Assembly: GCA_965223265.1 (NCBI GenBank)
Contig: OZ244999.1
Coordinates: 3,040,001-3,104,000, forward strand
DNA length: 64,000 bases
Source of the DNA: Planctomycetota bacterium
Lineage (GTDB): Bacteria; Planctomycetota; UBA8108; SXIK01
Reading direction: 5' to 3'
The notes under the pieces are model-generated. The model saw nothing but the letters and a program-made list of their open reading frames with translations. It was not told where the DNA came from and did not search any database. Shown in pieces: positions 1 to 64,000 of the stretch; positions within the stretch are counted from its first letter, which is position 1; every line of letters starts with the position of its first letter. The position numbers and the translations under genes are program-made.

Positions 1-1467
1 ACACCGGGAAGCGAGAGCTATCGCTGGCAGGCTCAGTTCAAATTCACGTATCGCTCGAAGGATCTCGAGGCGCTCGGCGATGCGGTGCCTCTCGCTACCG
101 ATTGTTATTTCACCCGCACACGAACCTACACTGCTGAATCTCGGGCGATGCCGGTCTGGGACGGTCGAGTATTCTCAGATGGAAAGAATCTCGTCGTCGC
201 GGCCTACTCTCGGGGCGGCGAACAGATCGTCGGGCAGATCGTCGAGGGTGAGGTCAGTGTCACCGGGCGCTCGGTGGATGACTCGCGCCGCCCTCCGCTA
301 CTCGATCAAAAGAATGTACGCTACAACCCGTTCAGCGGCCGTCTATGGAGGCCTGCCTCCGGTGGCACGATCACCGAGGAGCAACAGTTCTTCCTGCCGT
401 TGCCGCTCATCGATGCGCAGGGACGGGTCGTGCGGCCAACCTTCGAGATCCTTCCGCGCGGCGGAACGCGCTTCGAGTTGGTGGCAAAGAACGCAGCGAG
501 TGAAATCATACTCGCTCGCTGCGAGCTGCGTGACGCCAAACGACGTCCTGGTTATTCACCGCAGCTCGGGCCGGGGTGCGTTCAACTGACCTCCGACGAC
601 GTGACCATTCTGGAGGTGGAGGGGCAACTGGTGACGAGTGAATTGCTCGCGACCGGTGACCGGCTTATCCTCAAGAGCTCACAGCCCGACGGGCAACCGG
701 TGGAGAGACCCTTGGCGATCGACGGTGATTTCTCGGAGTGGCGCAACGTCGCCGGTATCAACGATCCACGCGGCGACATCCCCGGCTATCTTGAGTACAG
801 CCCGGACACCGACCTCCTAGAATTCAAAGTCCGACACGATCGCCAGCACTTGTACTTCTACACGAGAGTGGCCGGTCGCCATGGCAACACCGAACCGGGA
901 AACGAGCGGGACCGCTACTACTATTACGTGTACATCGACGCAGATCGCGACCCGACGACTGGCTATCTCCCGACTCGAGACGATGACTGCTACTACGGCG
1001 TCACGCTTGGGGACGACTGCGAGGCTCAGTTCGAATTCGTGGCAGGGCGTTTCGTCAAGACGTTCTTTGGTTTCACTGGCGCAGGGACGGAGCGCGATGT
1101 GCTTTCGGGGCGCGTCAAATTGGCGCCGTCGTGGTACAGCCGTCGCGACCCTGACGGGAACGTGCGTGACCGTTACAAGGTCGAGTACGTCCAGCAGGAT
1201 GGAGAGCTGAGCATCACCAAGGACTACCAGGAGGGAACGAGCGAGGACATCACGATCGCCGTGTCTCTGGACGGTACGGAGTGCGAGATGAGGGCTTCGC
1301 TCGACGGGTTTCTGAGGGACGCGTCGGGGAAGCCGATCATCGGATTGGGCCAGCGTATCGACCTGGCCGTCGGCGTCGAGGCCGCAGGCCGCGTTCATGG
1401 TAACGCCAGCTGGGGCGCCGACAGCACCGTTGCGATCCGCGGCTATTCCATCTCCGCGCGGCCTTAG
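1..1467 (+). CDS. Hypothetical protein, 5'-truncated, with a DOMON/CBM9-like C-terminal region
   Basis: Frame 1 is open from base 1 to TAG at 1467. The segment 'IDGDFSEW..INDPRGD..DTDLLEFKVRHDRQHLYFY..YYVYIDADRDPTTGY' resembles DOMON-like/glucodextranase C-terminal domains. Confidence 0.7.
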   Translation, partial: TPGSESYRWQAQFKFTYRSKDLEALGDAVPLATDCYFTRTRTYTAESRAMPVWDGRVFSDGKNLVVAAYSRGGEQIVGQIVEGEVSVTGRSVDDSRRPPLLDQKNVRYNPFSGRLWRPASGGTITEEQQFFLPLPLIDAQGRVVRPTFEILPRGGTRFELVAKNAASEIILARCELRDAKRRPGYSPQLGPGCVQLTSDDVTILEVEGQLVTSELLATGDRLILKSSQPDGQPVERPLAIDGDFSEWRNVAGINDPRGDIPGYLEYSPDTDLLEFKVRHDRQHLYFYTRVAGRHGNTEPGNERDRYYYYVYIDADRDPTTGYLPTRDDDCYYGVTLGDDCEAQFEFVAGRFVKTFFGFTGAGTERDVLSGRVKLAPSWYSRRDPDGNVRDRYKVEYVQQDGELSITKDYQEGTSEDITIAVSLDGTECEMRASLDGFLRDASGKPIIGLGQRIDLAVGVEAAGRVHGNASWGADSTVAIRGYSISARP

Positions 1468-1750
1468 ACGTAGAGGCACCGAACCAGCGCTGACCGCATT
1501 GGTCTCCCCTCGTCCGAATTGCGCATATTCTCCGTTTGCGGTGTGCACCGATACCTGAGCGAGGGGCAAGGGGGCTGTTCGTTCAGCGCTTGCCCATTGT
1601 GCTGATCGTCGAAGGTTCGAAGAGCACGCGTCCGGGGGCATGTGGGAGTTCGGTTGCGCCTCGGACGCGTGTTCGTTTGACGCCACACTCTTCTGCTCTT
1701 GAGCTCTTGCTCTTGAGTCGTTGAGCGTTGGCGACGTGACGGCTGCGGAT

Positions 1751-2443
1751 CTAGATCAATCGCAGCGCAAGCGAGAACACCGGGCCGAATAAGTAGGGAA
1801 ACGCCCAACATGCGGCAACCAACCCGGCGATACTCACCATCGGCTGGCCCATAAACGTCATGTAACGGCGTGCGTTCACTGGGTCGAGGAAGAGCGGCAG
1901 GATCGCGCCGCCGTCCAGTGGCGGCATCGGGAACAGATTGAAGACGAAGAGAAGGACGTTGAGCGAGAAGAGGATGGAAAGAAACAGCGCCGCGTCGCTG
2001 GCGATCGATCCGGGTGCCGCGGCGACAATTTGTGTGAAGACGCAGGTCACTGCTGCGGGTGTATGAAAGATCTCAAGCGCCACTCCGGCGCGGATCACGA
2101 CCGCGACGACGCAGACAACCAGTAGGTTAGACACTGGCCCAGCGAGTGCCATCTTCGCGGCGCGTTTCGGGAAACGCTGTGCCCAGAGCGCGTTATAGGA
2201 CGCGCTTGCCCACCCGCACATCCAGCCGAGGGACAGAAACGTCAACACGGGGACGGCGATCATACCGACCGGCTCACGCTTGAGGTGGGGGAGCGGATTC
2301 AGTGTCACCTGGCCGCCGCGGTAGGCCGTCGGGTCCCCGAGCTGCAGTGCGGCCCATGCATGCGCCGCCTCGTGGAGGACGATTGAGAAAAGAAACGCCG
2401 CGTACCAGAGAACGAGCGCAGCGGTGTCTGGGTTTGCGGTCAT
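1751..2443 (-). CDS. Site-2 protease (peptidase M50) family intramembrane zinc metalloprotease
   Basis: HEAAH zinc motif within a hydrophobic helix, plus 'AGPVSN' and 'FNLFPMPPLDGG'. Start placed at ATG 2443 (MTANPD); the ORF track extends to 2560. Confidence 0.92.
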   Translation of the reverse strand: MTANPDTAALVLWYAAFLFSIVLHEAAHAWAALQLGDPTAYRGGQVTLNPLPHLKREPVGMIAVPVLTFLSLGWMCGWASASYNALWAQRFPKRAAKMALAGPVSNLLVVCVVAVVIRAGVALEIFHTPAAVTCVFTQIVAAAPGSIASDAALFLSILFSLNVLLFVFNLFPMPPLDGGAILPLFLDPVNARRYMTFMGQPMVSIAGLVAACWAFPYLFGPVFSLALRLI

Positions 2444-2701
2444 ATGGTTCGCTGCCTTGCTGCTGAGGCGGCCCAAGGATTCGTCGCCCGTGGTCCGAAT
2501 AACCACCCTTTCTCCCATCTTCGGGCTCGATGGGCGCCGCTCTTGAACGAGTGTGTTCAAGCGATCAGCACGTGCGACATCGGAACTGCCTCCGATCGGT
2601 TCGTATCATTCGTGCTCGGATGCCAAACTTCCGTAGCGTGATGTGCCGGATTCATCGCGAAAGCTTCTGATAAAGGTCTCCTGTCGCGGCGGGATTTCTC
2701 C

Positions 2702-4207
2702 ATGGAACAAAAGAAAAAACGCACTGCTGTCGTCATCTGGATCGTGATCTTCGCACTCGCCTTCTTCATCTACCGCGAAGTCAAATCCCGCCAAGGCTCA
2801 ACGCACCACGTCGAGTACTCCACGTTCCTTGAAGACTTGGAGAGCGGTCGTGTCACCGAGGTCTTGGTCGACGGGAACCTCCTAACGGTTACGGTCTTCA
2901 ACCCGAATCAGACCTACACGACGTTTGGCGCCACTGGCGAGGAGTTCATGGCCAAGGTGTCGGAGTTCGGCGTTCGCGTCGGTTACGGCGACGGTTCGAG
3001 CGGCGCGAGCTCCTCGCTGTGGATGTGGTTGCCGCTGGTGATCGTTCTGGCGCTGATCATTCTTTTTTTCGTCTCGCTCAAAAAGCAGCAAGGCGCCGCC
3101 GGTAACGTCTTCACGCTTGGAAAGAGTCGGGCCCGAAGGATCACAGAAAACGACATTCACTTCTCAGACGTCGGTGGACTTGCGGAAGCCAAAGAGGATT
3201 TTGGCGACCTCATCGATTTCTTGAAGAACTCGCAGCGTTGGATCAGTTCAGGCGTGCGTCTGCAGCGAGGAGTTTTGCTCGTTGGGCCGCCAGGCTGTGG
3301 GAAAACACTGCTCGCTCGTGCAGTCGCTGGAGAAGCGAGCGTGCCGTTTTTCACGCTGTCGGCATCAGAGTTCGTCGAGCTCTTCGTAGGTGTCGGCGCG
3401 GCACGCGTGCGCGACATGTTCGACCAAGCAAAAAAGGAGTCACCGGCGATCATCTTCATCGACGAACTCGACGCGGTCGGGCGTCGGCGCGGCTCGGGAG
3501 TCGGCAGCGCTCACGACGAGCGCGAGCAGACGCTCAATCAGCTACTCGTCGCTATGGATGGGTTCGAGACCACCGACGAGATCGTCGTCATTGCGGCAAC
3601 AAATCGTCCGGACGTGCTCGACAAGGCCCTTCTTCGTCCAGGGCGTTTCGATCTGCGCATCGAGGTGGGCGCCCCCGACCAGGCGACACGTCTCGAGATT
3701 CTTAAGATCCACACGCAAAAGAAGCCACTTACCTCAGACGTGAAACTGGATGCCCTTGCTGAGAAGACCGTCGGCTTCACCGGCGCCGACCTCGAGACGC
3801 TCGCCAACCAAGCTGCACTCTACGCCGTGCGTGCCGTGCGCCTTGAGGGCGCCGCAGAGCCGCAGGTAACGCAGGCGCATTTCGACCGCGCTTTCGAAAA
3901 ACTGGCGAAGAGCGATTGCCTTTTTAACAAGCTCGACACAGCACTCATTGAGTCGGCGTCGCAGTTGTCGCAGCCGACAGGAAACGTCGTTCTGCGGGTG
4001 ACGCTTCGTGGCGGCGAGAAAGTCGAGGGGCGACTGGTGTGGGCGGATGCGGCGTTCATCAAGATCCGCGAAGCCGATGCTGACGAACCCGCCATCCTGC
4101 CAAAACTTCAGGTGCTCCGCATAGAAAGCCTCCCAGGCACCGACGCCGAGACCAACCCGCAGTCGGTGGGGGACCAGTGGGCGCATGGAGTGGCCGAGCT
4201 GGCTTGA
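2702..4207 (+). CDS. FtsH-like membrane AAA+ ATPase lacking the M41 protease domain, with a C-terminal Sm-like region
   Basis: Two TM helices flank an FtsH_ext-like region ([13 protein letters not shown]). Walker A GPPGCGKT, pore motif FVGVG, Walker B IFIDE and [22 protein letters not shown] are all present. No HExxH follows the lid. Confidence 0.9.
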
Positions 4208-4260
4208 CGGCGTCGAGTCCAATCACTCGGGCCGTCAAAGTGGCGCCATCGGGCTGCGAT

Positions 4261-7200
4261 TCACTCGCACGGCGACGCCCGGCACCCGAGGAGAAGGTCG
4301 CCGTCGAGCTCAAGGCTGCCGCAGTCGGGAAAGGGCGCCTGAGGCGATGCACCGCCGGTGAACGCGAATCGGAGGATGAGAACTGCGTCGGAGACGTCGC
4401 CCTCGACGCGACCGTCGGAGTTGGCATCGCACGCGGCGCGGCAGATCGGCGCTTCGCCGCCAGCGAAGTTTGCAGCCAAGAGAAAGAGTGCGTCATCAAG
4501 CTTCGCTGGGTCGCCATCACCGTTACAGTCGCCGCGGCGAAACTGAATCGACGTCGAACAGCTGCTTTCGTAGGCGCCTAAGTCAACCGAATCGCCACAG
4601 CGTCGGGGACGGTCATCGAGGTCGAACTCAGGTGCCCCGGCGTTCACGCCAGCGTCGATCGCCGGCGAGCCGATCTGCAGGCGGTAGTCGCCCGGGTCGA
4701 TGATGAAGTCCGCAATGTGATCGTCCGTGACGCGAGTGAAATCGAACGTGCCGCGGCGGATGAAGCGAGGATTGACGTTGAGGTTGCCGATTCCCTCAGG
4801 CACGTTTCTGCCGGCGACGATGCTGTGGGAAAACCTTGCGTTATTCTTGATGGCGATTCGGAGCAGGTCGTCACCCTGTCCCCAAAAGACACAATTGACG
4901 ATCTCAGCATGGGCTTCTCGCGACAGCTGCAGGTCGTCACCCTGTCCTCCCGCGTGGTTGTCAGCGAACGTACAGTTGACTAGTCTCATTGTCGTATCAG
5001 AGTCACCGTAACGGCTGTCGGAAATCGCGCCACCACCATCCGCAGCGGAGTTGGCCACGAAAAGCGAGCTTTCGACCAATAGTTCCGTGAGGACAGTGCT
5101 AAAGATTGCACCGCCGCTCCCGTTCGCTTCATTGCCGCGAAGAATACTAGAGCGAACGTTAACGCGTGATGCGATCGCCCCAATCGCGCCTCCGTTGCCG
5201 CAGCGATTCGACTCGATGAGGGAACGGTTGACGCCTAGGCGGGCATTTCTCGCGTGAATGACGCCGGAGTCGATCGCAAACGGTCTTTCATTGCCCCGAT
5301 TGCGGCGGATCTCGCTGCGATCGATCGTGAGCTCCGAGCGGATGACGATGGCGGCGATCGAGTTTTCGACGAACTCACAGTCCGCGACAGTCGCGCTGCC
5401 GTCGGCGGTGACTTGAAGACCGATTCTGTTGTTGTCAAATCTGCAGCCCGTGAGAACTGCCGCGCCGCCGGTGACGTCGACGCTATTGAGGCTCGACGTG
5501 AAGTTGCAGTTCTCCAGCTCGACCTGTTCACCACTCGCCACCGAGACCGGGCCACCGGAGACCGTCACGTTCTCCAATCGGGCGCCGGTGCGCAGGCCAC
5601 GAAGACTGCCCGCGACAACCGTTGCATCTCGGTCCACGCCGCGAAGCGAAATGCCGTGTGCTAAGTTGACGCTGGTCGTCGCCTCGTGTCGGCCCGGCCG
5701 CAGCGTGATCCGCTTCGGCGACCGCGTGCCGGCCACGCACAGTCCGAGCGGCACGCCCATGTCGCTGCCGTCTGCCCCCGAGCCCAGGCACGGCGAATTC
5801 GCGCCGAGCGCCAGGCTGAAAACCGAGAAGGCATCGGCGAGTGTTGCGAAGTGCCCGCGCGGTCGATTGGCGACCGACGCCAACTCCGGGTCAACCACGA
5901 CTTCTGCGACGGCGCCGAAGCCGCAGAAAAGCGGATCAGAGTTGATGTTTCCCGCTCCTGGCCATGGAGCGTCGCCCTCGATGCAGCTCCGCCTTACGTG
6001 GATCTGTCCGCCCTCTCCGCTTGTGATCTGAACGCCGGTGTTCGCCCACACGATGCAGCTTTCGAGCTCGACGACTCCCGTGTCAACGGCGATGCCGCCG
6101 GGAGTGTGGCTGGTGACGTTTTCGACGACCGTGCAGTGAGATAGCGTGACACGGCTCTCTTTGTCGGAGAACAAAGCTCCACCTCGCGCAGCTTCGCCCC
6201 CGAGCAGCAGACATTCTGAGAGTTCCACGTTTGATCCGTCGGTCACGAACAGCGCGCCGCCGATCGTTTTGTTCGGCACTGATTCGCTCGCAGCCCGGTT
6301 GCGCACGAACCGGCAGCGCTCGACTCTCACGTTCGATCGTTGGAGCGCTGCAATGGCACCGCCGCGTTCAGCGACATTGCCGTCGAACTCGCAATCAATA
6401 AAAACAGGTGAAGCCTCCTCGCACATGACCGCGCCACCGAATTCCTGTCTGCTGTTGGCCGCGAACGTCGAGCGTCGAAATTCCGGTGCCGAGCCCGGCT
6501 GGCACCACACCCCGGACCCCTGAGAGATGGTGCAGTCGGACACGGTCGGTGCAGATGCGCTTTCGCACACGAGGTTTTCGATCTGGCTTGCAGAGATTTC
6601 AGGTGACTCCCCGGAGCTCACGCGGACGCTACCCTGCATCGACGTGATCCGGCTCAGCAGTGCACTGCTGCGTAGACCACGAATCTCGCCTCGGATGATG
6701 GTTTCGCCCGCTGTTGACCCAACGACACCGACGTCCTGCACAAGGTTTCCGGCCTCGTAGGTCCCAGGCGCCACGTTCAGGAGCGCCGAGGACCGCCCTG
6801 AACGCTCGCAGGTGCCCAAACGAGCACCCACATCCGTCCCACCGAGTCCGCTGCCGAGACATGGTGAGTCGGCGGCGAGGGCGTAGTCGAACGTTGAGAG
6901 TGCAGCGGTGATCGAGGGAAACGGTCGCTCGCGGCTGCCGTCGTTGGCGCCGGCGTCATCAACCGCAGCGTCAACGAAGAACTCGCGTTTGGCCCCGCGC
7001 CAACCGCAGAAGCGTGGGTCGACGTTGAAGTTGCCCGTGCCTGGCCAGACGGTGTCGCCAGCGATGCAGCTGAAGGAGACCGCAACCTCCGCTTCGGGAT
7101 CGACGGTGAGGGAACCACCGACGTTGTCGACGACGATCGAGTTGAGAACTTGGAGCTGACTGCCGCGCGTGGCGAAGATGACGCCGCTCTCGAATGAGTC

Positions 7201-8853
7201 GTTCGCGCTGATGGTGCAGTTCGTCAGAGTCGTGAGGCCTGAGACGTGAAGGGCAGGTCCCTGTCGGTACAGGGCGCTGTTTTGAGTCACAATACAGTCG
7301 ACGAGATCCACTTTCGCTTGGGAATTCACGACGATGCCTTGGGTGCATCGTTCGATGCGGCAGCGGGAGAGCTCGACTTTCGAACGAGGTCGACACTCGA
7401 CACCTATGGCCGCCCCGCTGACCTCGCAGTGCTGCAGCTCCAACTCTGCATCCGAATAGCAAAGAACTCCTAAGCCGTTGATCTCCGTATTGATCAGCCG
7501 GCTGCGACCGATGACTGCGGCTGCTCGGCGAAGCACGCGAACGTTCTCGAGCGTCATGTCCCCTCTGAGCGAAACAGCGTCGAGAGCCGTTGCATCGCCG
7601 GATCCTACGAGGTGGATCGAGAATCCGTGAACCATGTTGCTCAAGTCGAAGTGTCCGGAGCCGAGTTGAATGCGGCGTCCAGGTGGGCCGACAAACTGGC
7701 AATCGCCACGGACCGCTCCCATGTCGTCCCCATCTTGGCCGCTGCGGCGGCACGGGGATTGTGCACTGAGCGAGAGTGAGAAATCGGCGAGGACGGAGTC
7801 TAACTCTGCTTGTGTAGCGACGATTCTTTCCGTCTCGCTTCCCCATCCACAAAAGAGGGGGTCGGAGTTTTGGTTCCCCGGCCCTGGCCACGGGGACTCG
7901 CCTCCGACACAAGAGAAAGCCACCTCGACTGCAGTGTTCTCGCCGTGGACGACATCCTCACCTTGATTCCAGACGATCGAATTGCGAATCTCGAGGCGGT
8001 CGCCCCCTGCCACGATGCCACGTACGTTGCCAGCGATGGTTGAGCCTTCGCTGACAATTCCTGAGGCGTCGATCGACTCGATCGCGACGCGGCATTCGCG
8101 GATGACGCAACCGCGGAGCTGAACAGATGTGTCGCCTTCCGCGGCGATTCCACGAACCGCCTGAGAAATCGTGCACTCGCTGAGCGAAACTTGTGACCCT
8201 CCTGTAGTTGAAAGTGAGCGAAGGTGGCACTGGTCGAACGTGGAGGTCGCTCTTCCACTGAGAACGACATCCGACATCGTCACCTTCCTCACAGTAGCCG
8301 CGCCCGTCACCAAAAGGCGGTGTTGCAGCTCGCACTGGTTCAGAGTCGCTGCGCCGGCGAGAGACAACGTTGACTGAAACAGACAGCCTTCGACCATCGG
8401 GTCGCCGCGAAACACTGCGGGAATCTCGACGATGCAGTCGTTCACGGTTAACGCCGCATCGATCGTGAATGTCGCGTCTCGTTCACCACGAATCGTGAAA
8501 CCACTCAAAACGGACGCCGCCGTCTCTCCGTTGCGCAGCGTGATCGAACCTTCCAGCGTCGTGAACTCCGGCCCCTCTTCCGACCGCAGCACGACGTCTT
8601 TCACTGGCGGTGCTGCAGGGTCACGTGGGTCGCGCAGGCGGTTGAAGTCGAGAGGGATGTCAGCGACGTAGGTGCCCGGTGCCACGATGATCGTGTCACC
8701 GCTTGCGGCGAGATCGAGCGCTCGTTGGATCGTCGCGGCCTCACGTGTCGGCACCCTGATCTCGCGCGTTTCGAGCGCGCCGGCGTCGATGACCGCCGCG
8801 GCTGGTGTGAGCAACGTGAGGATCGCTCCGACGCAGAAGCGACGTTGTCTCAT
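4261..8853 (-). CDS. Large secreted right-handed parallel beta-helix (pectin-lyase fold) repeat protein with C-terminal dockerin-like domain
   Basis: Signal-like N-terminus from ATG 8853 (MRQRRFCVGAILTLL..). Contains 'TIQRALDLAASGDTIIVAPGTY', GGAI/FxxN repeats, 'DYRLQIGSPAIDAG..DLGAYE' and a terminal FRRGDCNGDG domain. The ORF track extends to 9075. Confidence 0.85.
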   Translation of the reverse strand: MRQRRFCVGAILTLLTPAAAVIDAGALETREIRVPTREAATIQRALDLAASGDTIIVAPGTYVADIPLDFNRLRDPRDPAAPPVKDVVLRSEEGPEFTTLEGSITLRNGETAASVLSGFTIRGERDATFTIDAALTVNDCIVEIPAVFRGDPMVEGCLFQSTLSLAGAATLNQCELQHRLLVTGAATVRKVTMSDVVLSGRATSTFDQCHLRSLSTTGGSQVSLSECTISQAVRGIAAEGDTSVQLRGCVIRECRVAIESIDASGIVSEGSTIAGNVRGIVAGGDRLEIRNSIVWNQGEDVVHGENTAVEVAFSCVGGESPWPGPGNQNSDPLFCGWGSETERIVATQAELDSVLADFSLSLSAQSPCRRSGQDGDDMGAVRGDCQFVGPPGRRIQLGSGHFDLSNMVHGFSIHLVGSGDATALDAVSLRGDMTLENVRVLRRAAAVIGRSRLINTEINGLGVLCYSDAELELQHCEVSGAAIGVECRPRSKVELSRCRIERCTQGIVVNSQAKVDLVDCIVTQNSALYRQGPALHVSGLTTLTNCTISANDSFESGVIFATRGSQLQVLNSIVVDNVGGSLTVDPEAEVAVSFSCIAGDTVWPGTGNFNVDPRFCGWRGAKREFFVDAAVDDAGANDGSRERPFPSITAALSTFDYALAADSPCLGSGLGGTDVGARLGTCERSGRSSALLNVAPGTYEAGNLVQDVGVVGSTAGETIIRGEIRGLRSSALLSRITSMQGSVRVSSGESPEISASQIENLVCESASAPTVSDCTISQGSGVWCQPGSAPEFRRSTFAANSRQEFGGAVMCEEASPVFIDCEFDGNVAERGGAIAALQRSNVRVERCRFVRNRAASESVPNKTIGGALFVTDGSNVELSECLLLGGEAARGGALFSDKESRVTLSHCTVVENVTSHTPGGIAVDTGVVELESCIVWANTGVQITSGEGGQIHVRRSCIEGDAPWPGAGNINSDPLFCGFGAVAEVVVDPELASVANRPRGHFATLADAFSVFSLALGANSPCLGSGADGSDMGVPLGLCVAGTRSPKRITLRPGRHEATTSVNLAHGISLRGVDRDATVVAGSLRGLRTGARLENVTVSGGPVSVASGEQVELENCNFTSSLNSVDVTGGAAVLTGCRFDNNRIGLQVTADGSATVADCEFVENSIAAIVIRSELTIDRSEIRRNRGNERPFAIDSGVIHARNARLGVNRSLIESNRCGNGGAIGAIASRVNVRSSILRGNEANGSGGAIFSTVLTELLVESSLFVANSAADGGGAISDSRYGDSDTTMRLVNCTFADNHAGGQGDDLQLSREAHAEIVNCVFWGQGDDLLRIAIKNNARFSHSIVAGRNVPEGIGNLNVNPRFIRRGTFDFTRVTDDHIADFIIDPGDYRLQIGSPAIDAGVNAGAPEFDLDDRPRRCGDSVDLGAYESSCSTSIQFRRGDCNGDGDPAKLDDALFLLAANFAGGEAPICRAACDANSDGRVEGDVSDAVLILRFAFTGGASPQAPFPDCGSLELDGDLLLGCRASPCE

Positions 8854-9475
8854 GTCTGCCCTTGAAATGGGTTGAGAAGATCTGTCGTTGCGGCGCCGCC
8901 GGAGCGTTGGCTGCCACAAGCCACTCAAGAGAACCTTTGAGATGATCTGCCGGCTCCGATCGTCGGGGTGGTGGGGACCGTTGTCAACATCCGTCCGTAC
9001 GGAAGTTCCGGCGACTCCGGTCGCTTGAACGGCCGCGTTGCAGCGAGCTCGGCCTCGCTCATCATCAGGCCGCACGCTCGCGCCAACGCCGCCAGAACGT
9101 GCGCCACGCGCAGGTTGGCCGTGACGTCGGGACTGGTTCGACGATTGGGATTTGTTTGTTGCGCTGGCACGGATGGGGTGCTTTGATCGAAGGGCTCGTG
9201 CAGTTGCACGGGGGAGTCTCGGGACGATCTATTCTCGATCCACGAACACTTGGGACGTCAAAGTGTGGAATGAGCGAGATGCGACCTGTCACATGAGCCG
9301 GGGGGACGAACATGCGTGCGCTTTGCGCGTCGACTCAGGGCCCCTTTGTCGGCGACCGACCCAGGGCCGTCTACCGCTCTGGGCCACGAGCGATGTGAAT
9401 AGGTAAGCCGTAAGAAGCCATCGCGCCGGCAGGCGGGCGTTCAGGCGCGAGGACGATCACTCCAAGGGGATTCCC

Positions 9476-12076
9476 ATGCAGGAACGAATTGGGACTCGGC
9501 GGCGCTTTGAGATTGGTTTGGCAAACTTGATTTCTCAGACATCGACGCGACGGGGCCCGCACCTGCCAGGCGATCTGTCACGAGCTGCGGTTGTGCGCGG
9601 CCTCTGTCTCGTCGGAGTGGTTCTCGGGGTTGTAGGAGCGGCACGGGCGAATGAGTCGCCGCAAGCGGAACTCGACTTTGTCTTCGTTGAACGACCGCTC
9701 GGAGTAGCGACCCCGGGGGGCTGGGTGGCATCCTCGTCCACCGTCGTCAACACCGTATGGGGAAGCCGTCTGACGCGACACCTCTCTAGCGGTGAGGTCC
9801 GCGTCTTGATCGACGGATCCGTCACGGACGAAAGGCGCAATGACATTCCGTTCGACGTCATGCAGCCGGACATCTCCTACGACGGCAAGAACATTGTTTT
9901 CGCTGGCCTTTCACCGACGGAGAACGCTTGGCGCATCTACACGGTCTCCGTCGACGGCAGCGGCCTGCGCCGACTGACGCGGTCGGATCGCCAGCTCGAT
10001 CTGTCGCGTTTCGGGAATCTTGCGACTGACTTCGAACACTACGACGATCTCGACCCGTGCTATCTCCCAGACGGTCGAGTTTGCTTCGTGTCGACGCGCT
10101 ACCCTGGCCCTGCCCCAAACGGCCGGCGGCGAACGACGAATCTTTACGTCATGGACGGAGATGGATCCGGTCTTCACCGCATCACGACAGAGCGTTTCGG
10201 TGCGGAGACTCCGGTCGTTGATCCGATGACGGGTCGCATCGTCTATTCACGCTGGTGGCGATCGCCGCCGGCGTCAACGCGCCGGGTGAGGCACGGCTCG
10301 AACGATTACACCGGTGTTGCCACACAACTTCCTGAGGGTACGATCCTCAGCGGCGTTGACGAAGACGCGTTCTCTGGCGTCAATCATTGGTTCTTGGCGA
10401 GTGTTCGCCCCGACGGCGATGGCCTGCGCATGTTTCAAGGCGGCGGACTCGATCGTAACGTCGCAACGGTGTACGATCCGAGCTTTCTTGCCGACGGCAG
10501 AGTGATCGCACTGGCGCTGCCGCGGACACCCCAACTGGGGAAGCCGGAGAAATCACACTTCCGTCGGCTCCAACGTACGGCGTCGGAGGTCACCTCCTTC
10601 GGCTTTCAGCCAGCGCGATTCTCGGGCGGGGCAGCCGTCGACGAGACTCATATTTTGGTGAGTGAGCTTGAGGCTGGCCCTGCGGGGTCGTACGGCATCT
10701 ATCTCCTAGAGTTCGCGGACGATCCAGCGGCAATCACAACGGAGAAAGTCGTCGGTGTCGGGGGAATGGACGCGCTCGATCCGGTTTTGGTGCGAGTGCG
10801 ACCGCAGCCACCTGCCTTGCCAGAGTCAACAGTGACGCCGCGAGGGGGCGACGGTCGTGCGGTCGATTTCATCCCGAACACTGTGAGCGAAGCGTTTCGT
10901 CGCGGAACGTTTCGTTTCTTGTGCGAAAACGTTTTTGGTAATGCCCCCGTGGATGAGCCGATGACGCACTCGCCTCCAGCCGGCAAGCGACTCTTCATCG
11001 AGTTTTATATGAATCCGCAGCGCACTGACGCGGAAGGCAACGACGAACCACTTCTCATCCGGCGGCAGGAAGTTGCCGCCGATGGACGTATCGACGTCAC
11101 CCTGCCAGCGGACGTTCCTCTCTTTGAGATCTTGCGCCGGCCTGATGATCGCCTCGGCGTCGGGCGAGATGGGCAAGTCTTTCACGTCGCCGGCCACAAT
11201 TTCGGAGCACCCGGGACGACCGCACGATGCATCGGTTGCCATGCCGGACACACTCGGCTTGACGTGCCAGCGGAACCGATCTGGACGAACCTTGCACCGA
11301 GTGCGCGCGCGACGGCGTCGAGCTCCAACGAGATTCCGGGCAGCAATGATCGATGGCGACCAGCGCCGCGCGTCACTCCCCCGAGCGTGAACGATCGGCA
11401 GACGGATACGCGCTGGGAGGCCGAGCCACGGCGAGATGGTTCTGGGCCAGCAGCCGATGACGTTCGTCTGTCGCTGCGCTGGGCAACGCCGATTCTGGCG
11501 CGTGAGGTCGTCGTTTACGGCGTGCCGAGCGACAACGCAACGACGACCCAGCCGACTGACGCCGTGGTGCACCGGTTCTCGGTCGTAACCCGCCTGGGCG
11601 GTGTCGAGATCCAGCGACGCGTGGTCAGGGACGCAGCAACTCCCGATGGGTTGCGTATCGGCGTCGACCCGTCGCGAGCCATCGACGAGGTTGAACTGGA
11701 GATCGACGCCGCCGACGTCACTGGGCATGTTCGCGGCGTCCCTGGCGTGCCGGCACTTGCCGACATCGAAGTGGTCGCACGCGTGGTGCCGGACACGGAG
11801 CCAGCGTCCCTCTTCATCCGTAGCGATGCGAACTGCGACGCCAGCGTCAGCCTTGCCGACGCGGTCGCGACGCTTAACTTCCTGTTCCGCGGCGAGGGAC
11901 CGCTTTGCTGCATCGCTGCAGCGGACACTGACGCCGACGATCGCGTCAACATTAGCGACGCGATTTATACCCTCACGTATCTGTTCGCGTTCGGCGAACC
12001 CATCGCGGAGCCGTTTCCGTTTTGCGGCCGAGCCACCGAAGGTGAGCTGTCGTGCGACGAGCACACGTGCCGCTAA
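9476..12076 (+). CDS. Hydrazine synthase alpha (HzsA)-like / TolB-propeller secreted protein with CxxCH motif, discoidin-like region and dockerin-like C-terminus
   Basis: 'PDISYDGKNIVFA', 'DDLDPCYLPDGRVCFVSTR', 'RIVYSRW' and 'ADGRIDVTLPADVPL..CIGCH', then 'NLAPSARATASS' and the terminal 'FIRSDANCD..PFPFCG' domain. The true start may be downstream. Confidence 0.8.
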   Translation: MQERIGTRRRFEIGLANLISQTSTRRGPHLPGDLSRAAVVRGLCLVGVVLGVVGAARANESPQAELDFVFVERPLGVATPGGWVASSSTVVNTVWGSRLTRHLSSGEVRVLIDGSVTDERRNDIPFDVMQPDISYDGKNIVFAGLSPTENAWRIYTVSVDGSGLRRLTRSDRQLDLSRFGNLATDFEHYDDLDPCYLPDGRVCFVSTRYPGPAPNGRRRTTNLYVMDGDGSGLHRITTERFGAETPVVDPMTGRIVYSRWWRSPPASTRRVRHGSNDYTGVATQLPEGTILSGVDEDAFSGVNHWFLASVRPDGDGLRMFQGGGLDRNVATVYDPSFLADGRVIALALPRTPQLGKPEKSHFRRLQRTASEVTSFGFQPARFSGGAAVDETHILVSELEAGPAGSYGIYLLEFADDPAAITTEKVVGVGGMDALDPVLVRVRPQPPALPESTVTPRGGDGRAVDFIPNTVSEAFRRGTFRFLCENVFGNAPVDEPMTHSPPAGKRLFIEFYMNPQRTDAEGNDEPLLIRRQEVAADGRIDVTLPADVPLFEILRRPDDRLGVGRDGQVFHVAGHNFGAPGTTARCIGCHAGHTRLDVPAEPIWTNLAPSARATASSSNEIPGSNDRWRPAPRVTPPSVNDRQTDTRWEAEPRRDGSGPAADDVRLSLRWATPILAREVVVYGVPSDNATTTQPTDAVVHRFSVVTRLGGVEIQRRVVRDAATPDGLRIGVDPSRAIDEVELEIDAADVTGHVRGVPGVPALADIEVVARVVPDTEPASLFIRSDANCDASVSLADAVATLNFLFRGEGPLCCIAAADTDADDRVNISDAIYTLTYLFAFGEPIAEPFPFCGRATEGELSCDEHTCR

Positions 12077-12155
12077 CGCGATATTCGTTGCGACTCGTTC
12101 CGTTGCTGCAGATGTCGACGCAGGTGCGACAGACGAACTGAAAAAGGCGTGGCCT

Positions 12156-12678
12156 TCACTCGCAAGGAGAATCCACACAGCTGAGGAGTAAGTCGCCTGG
12201 TGACACCATCTCACCGCATTCCGGAAATGGCGCGCCAGGTGGTGCGCTACTCGCGAATACGAATCTAAGGATGGAGATCGCGTCGGAGAGGTCGCCTTCG
12301 ACGCGGCCGTCGGTGTTGGCGCCGCACGCAGCGCGGCACGCCGGTGTTTCACCGCCTGCGAAGTTCGCAGCTAGAAGAAAGAGCGCGTCGTCAAGCCCCG
12401 CCGGGACGCCGTCGCCGTTACAGTCACCGCGGCGAAACTGAATCGGTGTCACGCAGGCGCTCTCGTAGGCGCCGATATCGACCGCGTCACCACAGCGGCG
12501 TAGATTTCCATTCAGATCGACATCGATCGCCGCCGCGCTGGCCGACGGGCCAGCGTCGATCGCCGGCGAGTCGACTTGCAAGCGATAGTCCCCGGCGTCC
12601 ACAACGAAACCGAAACTTGGGAAGCGCCGTTTGAAGTCGAAGATTCCGCGGCGGACGAAGCGTGGAGAGCCGTTCCCT
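12156..12678 (-). pseudogene. Orphan C-terminal remnant of a beta-helix/dockerin gene, paralogous to the 3' end of 4261-8853
   Basis: 'PRFVRRGIFDF..GDYRLQVDSPAIDAG..RRCGDAVDIGAYESAC..QFRRGDCNGDG..SPCE*' is colinear with the last ~180 aa of the large protein. Similarity is lost upstream of ~12678 and there is no convincing start. Confidence 0.7.
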
Positions 12679-13000
12679 CGTGTCAACCCGAGAGCTAACG
12701 CTAAGAGCGCGTCGGGGCAAAGACGGGTGTCGACGACGCGTTGTTGCAGTGGGGAGCGAAACGGACGCCCGCAGTCTTCGTGGTCCCACGCCCACGCCCA
12801 CGCAATCGGTCTTGAAGCGCTTCTCTTTCGCAACATTGGGGTCCCACACCGACTCCGACCCCACAGACCCTTCCTCCCGCATGCGATCGCGTCTATAGTC
12901 GGACGGGTCAGCCGCCTCCGGCTGCGGCAGCCTTTCGATCAGCCGGACGATTTCCGACTCAGTCACGCCAAGATTCGACCGTCGCTACAAGGCTACTGTT

Positions 13001-13399
13001 ATGCAGCGCCTCGATCACGTCGCCTTCGAAGTCTCCGACATGGACGCATCCATCCGATTCTATGCGGGGAAACTCGGTCTCAAGCTGCGATTCGACAAGG
13101 TCGACGCGGAGCATGGCGAGCGATTCGCTTTTTTTGATCTCGACGGCGCCGCACTCGAACTCGTCTCCCGCCTTGGAGCCGAGCCCTACACTCGAAGGAT
13201 GCCGCAACCGCCTTACTGTCCTCACGTCGCTCTGGCCACGGACGACATCGACGCGACGGTGCGCTTTCTGCATGAGCGCGACATACCCATGCTCAAAGGG
13301 CCCATGGAGATTCGTGGCCAGGTGAGGTGGATCTACGCTTCGGATCCCGATGGCAACGTGATCGAGTTCGTCGAATGGTGCGGGGCGACGGATTCGTAA
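13001..13399 (+). CDS. VOC (glyoxalase/bleomycin resistance) family protein
   Basis: 'LDHVAFEVSD..FY', 'LELV', 'HVALATDDID', 'DPDGNVIEF'. Confidence 0.92.
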   Translation: MQRLDHVAFEVSDMDASIRFYAGKLGLKLRFDKVDAEHGERFAFFDLDGAALELVSRLGAEPYTRRMPQPPYCPHVALATDDIDATVRFLHERDIPMLKGPMEIRGQVRWIYASDPDGNVIEFVEWCGATDS

Positions 13400-13477
13400 C
13401 TGCAACGCGCCGAAGCCGGATTCGAAGGCGCGCGCGCTGGCTGCACCGGCTTCCCAGGAGGTGAAACCTCGATCGCC

Positions 13478-14380
13478 ATGAGAATTGATCACGTCACCCT
13501 GGCCGGACCGTCGCTTGTAGACCTGCGACGTCGGGTCCAAGCGAGTGGGCTCCCGACCGAATACGGTGGTCCTCACTCCAATGGCGTCACGCACATGGAT
13601 CTTCTGGGGTTTCTCGACGGATCCTACCTTGAGTTGATCTCGAAGGTTGAGGGGAGTCGCGACTTCTCGCCGCTGTGGAATACCGCGATCGAACGCAGCG
13701 GGGGGCCGTGCGCCTGGGCCGTCCGCGTCGAGGACATCGATGCCGAGGTGAACCGTCTGCGCGGTCGCGGCGTGCCCGTCGCGGGCCCGGAACCCTATTT
13801 CCGCGAGCGACCCGACGGTCAGCGCGTTGAGTGGCGTCTGGCGTTTCCCGGTGAGGGTGATCCCGGGTCGGTGCTGCCGTTTTTGATTGAAGACACGACC
13901 CCCCGCGCGCGTCGCACCATGCCATCGACGGTGCTCGAGTCGTGGGCAGCCGATGATGTGTCTCCCTGCCGCGTCACCGGTGTGGCCGCCGTCGTCCTCG
14001 CGGTCCGTGACATCGAGGCCACGATCGGGCTTTTTCGCCTTGCCTACGATGTGCCGCCGCCGCGGTTTCACGCGGGTGTTGCCGCATTCGATGAGATTCC
14101 CGTCATTCTCGAGACCGTGGTCGCCGCCTTGGATGCGACAGAGGAAGCTGGTGTGTCGCGCAGCATCACGGCTCGTTTGACGGAGTTCGGCGATGCACCC
14201 AGTCGTTTTCTTCTTGGCGTGAATTCGCTCAAGACTGCTCGCGGACGCTTAAAGCTCAGCCGACCCGTCGTGTCATGGGCGGGACGTAGCGTCGCTTGGC
14301 TTGATCTGGATGCGGACGTCACCGCACGGTTTTCAGAGCTGCCGTCGATTGGGTTCGTTGAGGGACGCTCTGCAGAGTGA
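13478..14380 (+). CDS. VOC family protein (glyoxalase-like, Glyoxalase_3 type)
   Basis: 'RIDHV', 'GGPHSNGVT', 'DGSYLELI', 'RPDGQRVEW', 'LPFLIED'. GGAGG RBS upstream. Confidence 0.88.
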   Translation: MRIDHVTLAGPSLVDLRRRVQASGLPTEYGGPHSNGVTHMDLLGFLDGSYLELISKVEGSRDFSPLWNTAIERSGGPCAWAVRVEDIDAEVNRLRGRGVPVAGPEPYFRERPDGQRVEWRLAFPGEGDPGSVLPFLIEDTTPRARRTMPSTVLESWAADDVSPCRVTGVAAVVLAVRDIEATIGLFRLAYDVPPPRFHAGVAAFDEIPVILETVVAALDATEEAGVSRSITARLTEFGDAPSRFLLGVNSLKTARGRLKLSRPVVSWAGRSVAWLDLDADVTARFSELPSIGFVEGRSAE

Positions 14381-14621
14381 GTCGATCGTCGAGCGTCGCT
14401 GGTTACGTCTGATTGCGGGTCCCGCGTGGGAAACAGCCATGGAAAGCTCAGGTTAGTGCTTCGTTGAGGCGAACGCGGCGACTTGATGCTGTATGCTGGT
14501 AAGGTCGCGGCGTCGTGCAACGTCCAGGCTCAGTGTGAACAGCGCGGCTAGCGGGCGTAAGAATGGGAGCGATACACCGTGAGTGATTGCGTGATGAGGT
14601 TCGACCGAGGACGATGAAGAA

Positions 14622-17288
14622 GTGGCGATGAGAAATTCTCGTCACGTGGTTGCTCAGAAAAGTCCGCCGCTCGGCCTTTTCGCCTGCGTGCTTACCGCCG
14701 TTTTGCTCAGCGCCGCGGGGTGGATCACCGCCGCCGATCCGCCGCCGCGCCCACCCGCTGAGTTTCTCGCCCGACCTGTCGGTACCGACTTCAAGCTGGC
14801 GGACTGGAGTCAAATCGTCGGCTACATCGAAGAACTTGACGAGCGTAGCCCCGCGGTGCGCGTCGAGCGAGTCGGCAAGACGACGGAGGGGCGAGATCTC
14901 CGCATCGTCATCATCTCCAGTCCGCAGAATCTTGAGCGACTCGATGAACTGAAGGCGATCTCGAAGCGACTTGCTGACCCGCGCGGACTTAAGCGCGCGG
15001 AACGCGATGCGTTGATCGAGCAGGCGCGACTCTTTCTCTTTATCTCGGCAACGATCCATTCCACTGAGGTCGCAGCGGCGGAGATGTCGCTGCAGCTGGC
15101 GTACGACTTGGCAACGAAACATGCCGAACCGTGGGCGACCACACGCCGCGAAATGGTCGTCGTGCTGATTCCGAGCGTCAACCCAGACGGACTAGAACGC
15201 GTCGTGCGCTGGTACCGAAAGATCCGCGGCACGCCGTACGAAGCGGCCCGTCTCCCTGAGCTCTATCAGACCTACGCGGGCCACGACAATAACCGCGACT
15301 GGTTTCTTCTCTCGCTAGCGGAGACGCGTATCGTGACGCGCCTGCTCTACCGTGAGTGGTTTCCACACGTCTACTGGGATGTTCACCAACAAGGTCCGTA
15401 CCGCGAACGTCTCTTCGTGCCGCCGTTTCGCGACCCTCTCAATCCCAATCTCGACCCTGAGATCATGGCTGCAATTGGCACGCTTGGGGCGCGCATGATG
15501 TACGATTTGACACAGGCTGGGTTCAGCGGCGTCGCCACGGGCGTGACCTACGACATGTGGTGGAACGGAGGCAACCGCAACGTCCCAGTACGCCACAACA
15601 TGATTGGTTTCCTTTCGGAAGCTGCTTCGGCGAACCTAGCGAGCCCTCTGTTTATTCCAAGAGAGCGTCTTGAAGGCCCGCGAGGGTTGAAGAACGGATA
15701 CGCGGCGTCCAATCAGTTCCCGAAACCTTGGCCGGGGGGGTGGTGGCGCGTCGGGGACATCGTGAAGTACGAGCTCGCGTTGGCGGAGTCCATCCTCGGT
15801 AGCTTGTCGCGTGAACCTAAATTGTTCATGAGTACGACAGCCGCCGCGGCGCAGCGTGCCGTTGAGCAGGGCGAGAAGGATGTGCCGCGCACATGGTTGA
15901 TCCCATCACCTGCGGGCGACCGAGGGGGCTTGAAGCGCATGATCGCGACGCTACTCGACGGCGGTGTCGAGGTGGACGTAGCGCTGGAGGGGTTCACCGT
16001 CTCCGGTCGACCTTTCAGGCGCGGAACCGCCGTCGTACGGCGAGCTCAACCGTACGGTAACTACGCGAAGGATCTCCTCGAGTTGCAGCAGTATCCCGAC
16101 GGGCTACCTCCGTATGATGTGACCGGCTGGACGTTGCCGCTTTTGATGGGGGTGACGGTGATCGCCATGAATGAGGCGCTCGAAGTGCCGACGCGGCGCG
16201 TCGAGTCAGCACAGGACCTGCTCGCCCTGCGCCCCAAAGGGGTGCGGCTGAGCTCGCCGTTACATCTGGATGGTGCAGATTCTGATAGCTACCGTGGCGT
16301 GATCACGCTTTTGCAAGCACGCTTGCCGCTCCTCTTCGATGCCCGTCCGGACAGCGCTGTTTCGGGTAGCTGGATTCTTCCTGGAAAAAAGAGCCAGCGC
16401 GAGGAGGCGCTCGCGCATCTTCGCGAGCTTGGGCTCGAGGTTGACGGTGACGTCGCCTCGCCGCTCACACTCTCAGCGGATGACGCTGCCGTATCACGAG
16501 ATCTTTTGATCAAGCTCGAGAGGTTACCGCGGGTTGGATTGTACGCGCCGTGGACCGCGAACAAGGACGAAGGTTGGCTTCGCTGGATGTTCGATCGATT
16601 CGACCTGCCTTACGTGACAATGCGTAACGAACAGATGCGCAGCCACAATCTACACGAGCTCGTCGACGTCATTGTCGTTCCCAGCGTCAGGCCTGACGTG
16701 CTGCGCGATGGCCGTCATGAAGGTGAAGTATTCCCGCAGTACGCCGGAGGTATAGGACGCGCTGGCGCGGTTGCGTTGGACGCCTTCGTTCGTCGTGGCG
16801 GCACACTGATCTGCATTGACGAATCGACCCTCTATGCCATCGAGCTCTTCGACCTGCCACTCACAGACGCCACAGCGAGTCAGGATGAGACGTCGTCGTT
16901 TAGCTGTCCCGGTTCCATATTGAGGACGGTTACTAAATCAGCGTCGCCGTTCGTCGTGTCGCTTCCGACGTCTCAGCCCGTTTACTTTTCAAGCTCTCGT
17001 GCGTTTCGCGTTGACGAGCTCCAACCCAACGCCGGGATGGTCCTTCTTGAGTATCCCAGGGACAATATTTTGCTCTCGGGCTACCTCGGTGGCAGTGACG
17101 AGATTGCGGGGACGGCGGCATGGGTTAGGACGCCTGTTGGCGACGGGGCAGTGCATCTCTTCGGGTTCCGGCCGCACTATCGTTCGTGGACTCAGACCAC
17201 GTTCAAACTGCTCCTGCGCGCGATTCTTCTGGACGCGCCGACGTTCATCGGCGAGCGTGAGGCTGCAGAAGCGAACACCAAAGAGTGA
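14622..17288 (+). CDS. Secreted M14 zinc carboxypeptidase family protein
   Basis: Signal peptide, 'GKTTEGR', HSTE zinc motif, 'NPDG', 'DNNRD' and 'DVHQQ', with a C-terminal GATase-like region. Confidence 0.88.
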
Positions 17289-17701
17289 GATCAGTGCCAG
17301 AGAGACCCCACACCTCATCGTCTGAGGCGACCCCTGCGACAGGCACGACGCCAGCCTCTGGTGTCGTCGGAAAGCTTGGGATTGACGTGGCCGCGAGGCA
17401 CATCTTCCTCTGCTGCGATCAAACCAAGCCTAAGTGCTGTCACAAGGATCGCTCACTGGAAGCCTGGAATTATCTCAAGGCACGTTTGAAAGAACTCGGC
17501 CTTGCTGAGCGTGGTGGCGTCCAAAGGACGAAGGCGAACTGCCTCCGCATCTGTGAGGAAGGGCCGATCGCTGTGATCTATCCCGAGGGGGCGTGGTATC
17601 GTCACTGTGACCCGGAGGTTTTGGAGCGTTTGATCCAGGAACATCTGATCGAAGGTCGCGTCGTCGAAGATCATCTGATCGTGTTGCGCCCTTTGAGCTG
17701 A
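17285..17701 (+). CDS. Thioredoxin-like [2Fe-2S] ferredoxin
   Basis: '[42 protein letters not shown]'. GTGA overlap with the peptidase stop codon. Confidence 0.9.
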
Positions 17702-18013
17702 CGAAAGCCTTCGCAGCCTCCGGTTACGGTCCCGAATGAATTCGCGCGATGTGTGAATTCGGGGCATTCGACGCGGTCGCCGTCTCGACGTCTAAGAGTT
17801 GGACGTAGCGGTTTTTTCCCGTTCACTTTCAGCCGCTGGCGTGACGTCAAGCGAGATCTCGACTTACGCAATCTGCTCGAAAAGTTCAAAACGATTCCAC
17901 TGTTGCTGCGTTGAAGTCCTCTGCAGGGACCTGTAGTAGATCCGACCAGCGACGGCTGGCGTGGTAGTCTTTGGCAGTCAGCTTCCACTCATCGTGAAGA
18001 GAACGGAGGAATC

Positions 18014-18532
18014 ATGCGTACTTTTCTGCTGATCGCGGCCTGTAGTCTTTTGGGTTCACCGACGATCCTATGGTCGCAGGATGATGCCGAGGGTGTACGT
18101 GATCGCCGCGAGGATGCGCGTGACCGCCGCGAGGACGTGCGTGACCGCCGCGAGGACGTGCGTGATCGCCGCGACGACGCCGTGCGGGAGCGGCAGATTC
18201 GCCAGCTTGATCGTCAGATCGAGCATCTTCAGGAAAAGGGTGCCAATCCGACGGCCATCGCTAAACTGAAAGCGAAGCGAGCGCGTCTTGTGGAGGGTGC
18301 CAAGCGCGACCGTCGCGAGGACGTGAGAGACCGCCGCGAAGATATTCGTGACCGTCGCGAGGACGTGAGAGATCGCCGCGAAGATGTTCGTGACCGTCGC
18401 GAGGACGCCCGGGAACGCCGCGAGGAGAAAAAAGCTGGCAAGGACCAAGCGCGCGGTGGGAAAGACAAAGCCAAGCGCAGCAAAGCAAAGAAGACGCGCG
18501 GCCGCTCAGGCGGTAGCCAGTCCCGCCGTTGA
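18014..18532 (+). CDS. Secreted charged heptad-repeat (DRREDVR) protein
   Basis: GGAGG RBS, signal peptide, two blocks of DRREDxR repeats and a Lys/Arg-rich tail. Confidence 0.8.
   Translation: MRTFLLIAACSLLGSPTILWSQDDAEGVRDRREDARDRREDVRDRREDVRDRRDDAVRERQIRQLDRQIEHLQEKGANPTAIAKLKAKRARLVEGAKRDRREDVRDRREDIRDRREDVRDRREDVRDRREDARERREEKKAGKDQARGGKDKAKRSKAKKTRGRSGGSQSRR
18101..18427 (+). repeat. 21-bp coding tandem repeat in two blocks (about 4 and about 5.5 copies) encoding DRRED[VAI]R
   Basis: Units such as gaccgccgcgaggacgtgcgt lie at ~18101-18181 and ~18308-18427, with synonymous variation between copies. Confidence 0.9.
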
Positions 18533-18614
18533 TTCTCCACCAACGCGCACGAGAACGTCGGCCGACCGCTTCAGGCAAGAGGCGGTTCGCCGACGTTCGC
18601 GTTGGCACTGGTCT

Positions 18615-19271
18615 CTACCGCGTCCCGTCCGATCGTTTCCCCGGATTTTTCGGCGGGCAATGTTCGCGCGGCGCGTACTTTTGCAGTTTTCGCTGCAGGG
18701 AACGACGGTGAATGCCAAGGCGTCGCGCCGCCCTGCTCACGTTGCCGCCACAGTCTGACAACACGCGTTGGATGTGCTCCCACTCCGCTCGCGCGAGAGT
18801 CGGCGCCTGGTATTCGGATGTTGGCTCTAGAGGTGCCTTCTCTTCACGTGTGAATGCGGCAATGATCTCGTCTGCATCTGCCGGTTTGGAGAGGTAGCCG
18901 GCAGCACCCAATCGCATCGCCTCGACGGCTGTTGCGATGCTGCCATAACCGGTGAGCACTATGACGCGTGTGGAGGCGTCGATGCGGCGTAGATCGCGCA
19001 GCAGTTCAAGTCCCGATTCACCAGGCATGCGAAGATCGATGACCGCGAGCTCTGGCGACTCCTCGCGGGCAGCGGCGCGCGCAGCAGAGGGATGAGCTGC
19101 TTGGCGAACGTCGTAGCCACGACGCTGAAGTGATCGCGCCAAACGTTCACGAAAGATGTCGTCGTCATCAACGACCAGCAGGGTGCGCGCTTCGGTAGAC
19201 GGGTGTGCCCCCAAGCCCTTAGAATGGGCTTCACCCGCGATCACCGGGGCAGCGTCAACTGGCGCTCTCAA
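18615..19271 (-). CDS. regA: RegA/PrrA/ActR family response regulator
   Basis: Receiver domain (LLVVDDD..DLRMP..LTGYGSIATAVEA..KP) followed by the Fis-type HTH 'EWEHIQRVL..GNVSRAARRLGIHRRSLQRKL'. Start uncertain. Confidence 0.9.
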   Translation of the reverse strand: MRAPVDAAPVIAGEAHSKGLGAHPSTEARTLLVVDDDDIFRERLARSLQRRGYDVRQAAHPSAARAAAREESPELAVIDLRMPGESGLELLRDLRRIDASTRVIVLTGYGSIATAVEAMRLGAAGYLSKPADADEIIAAFTREEKAPLEPTSEYQAPTLARAEWEHIQRVLSDCGGNVSRAARRLGIHRRSLQRKLQKYAPREHCPPKNPGKRSDGTR

Positions 19272-20875
19272 AACCCGACTCCGGCCATGGAGCCTCCGAC
19301 GAGATTGATGATCTCCTCAATTCCCATTGGCGTCAGGTCGAGTCGAAGCAGACCCTTCTTTTCGGCAGAGGAAAACTTCATCGCCTTCATGACCTCGATC
19401 ATCTTCTGGAACACCGGGAGCGGGATTCGCTGCGCCATCTGTTCCATTTGAGCAATACCCTCTTTCAGCTTGCCATCGAGGAACGTGGTGACGGTCTCCG
19501 CCTGGTCTTGGTCTTCGAATGCTGCTTCCACACGTGCACGGATCTGATCCTCAGCCGGGGTTACCTGAAACTCAGCTTCCTTCATCCCCCTAAATGCGTC
19601 GACAACCTCGGGCGAGGTTTCGCGTTCGAGTTCTCGATGGATCTCGGACGTCAGCTCTTCTCCGGTAAGCGCCAGGCCTCGGATGTGATAGTTTGATCGC
19701 AGCGTGTTGAGGAATTTCGCCATGCGTGCATTCGCAGCGAGAGAGTTCTCTTTTGCTTTGAACGCCTTGATGTATTCCTCGAGCGGAAAGTTCTTCGAAC
19801 CTTCGTCAGGTAGCAGGAGCATGTTGCGCGAATTGAGCGACACCAGGCGAACGTGGTTGCCGGTGTAGACGGGGACCTTCGAGTGCATCTCTCGAGACCA
19901 CGCGCCGTCTTTCTTCATCGCTCGGTCGAATTTATTTCGTTCGAATTTTCCTTGGAAAAGAATTCCCATCCCACCGCCGGAGTCGTCGAGCTCACCAGCA
20001 TTGACGACGAGAATTCGTTCGATTCTGACGTTGCCGTACGTGCGAGTGAACTCCAAGATCCCCGCTTTGGCGGAATCAATCTGGCCGGTGAACATTCCAC
20101 TTTGAGGTCCCTCAGGAAGTTTTTCCGCGACCATCTTTGCCAGACTCGACAGGGTGTGTGTCTTCTTGCCAGGGGCAGCAAGCGGGAGTTTGATCGCGAT
20201 CAAGAGGTTGGTGGATGCTGGAAGGCAGTCGACTGGGCGCAGCTCCCACTTTCTCGCGCGGGTCTTGACCGGTTCGCCGGTGAGTGCGTGAAGCGACGTC
20301 GTCGCGGCGTTCTCTACGAAGACATTCTTGTCATCGACGCTTTCGCGGATCGCCGCTGCCAGCTCCTTGATTCCTTTCTGGGCTGCGGCTCGGATCGCTA
20401 GAATCCGGAGCAGATCGCGATCCTCCTTGTTGCTGGCTTCCTTCGCTTTCAACCCTTTGAGGACGAGCTTCGCCTCCTCAGAGCGTCGTTCGTCGTTCGC
20501 CTCCAGCTCTTCGATGCGCTCGCGTATGGAGGGGCCGATCGCAATCAAAGTTTCTCTCGCCCGTTGACGGGTCTTCTCGCTGCGACTCGCAAGGTTTTGA
20601 ATCGCTCGTTCGATCTGTTGTTGTTCCTCCGCGTCTCCACCATCCGAAGAACTTGTTGAGGTCGTCGCCGCGGTAGGTGGAGGCGCTTCGCCTGCGATGA
20701 GTTTCGCCAGTGTCTCGCGATCGTGGGCCTGCCCCATCTGTTCCAGCGCTTCGACAGGATCGAGAAGGGCCAAGAAGTCACCGGAGAGTTCAGTGTCGGG
20801 GGCTAGCGTCAGAATCAAGAACATCATCGGCCTCATTGCCATCACTGCCATCGTTCGATCCTCCAGTTTCGCCAA
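19268..20875 (-). CDS. Hypothetical protein with HEAT-like helical N-terminal half
   Basis: 535-aa ORF with helical repeats 'IQNLASRSEKTRQRARETLIAIG' and 'VDDKNVFVENAATTSL'. Its stop overlaps the start of the regA ORF. Confidence 0.78.
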   Translation of the reverse strand: MAKLEDRTMAVMAMRPMMFLILTLAPDTELSGDFLALLDPVEALEQMGQAHDRETLAKLIAGEAPPPTAATTSTSSSDGGDAEEQQQIERAIQNLASRSEKTRQRARETLIAIGPSIRERIEELEANDERRSEEAKLVLKGLKAKEASNKEDRDLLRILAIRAAAQKGIKELAAAIRESVDDKNVFVENAATTSLHALTGEPVKTRARKWELRPVDCLPASTNLLIAIKLPLAAPGKKTHTLSSLAKMVAEKLPEGPQSGMFTGQIDSAKAGILEFTRTYGNVRIERILVVNAGELDDSGGGMGILFQGKFERNKFDRAMKKDGAWSREMHSKVPVYTGNHVRLVSLNSRNMLLLPDEGSKNFPLEEYIKAFKAKENSLAANARMAKFLNTLRSNYHIRGLALTGEELTSEIHRELERETSPEVVDAFRGMKEAEFQVTPAEDQIRARVEAAFEDQDQAETVTTFLDGKLKEGIAQMEQMAQRIPLPVFQKMIEVMKAMKFSSAEKKGLLRLDLTPMGIEEIINLVGGSMAGVGF

Positions 20876-21043
20876 ACGAACGGAAACATCTTCAGCCAGA
20901 CTGTTAGCATAGATGGCCGATCACCCTGCGACAACAACTATCAAACGTATCGGCAGCGATCCTTCGGTGTGAAACGCTTGCGTCTGCGTCAACGCCGTCA
21001 AGGCGAGTCGATCTTCTCCTTCAACGGACGTGTATGAGCCGTC

Positions 21044-22417
21044 TCAATTGCTGCTCAGTGGGAGAGCAATCGTAGCGATCGTGCCGGTAGTCGGCACCGA
21101 CTCGAGATTGAGCGTGCCGCCTATACGCTCGATGATCGTGCGCGCGAGAAAGAGTCCAAGTCCCATGCCGCGCCCCGGTTCTTTGGTCGTGAAGAAGGGC
21201 TCCCCCGCACGCGCCAGCGTTGCTGCATCCATGCCGCTTCCTTGATCCCACACTTGAACTTCGAGGACATCGTCTTTCGTTCGCCATCGCACCACGACGT
21301 TCGTGTCGTCGGTGGAGGCGTCGAATGCGTTTTTGACCACGGCGCTCACCGCTCGAACCACGGCACGCGGAGGCACGTACAAGATACACGCTTCGCTGCT
21401 CTCGACTGGGTCGAGGCGGATACGATCTGTGTCGGCGACCGCGGCGATCGCTTGCTCTAGGAGGTCGCGAGGGGTCATCCGTTCAGGCGCCTCCCCGGAG
21501 CTTTGTCCAGCTTCGGCTGACAGCTGTTCAAGGATGGCGCGGCAGCGGTCGACTTCGGCGCGAATCAACTTTGTGTCTTCGACTGCCGGTGTCGACTGAG
21601 CGCCGCCCCCGAGCTCGATTTCGAGATCGCGCGCGACGACGGCAATCGTCGACAGCGGCGAAGCCAACTCATGCGCCGCTCCCGCCGCAAGCGTCGCCAG
21701 CGCCTGCAGTTTCTCTCCTTGGGCTTGGCGGCGCCGTGCCTCGCGCAGGTCAGATTCCAGCCGCGCAAACTCGGTGGAGAGGTGAAGAATGAAGTAGACG
21801 ACGACAACTGCGGCAGTGCCGAATGCGACCATGATCCCTTGCAAATAGAGAAGGCGCGCTGCCGCCTCACCGTCCCCCTCCGGCACCGTCAGTACGGCGA
21901 GTTGGGTCAGGTCGCCAAGAGCCTCCAGTGGCATGTGAAAAAAAAAGAGAAGGACGAAACAGACGAGAGTCAGTGTGCCGAGAACGTAAGCCCAACGGCC
22001 GCGCAGGATGATTGCTGCGAGAGTCAAGTGGACGAGATAGAAGATGGAAAATGGGTTCGACGGGCCGCCTGAGACGTAGAGAAGAGCTGTCAAGAGCAGA
22101 ACGTCGAGCAGCATCACCCACTTGATCACGTTGCGTAGACGTCGAGCGTCTTCCTCATTGCGACGACGCTCGCGGCGCGACCAAACGACGAGGCCGACAT
22201 TGGTGGCGGCAGCGACAGCGATGATTGAAATCAGCGCAGCGAGCGGCAGGGCGACCCCGAAGACGGTCGCGACGATGTACACGGTGACCAACTGACCGGA
22301 GACCGCAGCCCAGCGCAGACGGAGAAGCCAAGACATATTCACGAGGCTGCGGCCTATGAGCGACGGCGCGCTTGGAGGACGGTCAGCGTCGGGGAGATCT
22401 GGCGTCGGCGGGACCAT
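21044..22417 (-). CDS. regB: RegB/PrrB family redox-sensing histidine kinase
   Basis: 'WLLRLRW', quinone-binding GGPSNPF, H-box AAHELASPL, Cys in EVDRCRAIL, and N/G boxes (DQGSGM, EPFFTTK, GMGLGL). Start placed at ATG 22417. Confidence 0.9.
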   Translation of the reverse strand: MVPPTPDLPDADRPPSAPSLIGRSLVNMSWLLRLRWAAVSGQLVTVYIVATVFGVALPLAALISIIAVAAATNVGLVVWSRRERRRNEEDARRLRNVIKWVMLLDVLLLTALLYVSGGPSNPFSIFYLVHLTLAAIILRGRWAYVLGTLTLVCFVLLFFFHMPLEALGDLTQLAVLTVPEGDGEAAARLLYLQGIMVAFGTAAVVVVYFILHLSTEFARLESDLREARRRQAQGEKLQALATLAAGAAHELASPLSTIAVVARDLEIELGGGAQSTPAVEDTKLIRAEVDRCRAILEQLSAEAGQSSGEAPERMTPRDLLEQAIAAVADTDRIRLDPVESSEACILYVPPRAVVRAVSAVVKNAFDASTDDTNVVVRWRTKDDVLEVQVWDQGSGMDAATLARAGEPFFTTKEPGRGMGLGLFLARTIIERIGGTLNLESVPTTGTIATIALPLSSN

Positions 22418-22639
22418 GTGGCGAGTGTAACCGCGTTGGTTGGCTGGGGTAACAGAGGGGTGGGAGAAACTTAGCCTCGAGGGCAGGTCTTGGCGTTGGT
22501 CGTGGCCTGGGAACAGACACGAGTTCAATCTGGACGTCTCGAGCTGTGCGCCACACCCTCAAACGGGCGCAACCTTTGAGTTGCCGTGGGGTTGAAATTC
22601 TATAAAGCCGTTCAAACGGCGTCGAGTTGACGCGACAAT

Positions 22640-22655
22640 TGTGAGCGGAATCACG
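22640..22655. promoter_or_regulatory. CRP/FNR-family-like palindromic site TGTGA-N6-TCACG
   Basis: tgtgagcggaatcacg lies in the divergent regB/DUF1549 intergenic region. Confidence 0.3.
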
Positions 22656-22671
22656 GCAATGATCCTCGGTA

Positions 22672-24564
22672 GTGGCGGTGCTCATGATCTTGAACCGACG
22701 GCGGTTTGCTCACGGTAGCTGGATGCGAGCGGCAGCGCTGATTGCGCTTTGGCTTCTCACGCCGTGCGAAGATGCACGCGGGGAAGATCTTCTGTCGCCG
22801 ACTGATGCCGCCCGCCAGATCGATCTCTTGCTTGCGGAGCACGACCCCGCGCTAGCCGCGTCGATCCGGCGCACCGACGATGCGACGTTCTTGCGCCGCG
22901 TCCGTTTGAAGTTGACGCATGAACTCCCCGGGACAGACGAGCTCATGCTATTCGCGCTCGACACGCTCCCCGATAAACGTGAGCGTTGGGTCGATCGCAT
23001 TCTGTCTTCAAGCGAGGCCGCCGCAGCGTGGGCGAGATCGTGGCGAGATGTCGTGTTTTCCAGAAGTCAGGATCCCCGTGCGCGATTCGCGGCGCCGGTC
23101 TTCGAAGCGTGGCTAAGCGCTCAGTTTGCCAGCGAAGCAGGATGGGATGAGGTGGCAAGTGCCATGATCACCGCCACGGGGGACGTGAGGCGAAACGGGG
23201 CGACGGCGCTTTTTCTCGCACAATCGGCAGAGGCGACCGAGGTCGCGTCAGAGACGGCGCGAATTTTTTTAGGCGTTCAGCTTCGCTGCGCCGAATGCCA
23301 TGACCATCCCTACGACCAATGGCGCCGCCAACAGTTTCATGAGCTCGCCGCATTCTTTCCACGGGTGCGCATTGAGCGCAAGCGGTCGGCTATCGAACGT
23401 ACATTCGAGGTCGTCCCTTTCGACCGTGAAGGCGGCCTTGCTATCGCGCTTCTCGACGATCCGATCGATTTTTTTCGACGCCATGACGCGAACTCCGACG
23501 AGATTCTCGATCGACGCGAGCTGCCCCCTCAGCTACGACCTCGTCTCGGACGCCTTCTCCGCCTTGCCGACGCCAACGGCGATGGCCGATTGGCGTTGAC
23601 CGAAGTGCAAAACGCCCGCCTGCCACGCGGCCGACGCTTCGCCGAGCATTTTATGCCTGACCTGGAGAATCCTGAGGCACTTGGCACCTTGATGCAGCCG
23701 AAGTTTTTTCTCACCGGTGCTCAACTCGAACCGGGTGCGCCGGATTCGGAGCGCCGGCAGGCGCTCGCCGACCACATAACGGCTCGTGAAAACCCTTGGT
23801 TCGCGAAGGCTTTTGTCAATCGTACGTGGGCTTACATGGTGGGGGTCGGCTTTGGGTCGCCTGTTGATGACTTGGGTCCGACGCGTCCGACGCAGGCTGC
23901 CGAAGCGTGGGAGTTTGTCGCCGAGCAGTTCCGGGTCAGCGGTCACGATCCGAGTTGGCTTTTGGCGACCATCGCAGCAACACAAGCGTTTCAAGCTCAC
24001 AGTCTCGAGGCCCGCGATGTTGACGCGGCGACGGATGCGGCGCTATCGCCAGGTCGTTTTCAGATCACCCGTTTGACCGCACACGAGTTGATTGGCGCCG
24101 TTGAGGATGCTTTCGGTAGGCAATTGAGCGAGTTGGCGTCACTGGGCCAGCGGCGTCGAGCGCCGCAGCGTCGCGCGCTCGCGGCGCGCGAAGTGTTCGA
24201 GCAAACGTTCGGCTTTGATCCTTCGATGCCAATGGACGAAGTCAACAGTACGGTGCCCCAATCGCTTCTGCTCTTGAACTCACCACTCGTGGAAAAGGCG
24301 GTGCAGCTGGTTGTCGCAGAGACTCTCGAGGCTGCCGCTGTCGATCTGGCGGAGCTCTCAGCTAACGACGATGAAGCGTCGCCACCCGGTGGATTCTCCG
24401 TCGCCGTCTCAGACCTCTACATGCGCGCTCTGGCCCGCGGGCCATCCGCTCGCGAAGAACAGGTTGTCGTGGGCTATCTGAACGGGAGCGATGACGTGCA
24501 GGAAGCACTCGAGGATCTCTTCTGGAGCCTGCTCAATTCCACCGAGTTCTTGCATCACCGATGA
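22672..24564 (+). CDS. Planctomycete DUF1549/DUF1553 (PSCyt2/PSD1) protein with EF-hand insert
   Basis: 'DDATFLRRV.L.L', 'FLGVQLRCAECHDHP' and 'NPWFAKAFVNRTW', ending 'EDLFWSLLNSTEF'. EF-hand loops DANSDEILD and DANGDGRL. Confidence 0.9.
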   Translation: MAVLMILNRRRFAHGSWMRAAALIALWLLTPCEDARGEDLLSPTDAARQIDLLLAEHDPALAASIRRTDDATFLRRVRLKLTHELPGTDELMLFALDTLPDKRERWVDRILSSSEAAAAWARSWRDVVFSRSQDPRARFAAPVFEAWLSAQFASEAGWDEVASAMITATGDVRRNGATALFLAQSAEATEVASETARIFLGVQLRCAECHDHPYDQWRRQQFHELAAFFPRVRIERKRSAIERTFEVVPFDREGGLAIALLDDPIDFFRRHDANSDEILDRRELPPQLRPRLGRLLRLADANGDGRLALTEVQNARLPRGRRFAEHFMPDLENPEALGTLMQPKFFLTGAQLEPGAPDSERRQALADHITARENPWFAKAFVNRTWAYMVGVGFGSPVDDLGPTRPTQAAEAWEFVAEQFRVSGHDPSWLLATIAATQAFQAHSLEARDVDAATDAALSPGRFQITRLTAHELIGAVEDAFGRQLSELASLGQRRRAPQRRALAAREVFEQTFGFDPSMPMDEVNSTVPQSLLLLNSPLVEKAVQLVVAETLEAAAVDLAELSANDDEASPPGGFSVAVSDLYMRALARGPSAREEQVVVGYLNGSDDVQEALEDLFWSLLNSTEFLHHR

Positions 24565-24639
24565 AAGTGACTGCCGCCGACGCCAACCGCGACGGTTCTC
24601 TAGCAGCGTTGGGGACAACCGAAAAAACCGGAGAAGACC

Positions 24640-25944
24640 ATGTCTGACGCGAAGGCCCGACGTTCCACTACCGTCCCCGCGAATTCTCCCTTGGCACGAT
24701 TCGTTCGGCGTCGCGACTTCCTCCGACTTGGCGCCGGCGCTGCATGCGGACTTGGCTTCGCTCAGATGGTACGAGGTGCCGCTGAGGACATGCGGCGTCA
24801 GGGGAAAGCCTGCATCCTCCTGTGGATGCAAGGAGGCCCGAGCCAACTCGAGACCTTCGACCCGAAGCCGGAGCACGAGTCCGGTGGTCCGACCCGCGCG
24901 ATTTCGACGAACGTCGCCGGCATCCGCTTCGCTGAGCATCTTCCTCAGCTCGCTCAAGTGACAGAGCACGTCGCGATCATCCGTTCGATGACAAATCGCG
25001 AAGGAAATCACCAGCGGGCGACCTACCAGCTCCACACCGGTTACTTGCCGTCGAGTGGCGTTGATTATCCGAGTCTTGGGGCCGTGACCGCGGACCGTCT
25101 CGGCGCCGAGCGCGCCGAGTTGCCGCCCTACATCACGGTCGGCTCCTTGGGGCCGGGCAGTTCGATCGGCGGCGGCTTTCTCGGGGTGAAGTACGACCCA
25201 CTTCTCGTCAGGCAGGCAGGGCAATTGCCGGAGAATGCTCGAGTCGGCGTCGACGATGGGCGCTACGAGCGGCGCTTGGGGCTGCTCGCGCGGCTTGACG
25301 ATGAATTCGCAGCCCAAGGCGCTGAGCGTGCTGTTACCGCGCATCGTGACGTCTACAACAGCGCGACGCGATTGGCGCGGAGCGAACAGACCGTAGCGTT
25401 TGAAGTCTCGCGTGAGCCGGAGCAGGTGCGCGAAGCTTACGGCGACACCGAGTTTGGCCGTGGCTGTCTGCTGGCGCGTCGGCTGATTGAGGTCGGCGTG
25501 CCCTTCGTCGAGGTGCGACTGCGAGGCTGGGACACGCATCAGGACAATTTTGAACGTGTGGGTCGTTTGGCGCCCGCCGTCGATCAAGGGTTCGCTCAGC
25601 TCTTACGCGACCTTCATGTGCGCGGACGACTTGAGAAGACGCTGGTGCTTTGGATGGGCGAGTTCGGGCGCACACCGAGGATCAATCCGCGCTCGGGACG
25701 TGACCACTTTCCGCGCGCCTTCAGTGTCGCGATGGCTGGTGGCGGCGTTCGAGGCGGGCAGGTGATCGGCGCAACCAGCAGCGATGGCATGGAGATCAAA
25801 GATCGACCTGTGACGGTTCCTGATCTTTTCTGCTCCGTCTGCCATAGCCTGGGGATTGATCCACGTCATGAGAATCAAGGCACACTGGGGCGCCCGATCC
25901 GCATCGTCGACGGCGGTGAGGTGGTGCGCGAGCTTTTCGCCTGA
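24640..25944 (+). CDS. DUF1501 protein (Tat-exported)
   Basis: 'RRRDFL' Tat motif, 'LWMQGGPSQLETFDPKP', 'GWDTH', 'GEFGRTP..GRDH'. Confidence 0.93.
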   Translation: MSDAKARRSTTVPANSPLARFVRRRDFLRLGAGAACGLGFAQMVRGAAEDMRRQGKACILLWMQGGPSQLETFDPKPEHESGGPTRAISTNVAGIRFAEHLPQLAQVTEHVAIIRSMTNREGNHQRATYQLHTGYLPSSGVDYPSLGAVTADRLGAERAELPPYITVGSLGPGSSIGGGFLGVKYDPLLVRQAGQLPENARVGVDDGRYERRLGLLARLDDEFAAQGAERAVTAHRDVYNSATRLARSEQTVAFEVSREPEQVREAYGDTEFGRGCLLARRLIEVGVPFVEVRLRGWDTHQDNFERVGRLAPAVDQGFAQLLRDLHVRGRLEKTLVLWMGEFGRTPRINPRSGRDHFPRAFSVAMAGGGVRGGQVIGATSSDGMEIKDRPVTVPDLFCSVCHSLGIDPRHENQGTLGRPIRIVDGGEVVRELFA

Positions 25945-26066
25945 CGCCGCGCTCAGCCATCTTGTGGTGGCGGCAACTTCGGTGAGTGAGTCACGAGGAT
26001 CGCTGCTGCCAACCGCCGCGTAACCGAATTCAAAGAATATTCGACCCGGAACGTGAGGATACCGCT

Positions 26067-27164
26067 ATGAAGCTTTTTTACACTCTGTTCGTTCTGCCAC
26101 CTTTGCTTCTGTTTGTCAGCCGAGGTGTTTCTCTTGCGGGAGATGACAACGAGACGGGCCAAGACGCTGCTGCGCCTTCTGAGCGCGGGGCGGAGATCTT
26201 TCAGCAGCTCGATCGAAATGGCGACGGAGAAGTGGCTCTGGACGAGGTGGACGAGCCTCGGCAGAAGTTCTTTGCTCGTTTACTCAAAGGCGGTGATGCC
26301 GACGCCAACGGCAAGTTGAACCTCGAAGAATTTCGTACAGCCCTCGCGACCTTGCCGCGCGGTGCCCCCAGAGCTCTCCGTGGCAGCGACCGTGCGCGCG
26401 GTGATCGCCCTCGGCCGAGACAGATTTTTCGCCGCTTTGATAAGAATCGAGACGATCGTATCACCCGCGACGAGCTGCCACCGCGGGCGCGTGCCCGGTT
26501 CGACGAGTGGCTGAAGCGTGGCGATCAGGACGGAGACGGAGCGCTGACCCTGCAGGAGGTGGCGCGCGCCCTGCGAACGGATCGAGCGCCGGCGAGCGAC
26601 CGCCCGCCGACCGACGCGGCCCCCGGGGCGATCCTTTTTGCGCTCTTGGACGGCAATCATGACGGCACCCTCACGAAGAAGGAATTGAAGCGCGCCCCGA
26701 AGTTGATTCACCGTTTTGACCTCGATGGAGACGGGGCGCTGTCGGCGCGGGAGCTTCAGCAGGCTCGGTCTCGGGGCGATCGAGCCCCGGGGCGCCGGCC
26801 CGGCATGGTGATTCGGCGACTTGACACCGACGGTGATGGAAGGATTTCACGCGAGGAGGCGAAAGGGCCCCTGAAACAGCGTTTCGACGCCATCGACCGT
26901 AACGGTGACGGCTTCCTTGGGAGGGGCGAATTGAGGCAAGCCTGGCAGGACCGCCAGAGCGCGAAAGCAGAAAAGGGTAAGAAGGGCAAGAAGGGAAAGA
27001 AGGGCCGCAAAGGGAGAAAAGGCAAGAAGGGTAAGAAGGGCAAGAAAGGAAAGCGCGGCGGGGATGAAGCTGCGTCGAGCGACAACGGGGCTGAGACTGA
27101 CGAGCGTCGCTCTGACGTGGAGATCGACGTCTCGGGGAACTCCGCCAAGGTGCGAGAGTTTTAA
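26067..27164 (+). CDS. Secreted multi-EF-hand protein with (KKG)n basic tail
   Basis: Signal peptide from ATG 26067, eight DxxxDG/D-type EF loops and the C-terminal tract KGKKGKKGKKGRKGRKGKKG. Confidence 0.85.
   Translation: MKLFYTLFVLPPLLLFVSRGVSLAGDDNETGQDAAAPSERGAEIFQQLDRNGDGEVALDEVDEPRQKFFARLLKGGDADANGKLNLEEFRTALATLPRGAPRALRGSDRARGDRPRPRQIFRRFDKNRDDRITRDELPPRARARFDEWLKRGDQDGDGALTLQEVARALRTDRAPASDRPPTDAAPGAILFALLDGNHDGTLTKKELKRAPKLIHRFDLDGDGALSARELQQARSRGDRAPGRRPGMVIRRLDTDGDGRISREEAKGPLKQRFDAIDRNGDGFLGRGELRQAWQDRQSAKAEKGKKGKKGKKGRKGRKGKKGKKGKKGKRGGDEAASSDNGAETDERRSDVEIDVSGNSAKVREF
26972..27060 (+). repeat. 9-bp coding repeat encoding (K/R)KG, about 9 copies
   Basis: aagaagggt/aagaagggc/aagaaggga units. 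Confidence 0.85.
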
Positions 27165-27184
27165 CCTCCGTCATGGGAAAAGGC

Positions 27185-27193
27185 TGCTAAGAT
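27185..27193 (+). promoter_or_regulatory. Candidate extended -10 promoter for leuS
   Basis: TG-C-TAAGAT about 130 bp upstream of the leuS ATG. Confidence 0.35.
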
Positions 27194-27319
27194 AGGCCCC
27201 TTTATGTTCGCGCCGTCGAGTGCCGAAGAAGTCAGTATCGGCATCGTCGACTCGGTCGCGCCGAGCACAACCTCTCGTTGGACCCTATCTAAGAGCGCCC
27301 TCGCGCAGAGTTGCAACCC

Positions 27320-30300
27320 ATGGCGAATGAAAAGGAAGCGGTCGGTACGCACCGCTACGGCGCGGACCTCGCGAACCGCGTCGAACGCAAGTGGCAGGTC
27401 TACTGGGAAGAACATCAGACGTTTCATGTCGGCAATCCGGGTGATCCGGGCTTCGATCCCCAGAAACCGAAGAAGTTCATCATGGATATGTTTCCCTACC
27501 CCTCTGGGGTCGGGCTACATGTCGGGCATCCGCTGGGATACATCGCGACGGATATCTACGCGCGCTACTTGCGTATGACGGGGCACAACGTCTTGCACCC
27601 GATGGGATTCGACGCCTTCGGGCTGCCGGCAGAACAGTTTGCGATTGAAACAGGGCAGCACCCGCGTGTGACGACCGAGAAGAACATCGCGACGATGCGA
27701 GAGCAGATGACACGTCTTGGACTGGGTCATGACCCGCAGCGCTTCATCGCGACGATCGACAGAGAGTTCTACGGCTGGACACAGTGGATATTCTTGCAGA
27801 TCTATTCGTCTTGGTTCGATCCCGAGTCGAAGAAGGCACGGCCGATCGCCGAGCTGATCAGCGAGCTCGAGGCTGGCACGCGTCCGCCGGTGGACGCTGA
27901 GGCCAATCCCGAGGCGCGGTCGTGGGGTGAGCTGGACGCCGCGACACAAACTCGCATCGTCGACAATCAGCGCCTGGCCTACCTGGCGGAGGTGCCGGTG
28001 AACTGGTGTCCCAGCTTGGGGACGGTACTGGCGAATGAAGAAGTCACGGCGGAGGGGCGCAGTGAGCGTGGGAACTTTCCCGTCTTCAAGCGTCCCCTGA
28101 AGCAGTGGATGATGAGGATCACCGCTTACTGCGATCGACTGCTCGAGGACTTGGAGCCACTCGACTGGCCTGAACCGATCAAAATCATGCAGCGCAACTG
28201 GATCGGTCGCAGTGAAGGAGCTGAGGTCGACTTCTATGCCGGCAGATTGGAGAACGAGGACGCGTGGTTCGGTGCTCGGCAAATGGACGGTTGGCCTTTA
28301 CGAGTGGCCGATGGCGAACCGACGATCCGCGTCTTCACGACCCGTCCGGACACGCTCTACGGCGCCACTTACATGGTGCTGGCACCGGAGCATCCCTTGG
28401 TGGACGAGCTAGTCGCGCAAGCGTGGCCCGACGGTAGCGACCCGCGGTGGCGTGGCCAATTTCCGGGTGTACCCGGAGGTGACGCCTCCCCGCGTGACTA
28501 CGTCGCAGCCTACCGAGCTTATGCGGCGTCGCGTTCGGACATCGAGCGGCAAGTGGAAGCGAAGGAGAAGACCGGCGTCTTCATCGGCGCCTTCGCTATC
28601 AACCCGGTCAATCGTCAGCCGATCCCCGTATTCATCGCCGACTACGTCCTCATGGGCTATGGTACCGGCGCCATCATGGCGGTGCCGGCTCACGACGAAC
28701 GCGATTTCGAATTTGCGACGCAGTTCGGTCTCGACATACCGGTTGTCGTTATGCCGCCGGAGTCGTGGCTACGAGAGCAGATCGGGTCACAACTCCGAGC
28801 TGCTGGCATCGAGAGTCCGAGCAGCGAAGATTTGGAGGGTGCTTACCAACACGCCGGGGAAAGCTCGCATCCGCTGGGGTGCCATTGTCGGCGATTAGCC
28901 GCTTTTGCCGGCAGCGGACGATCCGTTGCGTCTGCAGCGATCGAAGGGCGCGAAACTGCGGACGCGAAACGCCGAATCACTCGCTGGCTGAGCGAGCGAG
29001 GAGTCGGCGAGGGTACGGTGAACTATCGTCTGCGCGACTGGTTGTTCAGCCGCCAGCGCTACTGGGGTGAGCCGTTTCCCGTGCTCCACGGAGCTGACGG
29101 CGAAGTCGTTCCTCTGGGCACTGACGAGCTGCCTCTCGAGCTCCCAGCGATGGATGATTTCAGCCCGGAGATCAACGACGATCTCGACTCTGAGCCGAGC
29201 CCACCGCTCGGGCGCGCTCGAGAGTGGGCGGGCGTCGAGCGTGACGGCAAGGTGATGACGCGCGAGCTCAACACGATGCCCAACTGGGCCGGGTCATGCT
29301 GGTACTACCTGCGCTATTTAGATCCTCACAACAGTGCCGCACTCGTCGATCCGAAGGTCGAGAAGTACTGGATGGGCACCGCCTCAGGCGACGGCGAAAA
29401 AGCCATCGGCGGTGTCGATCTCTACGTCGGCGGCGCAGAACATGCCGTGCTGCATCTACTCTACTCGCGCTTCTGGCACAAGATTCTCTTTGATCTTGGC
29501 CACGTCTCGACGCCCGAGCCGTTTCAGCGCCTGTTCAACCAAGGCTACGTGCAAGCTGCGGCCTACAAGGATGACCGCGAAGTCTATTTCGAGGCGTCTC
29601 GAGTCGTCGAAAAAGACGGAGAGTTTTTTTTCGACGGACATCGAGTCAAACGCGAGTTCGGCAAGATGGGGAAGAGCCTGAAAAACGCTGTCACTCCTGA
29701 TGAAATCTGCAGCGAGTACGGCGCCGACACGCTTCGTCTCTACGAGATGTACATGGGACCCCTTGAAGCCTCAAAACCGTGGAACACACGAGATATCATC
29801 GGTGCCCATCGATTTCTTCAAAGGCTGTGGCGAAACCTCGTCGACGAGGATTCTGGGACGCTCCGAGTGAGCGACGCGCCGCCGAGTGATGCGCTGCGAA
29901 AGCTGCTGCACCAGACAATCGCCGGCGTTGAGCACGATATGCGCAGCCTGGGTTTCAACACCGCGATCGCTAAGCTGATCGAGCTCAACAACGCACTGGT
30001 GGCGCTGGACAGCGTGCCGCGCGAAGTTGCCGCGTCTCTGGTGAAGATGCTAGCGCCGCTGGCGCCTCACATCGCTGAAGAGCTCTGGGAGCGCCTAGGA
30101 CATGTCTCCTCCGTTGCCTACGAGCCTTTTCCCGAGCATGATCCAAATCTCTTGAGGGAAGACGAGATTGAGATTCCCGTCATGGTCAACGGGAAGGTGC
30201 GTGCGAAGGTGAACATCGCCGCTGGAGTCGATCGTCAGGCGCAAGAGACGGCAGCTCGGGCGAACGAGAAGATTCAATCGTTCATCGCCGACAAGACGGT

Positions 30301-30349
30301 CAAGAAGGTCATCGTCGTACCCGGAAAGATGGTGAACTTTGTCGTCTGA
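27320..30349 (+). CDS. leuS: Leucine--tRNA ligase
   Basis: 'MFPYPSG.GLHVGH', editing motifs 'VFTTRPDT' and '[12 protein letters not shown]', '[11 protein letters not shown]', KMGKS, and C-terminal '[17 protein letters not shown]'. Confidence 0.97.
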
Positions 30350-30438
30350 GCGCCGGATTGCGACGCGCTAACGGTTCGGTACGGCGTGCCTGGTCGTGGG
30401 CTGTTTGCCTTTCGTTTTGCCGCATCGTCCGCAGCCCG

Positions 30439-30447
30439 TGTTATGCT
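30439..30447 (+). promoter_or_regulatory. Candidate extended -10 promoter
   Basis: TG-T-TATGCT about 115 bp upstream of ATG 30562. Confidence 0.3.
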
Positions 30448-30561
30448 CGCCCTTCTGGATGATGAGGTGCGTCGGCACTCTTCTGTGCGTCGACGGCGCG
30501 GCTTATTTACGAATCAGCGCCGCTGCTCGTCGACGGCGCGTTGCTTGCGAAAGGTTGGGTC

Positions 30562-32712
30562 ATGAACAACGGCGTTAGTGTATGGGTCTGGAGCGCGCTT
30601 CTCTCGATGAGCATCGGAGCGAGTGCCGAATCACGTCTCGAAGGTGCGGTGCGCTCGTTCGTCCTCGTTAAGTTCTCAGCAGACGCGCCAGCTATTGAAC
30701 GACAAGCAGCCTTGAATGCTCTTCGCCGCAAGGCTGTAGAGATCGATGAGTGGTCGGGTTTTCAGTGCGGTGTCAACAACAGCCCCGAAGGGCTGGACCA
30801 GTCGTTCACGCATGGGTTCGTGGTTACGTATCCCGACAGGGACGCCGTCCAGAGGTATCGAAACGGCCAAGACGCAGAGGAACTGAGGGGCGTTTTCGCG
30901 CCGCTCGTGGAGCGCGTGTTCGTCTTCGATCTCGAAGTCGAGGAAGCGGCACCTGCTGCTGAGCCGGGGCGAACACATCACTTGGTGTTTTTTCGCTACA
31001 AGGCGAGCGTCAATGCTGAGAAGCGCCAGGAGATCATGCACGCCTTTCGTCGCTTGCCGCTGCACATCCCTGGGTTGATCCAATGCGAGGCAGGAACCAA
31101 TGTCGGGCCGGTAGAGCTCGGGCTTGGTTTCGACCACGGGTATCTCCTGACGTACGTGAATGCGCGAGCCCGTGACGACTATTTGCCACATCCGAAACAC
31201 CAAGAGTTCGTCGACCTCGTCAAGCCGGAGCTCGACGGCGTTCTTGTACTCGATTTCACAGTCGCCCCGGCGGACGGGGCGCTCTTTGTGACGCAAGGGC
31301 TCGAGCCATATCGTGTCTACCAGCGCAACGCGCAGGGCGTCGCAGACATTGCGTTCGCGGGGACGTCGGGTTATGACGGCGTGCTCCAAGGGCGTGTCTT
31401 GAAAGGCCGGCGCATCGTCCCTGAGTTCGATTGGCAACCAGTTGGCGAGGTCGCCGGAGGTGTGTTTGACGCTCAGCTCACGGCCGTACCAGTTGGCGGC
31501 GAGTACAGTGTCGAGCTGCGACAGCTTGATCGCCTCGGGAATGTGATTCGCAGCACCTCCGTGCATCACGTGCTGGTCGGTGATTTGTGGATTCTTGCCG
31601 GTCAGTCGAACATGCAGGGGGTGGGATTGCTGCACAATGCCGAGACGCCGAGCGATCTCGTTCACGTCTACAGCATGGCGCATCGCTGGGAGCTGGCTGT
31701 TGAGCCACTTCACTGGCTTGTCGATTCTCCTGACGTCGTCCACTCGGGGCGTTATTTCAAGTCGCCAATGAACGAAGCCGCACGGCACGCGGTACGTGAC
31801 TCACAGCGAACAACTCGTAGTCGTGGGGCAGGGTTAGGGCTCCCTTTTGCAAAGGAACTCGTTCGGCGTACCGGTGTGCCAGTGGGCCTCATCGCCTCAG
31901 CCCACGGCGGTACCTCGACTCGACAATGGGATCCACAGCTACGCGACAAAGGAGGCGAGTCGCTCTACGGGTCGATGTACAAGCAGGTCCTGCGCGCCGG
32001 CGGCAAGGTGCGTGGTGTCCTGTGGTACCAAGGAGAGGCTGATGCGAATCGCGGCGAGGCCGACGGGTATTTCGAGCGACTTCGAGGCATCGTCGACGCC
32101 GTTCGTTCCGATCTCGGTGACGCGCGGTTGTCGTTCTACTTGGTTCAGCTCGGTCGATTCCCTACTGATCGGGACGTCGCTGAAGGCTGGAACTCCGTCC
32201 AGGAAGCGCAGCGTCGCATCGCGGACGAGTTATTGCGAACCGCGGTCGTTCCGGCCATCGATCTGCAGCTCGATGACCGCATCCACATCGGTACGGATGG
32301 GCTGAAGCGTCTAGGGCATCGACTCGCTAAGGTGGCGCACTCCCAACTCTCGGGCGGGGCGAGCCTGAGCTCCGGACCGCGGCTGACGGGCATTCAAGTT
32401 GAGGAGGGCGGCGACGCCATCCGCGTCTCCTACCGCCAAGTGAACGGACGACTCTTGCCAGAAGGTCACGTCGCGGGATTCAGCATCGCAGACGGCGACG
32501 GCAACGATTTACCGATCATCTACCGGGCGCAGGTCGACCCTGAACAGCCGCACTCCGTCCTCATTCGACTTTCCCGGCCCATCGCCGTGAAAAACTCGCT
32601 CAGCTACGGCAAAGGTCTCGACCCCGTTTGCAACTTGGTCGACACAGAAGACATGGCAGCTCCCGTTTTTGGGCCGCTCGAAATCCCATCTTCCCTCCCA
32701 GCGAATCGTTGA
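30562..32712 (+). CDS. Fusion protein: two Dabb (stress-responsive A/B barrel) domains plus a SASA/sialate O-acetylesterase-type domain
   Basis: Dabb motifs 'GVNNSPEGL..FTHGF' and 'HLVFF..IPGL..YLPHPKHQEF'. SASA motifs 'GDLWILAGQSNM', 'WYQGEAD' and 'DRIH'. Confidence 0.88.
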   Translation: MNNGVSVWVWSALLSMSIGASAESRLEGAVRSFVLVKFSADAPAIERQAALNALRRKAVEIDEWSGFQCGVNNSPEGLDQSFTHGFVVTYPDRDAVQRYRNGQDAEELRGVFAPLVERVFVFDLEVEEAAPAAEPGRTHHLVFFRYKASVNAEKRQEIMHAFRRLPLHIPGLIQCEAGTNVGPVELGLGFDHGYLLTYVNARARDDYLPHPKHQEFVDLVKPELDGVLVLDFTVAPADGALFVTQGLEPYRVYQRNAQGVADIAFAGTSGYDGVLQGRVLKGRRIVPEFDWQPVGEVAGGVFDAQLTAVPVGGEYSVELRQLDRLGNVIRSTSVHHVLVGDLWILAGQSNMQGVGLLHNAETPSDLVHVYSMAHRWELAVEPLHWLVDSPDVVHSGRYFKSPMNEAARHAVRDSQRTTRSRGAGLGLPFAKELVRRTGVPVGLIASAHGGTSTRQWDPQLRDKGGESLYGSMYKQVLRAGGKVRGVLWYQGEADANRGEADGYFERLRGIVDAVRSDLGDARLSFYLVQLGRFPTDRDVAEGWNSVQEAQRRIADELLRTAVVPAIDLQLDDRIHIGTDGLKRLGHRLAKVAHSQLSGGASLSSGPRLTGIQVEEGGDAIRVSYRQVNGRLLPEGHVAGFSIADGDGNDLPIIYRAQVDPEQPHSVLIRLSRPIAVKNSLSYGKGLDPVCNLVDTEDMAAPVFGPLEIPSSLPANR

Positions 32713-32720
32713 GGACATGC

Positions 32721-33632
32721 ATGCCGACGAACGCTGATTCGACGCAAGTCATCATCACCGCCGTCGGACCGGATAACCGGCGGCTCGCCGACCCGATCAT
32801 TCACTTCGTCAGTGGAGCGGGGGCGAACATCAGCGAGATTCAGATGTACGATCGCGACGCGCGGCACGTGTTCGCGATGCTCCTGCGTCTCAACTGGCCA
32901 AGCGAGGCGGGAAGTCTCGAAGGGCTCGAGGAAGCGATGGGGCGCATCGGCAACGAGAAAGGGCTTTCGATTCGTACGTGGTGGAGGCCGACCAATCGAC
33001 GCCCGCGTCTCGCCGTTTGCACGACCCACCGCACGGAGCCAGCACTGGCAGTGCTGCGCGCCATGCGCGACGGTCAACTCGAGGCGGAGCCGGCGGTGAT
33101 GATTGGCAACCGGCCAACGTGTCGTTCTGTCGCAGAACAGTTCGACGTGGCGTGGCGTATGATCGGCGACGAACAGGGCGAGCCTGACAGTGATCGCATG
33201 GTCGACCTGTTCGACGAGTTCGGGGTCGATTACGTCGTCCTTGCGCGCTACATGCGCATTCTACCGGCATCGGTTGTTTGGAAGTTCGCCGGCGGGCGCA
33301 TCATCAATCTGCACCACGGGCTGCTGCCGGCGTTTCCGGGTCTGCGGCCGTATCACGACGCGTATGCTTGTCGCATGCTGACCTATGGAGCGACGATACA
33401 CTTTATCGTCCCAGAGCTCGATGCGGGCAACCAGATCATCCACCAATCGGCGTTTAGCGTGCCTCCCGGAACATCAATTGACGAGATTGTTCGTCGTGGA
33501 GTCACCGACCATGAGCCCCAGTGTCTTGTGGAGGGATTGCGACGTGTCGTCGACCACGAAGTAGAGCTCCACTTTCACCGCGTCGTCGGTACCGAGGGGC
33601 GCTCACCGTCGCGAAGAATGGGCTTGAAATAG
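32721..33632 (+). CDS. purU: Formyltetrahydrofolate deformylase
   Basis: N-terminal ACT-like domain plus formyltransferase motifs 'LARYMRIL', 'IINLHHGLLPAFPG', 'GATIHF..ELDAG'. Confidence 0.88.
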   Translation: MPTNADSTQVIITAVGPDNRRLADPIIHFVSGAGANISEIQMYDRDARHVFAMLLRLNWPSEAGSLEGLEEAMGRIGNEKGLSIRTWWRPTNRRPRLAVCTTHRTEPALAVLRAMRDGQLEAEPAVMIGNRPTCRSVAEQFDVAWRMIGDEQGEPDSDRMVDLFDEFGVDYVVLARYMRILPASVVWKFAGGRIINLHHGLLPAFPGLRPYHDAYACRMLTYGATIHFIVPELDAGNQIIHQSAFSVPPGTSIDEIVRRGVTDHEPQCLVEGLRRVVDHEVELHFHRVVGTEGRSPSRRMGLK

Positions 33633-33892
33633 GTCTGGCGCTCGGCGACACTCCTGCATTCCCCGCCCGGGATCGTTGCGGCGGCTCGTCTGGCCAAAGC
33701 TCAACGGGAGTCTTGTGAGGCCCGTGCGAGTCCATCGAACCGACCACCCGAGTCGAGTTCCTCGCGCCGATTCCCCGAGGGGGCTCGCGGCGATTCCTTC
33801 GGAGTCGGTGGAACGATGCGGTCCGGGCTGGGCGTGATCACGCTCCGATTCGTGCTGCTCAAGTTCGAGAGTCAACAGGAGAAGTAGAGTCT

Positions 33893-34693
33893 ATGGCCAC
33901 CGCGCAGCGTACGGCCCTCAAGCGTGGCTTCGGGGCGACGTCTCGTCGTGACGCCTGGTGGAAGGCGCCCGTCCTGACGTTCCTGGGGCTGTCAGCGTTC
34001 ATCATCTATTCGACGTGGGCCGCTTTTCAGGCTGAGCACTTCGCATCAGGCCCTTACCTGTCGCCGTTCTACTCGCCGCTGATCTTCAGTCCCGACCCGG
34101 AGCACGTGCACCATAGCTGGTTCGGTGAAAACCCCAGCTGGTTCCCGTTTTCTCCGGCGTTCTTGATTTTGTGGGCACCGGCTGGATTTCGACTCACGTG
34201 TTACTACTATCGCGGTGCGTACTACAAGGCGTTTTGGGCTGACCCGCCGGCTTGCGCCGTCGGCGAACCTCGTGCCAAATACCTTGGCGAAAACTCTTTG
34301 CCGCTCGTGTTGCAAAATCTCCATCGCTACTTTCTTTACGTTGCGATTTGCTTTCTGTTTCTCCTGGCGTACGACGCGTGGAAGGCGATGTGGTTTCAGA
34401 CTGCGGGCGGTGAGCACGAGTTCGGGATCGGCATTGGAACGATCGTGTTAACGATCAACGTGGTGTTGTTGAGTGGATATACGCTCGGGTGCCACTCGCT
34501 ACGCCATCTGATCGGTGGCTTCATGAACCATCTGTCGCGTTCGCCGGCGCGGCAGCAGGCTTACCGGTGCGTCAGTTGTCTCAACCGCGGCCACATGCGT
34601 TGGGCGTGGTGCAGCCTCTTTTGGGTCGGGTTTTCCGACGTCTATGTTCGCCTTTGTTCTATGGGGATTTGGACCGACTGGAGGCTGATCTGA
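33893..34693 (+). CDS. Succinate dehydrogenase membrane anchor, Sdh1/Rv0249c-like
   Basis: 'YLSPFYSP', 'FRLTCYYYR.AYY', 'P.CAV.EP', 'QNLHRYF', 'YT.GCHS.RH' and 'LN..HM..AW' match the mycobacterial Sdh1 anchor motifs as I recall them. Confidence 0.88.
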   Translation: MATAQRTALKRGFGATSRRDAWWKAPVLTFLGLSAFIIYSTWAAFQAEHFASGPYLSPFYSPLIFSPDPEHVHHSWFGENPSWFPFSPAFLILWAPAGFRLTCYYYRGAYYKAFWADPPACAVGEPRAKYLGENSLPLVLQNLHRYFLYVAICFLFLLAYDAWKAMWFQTAGGEHEFGIGIGTIVLTINVVLLSGYTLGCHSLRHLIGGFMNHLSRSPARQQAYRCVSCLNRGHMRWAWCSLFWVGFSDVYVRLCSMGIWTDWRLI

Positions 34694-36516
34694 TGGCGGA
34701 GTACAGCACTCACCAACACGACGTGCTCGTCGTCGGTGCGGGCGGCGCCGGCCTTCGTGCCGCCATCGAGGCCTCGGCTGCCGGAGTCTCGGTGGGACTT
34801 GTCTGCAAGTCGCTCCTCGGCAAGGCGCACACGGTCATGGCAGAAGGTGGCGTCGCCGCAGCGCTGGCGAACGTCGACGATCGTGACGATTGGAAGACTC
34901 ATTTTGCAGACACGATGCGAGGTGGTCAGTACGTCAACAACTACCGTATGGCTGAGCTGCACGCGAAGGAGGCTCCTGATCGGGTGCGAGAGCTCGAGGC
35001 GTGGGGGGCGGTCTTTGATCGCACGAAAGACCAGCGTATTCTGCAGCGCAACTTCGGTGGCCACAAGTACCCGCGTCTTGCGCATGTTGGCGATCGCACC
35101 GGGCTCGAGATGATCCGCACGCTTCAGGATCACGGGATCCACCAAGGGATCGACGTCCACATGGAGTGTACGGTTGTGCAGCTTTTGAAAGACGGCGACC
35201 GAGTCTGTGGGGCGCTCGCCTACGACCGCGAGCGCGGCAAATTTCGCCTCTTTCACGCCGCTGCGATCGTTCTCGCGACAGGCGGCTTCGGTCGGGCCTT
35301 CAAAATCACAAGCAACAGTTGGGAGTACACGGGCGACGGTCACGCGCTCGCGTACGACGCAGGCGCCGAGCTGCGCGACATCGAGTATGTTCAGTTTCAT
35401 CCGACGGGCATGGTGTGGCCGCCGAGTGTACGAGGAATTCTCGTCACTGAAGGTGTCCGCGGCGAAGGGGGCATCTTGCGCAATGGTGACGGCAAACGTT
35501 TCATGTTCGAGGATATCCCGGAGCTCTACAAGAGCTCGACGGCCGACAACGAAGAGGAGGGGTGGAGATACACCCAGGGTGACAAGGACGCGCGACGACC
35601 GCCGGAGCTCCTGACGCGCGATCATGTCGCGCGCTGTATTGTTCATGAAATCAAAGAAGGGCGTGGCAGTCCGCACGGCGGTGTTTTTCTCGACATCGCG
35701 TGGATCAAAGAGAAGATTGGCGACTCGGAAGCTCACATTCGGCGCAAGCTTCCAAGCATGTATCACCAGTTTAAGGAGCTGGCGAACATCGATATCACCA
35801 AGGAGCCGATGGAGGTAGGGCCGACCACTCACTACGCCATGGGCGGGATCAGCGTCGATGGCGACTCACAGATGTCGACAGTGCCGGGTCTGTTCGCAGC
35901 CGGTGAGTGCGCCGGGGGCATGCACGGAGCCAATCGCCTGGGCGGCAACTCGCTCTCCGATTTGCTCGTCTTCGGTAAGCGGGCTGGCCAATACGCTGCT
36001 TCGTTTGCGAAAGAGAAAGGCTTTGCAGCGATCAACGAGGCGGACGCCACGGCTGCCGTGAAGAAAGCTCTGGAGCCGCTTGAGCGACAAGATTCTGGTG
36101 GTGGCGGTGAAGCCGCGTATGCGATTCAGTACGAGCTTCAAGAGGCCATGCAGGATCTTGTCGGCATTGTTCGCACAGAATCAGACCTACAAAAGGCGCT
36201 CGAGACGATCCGGTCGTTGGCTGAGCGGTCACAAAACGTCAGTGTGCCAGGCAACCGCGAATACAATCCCGGTTGGCACACTGCACTGGATTTGCACAAC
36301 CTCCTAACGGTCTCTGAGGCCGTGGCAGCGGCGGCGCTGGAGCGCAAGGAAAGTCGGGGAGCACACTTCCGGGAAGATTATCCCGAGAAGAATGCGGAGT
36401 GGGGGCAGACGACGCTCGTCATCTACAAGGGAAATGATGGTTCGATGCAAGTCCGCCGCGATTCGGTACCGCCATTGCCTGACGAACTGACGCAGATCAT
36501 CGAGGACAATAAGTGA
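34693..36516 (+). CDS. sdhA: Succinate dehydrogenase/fumarate reductase flavoprotein subunit
   Basis: GAGGAG, 'AHTVMAEGG', 'QFHPTG', 'HYAMGG', 'HGANRLGGNSL', 'ESRGAH'. TGATG coupling with the anchor gene. Confidence 0.95.
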   Translation: MAEYSTHQHDVLVVGAGGAGLRAAIEASAAGVSVGLVCKSLLGKAHTVMAEGGVAAALANVDDRDDWKTHFADTMRGGQYVNNYRMAELHAKEAPDRVRELEAWGAVFDRTKDQRILQRNFGGHKYPRLAHVGDRTGLEMIRTLQDHGIHQGIDVHMECTVVQLLKDGDRVCGALAYDRERGKFRLFHAAAIVLATGGFGRAFKITSNSWEYTGDGHALAYDAGAELRDIEYVQFHPTGMVWPPSVRGILVTEGVRGEGGILRNGDGKRFMFEDIPELYKSSTADNEEEGWRYTQGDKDARRPPELLTRDHVARCIVHEIKEGRGSPHGGVFLDIAWIKEKIGDSEAHIRRKLPSMYHQFKELANIDITKEPMEVGPTTHYAMGGISVDGDSQMSTVPGLFAAGECAGGMHGANRLGGNSLSDLLVFGKRAGQYAASFAKEKGFAAINEADATAAVKKALEPLERQDSGGGGEAAYAIQYELQEAMQDLVGIVRTESDLQKALETIRSLAERSQNVSVPGNREYNPGWHTALDLHNLLTVSEAVAAAALERKESRGAHFREDYPEKNAEWGQTTLVIYKGNDGSMQVRRDSVPPLPDELTQIIEDNK

Positions 36517-37280
36517 TGGCCACAGCCACTTTCAGGATTTGGCGCGGCGACAAGGACGGCGGAACGTTCGAAGACTATAGCACTGAAGTGACCGACGGCA
36601 TGGTCGTTCTCGATGCGGTGCATCAGATCCAAGCCGAATCGGCGAATGATCTTGCCGTGCGTTGGAACTGCAAGGCCGGGAAGTGCGGTTCGTGCTCTGC
36701 CGAGGTGAACGGCGTTCCGAAGCTCATGTGCATGACGCGTTTGGACGATGTGCCGCTTGACGAGCCCGTCAAGATTGAGCCGATCAAGGCGTTCCCGCAG
36801 ATTAAAGACTTGGTCACGGACGTCAGCTGGAACTTTGAGGTGAAGAAGAAGATCAAGAAGTTCACGCCTCGCCCTCCGGACGCTCCCGATGGAACGTGGC
36901 GAATGGCTCAGGAAGACATCGATCGCGTGCAAGAATTTCGCAAGTGCATCGAGTGTTACCTGTGTCAAGACGTTTGCCACGTGCTGCGGGAACACGCGAA
37001 GCACGAGGAGTTCATCGGGCCGCGCTTTTTCGTCCACGTCGCCGGCTTGGAGATGCACCCGCTCGACACGGAGGATCGCCTTGAGGAACTCAAGAGTGCC
37101 TACTCCATTGGCTACTGCAACATCACGAAGTGCTGCACTCACGTCTGCCCTGAGCACATCACGATCACCGACAACGCGATCATTCCGCTGAAGGAGCGCG
37201 TCGTTGATCGTTTTTATGATCCGCTGAAGAAGTTGTTCCGAGTTTTTACTGGGAAGGCCGGAGGCGCGAGCAGCAAGTAG
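36516..37280 (+). CDS. sdhB: Succinate dehydrogenase iron-sulfur subunit
   Basis: CKAGKCGSC..C, CIECYLCQDVC and CNITKCCTHVCP cluster motifs. Confidence 0.95.
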   Translation: MATATFRIWRGDKDGGTFEDYSTEVTDGMVVLDAVHQIQAESANDLAVRWNCKAGKCGSCSAEVNGVPKLMCMTRLDDVPLDEPVKIEPIKAFPQIKDLVTDVSWNFEVKKKIKKFTPRPPDAPDGTWRMAQEDIDRVQEFRKCIECYLCQDVCHVLREHAKHEEFIGPRFFVHVAGLEMHPLDTEDRLEELKSAYSIGYCNITKCCTHVCPEHITITDNAIIPLKERVVDRFYDPLKKLFRVFTGKAGGASSK

Positions 37281-37347
37281 GTGTCGTTCGAGGTTGGCGG
37301 CGCAGCGCTTGACTCGAGGACGGGCCGCACCAGCTCTCCCTGGCGAC

Positions 37348-39267
37348 TCAGTTCTCGCCTTGCTTGAGCGCTGCCGCTTCACTGAGGATCGCATGCATGC
37401 GTTCGACCAGCTCATGCGGGTCGCTCAGGTATCCATCCATGAGCATGGCTCCTTCGAAGAGCTGCTCGCAGGCCTGCGTTACGAAGGGATCTTCGGCGTC
37501 TCGGCTCACAAGTGTTTGAAGGTGAGCGATCAGAGGATGACGGGCGTTGATCTCCAGCGTGCGGACGGGGAGACTTTCATCCTTGTTGATCAGGCGAAAG
37601 ACTTTCTCCATGTGGCCGGAGACGTCATCGCTCACCAGGCATGCTGGCGAGTCAACGAGTCGGTCACTCTTTCGCACTTCTTTCACCTTCTCACCCAAGA
37701 TTTCCTTGAACCGAGCGATGAGTTTTGACGTGTCAGCCTCGGGGGCTGGCTCCGGTGCGTCTTCGCTCTTTTGACCATCCGCTGCTGCCTGAACCTCACG
37801 TAGCTCTTCGGGCGAGACGTGCTCGGCAGACTTCAGCTCCTTTTCTTCGTAACGGCCGACCGACCCGAGGACGAACTCGTCGGCAACGTCGTACAAGTAG
37901 AGCACCTCGATGCCTTTGGAGCGAAAGAGCTCGAGGCGCGGATCGCGCTCAAGCGCAGCACGAGAGTTGCCCGTGAGGTAGTAGATGGCGTCTTGCTTCT
38001 CCGGCATGCGTTCGACGTAGTCGGCGAGACTGCAAAGGCTCTTGTCATCGTCGCCGTGCGACGAGTTGAATCGCCACAGTTCATGCAGCGCTTCGCGGTG
38101 TGCGAAATCGGAATAGCCTTCTTTGAGGATTCTGCCGAAGGCATGCCAGAACTCTGCATACTTCTCGTCGTCTTCCTTGGCAAGATCGCTGAGTTGACTG
38201 AGAAGTTTCTTTGTCAGGGTGTCGCGGATCTTGGCGACGAGTGGATTTTCTTGGAGTGTCTCGCGCGAGACATTGAGCGGGAGATCTTCCGATTCTACGA
38301 CTCCTCTGACAAAGCGTAGGTACTTAGGCAGCAGCTCTTTGTTCTCTCCATCGATGAGAATTCGTTTTACGTAGAGCTGCAGGCTGACCTCGCCTTGGCC
38401 GAAGCCGATCATCTCGCTACTAGTCTTTGGCACGAAGAGGAGCGCCGAGAACTGTAGCGGGACGTCGACCGACAGGTGCTGGCGTAGGAGCGGTGCTTCT
38501 GTGTCGTAGCTCAAGAACTTGTAGAATTCGTCGTACTGTTCTGCTTTGACTTGATGTGGCTGCTCACGCCAGACCGCGGTCGTTTGATTGACTTGCTTCT
38601 CCCCGACATATACGGGGAAGGCGACGAAATTGGAGTACTTGCGAATGGCTTCTTCGATGGACTCAGCGACCGCGAAGCGTCCTTCGTCCTTCTTTAGTTC
38701 GATCTCGATGCTCGTCCCGCGCGGCAGTGATTCGTCGGTGGAGCGAACGCTAAAGCTGCCGTGACCGTCACTCTCCCAAATGATCGGAGTGGCATCTGGT
38801 TCAACGGAGCGGCTTTTGACCACTACGCGATCGGCGACCATGAAGACGGAGTAGAATCCGACGCCGAAACGCCCGATGAGACTCAGGTCGTCGGCTCCTT
38901 GAAGCGACTTGAGTTGTTCAAGAAAAGCTGTCGCTCCGCTGTGGGCGATGGTGCCGAGGTTCGTTTTCGCTTCGTCGGCAGTGAGGCCAATCCCCGTGTC
39001 TGTGATGACGAGTTTTTTAGGTGCCTCTTCTGAATCGCCGGGTTTGCACTCGATGCGGATTTCAAGGGCCGCATCCACATCTGCGATGCTGTTTCCCTGC
39101 ACCTTGAGAAAACGCACTTTCTCAAGAGCGTCGGCGGCATTGGAGACGAGCTCACGTATGAAGATGTCTTTTGCGGTGTAGACCGAATGAATGAGAATGT
39201 CTAGAAGTTGCCGAACTTCCGCTTGAAACTCGAACGACTCGGTCGTTTGCTCTGACGTCTTGGACAT
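37348..39267 (-). CDS. htpG: Molecular chaperone HtpG (Hsp90)
   Basis: 'FQAEV..IFIRELVSNAADA', 'DTGIG', 'IGRFGVGFYS', 'DLPLNVSRE.LQ'. Confidence 0.97.
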   Translation of the reverse strand: MSKTSEQTTESFEFQAEVRQLLDILIHSVYTAKDIFIRELVSNAADALEKVRFLKVQGNSIADVDAALEIRIECKPGDSEEAPKKLVITDTGIGLTADEAKTNLGTIAHSGATAFLEQLKSLQGADDLSLIGRFGVGFYSVFMVADRVVVKSRSVEPDATPIIWESDGHGSFSVRSTDESLPRGTSIEIELKKDEGRFAVAESIEEAIRKYSNFVAFPVYVGEKQVNQTTAVWREQPHQVKAEQYDEFYKFLSYDTEAPLLRQHLSVDVPLQFSALLFVPKTSSEMIGFGQGEVSLQLYVKRILIDGENKELLPKYLRFVRGVVESEDLPLNVSRETLQENPLVAKIRDTLTKKLLSQLSDLAKEDDEKYAEFWHAFGRILKEGYSDFAHREALHELWRFNSSHGDDDKSLCSLADYVERMPEKQDAIYYLTGNSRAALERDPRLELFRSKGIEVLYLYDVADEFVLGSVGRYEEKELKSAEHVSPEELREVQAAADGQKSEDAPEPAPEADTSKLIARFKEILGEKVKEVRKSDRLVDSPACLVSDDVSGHMEKVFRLINKDESLPVRTLEINARHPLIAHLQTLVSRDAEDPFVTQACEQLFEGAMLMDGYLSDPHELVERMHAILSEAAALKQGEN

Positions 39268-39325
39268 CGGTGTGTTCGCTCCCGGTATTCATGCGCGATC
39301 ATAGGTTGAGCGAGCGAAAGCCGCC

Positions 39326-39353
39326 GCGAGTAACGACACGTGTTGCTACTCGC
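39326..39353. promoter_or_regulatory. 28-bp near-perfect palindrome upstream of htpG
   Basis: GCGAGTAACGACAC|GTGTTGCTACTCGC, with 12 of 14 arm positions symmetric. Confidence 0.5.
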
Positions 39354-39454
39354 AGGACCGCTTTGCTGTCACGTGCGCGATGACGTCTATTTTTAACGAG
39401 GCGCGTCTCCTAGTGCAACCGGTGCACGCAGCTGTAGCCTTCGAGGCGGAGACA

Positions 39455-41290
39455 TCAGAGCCAACCGTGAAGCGGGCCACCGGTCGCTCCCAGACGCTCG
39501 ATCCGCTTGGCGACGGCGGTGTCCGGGATCAGTGGCGGTGCGTGGTGTGGCTTGATTCTGGCGTCGATGAGCAGAGGCCCGCGACATCCCCAGTGCTTAT
39601 TGTCCACGAATGAGTCGACTCCATGCACGTCATGTGATGGATTGGATCGCGTGAAGGTCACCCAGAGAAAGTTCCGCAGCGTCTCGGCGCAGAATCGAGC
39701 ATCGTCTACCACGACTACCCACGCGACCTTGCTTAGAGACGATGAGATCGCATGGAGGGTCGTTGACAATCGTTCGATGTCCTGCAGCGCAGTCGGACGC
39801 TGCGAGTAGCGAGGGCCTTCGACGACGAGGGCTCCAGGAAACACCAGTTCCGCCCCGTCGAATCCAGGTGGTAGGTGGAGCTCAGCTGGCAGGGTCGTTA
39901 CGAGCTCGCGGCATGGTTTCCCGGCGGCGGCAATGACGAGCTTCGACCCTTCGTTCAGCCCCGTGCCGGAGTAGTCGAGCGTATCGATCGTCGTCGAGGT
40001 CTGAAAATGGAGGTCACGACTCCAATCGGCGCGTTCGAGGACGTGCCGCAAGAAAGCCTCGATGTCGTCGATGTCGAGGCCGGGGGCGTCCTCCCGCGCC
40101 GCGACCAGAAGGTATTTGGCGAGCGAGCACTGGTTGAAGCCGAGGATAGCATTGGCGATCGTCAAAAGCTCCTGCGGCCGCCGTTCAGCGTACGGCACAT
40201 AGCGCTCACTTGCGAGCGCAAGAAGAAGAGGGTGAACGCCCGCCGCGTCGACGGCGTGAAGTGCGTGCAGGCCGGGAATCTGCTTCGGTACCATGGGACC
40301 GGTGATCTCATGGATCAGCTTGCCGAACGTTGTGTCTTCTTGGGGTGGGCGACCAACGACCGTGAATGGCCAAATAGCGTCAGGGCGATGGTAGACCGCT
40401 TCAACCTCGAGAACCGGAAAGTCGTGGACCAAGCTGTAGTACCCGAGGTGATCGCCGAAGGGGCCTTCGGGGAGCGTGCGACCGGAGGCGACGGTGCCAA
40501 CGATGCAGAAATCAGCATCAGCGGCGACCTTGAACCCGTTGCGTGAAACGTACCGGAAGCGGCGGCCGGCGAGCATCCCTGCGAACAACAATTCTGAGAG
40601 CCCTTCCGGAAGCGGCATGACAGCGGCGAAAGTATGTGCTGGCGGCCCACCGACGAAAATGCTGACCCTCAGACGCTCGCCGCGCTCGAGCGCCTGGGCG
40701 TGGTGAACTCCAATGCCGCGGTGGATCTGGTAGTGTAGCCCCACTTCCCGATCGACGGCGTAGCGGTTGCCCGCCAGTTGGATGCGATACATCCCCACGT
40801 TAGAGTGTCTCGCGCCTGGGCGCGAGGCGTCTTCCGTGTAGACCTGCGGTAAGGTGATGAACGGCCCGCCATCGTCAGGCCAGCTGCGTATCTGTGGCAA
40901 CTCCGAGACCCGTGTCGTCGATTCCAGCACCGGTCCGGTGGCGACGCGGCGCGGAAGTGACGTCAGCGCTGTCCAAGGGAGACGCCACTGAGCGAGAGGC
41001 TGGCGGAGCGCCTGGGTGGGGTCGGCCTTCAGCTGCACCGCTCGACGGACGAGATCGAGCGTGTCACGAAAAATGAACCGTGCGCGCTCGATCGTTCCGA
41101 AGAGATTACAAACAGCAGGAAAACGGCAGCCTTTGAGGTTCTCGAAGAGAACCGCCGGCCCCTGGGTTGCATAAACTCGCCGTTGAATTTCCGCAACCTC
41201 AAGGTCAGGATCAACTTCGTCCCGAATGCGCACGAGTTGTCCATTGCGTTCAAGGTCGAGGACGCACTCTTGCAGGCTAGGATACCCCAT
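39455..41290 (-). CDS. UbiD family decarboxylase (long form, possibly menaquinone pathway)
   Basis: 'SWPDDGGPFITLP', 'NVGMYRIQ', 'EGPFGDHLGYY', 'VVGRPPQED', 'DTLDYS'. Confidence 0.9.
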   Translation of the reverse strand: MGYPSLQECVLDLERNGQLVRIRDEVDPDLEVAEIQRRVYATQGPAVLFENLKGCRFPAVCNLFGTIERARFIFRDTLDLVRRAVQLKADPTQALRQPLAQWRLPWTALTSLPRRVATGPVLESTTRVSELPQIRSWPDDGGPFITLPQVYTEDASRPGARHSNVGMYRIQLAGNRYAVDREVGLHYQIHRGIGVHHAQALERGERLRVSIFVGGPPAHTFAAVMPLPEGLSELLFAGMLAGRRFRYVSRNGFKVAADADFCIVGTVASGRTLPEGPFGDHLGYYSLVHDFPVLEVEAVYHRPDAIWPFTVVGRPPQEDTTFGKLIHEITGPMVPKQIPGLHALHAVDAAGVHPLLLALASERYVPYAERRPQELLTIANAILGFNQCSLAKYLLVAAREDAPGLDIDDIEAFLRHVLERADWSRDLHFQTSTTIDTLDYSGTGLNEGSKLVIAAAGKPCRELVTTLPAELHLPPGFDGAELVFPGALVVEGPRYSQRPTALQDIERLSTTLHAISSSLSKVAWVVVVDDARFCAETLRNFLWVTFTRSNPSHDVHGVDSFVDNKHWGCRGPLLIDARIKPHHAPPLIPDTAVAKRIERLGATGGPLHGWL

Positions 41291-41439
41291 CGCTCGCAGT
41301 CCTATCGGTCGTTTCGTCTCGGTTGGTCGTATCGAATCGACGCGAAGTATACTCGTACTTTGAGTGGCAAGAAAAGGTCACTCGTGCGGCACATGATCTC
41401 GTTGGGGGCCGCGGAACCACTAGGGGGATGTGAACGTCG

Positions 41440-42096
41440 ATGCTGCGCTACTTCATCCGGCGACGCACCATTTGGTGTCCGACTCTACTCGGCGGTTTGA
41501 CTCTTCTCGCTCTGGTTGGGGGTGCTGTGGTACTAACGATCTCGTATGCACACGGTTTTTTAGCGGTTTCGGAGCGCGAGGCGTCGGCTGAAGTGCTCGT
41601 GATCGAGGGGTGGCTTCCCGACTACGCACTCGCTGTCGCCGTGAAGGAGCTCGAGACCGGCGAGTACTCGCACGTTTGCGTCGGCGGCGGCCCACTGGAT
41701 CACGGGAATTATCTCAGCTCCTACCGCAGCTATGCGGAACTGAGTGCGGCCAGTCTCAAAGCCTTGGGGGTCGCCGCAGATCGCGTCATCGTCGCGCCAG
41801 CAGCGAACACTAGGCTCCACCGAACGTATGAGTCGGCACGCGCAGTGCGTCGCGCACTTGAGGATTCTCGGGCGAATGTCGCCGCAGTCAATGTTTTGAC
41901 GCTTGGCGTTCATGCTCGGCGTTCTCGACTCGTCTTCAAGAAGGAGTTCGGTGACATAGCGGTGGGAGTCATCTCGGTGCCGAGAGAGGACTACGATCCG
42001 GCGCGCTGGTGGGCGTCGAGTGCTGGAGCCAGAGTCTTGCTCGTCGAAGGCGTCGCATGGATGCACGAATGGCTCTTTGACTCGGGCCGTGAGTGA
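41440..42096 (+). CDS. YdcF/DUF218 (ElyC-like) family protein
   Basis: N-terminal TM helix, 'VLVIEGW', 'RTYESA', 'HARRS', 'RWW'. Confidence 0.8.
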   Translation: MLRYFIRRRTIWCPTLLGGLTLLALVGGAVVLTISYAHGFLAVSEREASAEVLVIEGWLPDYALAVAVKELETGEYSHVCVGGGPLDHGNYLSSYRSYAELSAASLKALGVAADRVIVAPAANTRLHRTYESARAVRRALEDSRANVAAVNVLTLGVHARRSRLVFKKEFGDIAVGVISVPREDYDPARWWASSAGARVLLVEGVAWMHEWLFDSGRE

Positions 42097-42244
42097 AACG
42101 GCTAGGATCTGCTTCGCTCTCGGTGGTGGGACGACGGTCCGGTAACGGACGGCGTTGGTCAGAGATTGATGATATGTTAGGGAGGGTGGAGTAGCGTGAG
42201 CGGCACCCGTTCGCGGTCAAAACAAGCGACAGGCTTTGAGCGCC

Positions 42245-43429
42245 ATGAGTCCCGACCAAACGGAAGAATTACAGGCTCTCCGGCAGAGCGTCGCCCGTTT
42301 CGCGTCAGAGCGCATTGCGCCATTTGCGCAGGAATGGGACCGTAAGGAGGGATATCCTGACGATCTCGTGCGCCACCTTGCGGCTCAGGGGCTGTGGGGC
42401 ATCCGGATCGACGAAGCCTACGGCGGCGCCGGAGGCGACTACGCTATGTTTGCCGTCGTGCTCGAAGAGCTCGCGCGTCATGACGGCGGTGTTGCACTGG
42501 CTGTCGAGGCGCACAACGGACTGTGCTGCGAGCACATTGCTTTGGCTGGCAGCGACTCGATCAAACAGCGGTTCTTGCCGAGTCTCGCCCGGGGGGACGT
42601 CCTCGGAAGCTGGTGCCTCAGCGAACCTGACTCCGGTACAGACGCCGCCGGAATGAAGACGCGCGCTGTGCGTGACGGCGACACGTGGGTGCTCAACGGC
42701 ACGAAACAGTTCATCACGAACGGCCATCGCGCCGGCCTTTTTGTCGTCACCGCGGTGACGTCAGCTGAAGGCGGACGCAAAGGAATCAGCGCGTTTGTGG
42801 TGGAGCGCGATACGCCCGGGCTGGAGACTGGGGCGCTTGAGGACAAGCTTGGGATGCGTTCGTCGGACACAGTCACGGTGAGTCTCTCGGACGTACGCGT
42901 GCCTGATGATCAGCGGCTCGGCGCTGTAGACGGCGCCTTTGACGACGTCAAAGTGATCCTGGCGCAAGGTCGCGTCATGATTTCGGCGTTGTGCCTCGGA
43001 CTCGCACGCGGTGCACTCGAAGAGAGCGTGCGCTATGCGGAAGAGCGACACGCATTTGGGCAACCGATCGCTAATTACCAACTGATTCAGGCGAAAGTTG
43101 CTGACATGGCGATTCAACTGGAGGCGGCGCGCGCGCTGGTTCGTGGAGCTGTCGAACGTCTGGATCGCGGTGAAAGTGTTGCATACGAGTCGGCCGTGAC
43201 GAAGGTTTTTGCTTCGGAGATGGCGACCGCTGCCTGTCTTCAGGCCATCCAGGTGCACGGCGGCTATGGATACCTGAAAGACTACAACGTCGAACGCTAC
43301 TTGCGTGACGCGAAGCTGTGCGAGATCGGTGAAGGAACGAGTGAGATTCTTCGGATTCTCGTGGCGCGTGGATTGTTTGCGCGGATGGGGCGGTCCGAAT
43401 CGACGCAGGTCGGAAAGGCGACTCGATGA
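42245..43429 (+). CDS. Acyl-CoA dehydrogenase
   Basis: 'LSEPDSGTDA', 'LNGTKQFITNG', 'KLGMRSSDT', 'QVHGGYGY', 'IGEGTSEI'. Confidence 0.95.
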   Translation: MSPDQTEELQALRQSVARFASERIAPFAQEWDRKEGYPDDLVRHLAAQGLWGIRIDEAYGGAGGDYAMFAVVLEELARHDGGVALAVEAHNGLCCEHIALAGSDSIKQRFLPSLARGDVLGSWCLSEPDSGTDAAGMKTRAVRDGDTWVLNGTKQFITNGHRAGLFVVTAVTSAEGGRKGISAFVVERDTPGLETGALEDKLGMRSSDTVTVSLSDVRVPDDQRLGAVDGAFDDVKVILAQGRVMISALCLGLARGALEESVRYAEERHAFGQPIANYQLIQAKVADMAIQLEAARALVRGAVERLDRGESVAYESAVTKVFASEMATAACLQAIQVHGGYGYLKDYNVERYLRDAKLCEIGEGTSEILRILVARGLFARMGRSESTQVGKATR

Positions 43430-44787
43430 TCCGCATCGCTAGCGGTCAAGCGTTTTGGGGGGACTGGTCGCAAGCCCCGGCTCTCCAAGTTCGCTCCGGA
43501 CCGATCGACTATCTGATCTTGGATTATCTGGCCGAAGTCACGATCGCGATTCTCGACAAACAGCGCGAACGCGACGCCGAGGCCGGGTTCGCCCGAGATT
43601 TTGTCCGTGACATCGGCGATCTTCTTGAAGAGCTCGTGGCTCGAAATATCAAAGTCATCGCGAGTGCGGGCGGAGTGAATCCATACGGCTGCGCGGAGGC
43701 GCTGTGTCAACGGGCGGCGGAGTGTGGCCTGCGCGGAATGAAGGTCGGCGTCGTGAGCGGCGACGACATCCGGTCGTCTCTTTTCCTCGGCGGAGGTGAC
43801 GGCCGTGTTGCCTGCCAGCCGCTTGAGTCATCTGCCCCAGATTTCGCCGCGATCGCACCGCAGATGAGCAGCGCTCACGTCTACCTTGGTGCAGAACCCA
43901 TCGCCGCAGCGCTGCGCGGCGGAGCGCAGATCGTCGTCACTGGGCGCTGCACCGACACTGCACTCGCGCTTGGACCGATGATCCACGAGTTCGATGTCGC
44001 CGCGGACGACTGGGATGCTCTGGCGCTGGGAACCGTGGTCGGACACATCCTCGAGTGCGGCGGACAGTCCACAGGCGGCAACTACATGGCCGACTGGCGA
44101 TCGGTCCCGGATGTCGAGCGACTTGGCTTCCCGATTGCTGAAGTTCATTCCCGCGAACGCGCCACGGTGACCAAACATGAGTCGCTCGGGGGGATCGTCG
44201 ATCTTGCTTCCGTCAAGGAACAGCTGCTGTACGAGATCGGCGATCCGTCAGCGTACATAACCGCAGATTGCGTCGTCGATTTCACGACGATTCAGTTGCG
44301 GCAAGAGGACACCAATCGAGTCGAAGTGACGGGAGTGCGAGGCAAACCGGCACCGTCGACGCTTAAGGTTTCGTGCATTTACGACGCAGGCTGGAAGGTG
44401 ACTGGCCAGTTGACGTACTGCTGGCCAGATGCCGTCGAAAAGGCTCGACGAGGCGGTGAGATCGTGAGGCGCCGCACAGAGACGAAAACTGGCGCGGTTT
44501 TTGACGAGTGGCGAGTCGAGCTCGTCGGGGTCGATTCGTGCCACGGCCCGCTCACATCTGTAGCGGCCGAACCACAGGAAGTCACGCTGCGTGTTTCGGC
44601 GCGGTCCACGAGTCAGGAAGCTTGCGAGGAAGTAGGGCGTGAGATCATTGGGTTGATCCTGACAGGCCCTCCCGGAGTGACCGGGTATGCGGGCGGACGC
44701 CCAAGAGCTTCGCGACTGCGAAATATTTGGTCTGGCCTCGTGCCGCGGGCGTGTGTGCAGCCAAACGTTGAGGTGATTTCCGCATGA
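43426..44787 (+). CDS. Acyclic terpene utilization AtuA family (DUF1446) protein
   Basis: 'FWGD', 'DYLAEVT', 'TGRCTD', 'GHILECGGQSTGGN', 'EQLLYEIGDP'. ATGA overlap with the upstream gene. Confidence 0.92.
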   Translation: MIRIASGQAFWGDWSQAPALQVRSGPIDYLILDYLAEVTIAILDKQRERDAEAGFARDFVRDIGDLLEELVARNIKVIASAGGVNPYGCAEALCQRAAECGLRGMKVGVVSGDDIRSSLFLGGGDGRVACQPLESSAPDFAAIAPQMSSAHVYLGAEPIAAALRGGAQIVVTGRCTDTALALGPMIHEFDVAADDWDALALGTVVGHILECGGQSTGGNYMADWRSVPDVERLGFPIAEVHSRERATVTKHESLGGIVDLASVKEQLLYEIGDPSAYITADCVVDFTTIQLRQEDTNRVEVTGVRGKPAPSTLKVSCIYDAGWKVTGQLTYCWPDAVEKARRGGEIVRRRTETKTGAVFDEWRVELVGVDSCHGPLTSVAAEPQEVTLRVSARSTSQEACEEVGREIIGLILTGPPGVTGYAGGRPRASRLRNIWSGLVPRACVQPNVEVISA

Positions 44788-45182
44788 AGATGCGACTGCT
44801 CCTGTTGGCTCATGGTCGCTCCGGTGACAAGGGCGACACCGTCAACATCGGCATCATTTCCCGTCGGTCGCAGTGGTATCCTGAACTGAAGCGACAGCTC
44901 ACTGCTGAGCGCGTCAAGGAGTACCTGAGTCCTCTCGATATCGGCGACGTTGAGCGCTACGACTTGGACAACCTCGAAGCGTTCAATTTCGTCATCGCCC
45001 ATGCTCTCAGCGGTGGTGGTGCGGTGTCGCTGCGTCTCGACGCGCAAGGAAAGACGTACGCGCAGGCGCTTTTGCGGCTGCCCATGGATGTTCCGGACAA
45101 TGTCGGCCGCGAGGTGCTTGAGGCTTGGGGGGATCGATTACCGCGAGACGGCATCCTGACAACCGACCAGGCTCCGGTGTGA
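44784..45182 (+). CDS. AtuA C-terminal-like small protein
   Basis: 'AHGRSGDKGD..NIG', 'VERY.L.NL.A.NFV', 'LSGGG..SLRLDAQGK'. Confidence 0.88.
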   Translation: MKMRLLLLAHGRSGDKGDTVNIGIISRRSQWYPELKRQLTAERVKEYLSPLDIGDVERYDLDNLEAFNFVIAHALSGGGAVSLRLDAQGKTYAQALLRLPMDVPDNVGREVLEAWGDRLPRDGILTTDQAPV

Positions 45183-45267
45183 ATCGGTGTAGCAAACGGG
45201 TGTGCGGTCGTGGTGGCGACTCGCCTGCACGACCGCGGGATCTCAGCGGAGGAGGCGCGTTTTGACG

Positions 45268-46050
45268 ATGAGCCTTGTGATCTCGAAGACCACGAACGGC
45301 GTATGCCACGTCGAGCTCAATCGTCCGGAGAAGCGCAACGCTCTTTGCTTCGACTTGCTCGGCGAGCTGGCAACTGAGATCCAGCGCGCACAGAACGATC
45401 CGGCTACGAGCGTTTTGCTCATGACCGCGCGTGGTCCAGCGTTTTGCTCCGGCATGGATCTGAAGGCAGTCGACCTAACGGATCGAGGCATCGCGCAGCA
45501 ATTCGGTGACGCTCTTGCCGAAGTATACCAGCGCCTGCTAGGACTCGACGTGCCTCTCGTCGCTGCGGTCGACGGACCCGCACTCGGCGGCGGCCTCGGA
45601 CTCGCTGTGGCGGCAGATTTCGTCTTCGCGGGAGGCAAGGCTCGCTTCGCTCTTCCCGAGACACGACTCGGCTTGGTCCCTGCACTCGTCTCGGTGGTAG
45701 CGCGGCGCCGTTTGACGTTACAGCGACTCGTTGCTGTCACGGTCTGTGACGCTTTGTTCGACGCTCGCGAAGCCGTCGCCAGCGGGCTTGCCGACGTCTA
45801 CACCGAGGACGCAGGATCCGCGGCTGCCATCGAGCACTCACAACGACTCGCTCAAGAGCGATCGAGCGCGGCCGCGCAGCGTACGAAACGTTTTCTGAGG
45901 CAATTTGAACCCGACGTCGTCAGCCAACAACTCTCGCGCGCCAGTGCAGAATTCGTCGCTGCCGTCGCGATGCCTGAAGCTCAACGTGGGCTCGCGGCTT
46001 TTCGTCGTGGCGAGACGGTGTCATGGTGCGCCAATACAGGGCAGGAATGA
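45268..46050 (+). CDS. Enoyl-CoA hydratase/isomerase family protein
   Basis: 'LNRPEKRNAL', 'FCSGMDL', 'ALGGGLGL', 'LPETRLGL'. GGAGG upstream of ATG 45268. Confidence 0.92.
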   Translation: MSLVISKTTNGVCHVELNRPEKRNALCFDLLGELATEIQRAQNDPATSVLLMTARGPAFCSGMDLKAVDLTDRGIAQQFGDALAEVYQRLLGLDVPLVAAVDGPALGGGLGLAVAADFVFAGGKARFALPETRLGLVPALVSVVARRRLTLQRLVAVTVCDALFDAREAVASGLADVYTEDAGSAAAIEHSQRLAQERSSAAAQRTKRFLRQFEPDVVSQQLSRASAEFVAAVAMPEAQRGLAAFRRGETVSWCANTGQE

Positions 46051-47693
46051 ACCGCAAGACAAAGCCGCTGAGTCCTCACACTGCTGTCCTACAGGACCTA
46101 GAAAGACGATTGGCCGAGCAGTCAGTCGCAGGTTCCGAGGCCGCTATTGCTCGCCAGCACAGCAAGGGCAAACTGACAATTCCTGAGCGACTCGATCTGC
46201 TGCTAGATCGGACCGCCGATCGTTTCGAGATCGGAGCGTTTGCCGCCGACGGGATGTACACCGACCAGGGACGCATCGTCGCCGCAGGAGTTCGGGTCGT
46301 GATCGGCAAGGTCTCCGGTCGGGACTGCATCGTCATCGCGAATGACTCCATGGTCAAAAGTGGCACCTGGTTTCCTCTGACGATCCGAAAGATCTTACGG
46401 GCGCAGGAGGTGGCCATGGAAAACCGCCTGCCGGCGATCTACTTGGTCGATTCCGGCGGCCTCTTCTTGCCGTTACAGCATGAGAGCTTTCCGGACCACG
46501 ACGGAGCTGGCCGAATCTTCTACAACAACGCCCGCTTGTCTGCCCTCGGTGTACCGCAGATTGCCGCCGTCATGGGGCCATGCGTTGCGGGCGGCGCGTA
46601 CATTCCAGCTCTTTGCGATGAGCTCCTCATGGTTCAAGGCACGAGCGGCATTTTCCTCGGTGGACCTTACTTGGTCAAAGCCGCGATCGGCGAGGACGCC
46701 GACAGCGAGGCGCTGGGCGGAGCGTCAACGCACACGAAGCTGAGCGGTATGGCTGACTTTGAGGACGCGACAGAGGAGCGGTGTCTCGCACGCGTGCGGC
46801 GTCTGGCCGCGCAGTGGCCGTCGTGTGAGCCTCGAGACGGAGACAGCGACGGTGCGGCCAGCGAGCCGCCGTCAGTGGTTGATCGGGTGTCCCCGGAGGG
46901 GGATCCGGCCTCGATTTTGACGATTCTTCCTGAGGATCGACGCAGCGCGTATGACATGAGAGAGCTCTTGGCGCATGTCATCGATCGGGGTAGCTGGGAG
47001 GAGTACAAGGCGGATTACGGCAAGACGCTTCTCACTGCCACGGCTCGTATCGGCGGCAAAGCCGTCGGCATCGTCGCGAACCAGCGTCTGGTCACGAAGA
47101 ACGCTGCTGGGGAGATGCAGATTGGAGGCGTCATCTACTCAGACTCAGCGAGCAAGGCCGCGCGGTTCGTCCTCGGGTGTAACCAGAAGTCCTTACCGCT
47201 CGTCTTTTTCCAAGACGTCACGGGTTTCATGGTGGGGACGCGCGCCGAGCAAGGCGGAATCATCAAGGACGGTGCTAAGCTTGTCAGTGCCGTCAGCAAT
47301 TCACGCGTACCGAAGATCACTGTGATCGTCGGTAACAGCTATGGTGCAGGCAACTACGCGCTGTGTGGGCGTGCCTACGCACCTCGATTCCTCCTCGCCT
47401 GGCCGACAGCGAGCATCGCCGTCATGGGAGGCGAGCAGGCCGCTGACACGATCTTGAGTATCGAGAAGGCGAAGGCGAAAGGCACGCTGAGCTCCGACGA
47501 AGAGAGCGAAATCCTCGCGAGAATTCGGCGCGCGTACGAAGCCTCCGAGTCGCCCTACTACGCCGCAGCTCGCCTTTGGGCTGATGCGATCATCGATCCA
47601 CGCACGACGCGCGACGTGCTGAGCCGACTTCTCGACATCACCGCGCGGGCCCCGCAAGAGGACAGTTTCAATCTCGGCGTCTTTCAAGTCTGA
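46047..47693 (+). CDS. Acyl-CoA carboxylase carboxyltransferase (methylcrotonyl-CoA carboxylase beta-like)
   Basis: 'GKLTIPERL', 'YLVDSGG', 'CVAGGAY', 'DVTGFMVG..AEQGGIIKDGAK', 'YAAARLW.D', 'GVFQV'. Confidence 0.93.
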   Translation: MNRKTKPLSPHTAVLQDLERRLAEQSVAGSEAAIARQHSKGKLTIPERLDLLLDRTADRFEIGAFAADGMYTDQGRIVAAGVRVVIGKVSGRDCIVIANDSMVKSGTWFPLTIRKILRAQEVAMENRLPAIYLVDSGGLFLPLQHESFPDHDGAGRIFYNNARLSALGVPQIAAVMGPCVAGGAYIPALCDELLMVQGTSGIFLGGPYLVKAAIGEDADSEALGGASTHTKLSGMADFEDATEERCLARVRRLAAQWPSCEPRDGDSDGAASEPPSVVDRVSPEGDPASILTILPEDRRSAYDMRELLAHVIDRGSWEEYKADYGKTLLTATARIGGKAVGIVANQRLVTKNAAGEMQIGGVIYSDSASKAARFVLGCNQKSLPLVFFQDVTGFMVGTRAEQGGIIKDGAKLVSAVSNSRVPKITVIVGNSYGAGNYALCGRAYAPRFLLAWPTASIAVMGGEQAADTILSIEKAKAKGTLSSDEESEILARIRRAYEASESPYYAAARLWADAIIDPRTTRDVLSRLLDITARAPQEDSFNLGVFQV

Positions 47694-47852
47694 GTGATCG
47701 GCGCTGGGTGACGACGCGACGAGGCTGCTGGTGCGGGGCTGCGTGGCGGAACGGTGATTCTGGGTTGCGCGGTCGCTTCGCAGGTCTCGGGATGGTCGGC
47801 GTGTGGGTGGGAGTGGGAGTGCTCTGCGTCTGATTCTGTATCCGTATGCGTG

Positions 47853-48040
47853 TCTGCCTCCGCCTCTGACTCTGCCTCCGCCTCTGACTCTGCCTCCGCC
47901 TCTGACTCTGCCTCCGCCTCTGACTCTGCCTCCGCCTCTGACTCTGCCTCCGCCTCTGACTCTGCCTCCGTCTCTGACTCTGCCTCCGCCTCTGACTCTG
48001 CCTCCGCCTCTGACTCTGCCTCCGCCTCTGACTCTGCCTC
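47853..48040. repeat. 18-bp tandem repeat (TCTGCCTCCGCCTCTGAC), 10 copies plus a partial copy
   Basis: Units start every 18 bp from 47853 to 48015. Unit 7 (47961) carries one C>T change, and an 8-bp partial copy ends at 48040. The repeat lies between convergent genes. Confidence 0.97.
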
Positions 48041-48087
48041 TCCCAGTCGTTCTCCCGCTCGATCGCCGACTCCGTATCCCACGTGTT

Positions 48088-49290
48088 TCAGCCACCCGTT
48101 CGTCCAGAGATCTCAAGACAAAGCCGGCGCGTGCGTCGCACACACGTTTCGATATCGAAGCAATCCTCGGCCTTGCGTCGCGCAGCGTGTGTCAGCCGTT
48201 CGCGTTCGGGAGCGTCGGTGAGCATTCGATGCAGGCGTTCAGCAGTACTCTTTGCGTCGTCCACCGGCACCAGCCAGCCGGTTTCTCCATCGTCGATGAT
48301 TTCTGCAGTACCACCGGCGTCTGTCGCGACAACGGCTGTCGCCATCGCGGCTGCCTCGAGGAGGACGCGTCCAAGGGGTTCCTGCCGCGCGGTGTGGACC
48401 AACACGTCGATGTCCCGCAAGATCGCCGGGACATCGCTCCGCCAACCAAGGAAGTAGATGCGGTCGGTCAAGTCGCTTCGCCGAACTTGCTCATGAAGCT
48501 GTCGTTCGAACTCTACATTCTCGGCCTTTTCGGAGAAGCGAGCGCCCACGATGATGCCGTGTAGATCCGGGAGGACCTTTTGGCAGCGGATGAAGGCGTC
48601 AAGAAACACATCCGTTGCTTTGCGCAGCGAAATCTGGCCGATCGTTGCAACGAGCGGTACGTCCCGGCGGAGGTTCAACTCGCTACGAATCGAACCGCGA
48701 ACCTGAGAGCGATCCAGCTGGGTCAGGTCGACCCCGTTGTGGATCACTTCGATCTGTCCTGCGTCGACACCTTCGGCGACGAGGTGTGCTTTCACCGCGT
48801 GCGATACCGCAACAACGCGTGTGTTTTTCGACAGACGGGCACGTCGTGCGCCGCTCAGGCGCTCGATTTCTCTGACGTGCGCCAGGGACGGAACGCCGAG
48901 CGACTCGCCGACAAGACCGCTGACGAGACCTGTCGAGAGAGAATTGCCATGCACCAAGTCGGCGGAGACCATCTCCGCCAAGTGTGCGGCATTGCGTTCC
49001 GCCGGCGACTTTCCATCCTGTGGCTGGCGGCAGCGCTCAAAAGGCACAAGCTGCACGCTTCCCAAGGCTTCGATGGCCGCGGCCATGTGACTCTCGGGCG
49101 GTGCGGTCGCCTGGAAGCTGAATTCGTTCTGCAGTCGACGCATCACTTCGAGCATGGAGCGTTCGCCGCCGCTGACCGTTGGATGCTCGAAAAGGGTTGT
49201 GACACGCAGCCGTGGTGATCGTAGCGGCGCCTGACGAGTATGCGTCCGAGGTGACTGGCCACCCTCAGTGTCACTATGATCGGTCTTCAC
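48088..49290 (-). CDS. Glycosyltransferase family 4 (GT-B)
   Basis: 'SGGER', 'IHNGVD', 'EPLGRVLLEAAA..VVAT..GG..EII.DGETG'. Confidence 0.92.
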   Translation of the reverse strand: MKTDHSDTEGGQSPRTHTRQAPLRSPRLRVTTLFEHPTVSGGERSMLEVMRRLQNEFSFQATAPPESHMAAAIEALGSVQLVPFERCRQPQDGKSPAERNAAHLAEMVSADLVHGNSLSTGLVSGLVGESLGVPSLAHVREIERLSGARRARLSKNTRVVAVSHAVKAHLVAEGVDAGQIEVIHNGVDLTQLDRSQVRGSIRSELNLRRDVPLVATIGQISLRKATDVFLDAFIRCQKVLPDLHGIIVGARFSEKAENVEFERQLHEQVRRSDLTDRIYFLGWRSDVPAILRDIDVLVHTARQEPLGRVLLEAAAMATAVVATDAGGTAEIIDDGETGWLVPVDDAKSTAERLHRMLTDAPERERLTHAARRKAEDCFDIETCVRRTRRLCLEISGRTGG

Positions 49291-50255
49291 GTCACCACGT
49301 TCTGTGGTCGGCCTGCGAAGAACGAAACGACGTTGTCGACGCAGCCGCTGTTGAGAAGATCGATGCCTTCAGGGGTCTGATCAGCAGCGTGGGGGGTGAG
49401 CACCACCTGTTCGCAGCGCAGAAGCGGATGGTCTGCCGGCAGCGGTTCGATGTCGAAGACGTCAAGGGCGGCGCCGCCGAGGTAGCCTGAGTCGAGGCTT
49501 GCAATGAGAGCATCGGTGTCAATGACAGCTCCGCGCGCGGTGTTGACAAGCAAGGCGCCGCGGCGCATTTGGCCGAGTTCGCGCGCGCCAATCAGACCGG
49601 AGCTGTCGTCTGTCAACTTGACGTGGAGGCTCACAGCGTCGCTTTCTCGGAGCACGACCGAGAGGTCTGCATACTCAAAGCCAAGACGTGATGCCTTTTC
49701 GGTGGAGGGGTGAAAGGACCATGCTATGACGCGCATGCCAAACCCCTTGGCGAGGGCGATCATTTCGCATCCGATGTTGCCGGTGCCGATGACTCCCAGC
49801 GTCTTGCCACGCAGAGAAGTCGCCAGACGACGTGTCCAGCGGCCAGCCTTCATCTCGATCGTCTGAAAGGCCGTTTGGCGTGCAGCGGCTAAAAGGAGCG
49901 AGAATGCGTGTTCGGCGACGACCGGTGCTGTGCGTCCCGGAATGTTCGAGACAACAATGCCAAGATCGCGCGCTGCGTCGAGGTCGATCGCGTCGGTGCC
50001 GATGCCACAGACCGTGAACATTCGGAGCTGGGGAAGCTGTTCGAGCACCTGCCGTGGCCACTTGACTTGTCCTCGGGAGTTAATGATGGCAGTCGCAGTA
50101 CGACTCCGCTCGAGTTGCTCCTCAACGCTGCCCGGACGAGTGTCGTAGAGTACGACGTCACCGAAGTCACTGAGACGCTCGAGGCGAGGTGAGCCGGCGA
50201 TCTGCGGCGGGTCGTCACCCGGGACGACGATGACGGGGCGATCGGTTGATGTCAT
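49287..50255 (-). CDS. D-isomer-specific 2-hydroxyacid dehydrogenase
   Basis: 'GIGTDAID', 'VAEHA', GTGNIG, 'LVNTARG', 'LDVF..EP', 'TPHAA'. Confidence 0.93.
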   Translation of the reverse strand: MTSTDRPVIVVPGDDPPQIAGSPRLERLSDFGDVVLYDTRPGSVEEQLERSRTATAIINSRGQVKWPRQVLEQLPQLRMFTVCGIGTDAIDLDAARDLGIVVSNIPGRTAPVVAEHAFSLLLAAARQTAFQTIEMKAGRWTRRLATSLRGKTLGVIGTGNIGCEMIALAKGFGMRVIAWSFHPSTEKASRLGFEYADLSVVLRESDAVSLHVKLTDDSSGLIGARELGQMRRGALLVNTARGAVIDTDALIASLDSGYLGGAALDVFDIEPLPADHPLLRCEQVVLTPHAADQTPEGIDLLNSGCVDNVVSFFAGRPQNVVT

Positions 50256-50339
50256 GGGTCTCCTACCAATGAAATGGACTCGCGTCGCCGCAGCCGTCAG
50301 TGGAAGGCGCGATGAACAGCTGGAATGGCGCTGCAGGTT

Positions 50340-50723
50340 TTATCGGGTTGCGGTTCCTGAGACGTGGACCTCTCGAACCCAGAAGATCAGGAAGGATGTC
50401 CACCGCGAGTCGGCGCGTGACGTGATGTCGGTGACACGCTGCGCACCCAGCTCCTGAGCCTTCCGCGTCAGCATAGCAACGCCTCGCTCTGCCGTCGTCG
50501 TGTCTTCGAAGAAGGTATACGAACCTGGCTCGGTGTCGCTGCCGCAGATAAAGGGCCACCCGAAGAAATAAACGCCCCAGCAACTCGCATTCACGTGCGC
50601 GATCGTCGTCGAATCGTCGCTCAGCTGCAGCCCATCCGGTCGATCGATGACGGCGACGTTCGAGCAGCCGCTGAGGGCCAGGACGGCCACGACTCCGAAA
50701 ACAAAAAACAGGTGAGTCTTCAT
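50340..50723 (-). CDS. Small hypothetical lipoprotein
   Basis: Lipobox LSGC follows a hydrophobic signal peptide; 127 aa. Confidence 0.7.
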   Translation of the reverse strand: MKTHLFFVFGVVAVLALSGCSNVAVIDRPDGLQLSDDSTTIAHVNASCWGVYFFGWPFICGSDTEPGSYTFFEDTTTAERGVAMLTRKAQELGAQRVTDITSRADSRWTSFLIFWVREVHVSGTATR

Positions 50724-50899
50724 GAGGTCGTCGATACGTTCCTATCCTGAACGTTGAAGGCCCCGCCTCAGTCTGGGCACGACGTCGGTCGTGGAAGAGC
50801 GGCTCTCGCACGGACGACGGATCTGCGGCCAAGCCCAAAGGTTGTCGCGTTGCGTAGTCTACACTTTTCGCGTCGGCGCCTCCTTGGTATTTTGGGTGT

Positions 50900-51889
50900 A
50901 TGCAAAGTTCATACGAGAAAGCCGCCTACGTCGGGCGACGTGAGTTTTTGAAAGTGGCTGGTGCTACCCTGGCGGCGAGCGCGACGACTGTCAGTGTCAG
51001 CGTCGGCAGAGCTGCGACGAGCGGTGGAGCGGAACGTCAACCGCTCGTCATCGATTGCCACGCCCATCCGTACGGCACCGACGCGGAGCTCTATCCGACC
51101 GTGGAGCGACCCTACCGGCCGCCGCCCGGGACCGGCACACTCGAGCATCTGCGCCGCGAAATGAAGCGAGCGGGTGTAACACACGTGACGCTGATCCAGA
51201 CGAGCACTTTCTACAAGTGGGACAATCGTTTCACGGTTGACTCAGCTCGCGGCAGCGACGGCGAGTTGACGGCAGTCTGCACTCTTGACCCGGATAATCC
51301 ACGCAGCCCCGAGATCTTGCGTCGGTACGTGCGCGAAGGAGGTGTACGTGGCATGCGGAGCATCCCCGGTCGCAGCGGACGACTCGACGATGCCGGCGTC
51401 GACAAGCTCTGGTCAGTTGCTGCAGATCTTGGAATCGTGATCAACGTCCTGGTCAACCGTGACCAGCGTCGGAATATCGAAGCTCTGGCGCGTCGCCATC
51501 CGCGTCTTCGTTTTGTGATCGACCACTGCCTCAATCTGAGCGCCGGCCCCGACATGAGCGAGACTTTGCAGGACGTGCTCGCGCTCGCGGAGTTGCCGAA
51601 CGCCCACGCTAAGCTGACGTTTATCCCCACGGGGAGTGCAGAGGAATATCCGTGCCGCGACCTCCACGACCCCTGTCGACGCATTATCGAAGCCTTTGAG
51701 CCGAATCGTTGCGTGTGGGGAAGCGATTTTCCGTGCGAGCTGTGGTGCCCCAAGCTCACCTACTCCCAGCACCTCCGCATTTTCACGCACTACCTGGGGC
51801 TCGACGCGCGGTCCCAGCGAGAGATCCTTGGCGAGACCGCGCACAAGCTTTGGTTCGCCCCGCTGAACGCCCCAGGAGCGACCGGGTAG
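50900..51889 (+). CDS. Tat-exported amidohydrolase_2 family protein (lactonase-like)
   Basis: 'GRREFLK' Tat motif, 'IDCHAH', 'VIDH', 'WGSDFP'. Confidence 0.88.
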   Translation: MQSSYEKAAYVGRREFLKVAGATLAASATTVSVSVGRAATSGGAERQPLVIDCHAHPYGTDAELYPTVERPYRPPPGTGTLEHLRREMKRAGVTHVTLIQTSTFYKWDNRFTVDSARGSDGELTAVCTLDPDNPRSPEILRRYVREGGVRGMRSIPGRSGRLDDAGVDKLWSVAADLGIVINVLVNRDQRRNIEALARRHPRLRFVIDHCLNLSAGPDMSETLQDVLALAELPNAHAKLTFIPTGSAEEYPCRDLHDPCRRIIEAFEPNRCVWGSDFPCELWCPKLTYSQHLRIFTHYLGLDARSQREILGETAHKLWFAPLNAPGATG

Positions 51890-51955
51890 CGCCCCGTGTG
51901 GTCAGGGAGGTCATTCGCGTCTCCTGCTATCTTCCAGAGTCTCTCGGCGGGCGAG

Positions 51956-53458
51956 CTAACGAGCGAAGCGGTTGAAGTCCGTACGGCCCCGCTTCTTCCA
52001 GCGATCGTACCACGGTTGATTGTGCGGCAGTGGTCTTCCATCGCGCGTCCAGCCGTCTCGTCGTCGCTGCGTCGGCATCGCGTCCGCGGTCTCGACGCGC
52101 CAATTGTCGAGAAGCGTTCGCAAACGAGCGTAGGTATCTCGATACGTCTGGCGATGGGCAACGCTGGCAAGTGAACTTGGATCAAGCTGCAAGTCGTACA
52201 GCTCTTCGAATGGGCGCGGTTCTTGGAAAAGAAACAACTGCGCCGGCGTCAAGCGACCTTGCTCCCTTTCGTCCAGCACCGCTGCCCAGGTGGGCGAATT
52301 GATGGAATCGACGCTGTTCCACAGTGGCCGATCGTAGTAGTAGTTGCGAACCAGCAGGTAGCGCTCAGTGCGGACGGCACGGCTGAATTGCTCAAAATCG
52401 TGCCAGTTAGCCTCCGCAAAGACCGCCTGTCGATGGGTGATGTCGGAATTCTTCAGCGCGGGGAGCAAGCTGCGCCCTTGGGGCGTTGTCGCGTGGACGC
52501 CCGCCAGCTCGAGAATCGTCGGCGCCAGATCGATCGCACTCACGAGACCGTGATACTCGCTACCTGCCTCCAAAAGCGGTGGGTAGCGCAGAATCAGGGG
52601 CGTCCGAATGCCTGAGTCATAAAGGGTTGTCTTTGCTCGCGGAAACGGCATGCCATTGTCCGACAGGTAGACGACGCATGTGGTGTCGAGCACGCCCTGG
52701 CGCTGAAGCTCAGCAGTCACCTCGCCGACGTGTCGGTCGAAGCGTTGGACTTCGCCGTAGTAGGCGGCTAGCTCTCTGCGGATCTCGACTCGGTCGGGCA
52801 GGTAGGGAGGGACGCGAACGTGCTCCGGCATTGGCGGTTCAGGGGTGGCGTCCGCATCGAATGGGCGATGGGGATCAACCGAGGCTACCCAGAGAAAAAA
52901 AGGTCGATCCTGTGGGCGGCTACGAAGCGCTTTGATCGCCCTCGCTGCGGTATCGTGTCCGCCGCATTCCTCGATGAGGTCCCAATTACGGCGCTCTGGA
53001 TCGCCAAGATGCCACTTGCCGGCAGCACTGATGTGATAGCCAGCGGCCCGAAGGTACCACGCCACTGTTCGCGCTCGTTCCGGCAGCGGCGCGTGGAGAT
53101 CCTCGGCTCCCGTGCTGTGCGGGTAACGTCCGGTCAAGATACTGCAGCGGCTCGGGCTGCATGACGATGTGGTCAGAAAGGCGCGAGTGAAGCGACAACC
53201 GGAGGCGGCGAGACGATCTATATTCGGCGTCGCGATCGATCCATTGCCATAGCAGCCCAGGTCGGTGTAGCCGTGGTCGTCGGCGATGAAGACGACGAAG
53301 TTTGGGCGCGTCGCCTCGGCCTGCGTGCGCCGGTCGAGGACCGCCAGGCTGACAAGCAGTGCGACGAACGCCAACAGAGCTCTGCTTCGACAGTCCGAGA
53401 GCGGCCGCGATTTGTGTTCGCGGTGGGTCGCTGGTGCGCTCGCCGCGGCGTGGGTCAT
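51956..53458 (-). CDS. Cys-type sulfatase
   Basis: 'PNFVVFIADD', 'TPNID', CSPSR, 'GKWH', 'SDNG', 'ELYDL..DP'. ATGA overlap with the aldolase stop codon. Confidence 0.93.
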   Translation of the reverse strand: MTHAAASAPATHREHKSRPLSDCRSRALLAFVALLVSLAVLDRRTQAEATRPNFVVFIADDHGYTDLGCYGNGSIATPNIDRLAASGCRFTRAFLTTSSCSPSRCSILTGRYPHSTGAEDLHAPLPERARTVAWYLRAAGYHISAAGKWHLGDPERRNWDLIEECGGHDTAARAIKALRSRPQDRPFFLWVASVDPHRPFDADATPEPPMPEHVRVPPYLPDRVEIRRELAAYYGEVQRFDRHVGEVTAELQRQGVLDTTCVVYLSDNGMPFPRAKTTLYDSGIRTPLILRYPPLLEAGSEYHGLVSAIDLAPTILELAGVHATTPQGRSLLPALKNSDITHRQAVFAEANWHDFEQFSRAVRTERYLLVRNYYYDRPLWNSVDSINSPTWAAVLDEREQGRLTPAQLFLFQEPRPFEELYDLQLDPSSLASVAHRQTYRDTYARLRTLLDNWRVETADAMPTQRRRDGWTRDGRPLPHNQPWYDRWKKRGRTDFNRFAR

Positions 53459-54354
53459 AACACTTCGGCTTGCGCCAGCGCTTCTCGAATCGCCGCTGCC
53501 TGCTGTTCGGAGGTCTTCGGCATTGGCGCGCGCGGCAAGCCACCTTCTCTTCCTTGAAGGTTTAGACAGTATTTTACATTCGCCGGCAGGTTGTCGTCGA
53601 AGATCGCATTCCATATCCTCAGCAGCGACGCGTGGAGCTCCATGGCGTCGTCGTGACGATGCGCGTGCGCAGCATCCCAGAGCTTGACGCACAGGCTCGG
53701 AACGGCGGTCAGGATCGCAGCGATGGCTCCATGGGCGCCGATCATGAACGACGGGTAAAGCAGGGCGTCAACGGCACTCATGATGCGTGCTTTGGTTTGA
53801 CATTCGAGGAGCAAGTCGGCAAGGAGCTTCATGTCTCCAGCACTCTGTTTGACGCCGATGACACCTTCGACGTTGGTGATAATCTGCGCCAGGAGCTGTG
53901 GTGAAAGATAGGTCCACGGCACGACGTTGTAGATCATTACGTCGATGCCGGCACCGGTGGCGACGGCGTCGAAGTGGCGCATCATGGCGTCGTCGTCGGG
54001 GCGAAATAGATAGTGCACCGGCGTCACCTGAAGTGCCGCGACCCCGAGATCCTTGACTGCGCGGCCTTTCTCGATCGCATCCTGTGTACTGTCGCTGATG
54101 ATTCCTGTGATGACTGGCACGCGCCCATTCACCGCATCCGTGACGACCTCGGTGATTTTACGAGTCTCTTCCGTATTCAGGGTGTGGCCCTCTCCGGTGC
54201 TGCCGGTTACCGCCAGGCCATGCACGCCTGCGGATTCGACAAGGAAGCTCGCTTCGGTGCGAAGTGCGTCAAGGTCTATCTCACCGTCCGCCTTGAAAGG
54301 GGTTACCATGGGCGGTACGATGCCAAAAATGTTGTTGTGTTCAGGAGCAGTCAT
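53455..54354 (-). CDS. Dihydrodipicolinate synthase/N-acetylneuraminate lyase family aldolase
   Basis: 'VTPF', GSTGE, 'IYNV' and the catalytic Lys in GVKQS. Start placed at ATG 54354. Confidence 0.9.
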   Translation of the reverse strand: MTAPEHNNIFGIVPPMVTPFKADGEIDLDALRTEASFLVESAGVHGLAVTGSTGEGHTLNTEETRKITEVVTDAVNGRVPVITGIISDSTQDAIEKGRAVKDLGVAALQVTPVHYLFRPDDDAMMRHFDAVATGAGIDVMIYNVVPWTYLSPQLLAQIITNVEGVIGVKQSAGDMKLLADLLLECQTKARIMSAVDALLYPSFMIGAHGAIAAILTAVPSLCVKLWDAAHAHRHDDAMELHASLLRIWNAIFDDNLPANVKYCLNLQGREGGLPRAPMPKTSEQQAAAIREALAQAEVL

Positions 54355-54432
54355 CGAAGTCCCAAGCAGAAAGTTTGTGAAGGGTGTGGATATCGTGTCG
54401 CTCAATCGCGACGCCGTGAATCGCGTGCCGTC

Positions 54433-54494
54433 TCACGGTGTCTTCGATCATTTGTTTTCCATCACGGTGTCTACTCTCACGGTGTCTACTCTCA
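54433..54494. repeat. Short direct repeats of TCACGGTGTCT (three copies; two form a 15-bp tandem)
   Basis: Copies at 54433, 54462 and 54477 in a divergent intergenic region. Confidence 0.8.
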
Positions 54495-54764
54495 CCGTTG
54501 CCGGGTGCGCCGCTGCAGCCCGCAGAGAACTTCACCGGACCCCCATTTAATCGACGCAGCATGGGAAAGGCCAGTCCGAAAGTCGTGACAGATCGAGGCT
54601 CGATGCCGACGCGGCCCCACGGCTTGTCCACCCGCGCTGCGCTTAGGCAGGGTGTTAGGCGATGCCGACTGCGCGGCGACTGGGGCTGGCTCGAGACGAG
54701 TCAAGTCGCGGCGCGGGCGCTGGAATTGGCTTCAGGCCGAAAGAGGTCATGCTCGGGAGGTGAC

Positions 54765-55634
54765 ATGTCGATTCGCGGGTTTGGTGCGCGCTTCGGTTTG
54801 AGTTGGAAGCTCGCGCTGGTCAGTGCGGCCGTGGTTTTTCTCTCGGGGCCGCCGCCGTCGTTCTCGCACGCGGAACGCCCCCAGGCCTTCCTATCTGCCG
54901 CGCCTGACAAGACGAAAAAATCGAAGGAAGCTAAGAAAAAGAAACGTTCGAAGTCGGAGAAGAAGAAAGCAAAAGAGGACCGCCGTCTCGTTCGGGATCG
55001 GCTGAAGGAACATCTCGACGCGTCGTCGTTCAAATTCCTCGACGGAGGTCAAGTCGAGGCTGTTTATCGATTCCAGACGGAGAAAACGGGTGAGGACGCA
55101 TTCAAGCCCGAGATCAGCTCCGGGGTCCAAGCTCCGCTTCGCTGGTCGGTACCACGTGAATATCCACGCGGGTTACGCATCGCGAAGCGCGGCTACATGC
55201 TCCTCGACTGTGTTTTCGAAGACCAGCTGATGGCGGAGATTCGATTTTCCAATAATCGCAACTACACACCAGCGAGTGTCGTCGCGGTGAGTTACTTCAA
55301 TGCTGCCGGCGATGGGATAGGGAGCAACTTCGGTAGCGAGTGTGCGGTGTTCACCAGGAAAGGCCGGATTGCGAAGAAGGCGGGCAAAAAGCGAGGTCTT
55401 AACTATCGCGCGGAAGCCAATTTTCGGCTCGAGGTTGCGGAGGGAACGTTCACGGCCAGCCGGCGCGGGAAGCGAAAGAGCAGCCTCGCTTACGACGCCA
55501 AAAAGTTTTCGTCGGGGAGAGTGGGTATGCGGTGGGGAGGCGACGCCTCGGGTACCGTGCTCGAGTTTCGTGTCCGTGGCAAGGTCGACATCGAAAAGAC
55601 TGCCAAGATCTTGCGCGCGCAGTCGAAGCGATAA
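54765..55634 (+). CDS. Hypothetical secreted basic protein (Lys-rich linker, beta-rich domain)
   Basis: GGAGG precedes ATG 54765. Signal peptide followed by the tract KTKKSKEAKKKKRSKSEKKK. Confidence 0.7.
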   Translation: MSIRGFGARFGLSWKLALVSAAVVFLSGPPPSFSHAERPQAFLSAAPDKTKKSKEAKKKKRSKSEKKKAKEDRRLVRDRLKEHLDASSFKFLDGGQVEAVYRFQTEKTGEDAFKPEISSGVQAPLRWSVPREYPRGLRIAKRGYMLLDCVFEDQLMAEIRFSNNRNYTPASVVAVSYFNAAGDGIGSNFGSECAVFTRKGRIAKKAGKKRGLNYRAEANFRLEVAEGTFTASRRGKRKSSLAYDAKKFSSGRVGMRWGGDASGTVLEFRVRGKVDIEKTAKILRAQSKR

Positions 55635-55682
55635 CGTATTCGACCTCGGCGTGCTCGTAATTTTCAGCTGGCTTCGCTGCGT

Positions 55683-56645
55683 CTAAGAGCCGGTGGGGGA
55701 TGTGGCGCTTGGGAACTCGACCTTGGTGTTTTGAGTTAGCAGGTCCCTGTCGACAAGTGCTCCCCAGGCAGCGATCAGGCGCCCAAATACTGGGCCGATC
55801 TTGCCGTCGCCAATCGGGAGGGCGTTGATCCGGGTGGCCGGCGCGAGGCAAAAGGGAGTGCTCGCAATCATCGCTTCATCGGCGTTGATCACGTCGTACA
55901 ACTGGAAGTCACGCTCAATCCACTGGAGCCCGAGTTGCGGCGCGAGGTCACGCACGGTGGCGAGGCTGACTCCCGGAAGCGTGTTTCGCGGCGAGGGGAT
56001 CCAGAGCTCGTCACCCTTGGCGACGAAGAAGTTGGCGCCACTGCACTCCGTGACGTTGCCATCGAGGTCAAGCAGAAGCGTGACGCACGCTGGATCGACC
56101 AGGCTGCTTTCGCGTTCCGCCAACCACCAGTGCATGCGACTCCGATGTTTGATCTTTGCGTCGACGCAATGAGGCGGAACGTGGCGCGTCGGAGGGACGA
56201 CGGCGTGCGCGCCTTCGCTGTACCAATGCGCCCAGTGCTGAAACGGGAGCGGAAACGTGTGAATGCAAAGTGTCGGCTGCTCGGCAATCGGTGTGTCGAG
56301 CCAGCCGCCGTACGTCGGCACCGGGCCAGGAGACATGAAGTGAATCACTCCCAGGTCCTGGTCGGCGTCGAGAAACGAGCAATTCTGCTCGACGACTTCA
56401 AGAGTTACGCGGCGAAGCTGGTCGCGACGAATCGGCGGTTCGATCCCGGCGTACTTGGCTGACCGCAGGAAGCGTGTCAGATGGTCGTCAAGACGAAAAG
56501 GTCGGTGGTTGATCGTGCGTGTCATGTCCGTGACGGTGGCGCCGAGAACGATCGCGCGGTCAAACACCGGCAGGCGAGCGTTCTCGAGCGGGACGAATTC
56601 GCCGTTGAGGTAGGCGAGGGGTTGGTCGCTTGGGGCAGGTGTCAT
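55683..56645 (-). CDS. Class IV PLP aminotransferase (BCAT/D-AAT/PabC-like)
   Basis: 'YLNGEFVP', 'FRLDDHL.R', 'IKHRS', 'ECSGANFF', 'LPGVS', 'ADE'. Start placed at ATG 56645. Confidence 0.9.
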   Translation of the reverse strand: MTPAPSDQPLAYLNGEFVPLENARLPVFDRAIVLGATVTDMTRTINHRPFRLDDHLTRFLRSAKYAGIEPPIRRDQLRRVTLEVVEQNCSFLDADQDLGVIHFMSPGPVPTYGGWLDTPIAEQPTLCIHTFPLPFQHWAHWYSEGAHAVVPPTRHVPPHCVDAKIKHRSRMHWWLAERESSLVDPACVTLLLDLDGNVTECSGANFFVAKGDELWIPSPRNTLPGVSLATVRDLAPQLGLQWIERDFQLYDVINADEAMIASTPFCLAPATRINALPIGDGKIGPVFGRLIAAWGALVDRDLLTQNTKVEFPSATSPTGS

Positions 56646-56708
56646 GGGGGTCGCCCTCGATTTCTTGCTGACTGGACCGCGGCGCCGCGGCTCACGAGCA
56701 TGTGGAGT

Positions 56709-56755
56709 GCCGGTGCACTTGTACCGGTGCACCTGTACCGGTGCGTACCGGTGCA
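56709..56755. repeat. Short tandem repeat of CCGGTGC (four copies, 14/14/10-bp spacing)
   Basis: gccggtgcacttgtaccggtgcacctgtaccggtgcgtaccggtgca. Confidence 0.8.
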
Positions 56756-56924
56756 ATTGGCGTGCCGACTCGGGGTCTGAGTGTAGTCGATCTCGCTAGT
56801 GTTTGCTCGAAACTACACCGCAGCGGTCAACAGAATGTTCGCACCGTCCGGTTGCGGAAGGTAGACTAGAACGTTCCGGACGATTGGGTTTTCGTCGACC
56901 ACACGCCTCTCTACCACGCACTCC

Positions 56925-57887
56925 ATGATTCACGACCGCTTGAAAGCTTCGTCATTGTTGACGGATGTCATGCCCTCTAGGCAAGAGCGTGATGCTCGTC
57001 GATACTGGCCAGCAGCGCTCGCCTTGGCGTTGGTCGCGACCGCTGCCCAGCCCCTTTGTTCTCACGTTGGAGAACACAAACAAATCGAAAAGCTCACGGA
57101 ACGAATGAAGCGATCGCCTCATGACGCGACGCTCTTTCTTCGCCGCGGTGATCTGTATCGACTTCACGGCGAATGGGTTGTGGCCTTGAAGGATTTCGAA
57201 CGAGCGCAGGAGCTCGATCCGAGTCTTTACTCTGTTGTGCTGGTGCGCGGGAAGCTGTTTCTTGACGCCGGTTGTCCGCAACTGGCGAAGTTCTGCGCTG
57301 ACGGATATATCCGTCTCGAACCACGAAGTCCCCAAGGATTCTTGCTGCGAGCTAAAGCCCTTGCGATGCTCCACGACGCGTCGGGGGCGGCGAGTGATTA
57401 CACGTGCGTGATCGACCGTGTGAGTCGTCGACGGCGACCGCCGCCTGAGATCTTTCTCTCTCGCGCGAACGTGCTTGCAGATGCCAAGCGATATACCGAG
57501 GCGATCGCGGGGATCGACGAAGGCATTGCTCGACTGGGTTCCGTCGTGACTCTCGAGCGCCGAGCATTGGAGCTCGAGATCGAGTCAGGGCGCCTTGATG
57601 ACGCCATGTCGCGAGTGCAAACACTTCTATCGGTGTCGTCGCGCACAGAGACGTGGTTGGCGACCATCGGGGAAATTCACACCCTCGCTGGACGTGACGC
57701 TGAGGCAATTGCTGCGTACCGACAGGCTCTGCGAGCAATCGACTCGCTCTCGGCACGTCGAAAGGGCTTGGCTGCGGTAGCGCTGCTCGAGGAGCGCGTC
57801 CGGCGTGCGTTGGTGCGACTTCAGACGCGAGTCGATGCCGCACGAGAATCGCACGTTATTTCAACTCCGTCCTCGGATAGCAGTTAG
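56925..57887 (+). CDS. Secreted TPR-repeat protein
   Basis: Signal peptide followed by HVGEH, then TPR helices such as 'LFLRRGDLY..ALKDFERAQELDP'. Start may be 56970. Confidence 0.85.
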   Translation: MIHDRLKASSLLTDVMPSRQERDARRYWPAALALALVATAAQPLCSHVGEHKQIEKLTERMKRSPHDATLFLRRGDLYRLHGEWVVALKDFERAQELDPSLYSVVLVRGKLFLDAGCPQLAKFCADGYIRLEPRSPQGFLLRAKALAMLHDASGAASDYTCVIDRVSRRRRPPPEIFLSRANVLADAKRYTEAIAGIDEGIARLGSVVTLERRALELEIESGRLDDAMSRVQTLLSVSSRTETWLATIGEIHTLAGRDAEAIAAYRQALRAIDSLSARRKGLAAVALLEERVRRALVRLQTRVDAARESHVISTPSSDSS

Positions 57888-59570
57888 ATGAGTCGACACG
57901 ATCCTGACCCGTTTTTGGTGTCAACGTCCAACATGATCCGAGCAGCATCCTCGCGCTGGAGAAGGGCTTCGACTCTGAGCTATGCGCTCGGCTTCACGAT
58001 TTGCGCCGGCGTCGCGGCCCAGGATGCTTCGATCGTTCGTGGTCCTTATCTGCAGCTTTGCACCTCGGAATCGATTGTCATCCGCTGGCGTACTGACGTG
58101 CCGACCGATTCACGAGTACGAGTCGGTACTGCTGTCGGCCAGCTGAATAGTGTGCATTCCTCGGAGACCGAAACGACCGAGCACGAGATCAACGTCGACG
58201 GCTTGACACCGGATACGCTCTATTACTATGCGATCGGTACGGCAACAGAGGATCTCGCTGGCGACGATGTCGAGCATCTGTTCGTCACCGCGCCGTCGCG
58301 AGGAGTGGCAAAGCGTACCCGCGTCTGGGTGATTGGTGATTCTGGCTCTGCTGAACGACCGGCGGAGCTCGTGCGGGATGCCTATCTGCGCTTCTCGGAC
58401 GACCGCCTCACCGACCTTTGGATCATGCTTGGCGACAACGCCTACAACAGCGGTACTGACGAAGAATACCAGAATGCTGTGTTCGACATGTACCCCAGCT
58501 TACTGCGTACGTCGTCGGTGTGGCCGACACTTGGTAATCACGACGGAATCACGGCTGATTCGGCGACGCTCACGGGGCCGTACTACGACATCTTCACGAT
58601 CCCTACCGAAGCGGAGGCTGGAGGCGTCGCTTCGGGGACGGAAGCCTACTACTCGTTTGACTACGGCAATATTCACTTCGTGTCACTTGAATCGCATGAG
58701 ACTGATCGCTCCACGGAAGGGGCGATGATGCAGTGGCTCGTCGAAGATCTGGCCGCAAATGAGAGCGAGTGGTTGATCGCTTTCTGGCATCATCCGCCGT
58801 ACTCGAAGGGTTCGCACGATTCGGACCGGGAGCAACAATTGATCGAGATGCGGCGGAACGCACTGCCGATTCTCGAGGCTGCGGGAGTTGATCTCGTCCT
58901 TGCCGGACACAGCCATAGCTACGAACGGTCAGTGTTGGTTGATCAACACTACGGCCGATCTCATACACTGAGCTCGGAGATGCTCCTCGACTGCGGGGAC
59001 GGTCGTGAGGAGGGCGACGGGGTTTACCGAAAAGCTCCCGGCCTCACGGCGAACGATGGAGCTGTGTACATCGTTGCCGGTAGCTCCGGTGGAAGATTTG
59101 GGTTCGGCCCACTCGACCACCCGATCATGTTTCTTTCCACGCTCGCTCACGGCTCTGTGGTACTCGACTTTGATGGCTCTCGACTCGACGTGCGATTTCT
59201 GACTGACCAAGGTGATGTCGCGGATTCCTTCACACTCGAAAAAGACCGAGTCGAGCCGAGGGAGCCGGCGGATTGCACATCTCCTGGCGTCGCATTTCGG
59301 CGCGGCGATGCGAACGCCGATGGGAACGTCACACTCCCTGACGCAGTGTGGATTCTCAACGAGCTGTTTCGCGGCGGCGAGTCGACTCGTTGCCGGCGCG
59401 CCTCGGACGTCAACGATGATGCGGCTATCGACATCGCCGACGTCACGTTTTTGATCAACCACTTGTTCCAAGGTGGAGAAGAGCCGAACGCGCCGTTTCC
59501 GAACTGCGGCCTCGACACGACCTTCGACTTGCTGCCGTGCTCGCGGTACCCCTTGTGCGACGAGGGATGA
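57888..59570 (+). CDS. Purple-acid-phosphatase-like metallophosphoesterase with Fn3-like N-terminus and dockerin-like C-terminus
   Basis: 'RGPYLQ', 'IGDSG', 'GDNAY', 'GNHD', 'HHPPY', 'GHSHSYER', and terminal FRRGDANADG..PFPNCG. Confidence 0.9.
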   Translation: MSRHDPDPFLVSTSNMIRAASSRWRRASTLSYALGFTICAGVAAQDASIVRGPYLQLCTSESIVIRWRTDVPTDSRVRVGTAVGQLNSVHSSETETTEHEINVDGLTPDTLYYYAIGTATEDLAGDDVEHLFVTAPSRGVAKRTRVWVIGDSGSAERPAELVRDAYLRFSDDRLTDLWIMLGDNAYNSGTDEEYQNAVFDMYPSLLRTSSVWPTLGNHDGITADSATLTGPYYDIFTIPTEAEAGGVASGTEAYYSFDYGNIHFVSLESHETDRSTEGAMMQWLVEDLAANESEWLIAFWHHPPYSKGSHDSDREQQLIEMRRNALPILEAAGVDLVLAGHSHSYERSVLVDQHYGRSHTLSSEMLLDCGDGREEGDGVYRKAPGLTANDGAVYIVAGSSGGRFGFGPLDHPIMFLSTLAHGSVVLDFDGSRLDVRFLTDQGDVADSFTLEKDRVEPREPADCTSPGVAFRRGDANADGNVTLPDAVWILNELFRGGESTRCRRASDVNDDAAIDIADVTFLINHLFQGGEEPNAPFPNCGLDTTFDLLPCSRYPLCDEG

Positions 59571-59739
59571 GCCCGCCTCGGGACTTGAGGATTTGCCAAA
59601 CGGCCGCAAGTGCGCTCCAATAGGAGCATCTGTCGCGAGCTCACGACGTTCAACAGGCTGGTAAAGCCGTTCGCGACACTTGCGATTCTTGTTTGGTAGG
59701 CTTGCGTAGCGAGCCGCTGCGGGGGCAGCGGTTTTCGTC

Positions 59740-61137
59740 GTGGGTGAGGTGATGACCCGAGTCATGAACGAGCAACCAATTCTTTCGCAGTACGAACGAC
59801 TCTGTCCAGGTTCGAGGCGTCTTTTCGAGCGCTCTCTCGAACGTTTTCCCAGCGGCGTGACGCACGATTCTCGCTACATGAGGCCGTTTCCGATCTTTGT
59901 TGATCGCGCCATCGGCAGCCGCAAGTGGGACGTTGACGGTAACGAGTACGTCGACTACTTCGGTGGTCACGGCGCGCTTCTGCTCGGCCACAATGACCCG
60001 ACGGTTGTCGAGGCAGTGCAGAGAGCTTTGGAGAGGGGCACTCATTTCGGCGCTTGTCACGAACTCGAGCTCGAATGGGCTGACCTTGTCACCCGGATGA
60101 TCCCGAGCGCGGAGAAGGTGCGATTCACGAGTTCTGGCACCGAGGCAAGTCAGCTCGTTTTACGCCTCGCTCGGGCTGCCACGGGGCGACGGCGTATCGT
60201 GCGATTCTTAACGAATTTCCACGGTTGGCATGATCAAGTGGCGTTTGCTCAGAAGGCATCCTTCGATGGCTCGCCGCCGGCGGGTGTTCTCTCTGAGACG
60301 GTCGAACAGATCGTCGTTCTGCCGCCAAATGACCTCGATGCCGTCCGCCAGCTGCTCGCCGAAGACGATGACGTCGCGGCAGTGATTCTTGAGCCGACCG
60401 GAGCGAGCTTTGGACAAGTTCCCACGGATGCCCCGTACTTGAAGGGACTTCGCGAAGTCACTGCACAGCATGGAGTGCTGTTGATCTTTGACGAGGTGAT
60501 CACGGGTTTTCGCTGCAGTCCCGGCGGGGCTCAGGGGTTCTACGAAGTGAAGCCCGATTTGACGCTCTTGGCCAAGGCGATGGCAGGTGGCTATCCGGGC
60601 GGAGCCATCGTCGGGAGTGCCGATTTGATGGACTTTATGAGCTTTCGAGATGGCGACGTCGAATGGAATCAACGCCACCGTGTCGCGCATCAAGGTACCT
60701 TTAACGCCAATCCTGTTTCCGCCGCCGCGGGAATCGCGACGCTCAAAATCATTGCGTCAAGTGACGTTTGCGAACGTGCCACCGCCGCCGCGTCGCAACT
60801 GCGCGATGCGCTCAATGACGTGATTCGCGAGGGGGGATTCAACTGGCTGGTCTACGGCGAGTTCTCCGGCTTTCACCTCTTGGTGCCACCGGAGGATACT
60901 GCGGTCACGCTCGAGGATATTTACTCAGGGAGCGTGCATTACTCCGCGCTCAAGAAGGGACCGAGTCAGGGGAGCGTTGATTTGCTGCGCGCTGGCTTTC
61001 TCTGCGGAGGCGTCGACGTCGGGTCGTGGCCGGGAGGTTGGGTGTCAGCTGTCCACTCACCCCGAGACATTGATGCCTCGGCCACCGCGATGCGCCGGCT
61101 GATTTCGCTGTGGAAAGGTCAGCCAGCGCCAGCGTGA
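59740..61137 (+). CDS. Class III PLP aminotransferase (glutamate-1-semialdehyde aminomutase-like)
   Basis: 'DVDGNEYVD', 'SSGTEA', 'FHG', 'DEVITGFR', 'AKAMAGG', 'GTFNANP'. Start may be 59752 or 59764. Confidence 0.9.
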   Translation: MGEVMTRVMNEQPILSQYERLCPGSRRLFERSLERFPSGVTHDSRYMRPFPIFVDRAIGSRKWDVDGNEYVDYFGGHGALLLGHNDPTVVEAVQRALERGTHFGACHELELEWADLVTRMIPSAEKVRFTSSGTEASQLVLRLARAATGRRRIVRFLTNFHGWHDQVAFAQKASFDGSPPAGVLSETVEQIVVLPPNDLDAVRQLLAEDDDVAAVILEPTGASFGQVPTDAPYLKGLREVTAQHGVLLIFDEVITGFRCSPGGAQGFYEVKPDLTLLAKAMAGGYPGGAIVGSADLMDFMSFRDGDVEWNQRHRVAHQGTFNANPVSAAAGIATLKIIASSDVCERATAAASQLRDALNDVIREGGFNWLVYGEFSGFHLLVPPEDTAVTLEDIYSGSVHYSALKKGPSQGSVDLLRAGFLCGGVDVGSWPGGWVSAVHSPRDIDASATAMRRLISLWKGQPAPA

Positions 61138-61216
61138 AGACGTTGATGTTGAGGTCAGAGGGCGCCGCACTATTCGCGAACCGGCAGCGCTGGCACGGCC
61201 ATCGGGGCTGGCGCGG

Positions 61217-62044
61217 ATGCTGACCCTGCCTGAGCTTTTTCCAGGTTACTTGGAGTATGCCGGCTGTGCGTTGATTCTGGTCGGCGCCCAGATCGTTTAT
61301 GCGGCGGTCGGTTTTGGTGCTGGGATCTTTGCTATCGCCCTGGCGGCGCTCTTACTGCCGGACTTGCGCGGTGCGGTGGTGACTCTGTTTCTTGTCAACG
61401 TCGCCATCGAAATCGTCATCCTCGGGCGCATTTGGCGTTTCGGTCGAGTGTGGTTGCTTGCCGGGCTTGTGCCGACCACCGCGATCGGGCTCTGGCTCGG
61501 GACGCGGCTACTTGGACGCCTACCGGTGATCGATCTGAAGCGAGCGCTCGGTGTCGTGATCTCCGCGGCAGGCATCTGGTTTTTCGTTAACGATCAAGTG
61601 CGCGCCCGGCGGGCGGTGGCCTTGCCCGCCGACGCCCAGCGCGAACCGTCTTTGTCTGCGCGTCCTGCCGGTCGCGTCGTCGACTTCTGGCTGCAGCTCC
61701 CCGTTGGGCTGCTCTCCGGAACCCTCATGGGTCTCTTCGGCACTGGAGGGCCGCCCGTCGTCGCCGTTTTGAAAAAGTTCCGGCTCGATAAGGCATCGTT
61801 TCGAGCGACGCTCATGTGGTATTTCTTGATCATGGGCACCGTGCGCGCTGGTAGCTACATTCACGCTGGCTTGATGACGAGCGCCGAGCTGAAGGCGGCG
61901 CTTTGGCTGTTGCCTCCATCACTGCTCGGCGCGCGTCTCGGCATGGCAGTGCATCGACGGCTCTCGGAGCTCCAGTTTGAAACTGCGGTGTCGACGCTTT
62001 TGATTCTTCTGGGGGCTATGTTGACCTTCGGCAGTGGCCGGTAG
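61217..62044 (+). CDS. Sulfite exporter TauE/SafE family membrane protein
   Basis: About 8 TM helices, 'GFGAG', 'GLFGTGGPP', 'FRATL'. Confidence 0.88.
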   Translation: MLTLPELFPGYLEYAGCALILVGAQIVYAAVGFGAGIFAIALAALLLPDLRGAVVTLFLVNVAIEIVILGRIWRFGRVWLLAGLVPTTAIGLWLGTRLLGRLPVIDLKRALGVVISAAGIWFFVNDQVRARRAVALPADAQREPSLSARPAGRVVDFWLQLPVGLLSGTLMGLFGTGGPPVVAVLKKFRLDKASFRATLMWYFLIMGTVRAGSYIHAGLMTSAELKAALWLLPPSLLGARLGMAVHRRLSELQFETAVSTLLILLGAMLTFGSGR

Positions 62045-62097
62045 CACGAGCGAGGAAGATGCGCCCGACTGTCTTTTCGTGCGAGCTTCGATGCCTC

Positions 62098-62364
62098 TCA
62101 GAGCCCGCCGCCGATCGCTGCGACGACGTGCACCTCGCTCGCGTCCTCGATTCGAGCCAGGAGCCCCATCGTGGAGATGTTCCCGTCGATCGAGACTGCC
62201 AGTCCCCGGGTCAGTCGATCGCCGTCGATCAGTCGCGCGCCGATCCCTGGGAAGCGTTCGTCGAGTGCGCGAATGACCTGGCGGAGCGTGCCGCCCGGCA
62301 CCTCGACCTTGTCGATTCCATCGGTGATGTCACGCATCTGCGTTGGGATGTAGACCGTCGCCAT
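62098..62364 (-). CDS. MoaD/ThiS family sulfur carrier
   Basis: 88-aa beta-grasp pattern 'TVYIP..TLRQVI..L...FPG..V.IDG..V.V..AIGGG', ending GGGL. Confidence 0.88.
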   Translation of the reverse strand: MATVYIPTQMRDITDGIDKVEVPGGTLRQVIRALDERFPGIGARLIDGDRLTRGLAVSIDGNISTMGLLARIEDASEVHVVAAIGGGL

Positions 62365-62398
62365 TCGCTTTTCGTCTGGGCACGCCGAGCAGGCGGCG

Positions 62399-64000
62399 CT
62401 ACGCGAGTTTTTTGCCGTCCTTCTCCAAAACGGCAGCACACACCTTGTGTGGCGCCATTGGCAGATCGCGCAGACGCACTCCGGCTGCGTGATAGATCGC
62501 ATTGGCGATCGCTGCAGGTGGAGCGACGATGGGCGTCTCGCCGACGCCGCGAACGCCATAGGGATGGTCCGGATTCGGCACCTCGACAATGATGGTGTCG
62601 ATCATCGGCACGTCAAGGCACGTCGGCATACGGTAGTCGAGGAAGGTAGGATTCGTCATGCGTCCTTCCTCGTTGAACATGTACTCTTCATTGAGCGCCC
62701 AGCCGATTCCCTGAACCGCTCCTCCTTGCATCTGCCCTTCGACGTAGCTCGGGTGGATCGCCTTGCCGGCATCTTGAATCGCCGTGTAGCGCAGAATCGA
62801 CACCTTACCGGTTTCGGGGTCGACCTCGACGTCCACAATGTGCGTTCCAAATCCGTTGGTTGACCCTTGCGGATTGACCGCGGCACGACCGATGACGGGA
62901 CCACCGGTTTCGTTGAGCCTTGCGGCCAGTTCTTTGAACTCGAGGCGATGGCTGGCGCCGTTCGAAAACACGCCGTCTTCAAAGGAGACGTCAGACGCGT
63001 CGCACTCCCACAGCATGGCCGCACGCTCTTTCATCTGCCGCGCGATGTCGATCCCGGCTTCGTACGCGGCCAGGCCTGTTGAGAAGGTGACCCGACTACC
63101 GCCGGTAACGTCCGTATATCCGACGCTGTCGGTGTCGACGACCTTCGGGTGGACGTCTTCGGCCGGAATGCCGAGAGACTCCGCCAGCTGCATTGCAACG
63201 GACGTGCGCGTGCCTCCGATATCCGTCGAACCTTCGAGCAGACCGACCGTGCCGTCAGGATTGACGTGAGCCGTGACGCTCGACTTCAGGCCGATGTTGA
63301 ACCAAAAGCCGCTCGCGATTCCGCGACCGCGATTCGGGCCTTTGAGCTCTGACTTCCAGTGGTCACTTTCGCGAGCCGCTTCGAGCGTCTCGATGAGCCC
63401 GACACGAGGGTACACCGGTCCGTCAACGCGTCGAGTGCCTTCCTTCGCAGCGTTCTTCAAGCGCAGTTCGATAGGGTCGATGCCGAGCGTCTCCGCGAGC
63501 TCGTCGACGACGACTTCGCACGCGAACGCTGCCTGTGTCGCGCCCGGGGCGCGGTAGGCCTGGGTCTTCGGCTTGTTCTGCACGACGTCGTAACCGTCGA
63601 CGCGCGCGTTGGGGATGTCGTAGCAGCTGAAGACGCACATGCAGCCCGGCCCGATCATACCGCCGGGGTAGGCCCCAGCGTCATACGCCAGCCAAGCGTC
63701 AGCGGCGACGAGTTGACCGTCTTTCTTGGCGCCCAACTTGACACGCATGAAGGATCCGGGGGTCGGCCCGGTCGCCTCAAAGACGTCTGCGCGCGGCATG
63801 GTGATCTTGACAGGTCGCCCGCTTTTGCGGCTGAGGATGGCGGCGACAGGCTCGAGATAGACAGCGATTTTGCCGCCAAAGCCACCACCGATTTCGCAAG
63901 GAATCACGGTGACGCGCGAAATAGGGATCTGGAGCAACTCGGCCGTCTGCTGTCGTGTCGTGAAGGAGCCTTGCGTCGAGGCCCAGACGGTTAGGTGGCC
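62399..64000 (-). CDS. Xanthine dehydrogenase family molybdopterin-binding subunit (5'-truncated)
   Basis: Frame is open to the window end. Motifs 'ASTQG', 'GGGFGGK', 'AYRAPG', 'EGQMQGG..QGIG', 'GVGE'. Confidence 0.93.
   Translation of the reverse strand, partial: GHLTVWASTQGSFTTRQQTAELLQIPISRVTVIPCEIGGGFGGKIAVYLEPVAAILSRKSGRPVKITMPRADVFEATGPTPGSFMRVKLGAKKDGQLVAADAWLAYDAGAYPGGMIGPGCMCVFSCYDIPNARVDGYDVVQNKPKTQAYRAPGATQAAFACEVVVDELAETLGIDPIELRLKNAAKEGTRRVDGPVYPRVGLIETLEAARESDHWKSELKGPNRGRGIASGFWFNIGLKSSVTAHVNPDGTVGLLEGSTDIGGTRTSVAMQLAESLGIPAEDVHPKVVDTDSVGYTDVTGGSRVTFSTGLAAYEAGIDIARQMKERAAMLWECDASDVSFEDGVFSNGASHRLEFKELAARLNETGGPVIGRAAVNPQGSTNGFGTHIVDVEVDPETGKVSILRYTAIQDAGKAIHPSYVEGQMQGGAVQGIGWALNEEYMFNEEGRMTNPTFLDYRMPTCLDVPMIDTIIVEVPNPDHPYGVRGVGETPIVAPPAAIANAIYHAAGVRLRDLPMAPHKVCAAVLEKDGKKLA

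Follow-up and report, generated by a model that had tools for sequence, protein, structure and literature searches.

FtsH is defined by an unfoldase fused to its own peptidase. A gene in a planctomycete genome raises the question of what such an unfoldase may do, and with which partner, when that peptidase is gone. The window we analyzed spans 64,000 nucleotides of a Planctomycetota bacterium (assembly GCA_965223265.1, contig OZ244999.1, positions 3,040,001 to 3,104,000, forward strand), and the gene of interest, which we refer to as AAA-Sm, encodes a 501-aa protein. Coordinates of this gene, its divergent neighbor and their features are collected in Table 1.

Table 1. Features of the AAA-Sm locus, in window coordinates
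Feature	Residues (aa)	Position (nt)	Strand	Basis
AAA-Sm gene (FtsH-type AAA+ ATPase with C-terminal Sm/Hfq-like module)		2702..4207, stop codon included	+	ORF list, translation
TM helix 1, predicted	~9-27	2726..2782	+	Kyte-Doolittle 19-aa windows >1.6
FtsH_ext (periplasmic) domain	11-78	2732..2935	+	Pfam PF06480, E 7e-12
TM helix 2, predicted	~106-126	3017..3079	+	hydropathy peak 2.89
AAA ATPase domain	191-323	3272..3670	+	Pfam PF00004, E 2.7e-45
Walker A, GPPGCGKT	195-202	3284-3307	+	sequence
Pore loop, FVG	228-230	3383-3391	+	sequence
Walker B, IIFIDELD	250-257	3449-3472	+	sequence
Second region of homology with Arg fingers	299-317	3596-3652	+	sequence
AAA lid (AAA_lid_3)	346-380	3737..3841	+	Pfam PF17862, E 8.8e-11
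Sm/Hfq-like module: conserved helix plus five-strand core	408-427 (helix), 428-479 (core, nt 3983-4138)	3923..4138	+	profiles, alignment
Acidic C-terminal peptide, conserved		4139..4204	+	alignments
Small Peptidase_M50 (site-2 protease) gene, proposed partner	255-aa form	1751..2518	- (divergent)	Pfam PF02163
M50 motif HEAAH		2360-2374	-	sequence
M50 motif NLFPMPPLDG		1910-1939	-	sequence
Shared divergent intergenic region, M50/AAA-Sm		2519..2701	.	sequence

Over most of its length AAA-Sm follows FtsH, with two transmembrane (TM) segments, FtsH_ext, AAA domain and lid in the FtsH order. Residues 10-379 align to residues 5-376 of the E. coli FtsH chain 7vhp, the AAA domain is 51-57% identical to those of the two FtsH proteins encoded in the same genome, and the likeness to these proteins stops at aa ~384-392. 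The ESM Atlas neighbors of a homolog (P0002) are exclusively AAA/FtsH proteins. In a full-length alignment of 36 family members, the ATPase residues K201, D254, E255, N301, R312 and R315 are invariant in all 36. FtsH_ext was matched in 14 of these members, and forms with a short loop are without it. The NCBIfam model FtsH_fam (TIGR01241) matches aa 13-401 at model positions 4-402 of 598, and its score of 456.4 bits falls under the curated cut-off of 600 bits because the peptidase half is absent. A first-pass annotation of the sequence had described FtsH architecture through the AAA lid, two TM helices and intact ATPase motifs, and Pfam, NCBIfam and the 36-member alignment bear out this description. 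Judged from its sequence, AAA-Sm is a membrane-anchored FtsH-type AAA+ ATPase with intact ATPase motifs that is predicted to be catalytically competent.

Beyond the lid, the resemblance to FtsH ends. Pfam finds no match to Peptidase_M41 (PF01434) in AAA-Sm, and neither HExxH nor HxxEH occurs in any of the 36 family members, in agreement with the earlier observation that the protease motif is missing. The same annotation argued that no M41 domain could be hidden behind a frameshift, and this was upheld by tblastn in all frames: queries taken from the M41 halves of both FtsH proteins of this genome found nothing in window positions 1-12000 (best E 0.34). Its measure of the space downstream needs a small correction, as the convergent 1604-aa ORF ends at 4261 and leaves 53 bp rather than 54. 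Aligned to the genome's own M41 domains with hhalign, the tail scored a probability of 0.09%. As had been anticipated, canonical FtsH is encoded elsewhere in this genome, by two ftsH genes with HEAGH, and it was found in 6 of 6 AAA-Sm genomes checked. Compared with FtsH, then, AAA-Sm retains the TM-FtsH_ext-TM anchor and a classic-clade AAA domain with FVG pore loop and Arg fingers in the second region of homology, but it lacks the whole of M41 and carries an unrelated beta-rich module instead; any peptidase activity must be that of another protein.

What replaces M41 is conserved. The tail opens with a helix of pattern F..LD..LIES.SQL..PTG, followed by the predicted Sm-like core, and D412, G443 and W447 are invariant across the 36-member alignment. 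The first-pass annotation had quoted the tail sequence correctly and taken it for Sm/Hfq-like. The profile likeness held, and the window's own copy falls short of the Pfam threshold: it scores 20.1 bits against Hfq_1 (E 7e-4), under the cut-off of 27 bits. Across the family, 29 of 30 tails match Hfq_1 when the threshold is E<=1, any rival family matching at most two members; with full-length sequences and E<=0.01, Hfq_1 is found in 23 of 36. The NCBIfam model Hfq_rel_Cyano matches 28 of 30 tails, with the window copy under its curated cut-off. In a PDB profile search with the tail, all three matches at E<=10 are Hfq/LSm chains (3hfn, E 0.0019; 6gwk, E 0.0091; 9if7, E 0.035), and hhalign of the tail against six Hfq domains gave a probability of 89.3% (E 2.1e-6) across aa 428-479. 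The three profile tests agree that the tail is probably Sm/Hfq-like, an assignment made from sequence profiles. Hfq proteins, especially the cyanobacterial form (3hfn), are nearly its sole profile matches and share its register over five strands, but the tail differs from them in being fused in cis to a ~500-aa ATPase and in being acidic rather than basic.

Searches for relatives of the tail outside AAA-Sm gave little. Within the 9.18-Mb genome, Hfq_1 matches the AAA-Sm tail and nothing else at E<=0.1, and no canonical Hfq was detected there at this threshold; Hfq_1 matched in 0 of 301 genomes of the phylum, and a canonical Hfq was present in 5 of 151. A tail profile run over phylum genomes gave nine weak matches besides the window's (E 6e-5 to 9e-4), which we set aside as chance or unrelated small barrels because none adjoins an AAA gene. 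An ESM Atlas search with a tail-only fragment (P0005) returned no match (best score 0.78), and none of 19 short matches was annotated as a stand-alone relative, most being gene fragments with AAA_lid. The module is followed by a C-terminal peptide with the pattern GT, about 10 residues, D.WA, about 5 residues and a terminal [LV][AG], the last residue being A or G in 28 of 36 members. We speculate that this acidic peptide has a docking role.

AAA-Sm is a sparse yet widespread bacterial family, and its gene travels with a small, domain-less Peptidase_M50 gene. About 90 clusters (50% identity) bear the tail at E<=1e-3, in all of them at the C terminus and none in a protein longer than 538 aa, which together with the alignment answers the question, raised earlier, of whether the tail is conserved in homologs. 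Loci retrieved with a six-row tail alignment derive from metagenome-assembled genomes labeled Planctomycetota, Acidobacteria, Myxococcales, Spirochaetales and Proteobacteria. Purifying selection acts on the tail: its dN/dS is 0.17-0.46 in close pairs, compared with 0.13-0.28 for the AAA core. Our literature search turned up no account of an FtsH-type ATPase bearing an Hfq-like tail, nor of such an ATPase being paired with M50.

The divergent neighbor in the window encodes a small site-2 protease (S2P). Its longest ORF extends to 2560, its product scores 42.5 bits against PF02163 (cut-off 27.2), and its profile matches RseP and MJ0392 chains. Both HExxH and NxxPxxxLDG are present and lie in hydrophobic segments, and the catalytic residues are invariant across 56 sequences. 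PF02163 is the sole domain of these 255-269-aa proteins, with neither the PDZ domain of group I nor the CBS domain of group III, accessory domains by which site-2 proteases are grouped (PMC10202637). Domain-less S2P groups are described in this 2023 review as not extensively characterized. The intergenic region between the two genes contains no sigma-70-like consensus and no Rfam family, and a stretch of about 20 nt in it recurs at the G007 locus; scans around the window's locus for Rfam families, tRNAs, promoters and terminators gave nothing notable.

The pairing of AAA-Sm with this small domain-less M50 gene is new here. An M50 gene adjoins AAA-Sm at 11/12 genome loci, at 22/25 metagenome loci and in 2/2 further genomes; counted without redundancy, it does so in 27 of 29 informative lineages, which belong to several phyla. 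The M50 gene usually lies directly downstream of AAA-Sm, with stop-to-start gaps of -4 to 138 bp, mostly 2-60 (8 bp at locus L013); the window has the divergent arrangement, repeated in both related genomes that carry an AAA-Sm gene. Two separate M50 lineages in two gene orders are paired with AAA-Sm, the window's M50 belonging to another clade than the operonic M50s, and unlinked paralogs of it occur in its own and related genomes. L008 is the sole exception for which both sides could be seen: it has no adjoining M50, and its genome encodes such an M50 elsewhere. L066 has no M50 downstream of AAA-Sm. We found no other conserved neighbor of AAA-Sm loci, and no M50 or AAA-Sm gene within 1.5 kb of the genome's own ftsH genes. 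Among 401 phylum genomes, 147 encode a small M50 of this type (E<=1e-25), and at the 10 best of these loci no AAA-Sm ATPase lies within 1.5 kb; the small M50 is common without the ATPase and can therefore dispense with it. A few conserved positions distinguish linked from unlinked small M50 proteins, a comparison that is confounded by phylogeny.

Two other multi-gene systems can be compared with this pair. A PADLOC scan for anti-phage systems gave no match for the M50 or the tail, and for AAA-Sm a generic AAA match to IetA (129.7 bits). IetA-IetS shares the two-gene layout of ATPase plus protease, but the score is far under the 456 bits of FtsH_fam, and the partner of AAA-Sm is an M50 rather than a serine protease. 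The FtsH-containing ternary systems of PMC7159879 are different, combining a double AAA with MoxR-vWA.

How might the two proteins cooperate? Our preferred proposal, for which we see the case as about evenly balanced, is that AAA-Sm is an unfoldase or dislocase acting with the intramembrane M50 protease in trans. Six subunits would come together as a ring resembling that of FtsH, on the cytoplasmic side of the membrane. In place of M41 each would carry a module of about 95 aa, made up of a helix, a five-strand Sm/Hfq-like barrel and the acidic C-terminal peptide, and the six Sm-like domains, at the point where M41 is attached in FtsH, may form a symmetric ring that holds the hexamer; we infer such a ring because the domain is fused to a hexameric AAA ATPase. 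The ATPase would grip membrane proteins and then unfold or dislocate them, with peptide-bond cleavage supplied in trans by the neighboring M50 metalloprotease, with which AAA-Sm is presumed to make contact. The hand-over could run in either direction: the ATPase may unwind TM segments and pull them into the active site of M50, or else extract the fragments that M50 leaves behind.

Elements of this scheme have counterparts in known systems. The FtsH protease domain is a stable symmetric hexamer while its AAA ring is asymmetric (PMC12067869, PMC9020784), Hfq forms hexameric tori (PMC10590398), and in cyanobacteria Hfq binds the C-terminal domain of PilB1, a hexameric ATPase (PMC4390875); we found no precedent for an Sm ring beneath an AAA pore. 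The successive action of a site-2 protease and an AAA+ unfoldase on one substrate is known from RseP: the AAA+ protease ClpXP completes the breakdown of what RseP has cleaved (PMC10202637). There, however, the AAA+ enzyme is cytosolic, genetically unlinked and equipped with its own peptidase, and the S2P has PDZ domains, whereas AAA-Sm is membrane-anchored, peptidase-less and encoded with a domain-less S2P. A more specific version of our proposal, tentative and open to considerable doubt, has the AAA-Sm hexamer dock on the small M50 and drive TM segments into its active site, the two together constituting an energy-dependent intramembrane protease. The Sm-like ring and C-terminal peptide would then serve as an assembly and docking platform, as the M41 ring does in FtsH.

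The M50 gene could also be a bystander. AAA-Sm would then be a stand-alone membrane unfoldase or dislocase that frees proteins to the cytosol, its Sm ring purely structural and the M50 merely co-regulated or co-inherited. An intact ATPase and pore loop without a peptidase would suit such an enzyme, as would the L008 lineage, which keeps the ATPase without an adjoining M50, and the retention of the C-terminal motif whichever M50 clade adjoins. Adjacency in nearly all lineages, across phyla, with few-base gaps and in two independent arrangements, is nevertheless hard to explain without a shared function, and we consider this explanation unlikely. The first-pass annotation had read AAA-Sm as a membrane unfoldase or dislocase, a bacterial counterpart of FtsHi or of Msp1-like extractases, and had missed the strongest clue to function, the near-constant M50 neighbor, which makes a lone extractase of the Msp1 type less likely than an unfoldase working with a separate intramembrane protease. 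Msp1 and ATAD1 are eukaryotic AAA hexamers, anchored in the membrane, that extract proteins but do not degrade them. Their anchor is single and N-terminal, and they are not known to have an FtsH_ext, a C-terminal ring domain or a protease partner gene. The synteny would serve just as well if AAA-Sm regulated or chaperoned the M50, through assembly, activation, gating, inhibitor removal or turnover, instead of handling substrates. The small M50 works alone in most genomes, so that the ATPase looks like an accessory layer, and SpoIVFB is restrained by BofA/SpoIVFA (PMC10202637). Yet AAA-Sm keeps a full FtsH-type translocating pore loop and no conserved candidate inhibitor gene lies nearby, and a regulatory role seems to us improbable.

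Other alternatives leave M50 aside. The Sm-like domain could bind RNA or a nucleotide ligand, acting as an RNA tether at the membrane or placing the ATPase under ligand control: its top profile matches are Hfq proteins, a lysine that is invariant in the family lines up with the one in 'yKh' of Hfq chains, and the genome shows no canonical Hfq at E<=0.1. RNA binding, which had been suggested earlier, is disfavored by the acidity of the tail, which across the 36 members has a median pI of 4.8 and a median net charge of -4, with a neutral Sm core. Moreover, the best-matching cyanobacterial Hfq subfamily is known for binding an ATPase (PMC4390875), the conserved partner gene encodes a protease rather than an RNA enzyme, and we found no link to RNA for the tail, so we give this idea little credence. 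Nor do we expect AAA-Sm to be a protease-less subunit that mixes into canonical FtsH hexamers and modulates them, as FtsHi do with FtsH12, a highly unlikely arrangement in our view. The AAA identity to the genome's own FtsH and the presence of canonical FtsH in every AAA-Sm genome checked would allow it, and the plant FtsHi are a precedent (PMC9020784). According to the same source, however, the protease domain selects protomers and FtsHi keep an M41-like domain, which AAA-Sm lacks; moreover, the AAA-Sm gene has its linkage with M50 rather than ftsH. FtsHi and the Ycf2-FtsHi motor of chloroplasts are ATPases derived from FtsH that pull on polypeptides but do not degrade them (PMC9020784, PMC10500165), as AAA-Sm may do; they differ in retaining a degenerate M41 without HExxH and in working in hetero-hexamers, whereas AAA-Sm is bacterial, has its M41 replaced and is paired with M50. 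Finally, a truncated pseudogene, frameshift or assembly chimera is almost certainly not the explanation. One homolog (G016) does occur as two overlapping frames, but more than 30 independent full-length copies with the same architecture, purifying selection and the lack of any M41 remnant speak against an artefact. A chimeric join at ~3900, the weak point named in the first-pass annotation, is not seen in contigs of 17-19 kb from three single runs, possibly the source samples, that cover 1700-4300 with 0 differences.

Intramembrane proteases are generally regarded as working without an energy source. The AAA-Sm/M50 pairing points to a possible undescribed two-part, ATP-driven system of membrane proteolysis, and suggests that evolution redistributed an AAA+ protease between two genes, with active sites of two kinds. 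Should the two proteins cooperate, they would offer a model of ATP-assisted intramembrane proteolysis that can be tested, together with a first way into the function of the domain-less S2P groups. They would also add a structural use of the Hfq fold, on a hexameric ATPase, that does not involve RNA. If the docking model is true, the pair would be the first energy-dependent intramembrane protease and would provide the first mechanism for domain-less S2P groups. Even if the two do not cooperate, AAA-Sm would still represent a dedicated extractase of the FtsH type in bacteria.

AAA-Sm, a protease-less FtsH-type ATPase with an Sm/Hfq-like C-terminal tail, has two hydrophobic segments, which give it an FtsH topology, and Peptidase_M41 is absent from the Pfam matches of the 501-aa protein. 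Residues 13-401 align with positions 4-402 of the 598-position NCBIfam FtsH model; for want of the peptidase half, the score (456 bits) stays below the cut-off of 600. The genome (G000, a single 9.18-Mb contig) encodes two canonical FtsH proteins with HEAGH, a point that the first-pass annotation had asked to confirm, and the AAA part of AAA-Sm is 51% and 57% identical to these, with the likeness ending at residues ~384-392. Canonical FtsH is also kept in 6/6 AAA-Sm genomes checked. HExxH occurs in none of 36 full-length relatives, and the M41 halves of the two canonical proteins of this genome, used as tblastn queries, detected no remnant in any frame of window positions 1-12000 (best E 0.34). 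The initial description of FtsH architecture lacking M41 is thus borne out as a whole. The ATPase motifs are complete: Walker A and Walker B, the FVG pore loop, and the arginine-bearing second region of homology. All are unchanged across the 36 relatives, in line with the predicted active ATPase.

Features of AAA-Sm and adjacent genes
Feature	Position	Strand	Description
460-aa ORF	85-1467	+	may extend past window start
M50 gene (Peptidase_M50)	1751..2518 (longest ORF to 2560)	-	divergent, upstream of AAA-Sm; motifs HEAAH and NLFPMPPLDG
AAA-Sm ORF	2702..4207	+	501 aa
AAA-Sm FtsH_ext	aa 11-78		Pfam
AAA-Sm hydrophobic segments 1 and 2	~aa 9-27 and ~aa 106-126		
AAA-Sm AAA domain	aa 191-323		Pfam
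AAA-Sm AAA_lid_3	aa 346-380		Pfam
1604-aa beta-helix gene	4261-9075	-	convergent with AAA-Sm

The convergent gene does end close downstream of AAA-Sm, at a measured 53 bp rather than the 54 bp first given. Its product consists of right-handed beta-helix repeats (Pfam Beta_helix E 1.5e-47, NosD, Chlam_PMP) and has a dockerin-like, Asp/Gly-rich C-terminus. The 460-aa ORF is without a Pfam match at E<=0.001.

For the tail, sequence-profile tests of three kinds converge on Hfq/Sm and on no other fold. Pfam Hfq_1 (PF21979) matches 23/36 full-length members at E<=0.01 and 29/30 isolated tails at E<=1 (best 1.2e-6), where no competing family matches more than two members, and NCBIfam Hfq_rel_Cyano matches 28/30 tails. 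For the tail encoded in the window, the Hfq_1 score is 20.1 bits, below the Pfam cut-off of 27; the genome has no other Hfq_1 match at E<=0.1. A PDB search with the 30-sequence tail profile returned three chains at E<=10, each with the Sm fold: 3hfn, a cyanobacterial Hfq homolog (E 0.0019), 6gwk, an Hfq (E 0.0091), and an LSM protein (E 0.035); with a 6-sequence profile, 4/4 matches were Hfq/LSm. Using hhalign, residues 428-479 aligned to a set of six domains of this phylum that Pfam recognizes as Hfq, with a probability of 89.3% (E 2.1e-6), versus 0.09% for the genome's own M41 region. The tail thus very probably adopts the Sm-like fold originally proposed. Its best-conserved parts are, in order, a helix-like F..LD..LIES.SQL..PTG, R.TL..G...EG.LVWAD..F.K.R, the lysine in ..PK.Q.., GT and D.WA; the last residue is A or G in 28/36 members. 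The tail is acidic (median pI 4.8, net charge -4), which argues against an Hfq-type RNA chaperone role and makes the RNA binding once suggested for it unlikely.

Canonical Hfq (PF17209) was not detected at E<=0.1 in G000 and occurs in 5/151 sampled genomes of the phylum. Weaker similarities were seen to the C-terminal end of LIC_13076, a Leptospira family (10/30 tails, best E 3.5e-6), a Leptospira anti-sigma factor family (3 of 30, E 0.0048) and RimP (2 of 30); these families are possibly further carriers of the same small barrel. Two proteins of 362-376 aa, from two genomes of one family in the phylum (L076, G066:C1, 577-1662; L077, G153:C68, 1375-2502), have a C-terminal Hfq domain as their only Pfam match (31.2 and 26.1 bits), a further case of the Hfq fold in a fusion.

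Residues 393-501, as query of an exhaustive HMMER search, recovered 90 tail clusters at 50% identity when matches up to E<=1e-3 are counted; 35 of these reach E<=1e-10. The tail is C-terminal in every full-length match, in host proteins of 454-538 aa, and no longer, fused form was found among the matches. In close pairs, dN/dS is 0.17-0.46 for the tail versus 0.13-0.28 for the AAA core. Positions 1700-4300 are spanned by Logan contigs (17-19 kb) from three runs, and these show no difference, gap or joint through the tail; the runs belong to two samples of a single study and may be the assembly's own source. Recurrence of the same tail, its dN/dS and these contigs therefore exclude, for practical purposes, the assembly chimera that the first-pass annotation had allowed for, as well as a pseudogene. 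The homolog in the related genome G016 (L005, G016:C536, 1495-3119) lies in two overlapping frames that switch near residue 310, reflecting either a frameshift in the gene or an error in this 1400-contig assembly. In a 250-aa metagenome fragment at a contig edge (P0014), the conserved tail continues into a repeat-rich, NHL-like region, probably through read-through or chimerism.

The first-pass annotation overlooked a proposed protease partner, the small site-2 protease (S2P) gene M50. Among 12 loci that the tail retrieved from genomes representing their species, M50 adjoins AAA-Sm in 11: in 8 it follows immediately downstream, on the same strand, and in this window, G007 and G016 it lies divergently upstream. 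The related genomes G007 and G016 are the only ones of 60 relatives with AAA-Sm. The one exception with both sides covered, L008, belongs to a genome carrying such an M50 elsewhere. M50 lies directly downstream in 22/25 metagenome contigs; of the other three, one stops at the gene and two have no M50. Of the latter, L055 is short and rearranged, and its near-identical relatives do have M50; L066 does not cover the upstream side. The gene next to AAA-Sm in L066 (379-921, -) is anti-sigma-factor-antagonist-like, STAS-like by eye. Two further genomes from another order both show the pairing, which after collapsing loci at 90% tail identity is present in 27/29 informative lineages. From stop to start, the two genes are separated by -4 to 138 bp, in most cases by 2-60, and no second conserved neighbor was found in the loci compared. 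The divergent intergenic regions of the window (2615-2640) and G007 (L007, ~2990-3015) have in common a ~20-nt stretch, CGGATGC[CT]A[AC]ACTTCCG, absent from the G016 region, which may be a shared regulatory site.

The association is asymmetric. Small M50 genes of the paired type occur in 147/401 phylum genomes, with no AAA-Sm-type ATPase near the 10 best of these loci, and unlinked M50 paralogs exist in G000 and relatives. AAA-Sm is rare (3/61 relatives; one strong match in 401 phylum genomes; 4/151 in another order), and therefore looks like an accessory attaching to a common small S2P. In the M50 tree, the eight operon-linked genes group in a separate long-branch clade (support 100/100), and the three divergent-linked genes, the window's included, fall inside an abundant ~232-aa group (93/86). 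In the FastTree ATPase phylogeny, the copies from the window and G007 branch within the operon-type members. From these placements we infer that the M50 partner was exchanged in the window's lineage, a second, independent pairing.

FtsH protease domains form a stable, symmetric hexamer, and the soluble domains drive hexamer formation (PMC12067869, PMC9020784); the Hfq fold is known for hexameric tori (PMC10590398). With such a fold attached where M41 sits in FtsH, the simplest reading is that the Sm-like domain would supply the ring. AAA-Sm would then be a dislocase without its own peptidase, which would be supplied, in the membrane, by M50; the ATPase might feed M50, clear its products or regulate it. 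Site-2 protease first and AAA+ enzyme next is the textbook order of the RseP-ClpXP cascade (PMC10202637), and cyanobacterial PilB1, a hexameric ATPase, is a docking platform for an Hfq homolog (PMC4390875). Our guess is that docking may be the role of the conserved acidic peptide at the C-terminus.

AAA-Sm is FtsH-derived, yet falls outside FtsH in lacking the peptidase. It differs in layout from Msp1, and the AAA-Sm/M50 pair is distinct from IetAS. Unlike AAA-Sm, FtsHi retains a dead M41 domain (PMC9020784), and the FtsH-type double-AAA proteins of MoxR-vWA systems are likewise distinct (PMC7159879). We found no description of the architecture or of the M50 pairing in the literature, supplements aside. 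The M50 partner belongs to the domain-less S2P kind, which, according to a 2023 review, has no extensively characterized member (PMC10202637). There is a sizeable chance that AAA-Sm and M50 constitute a new type of machine.
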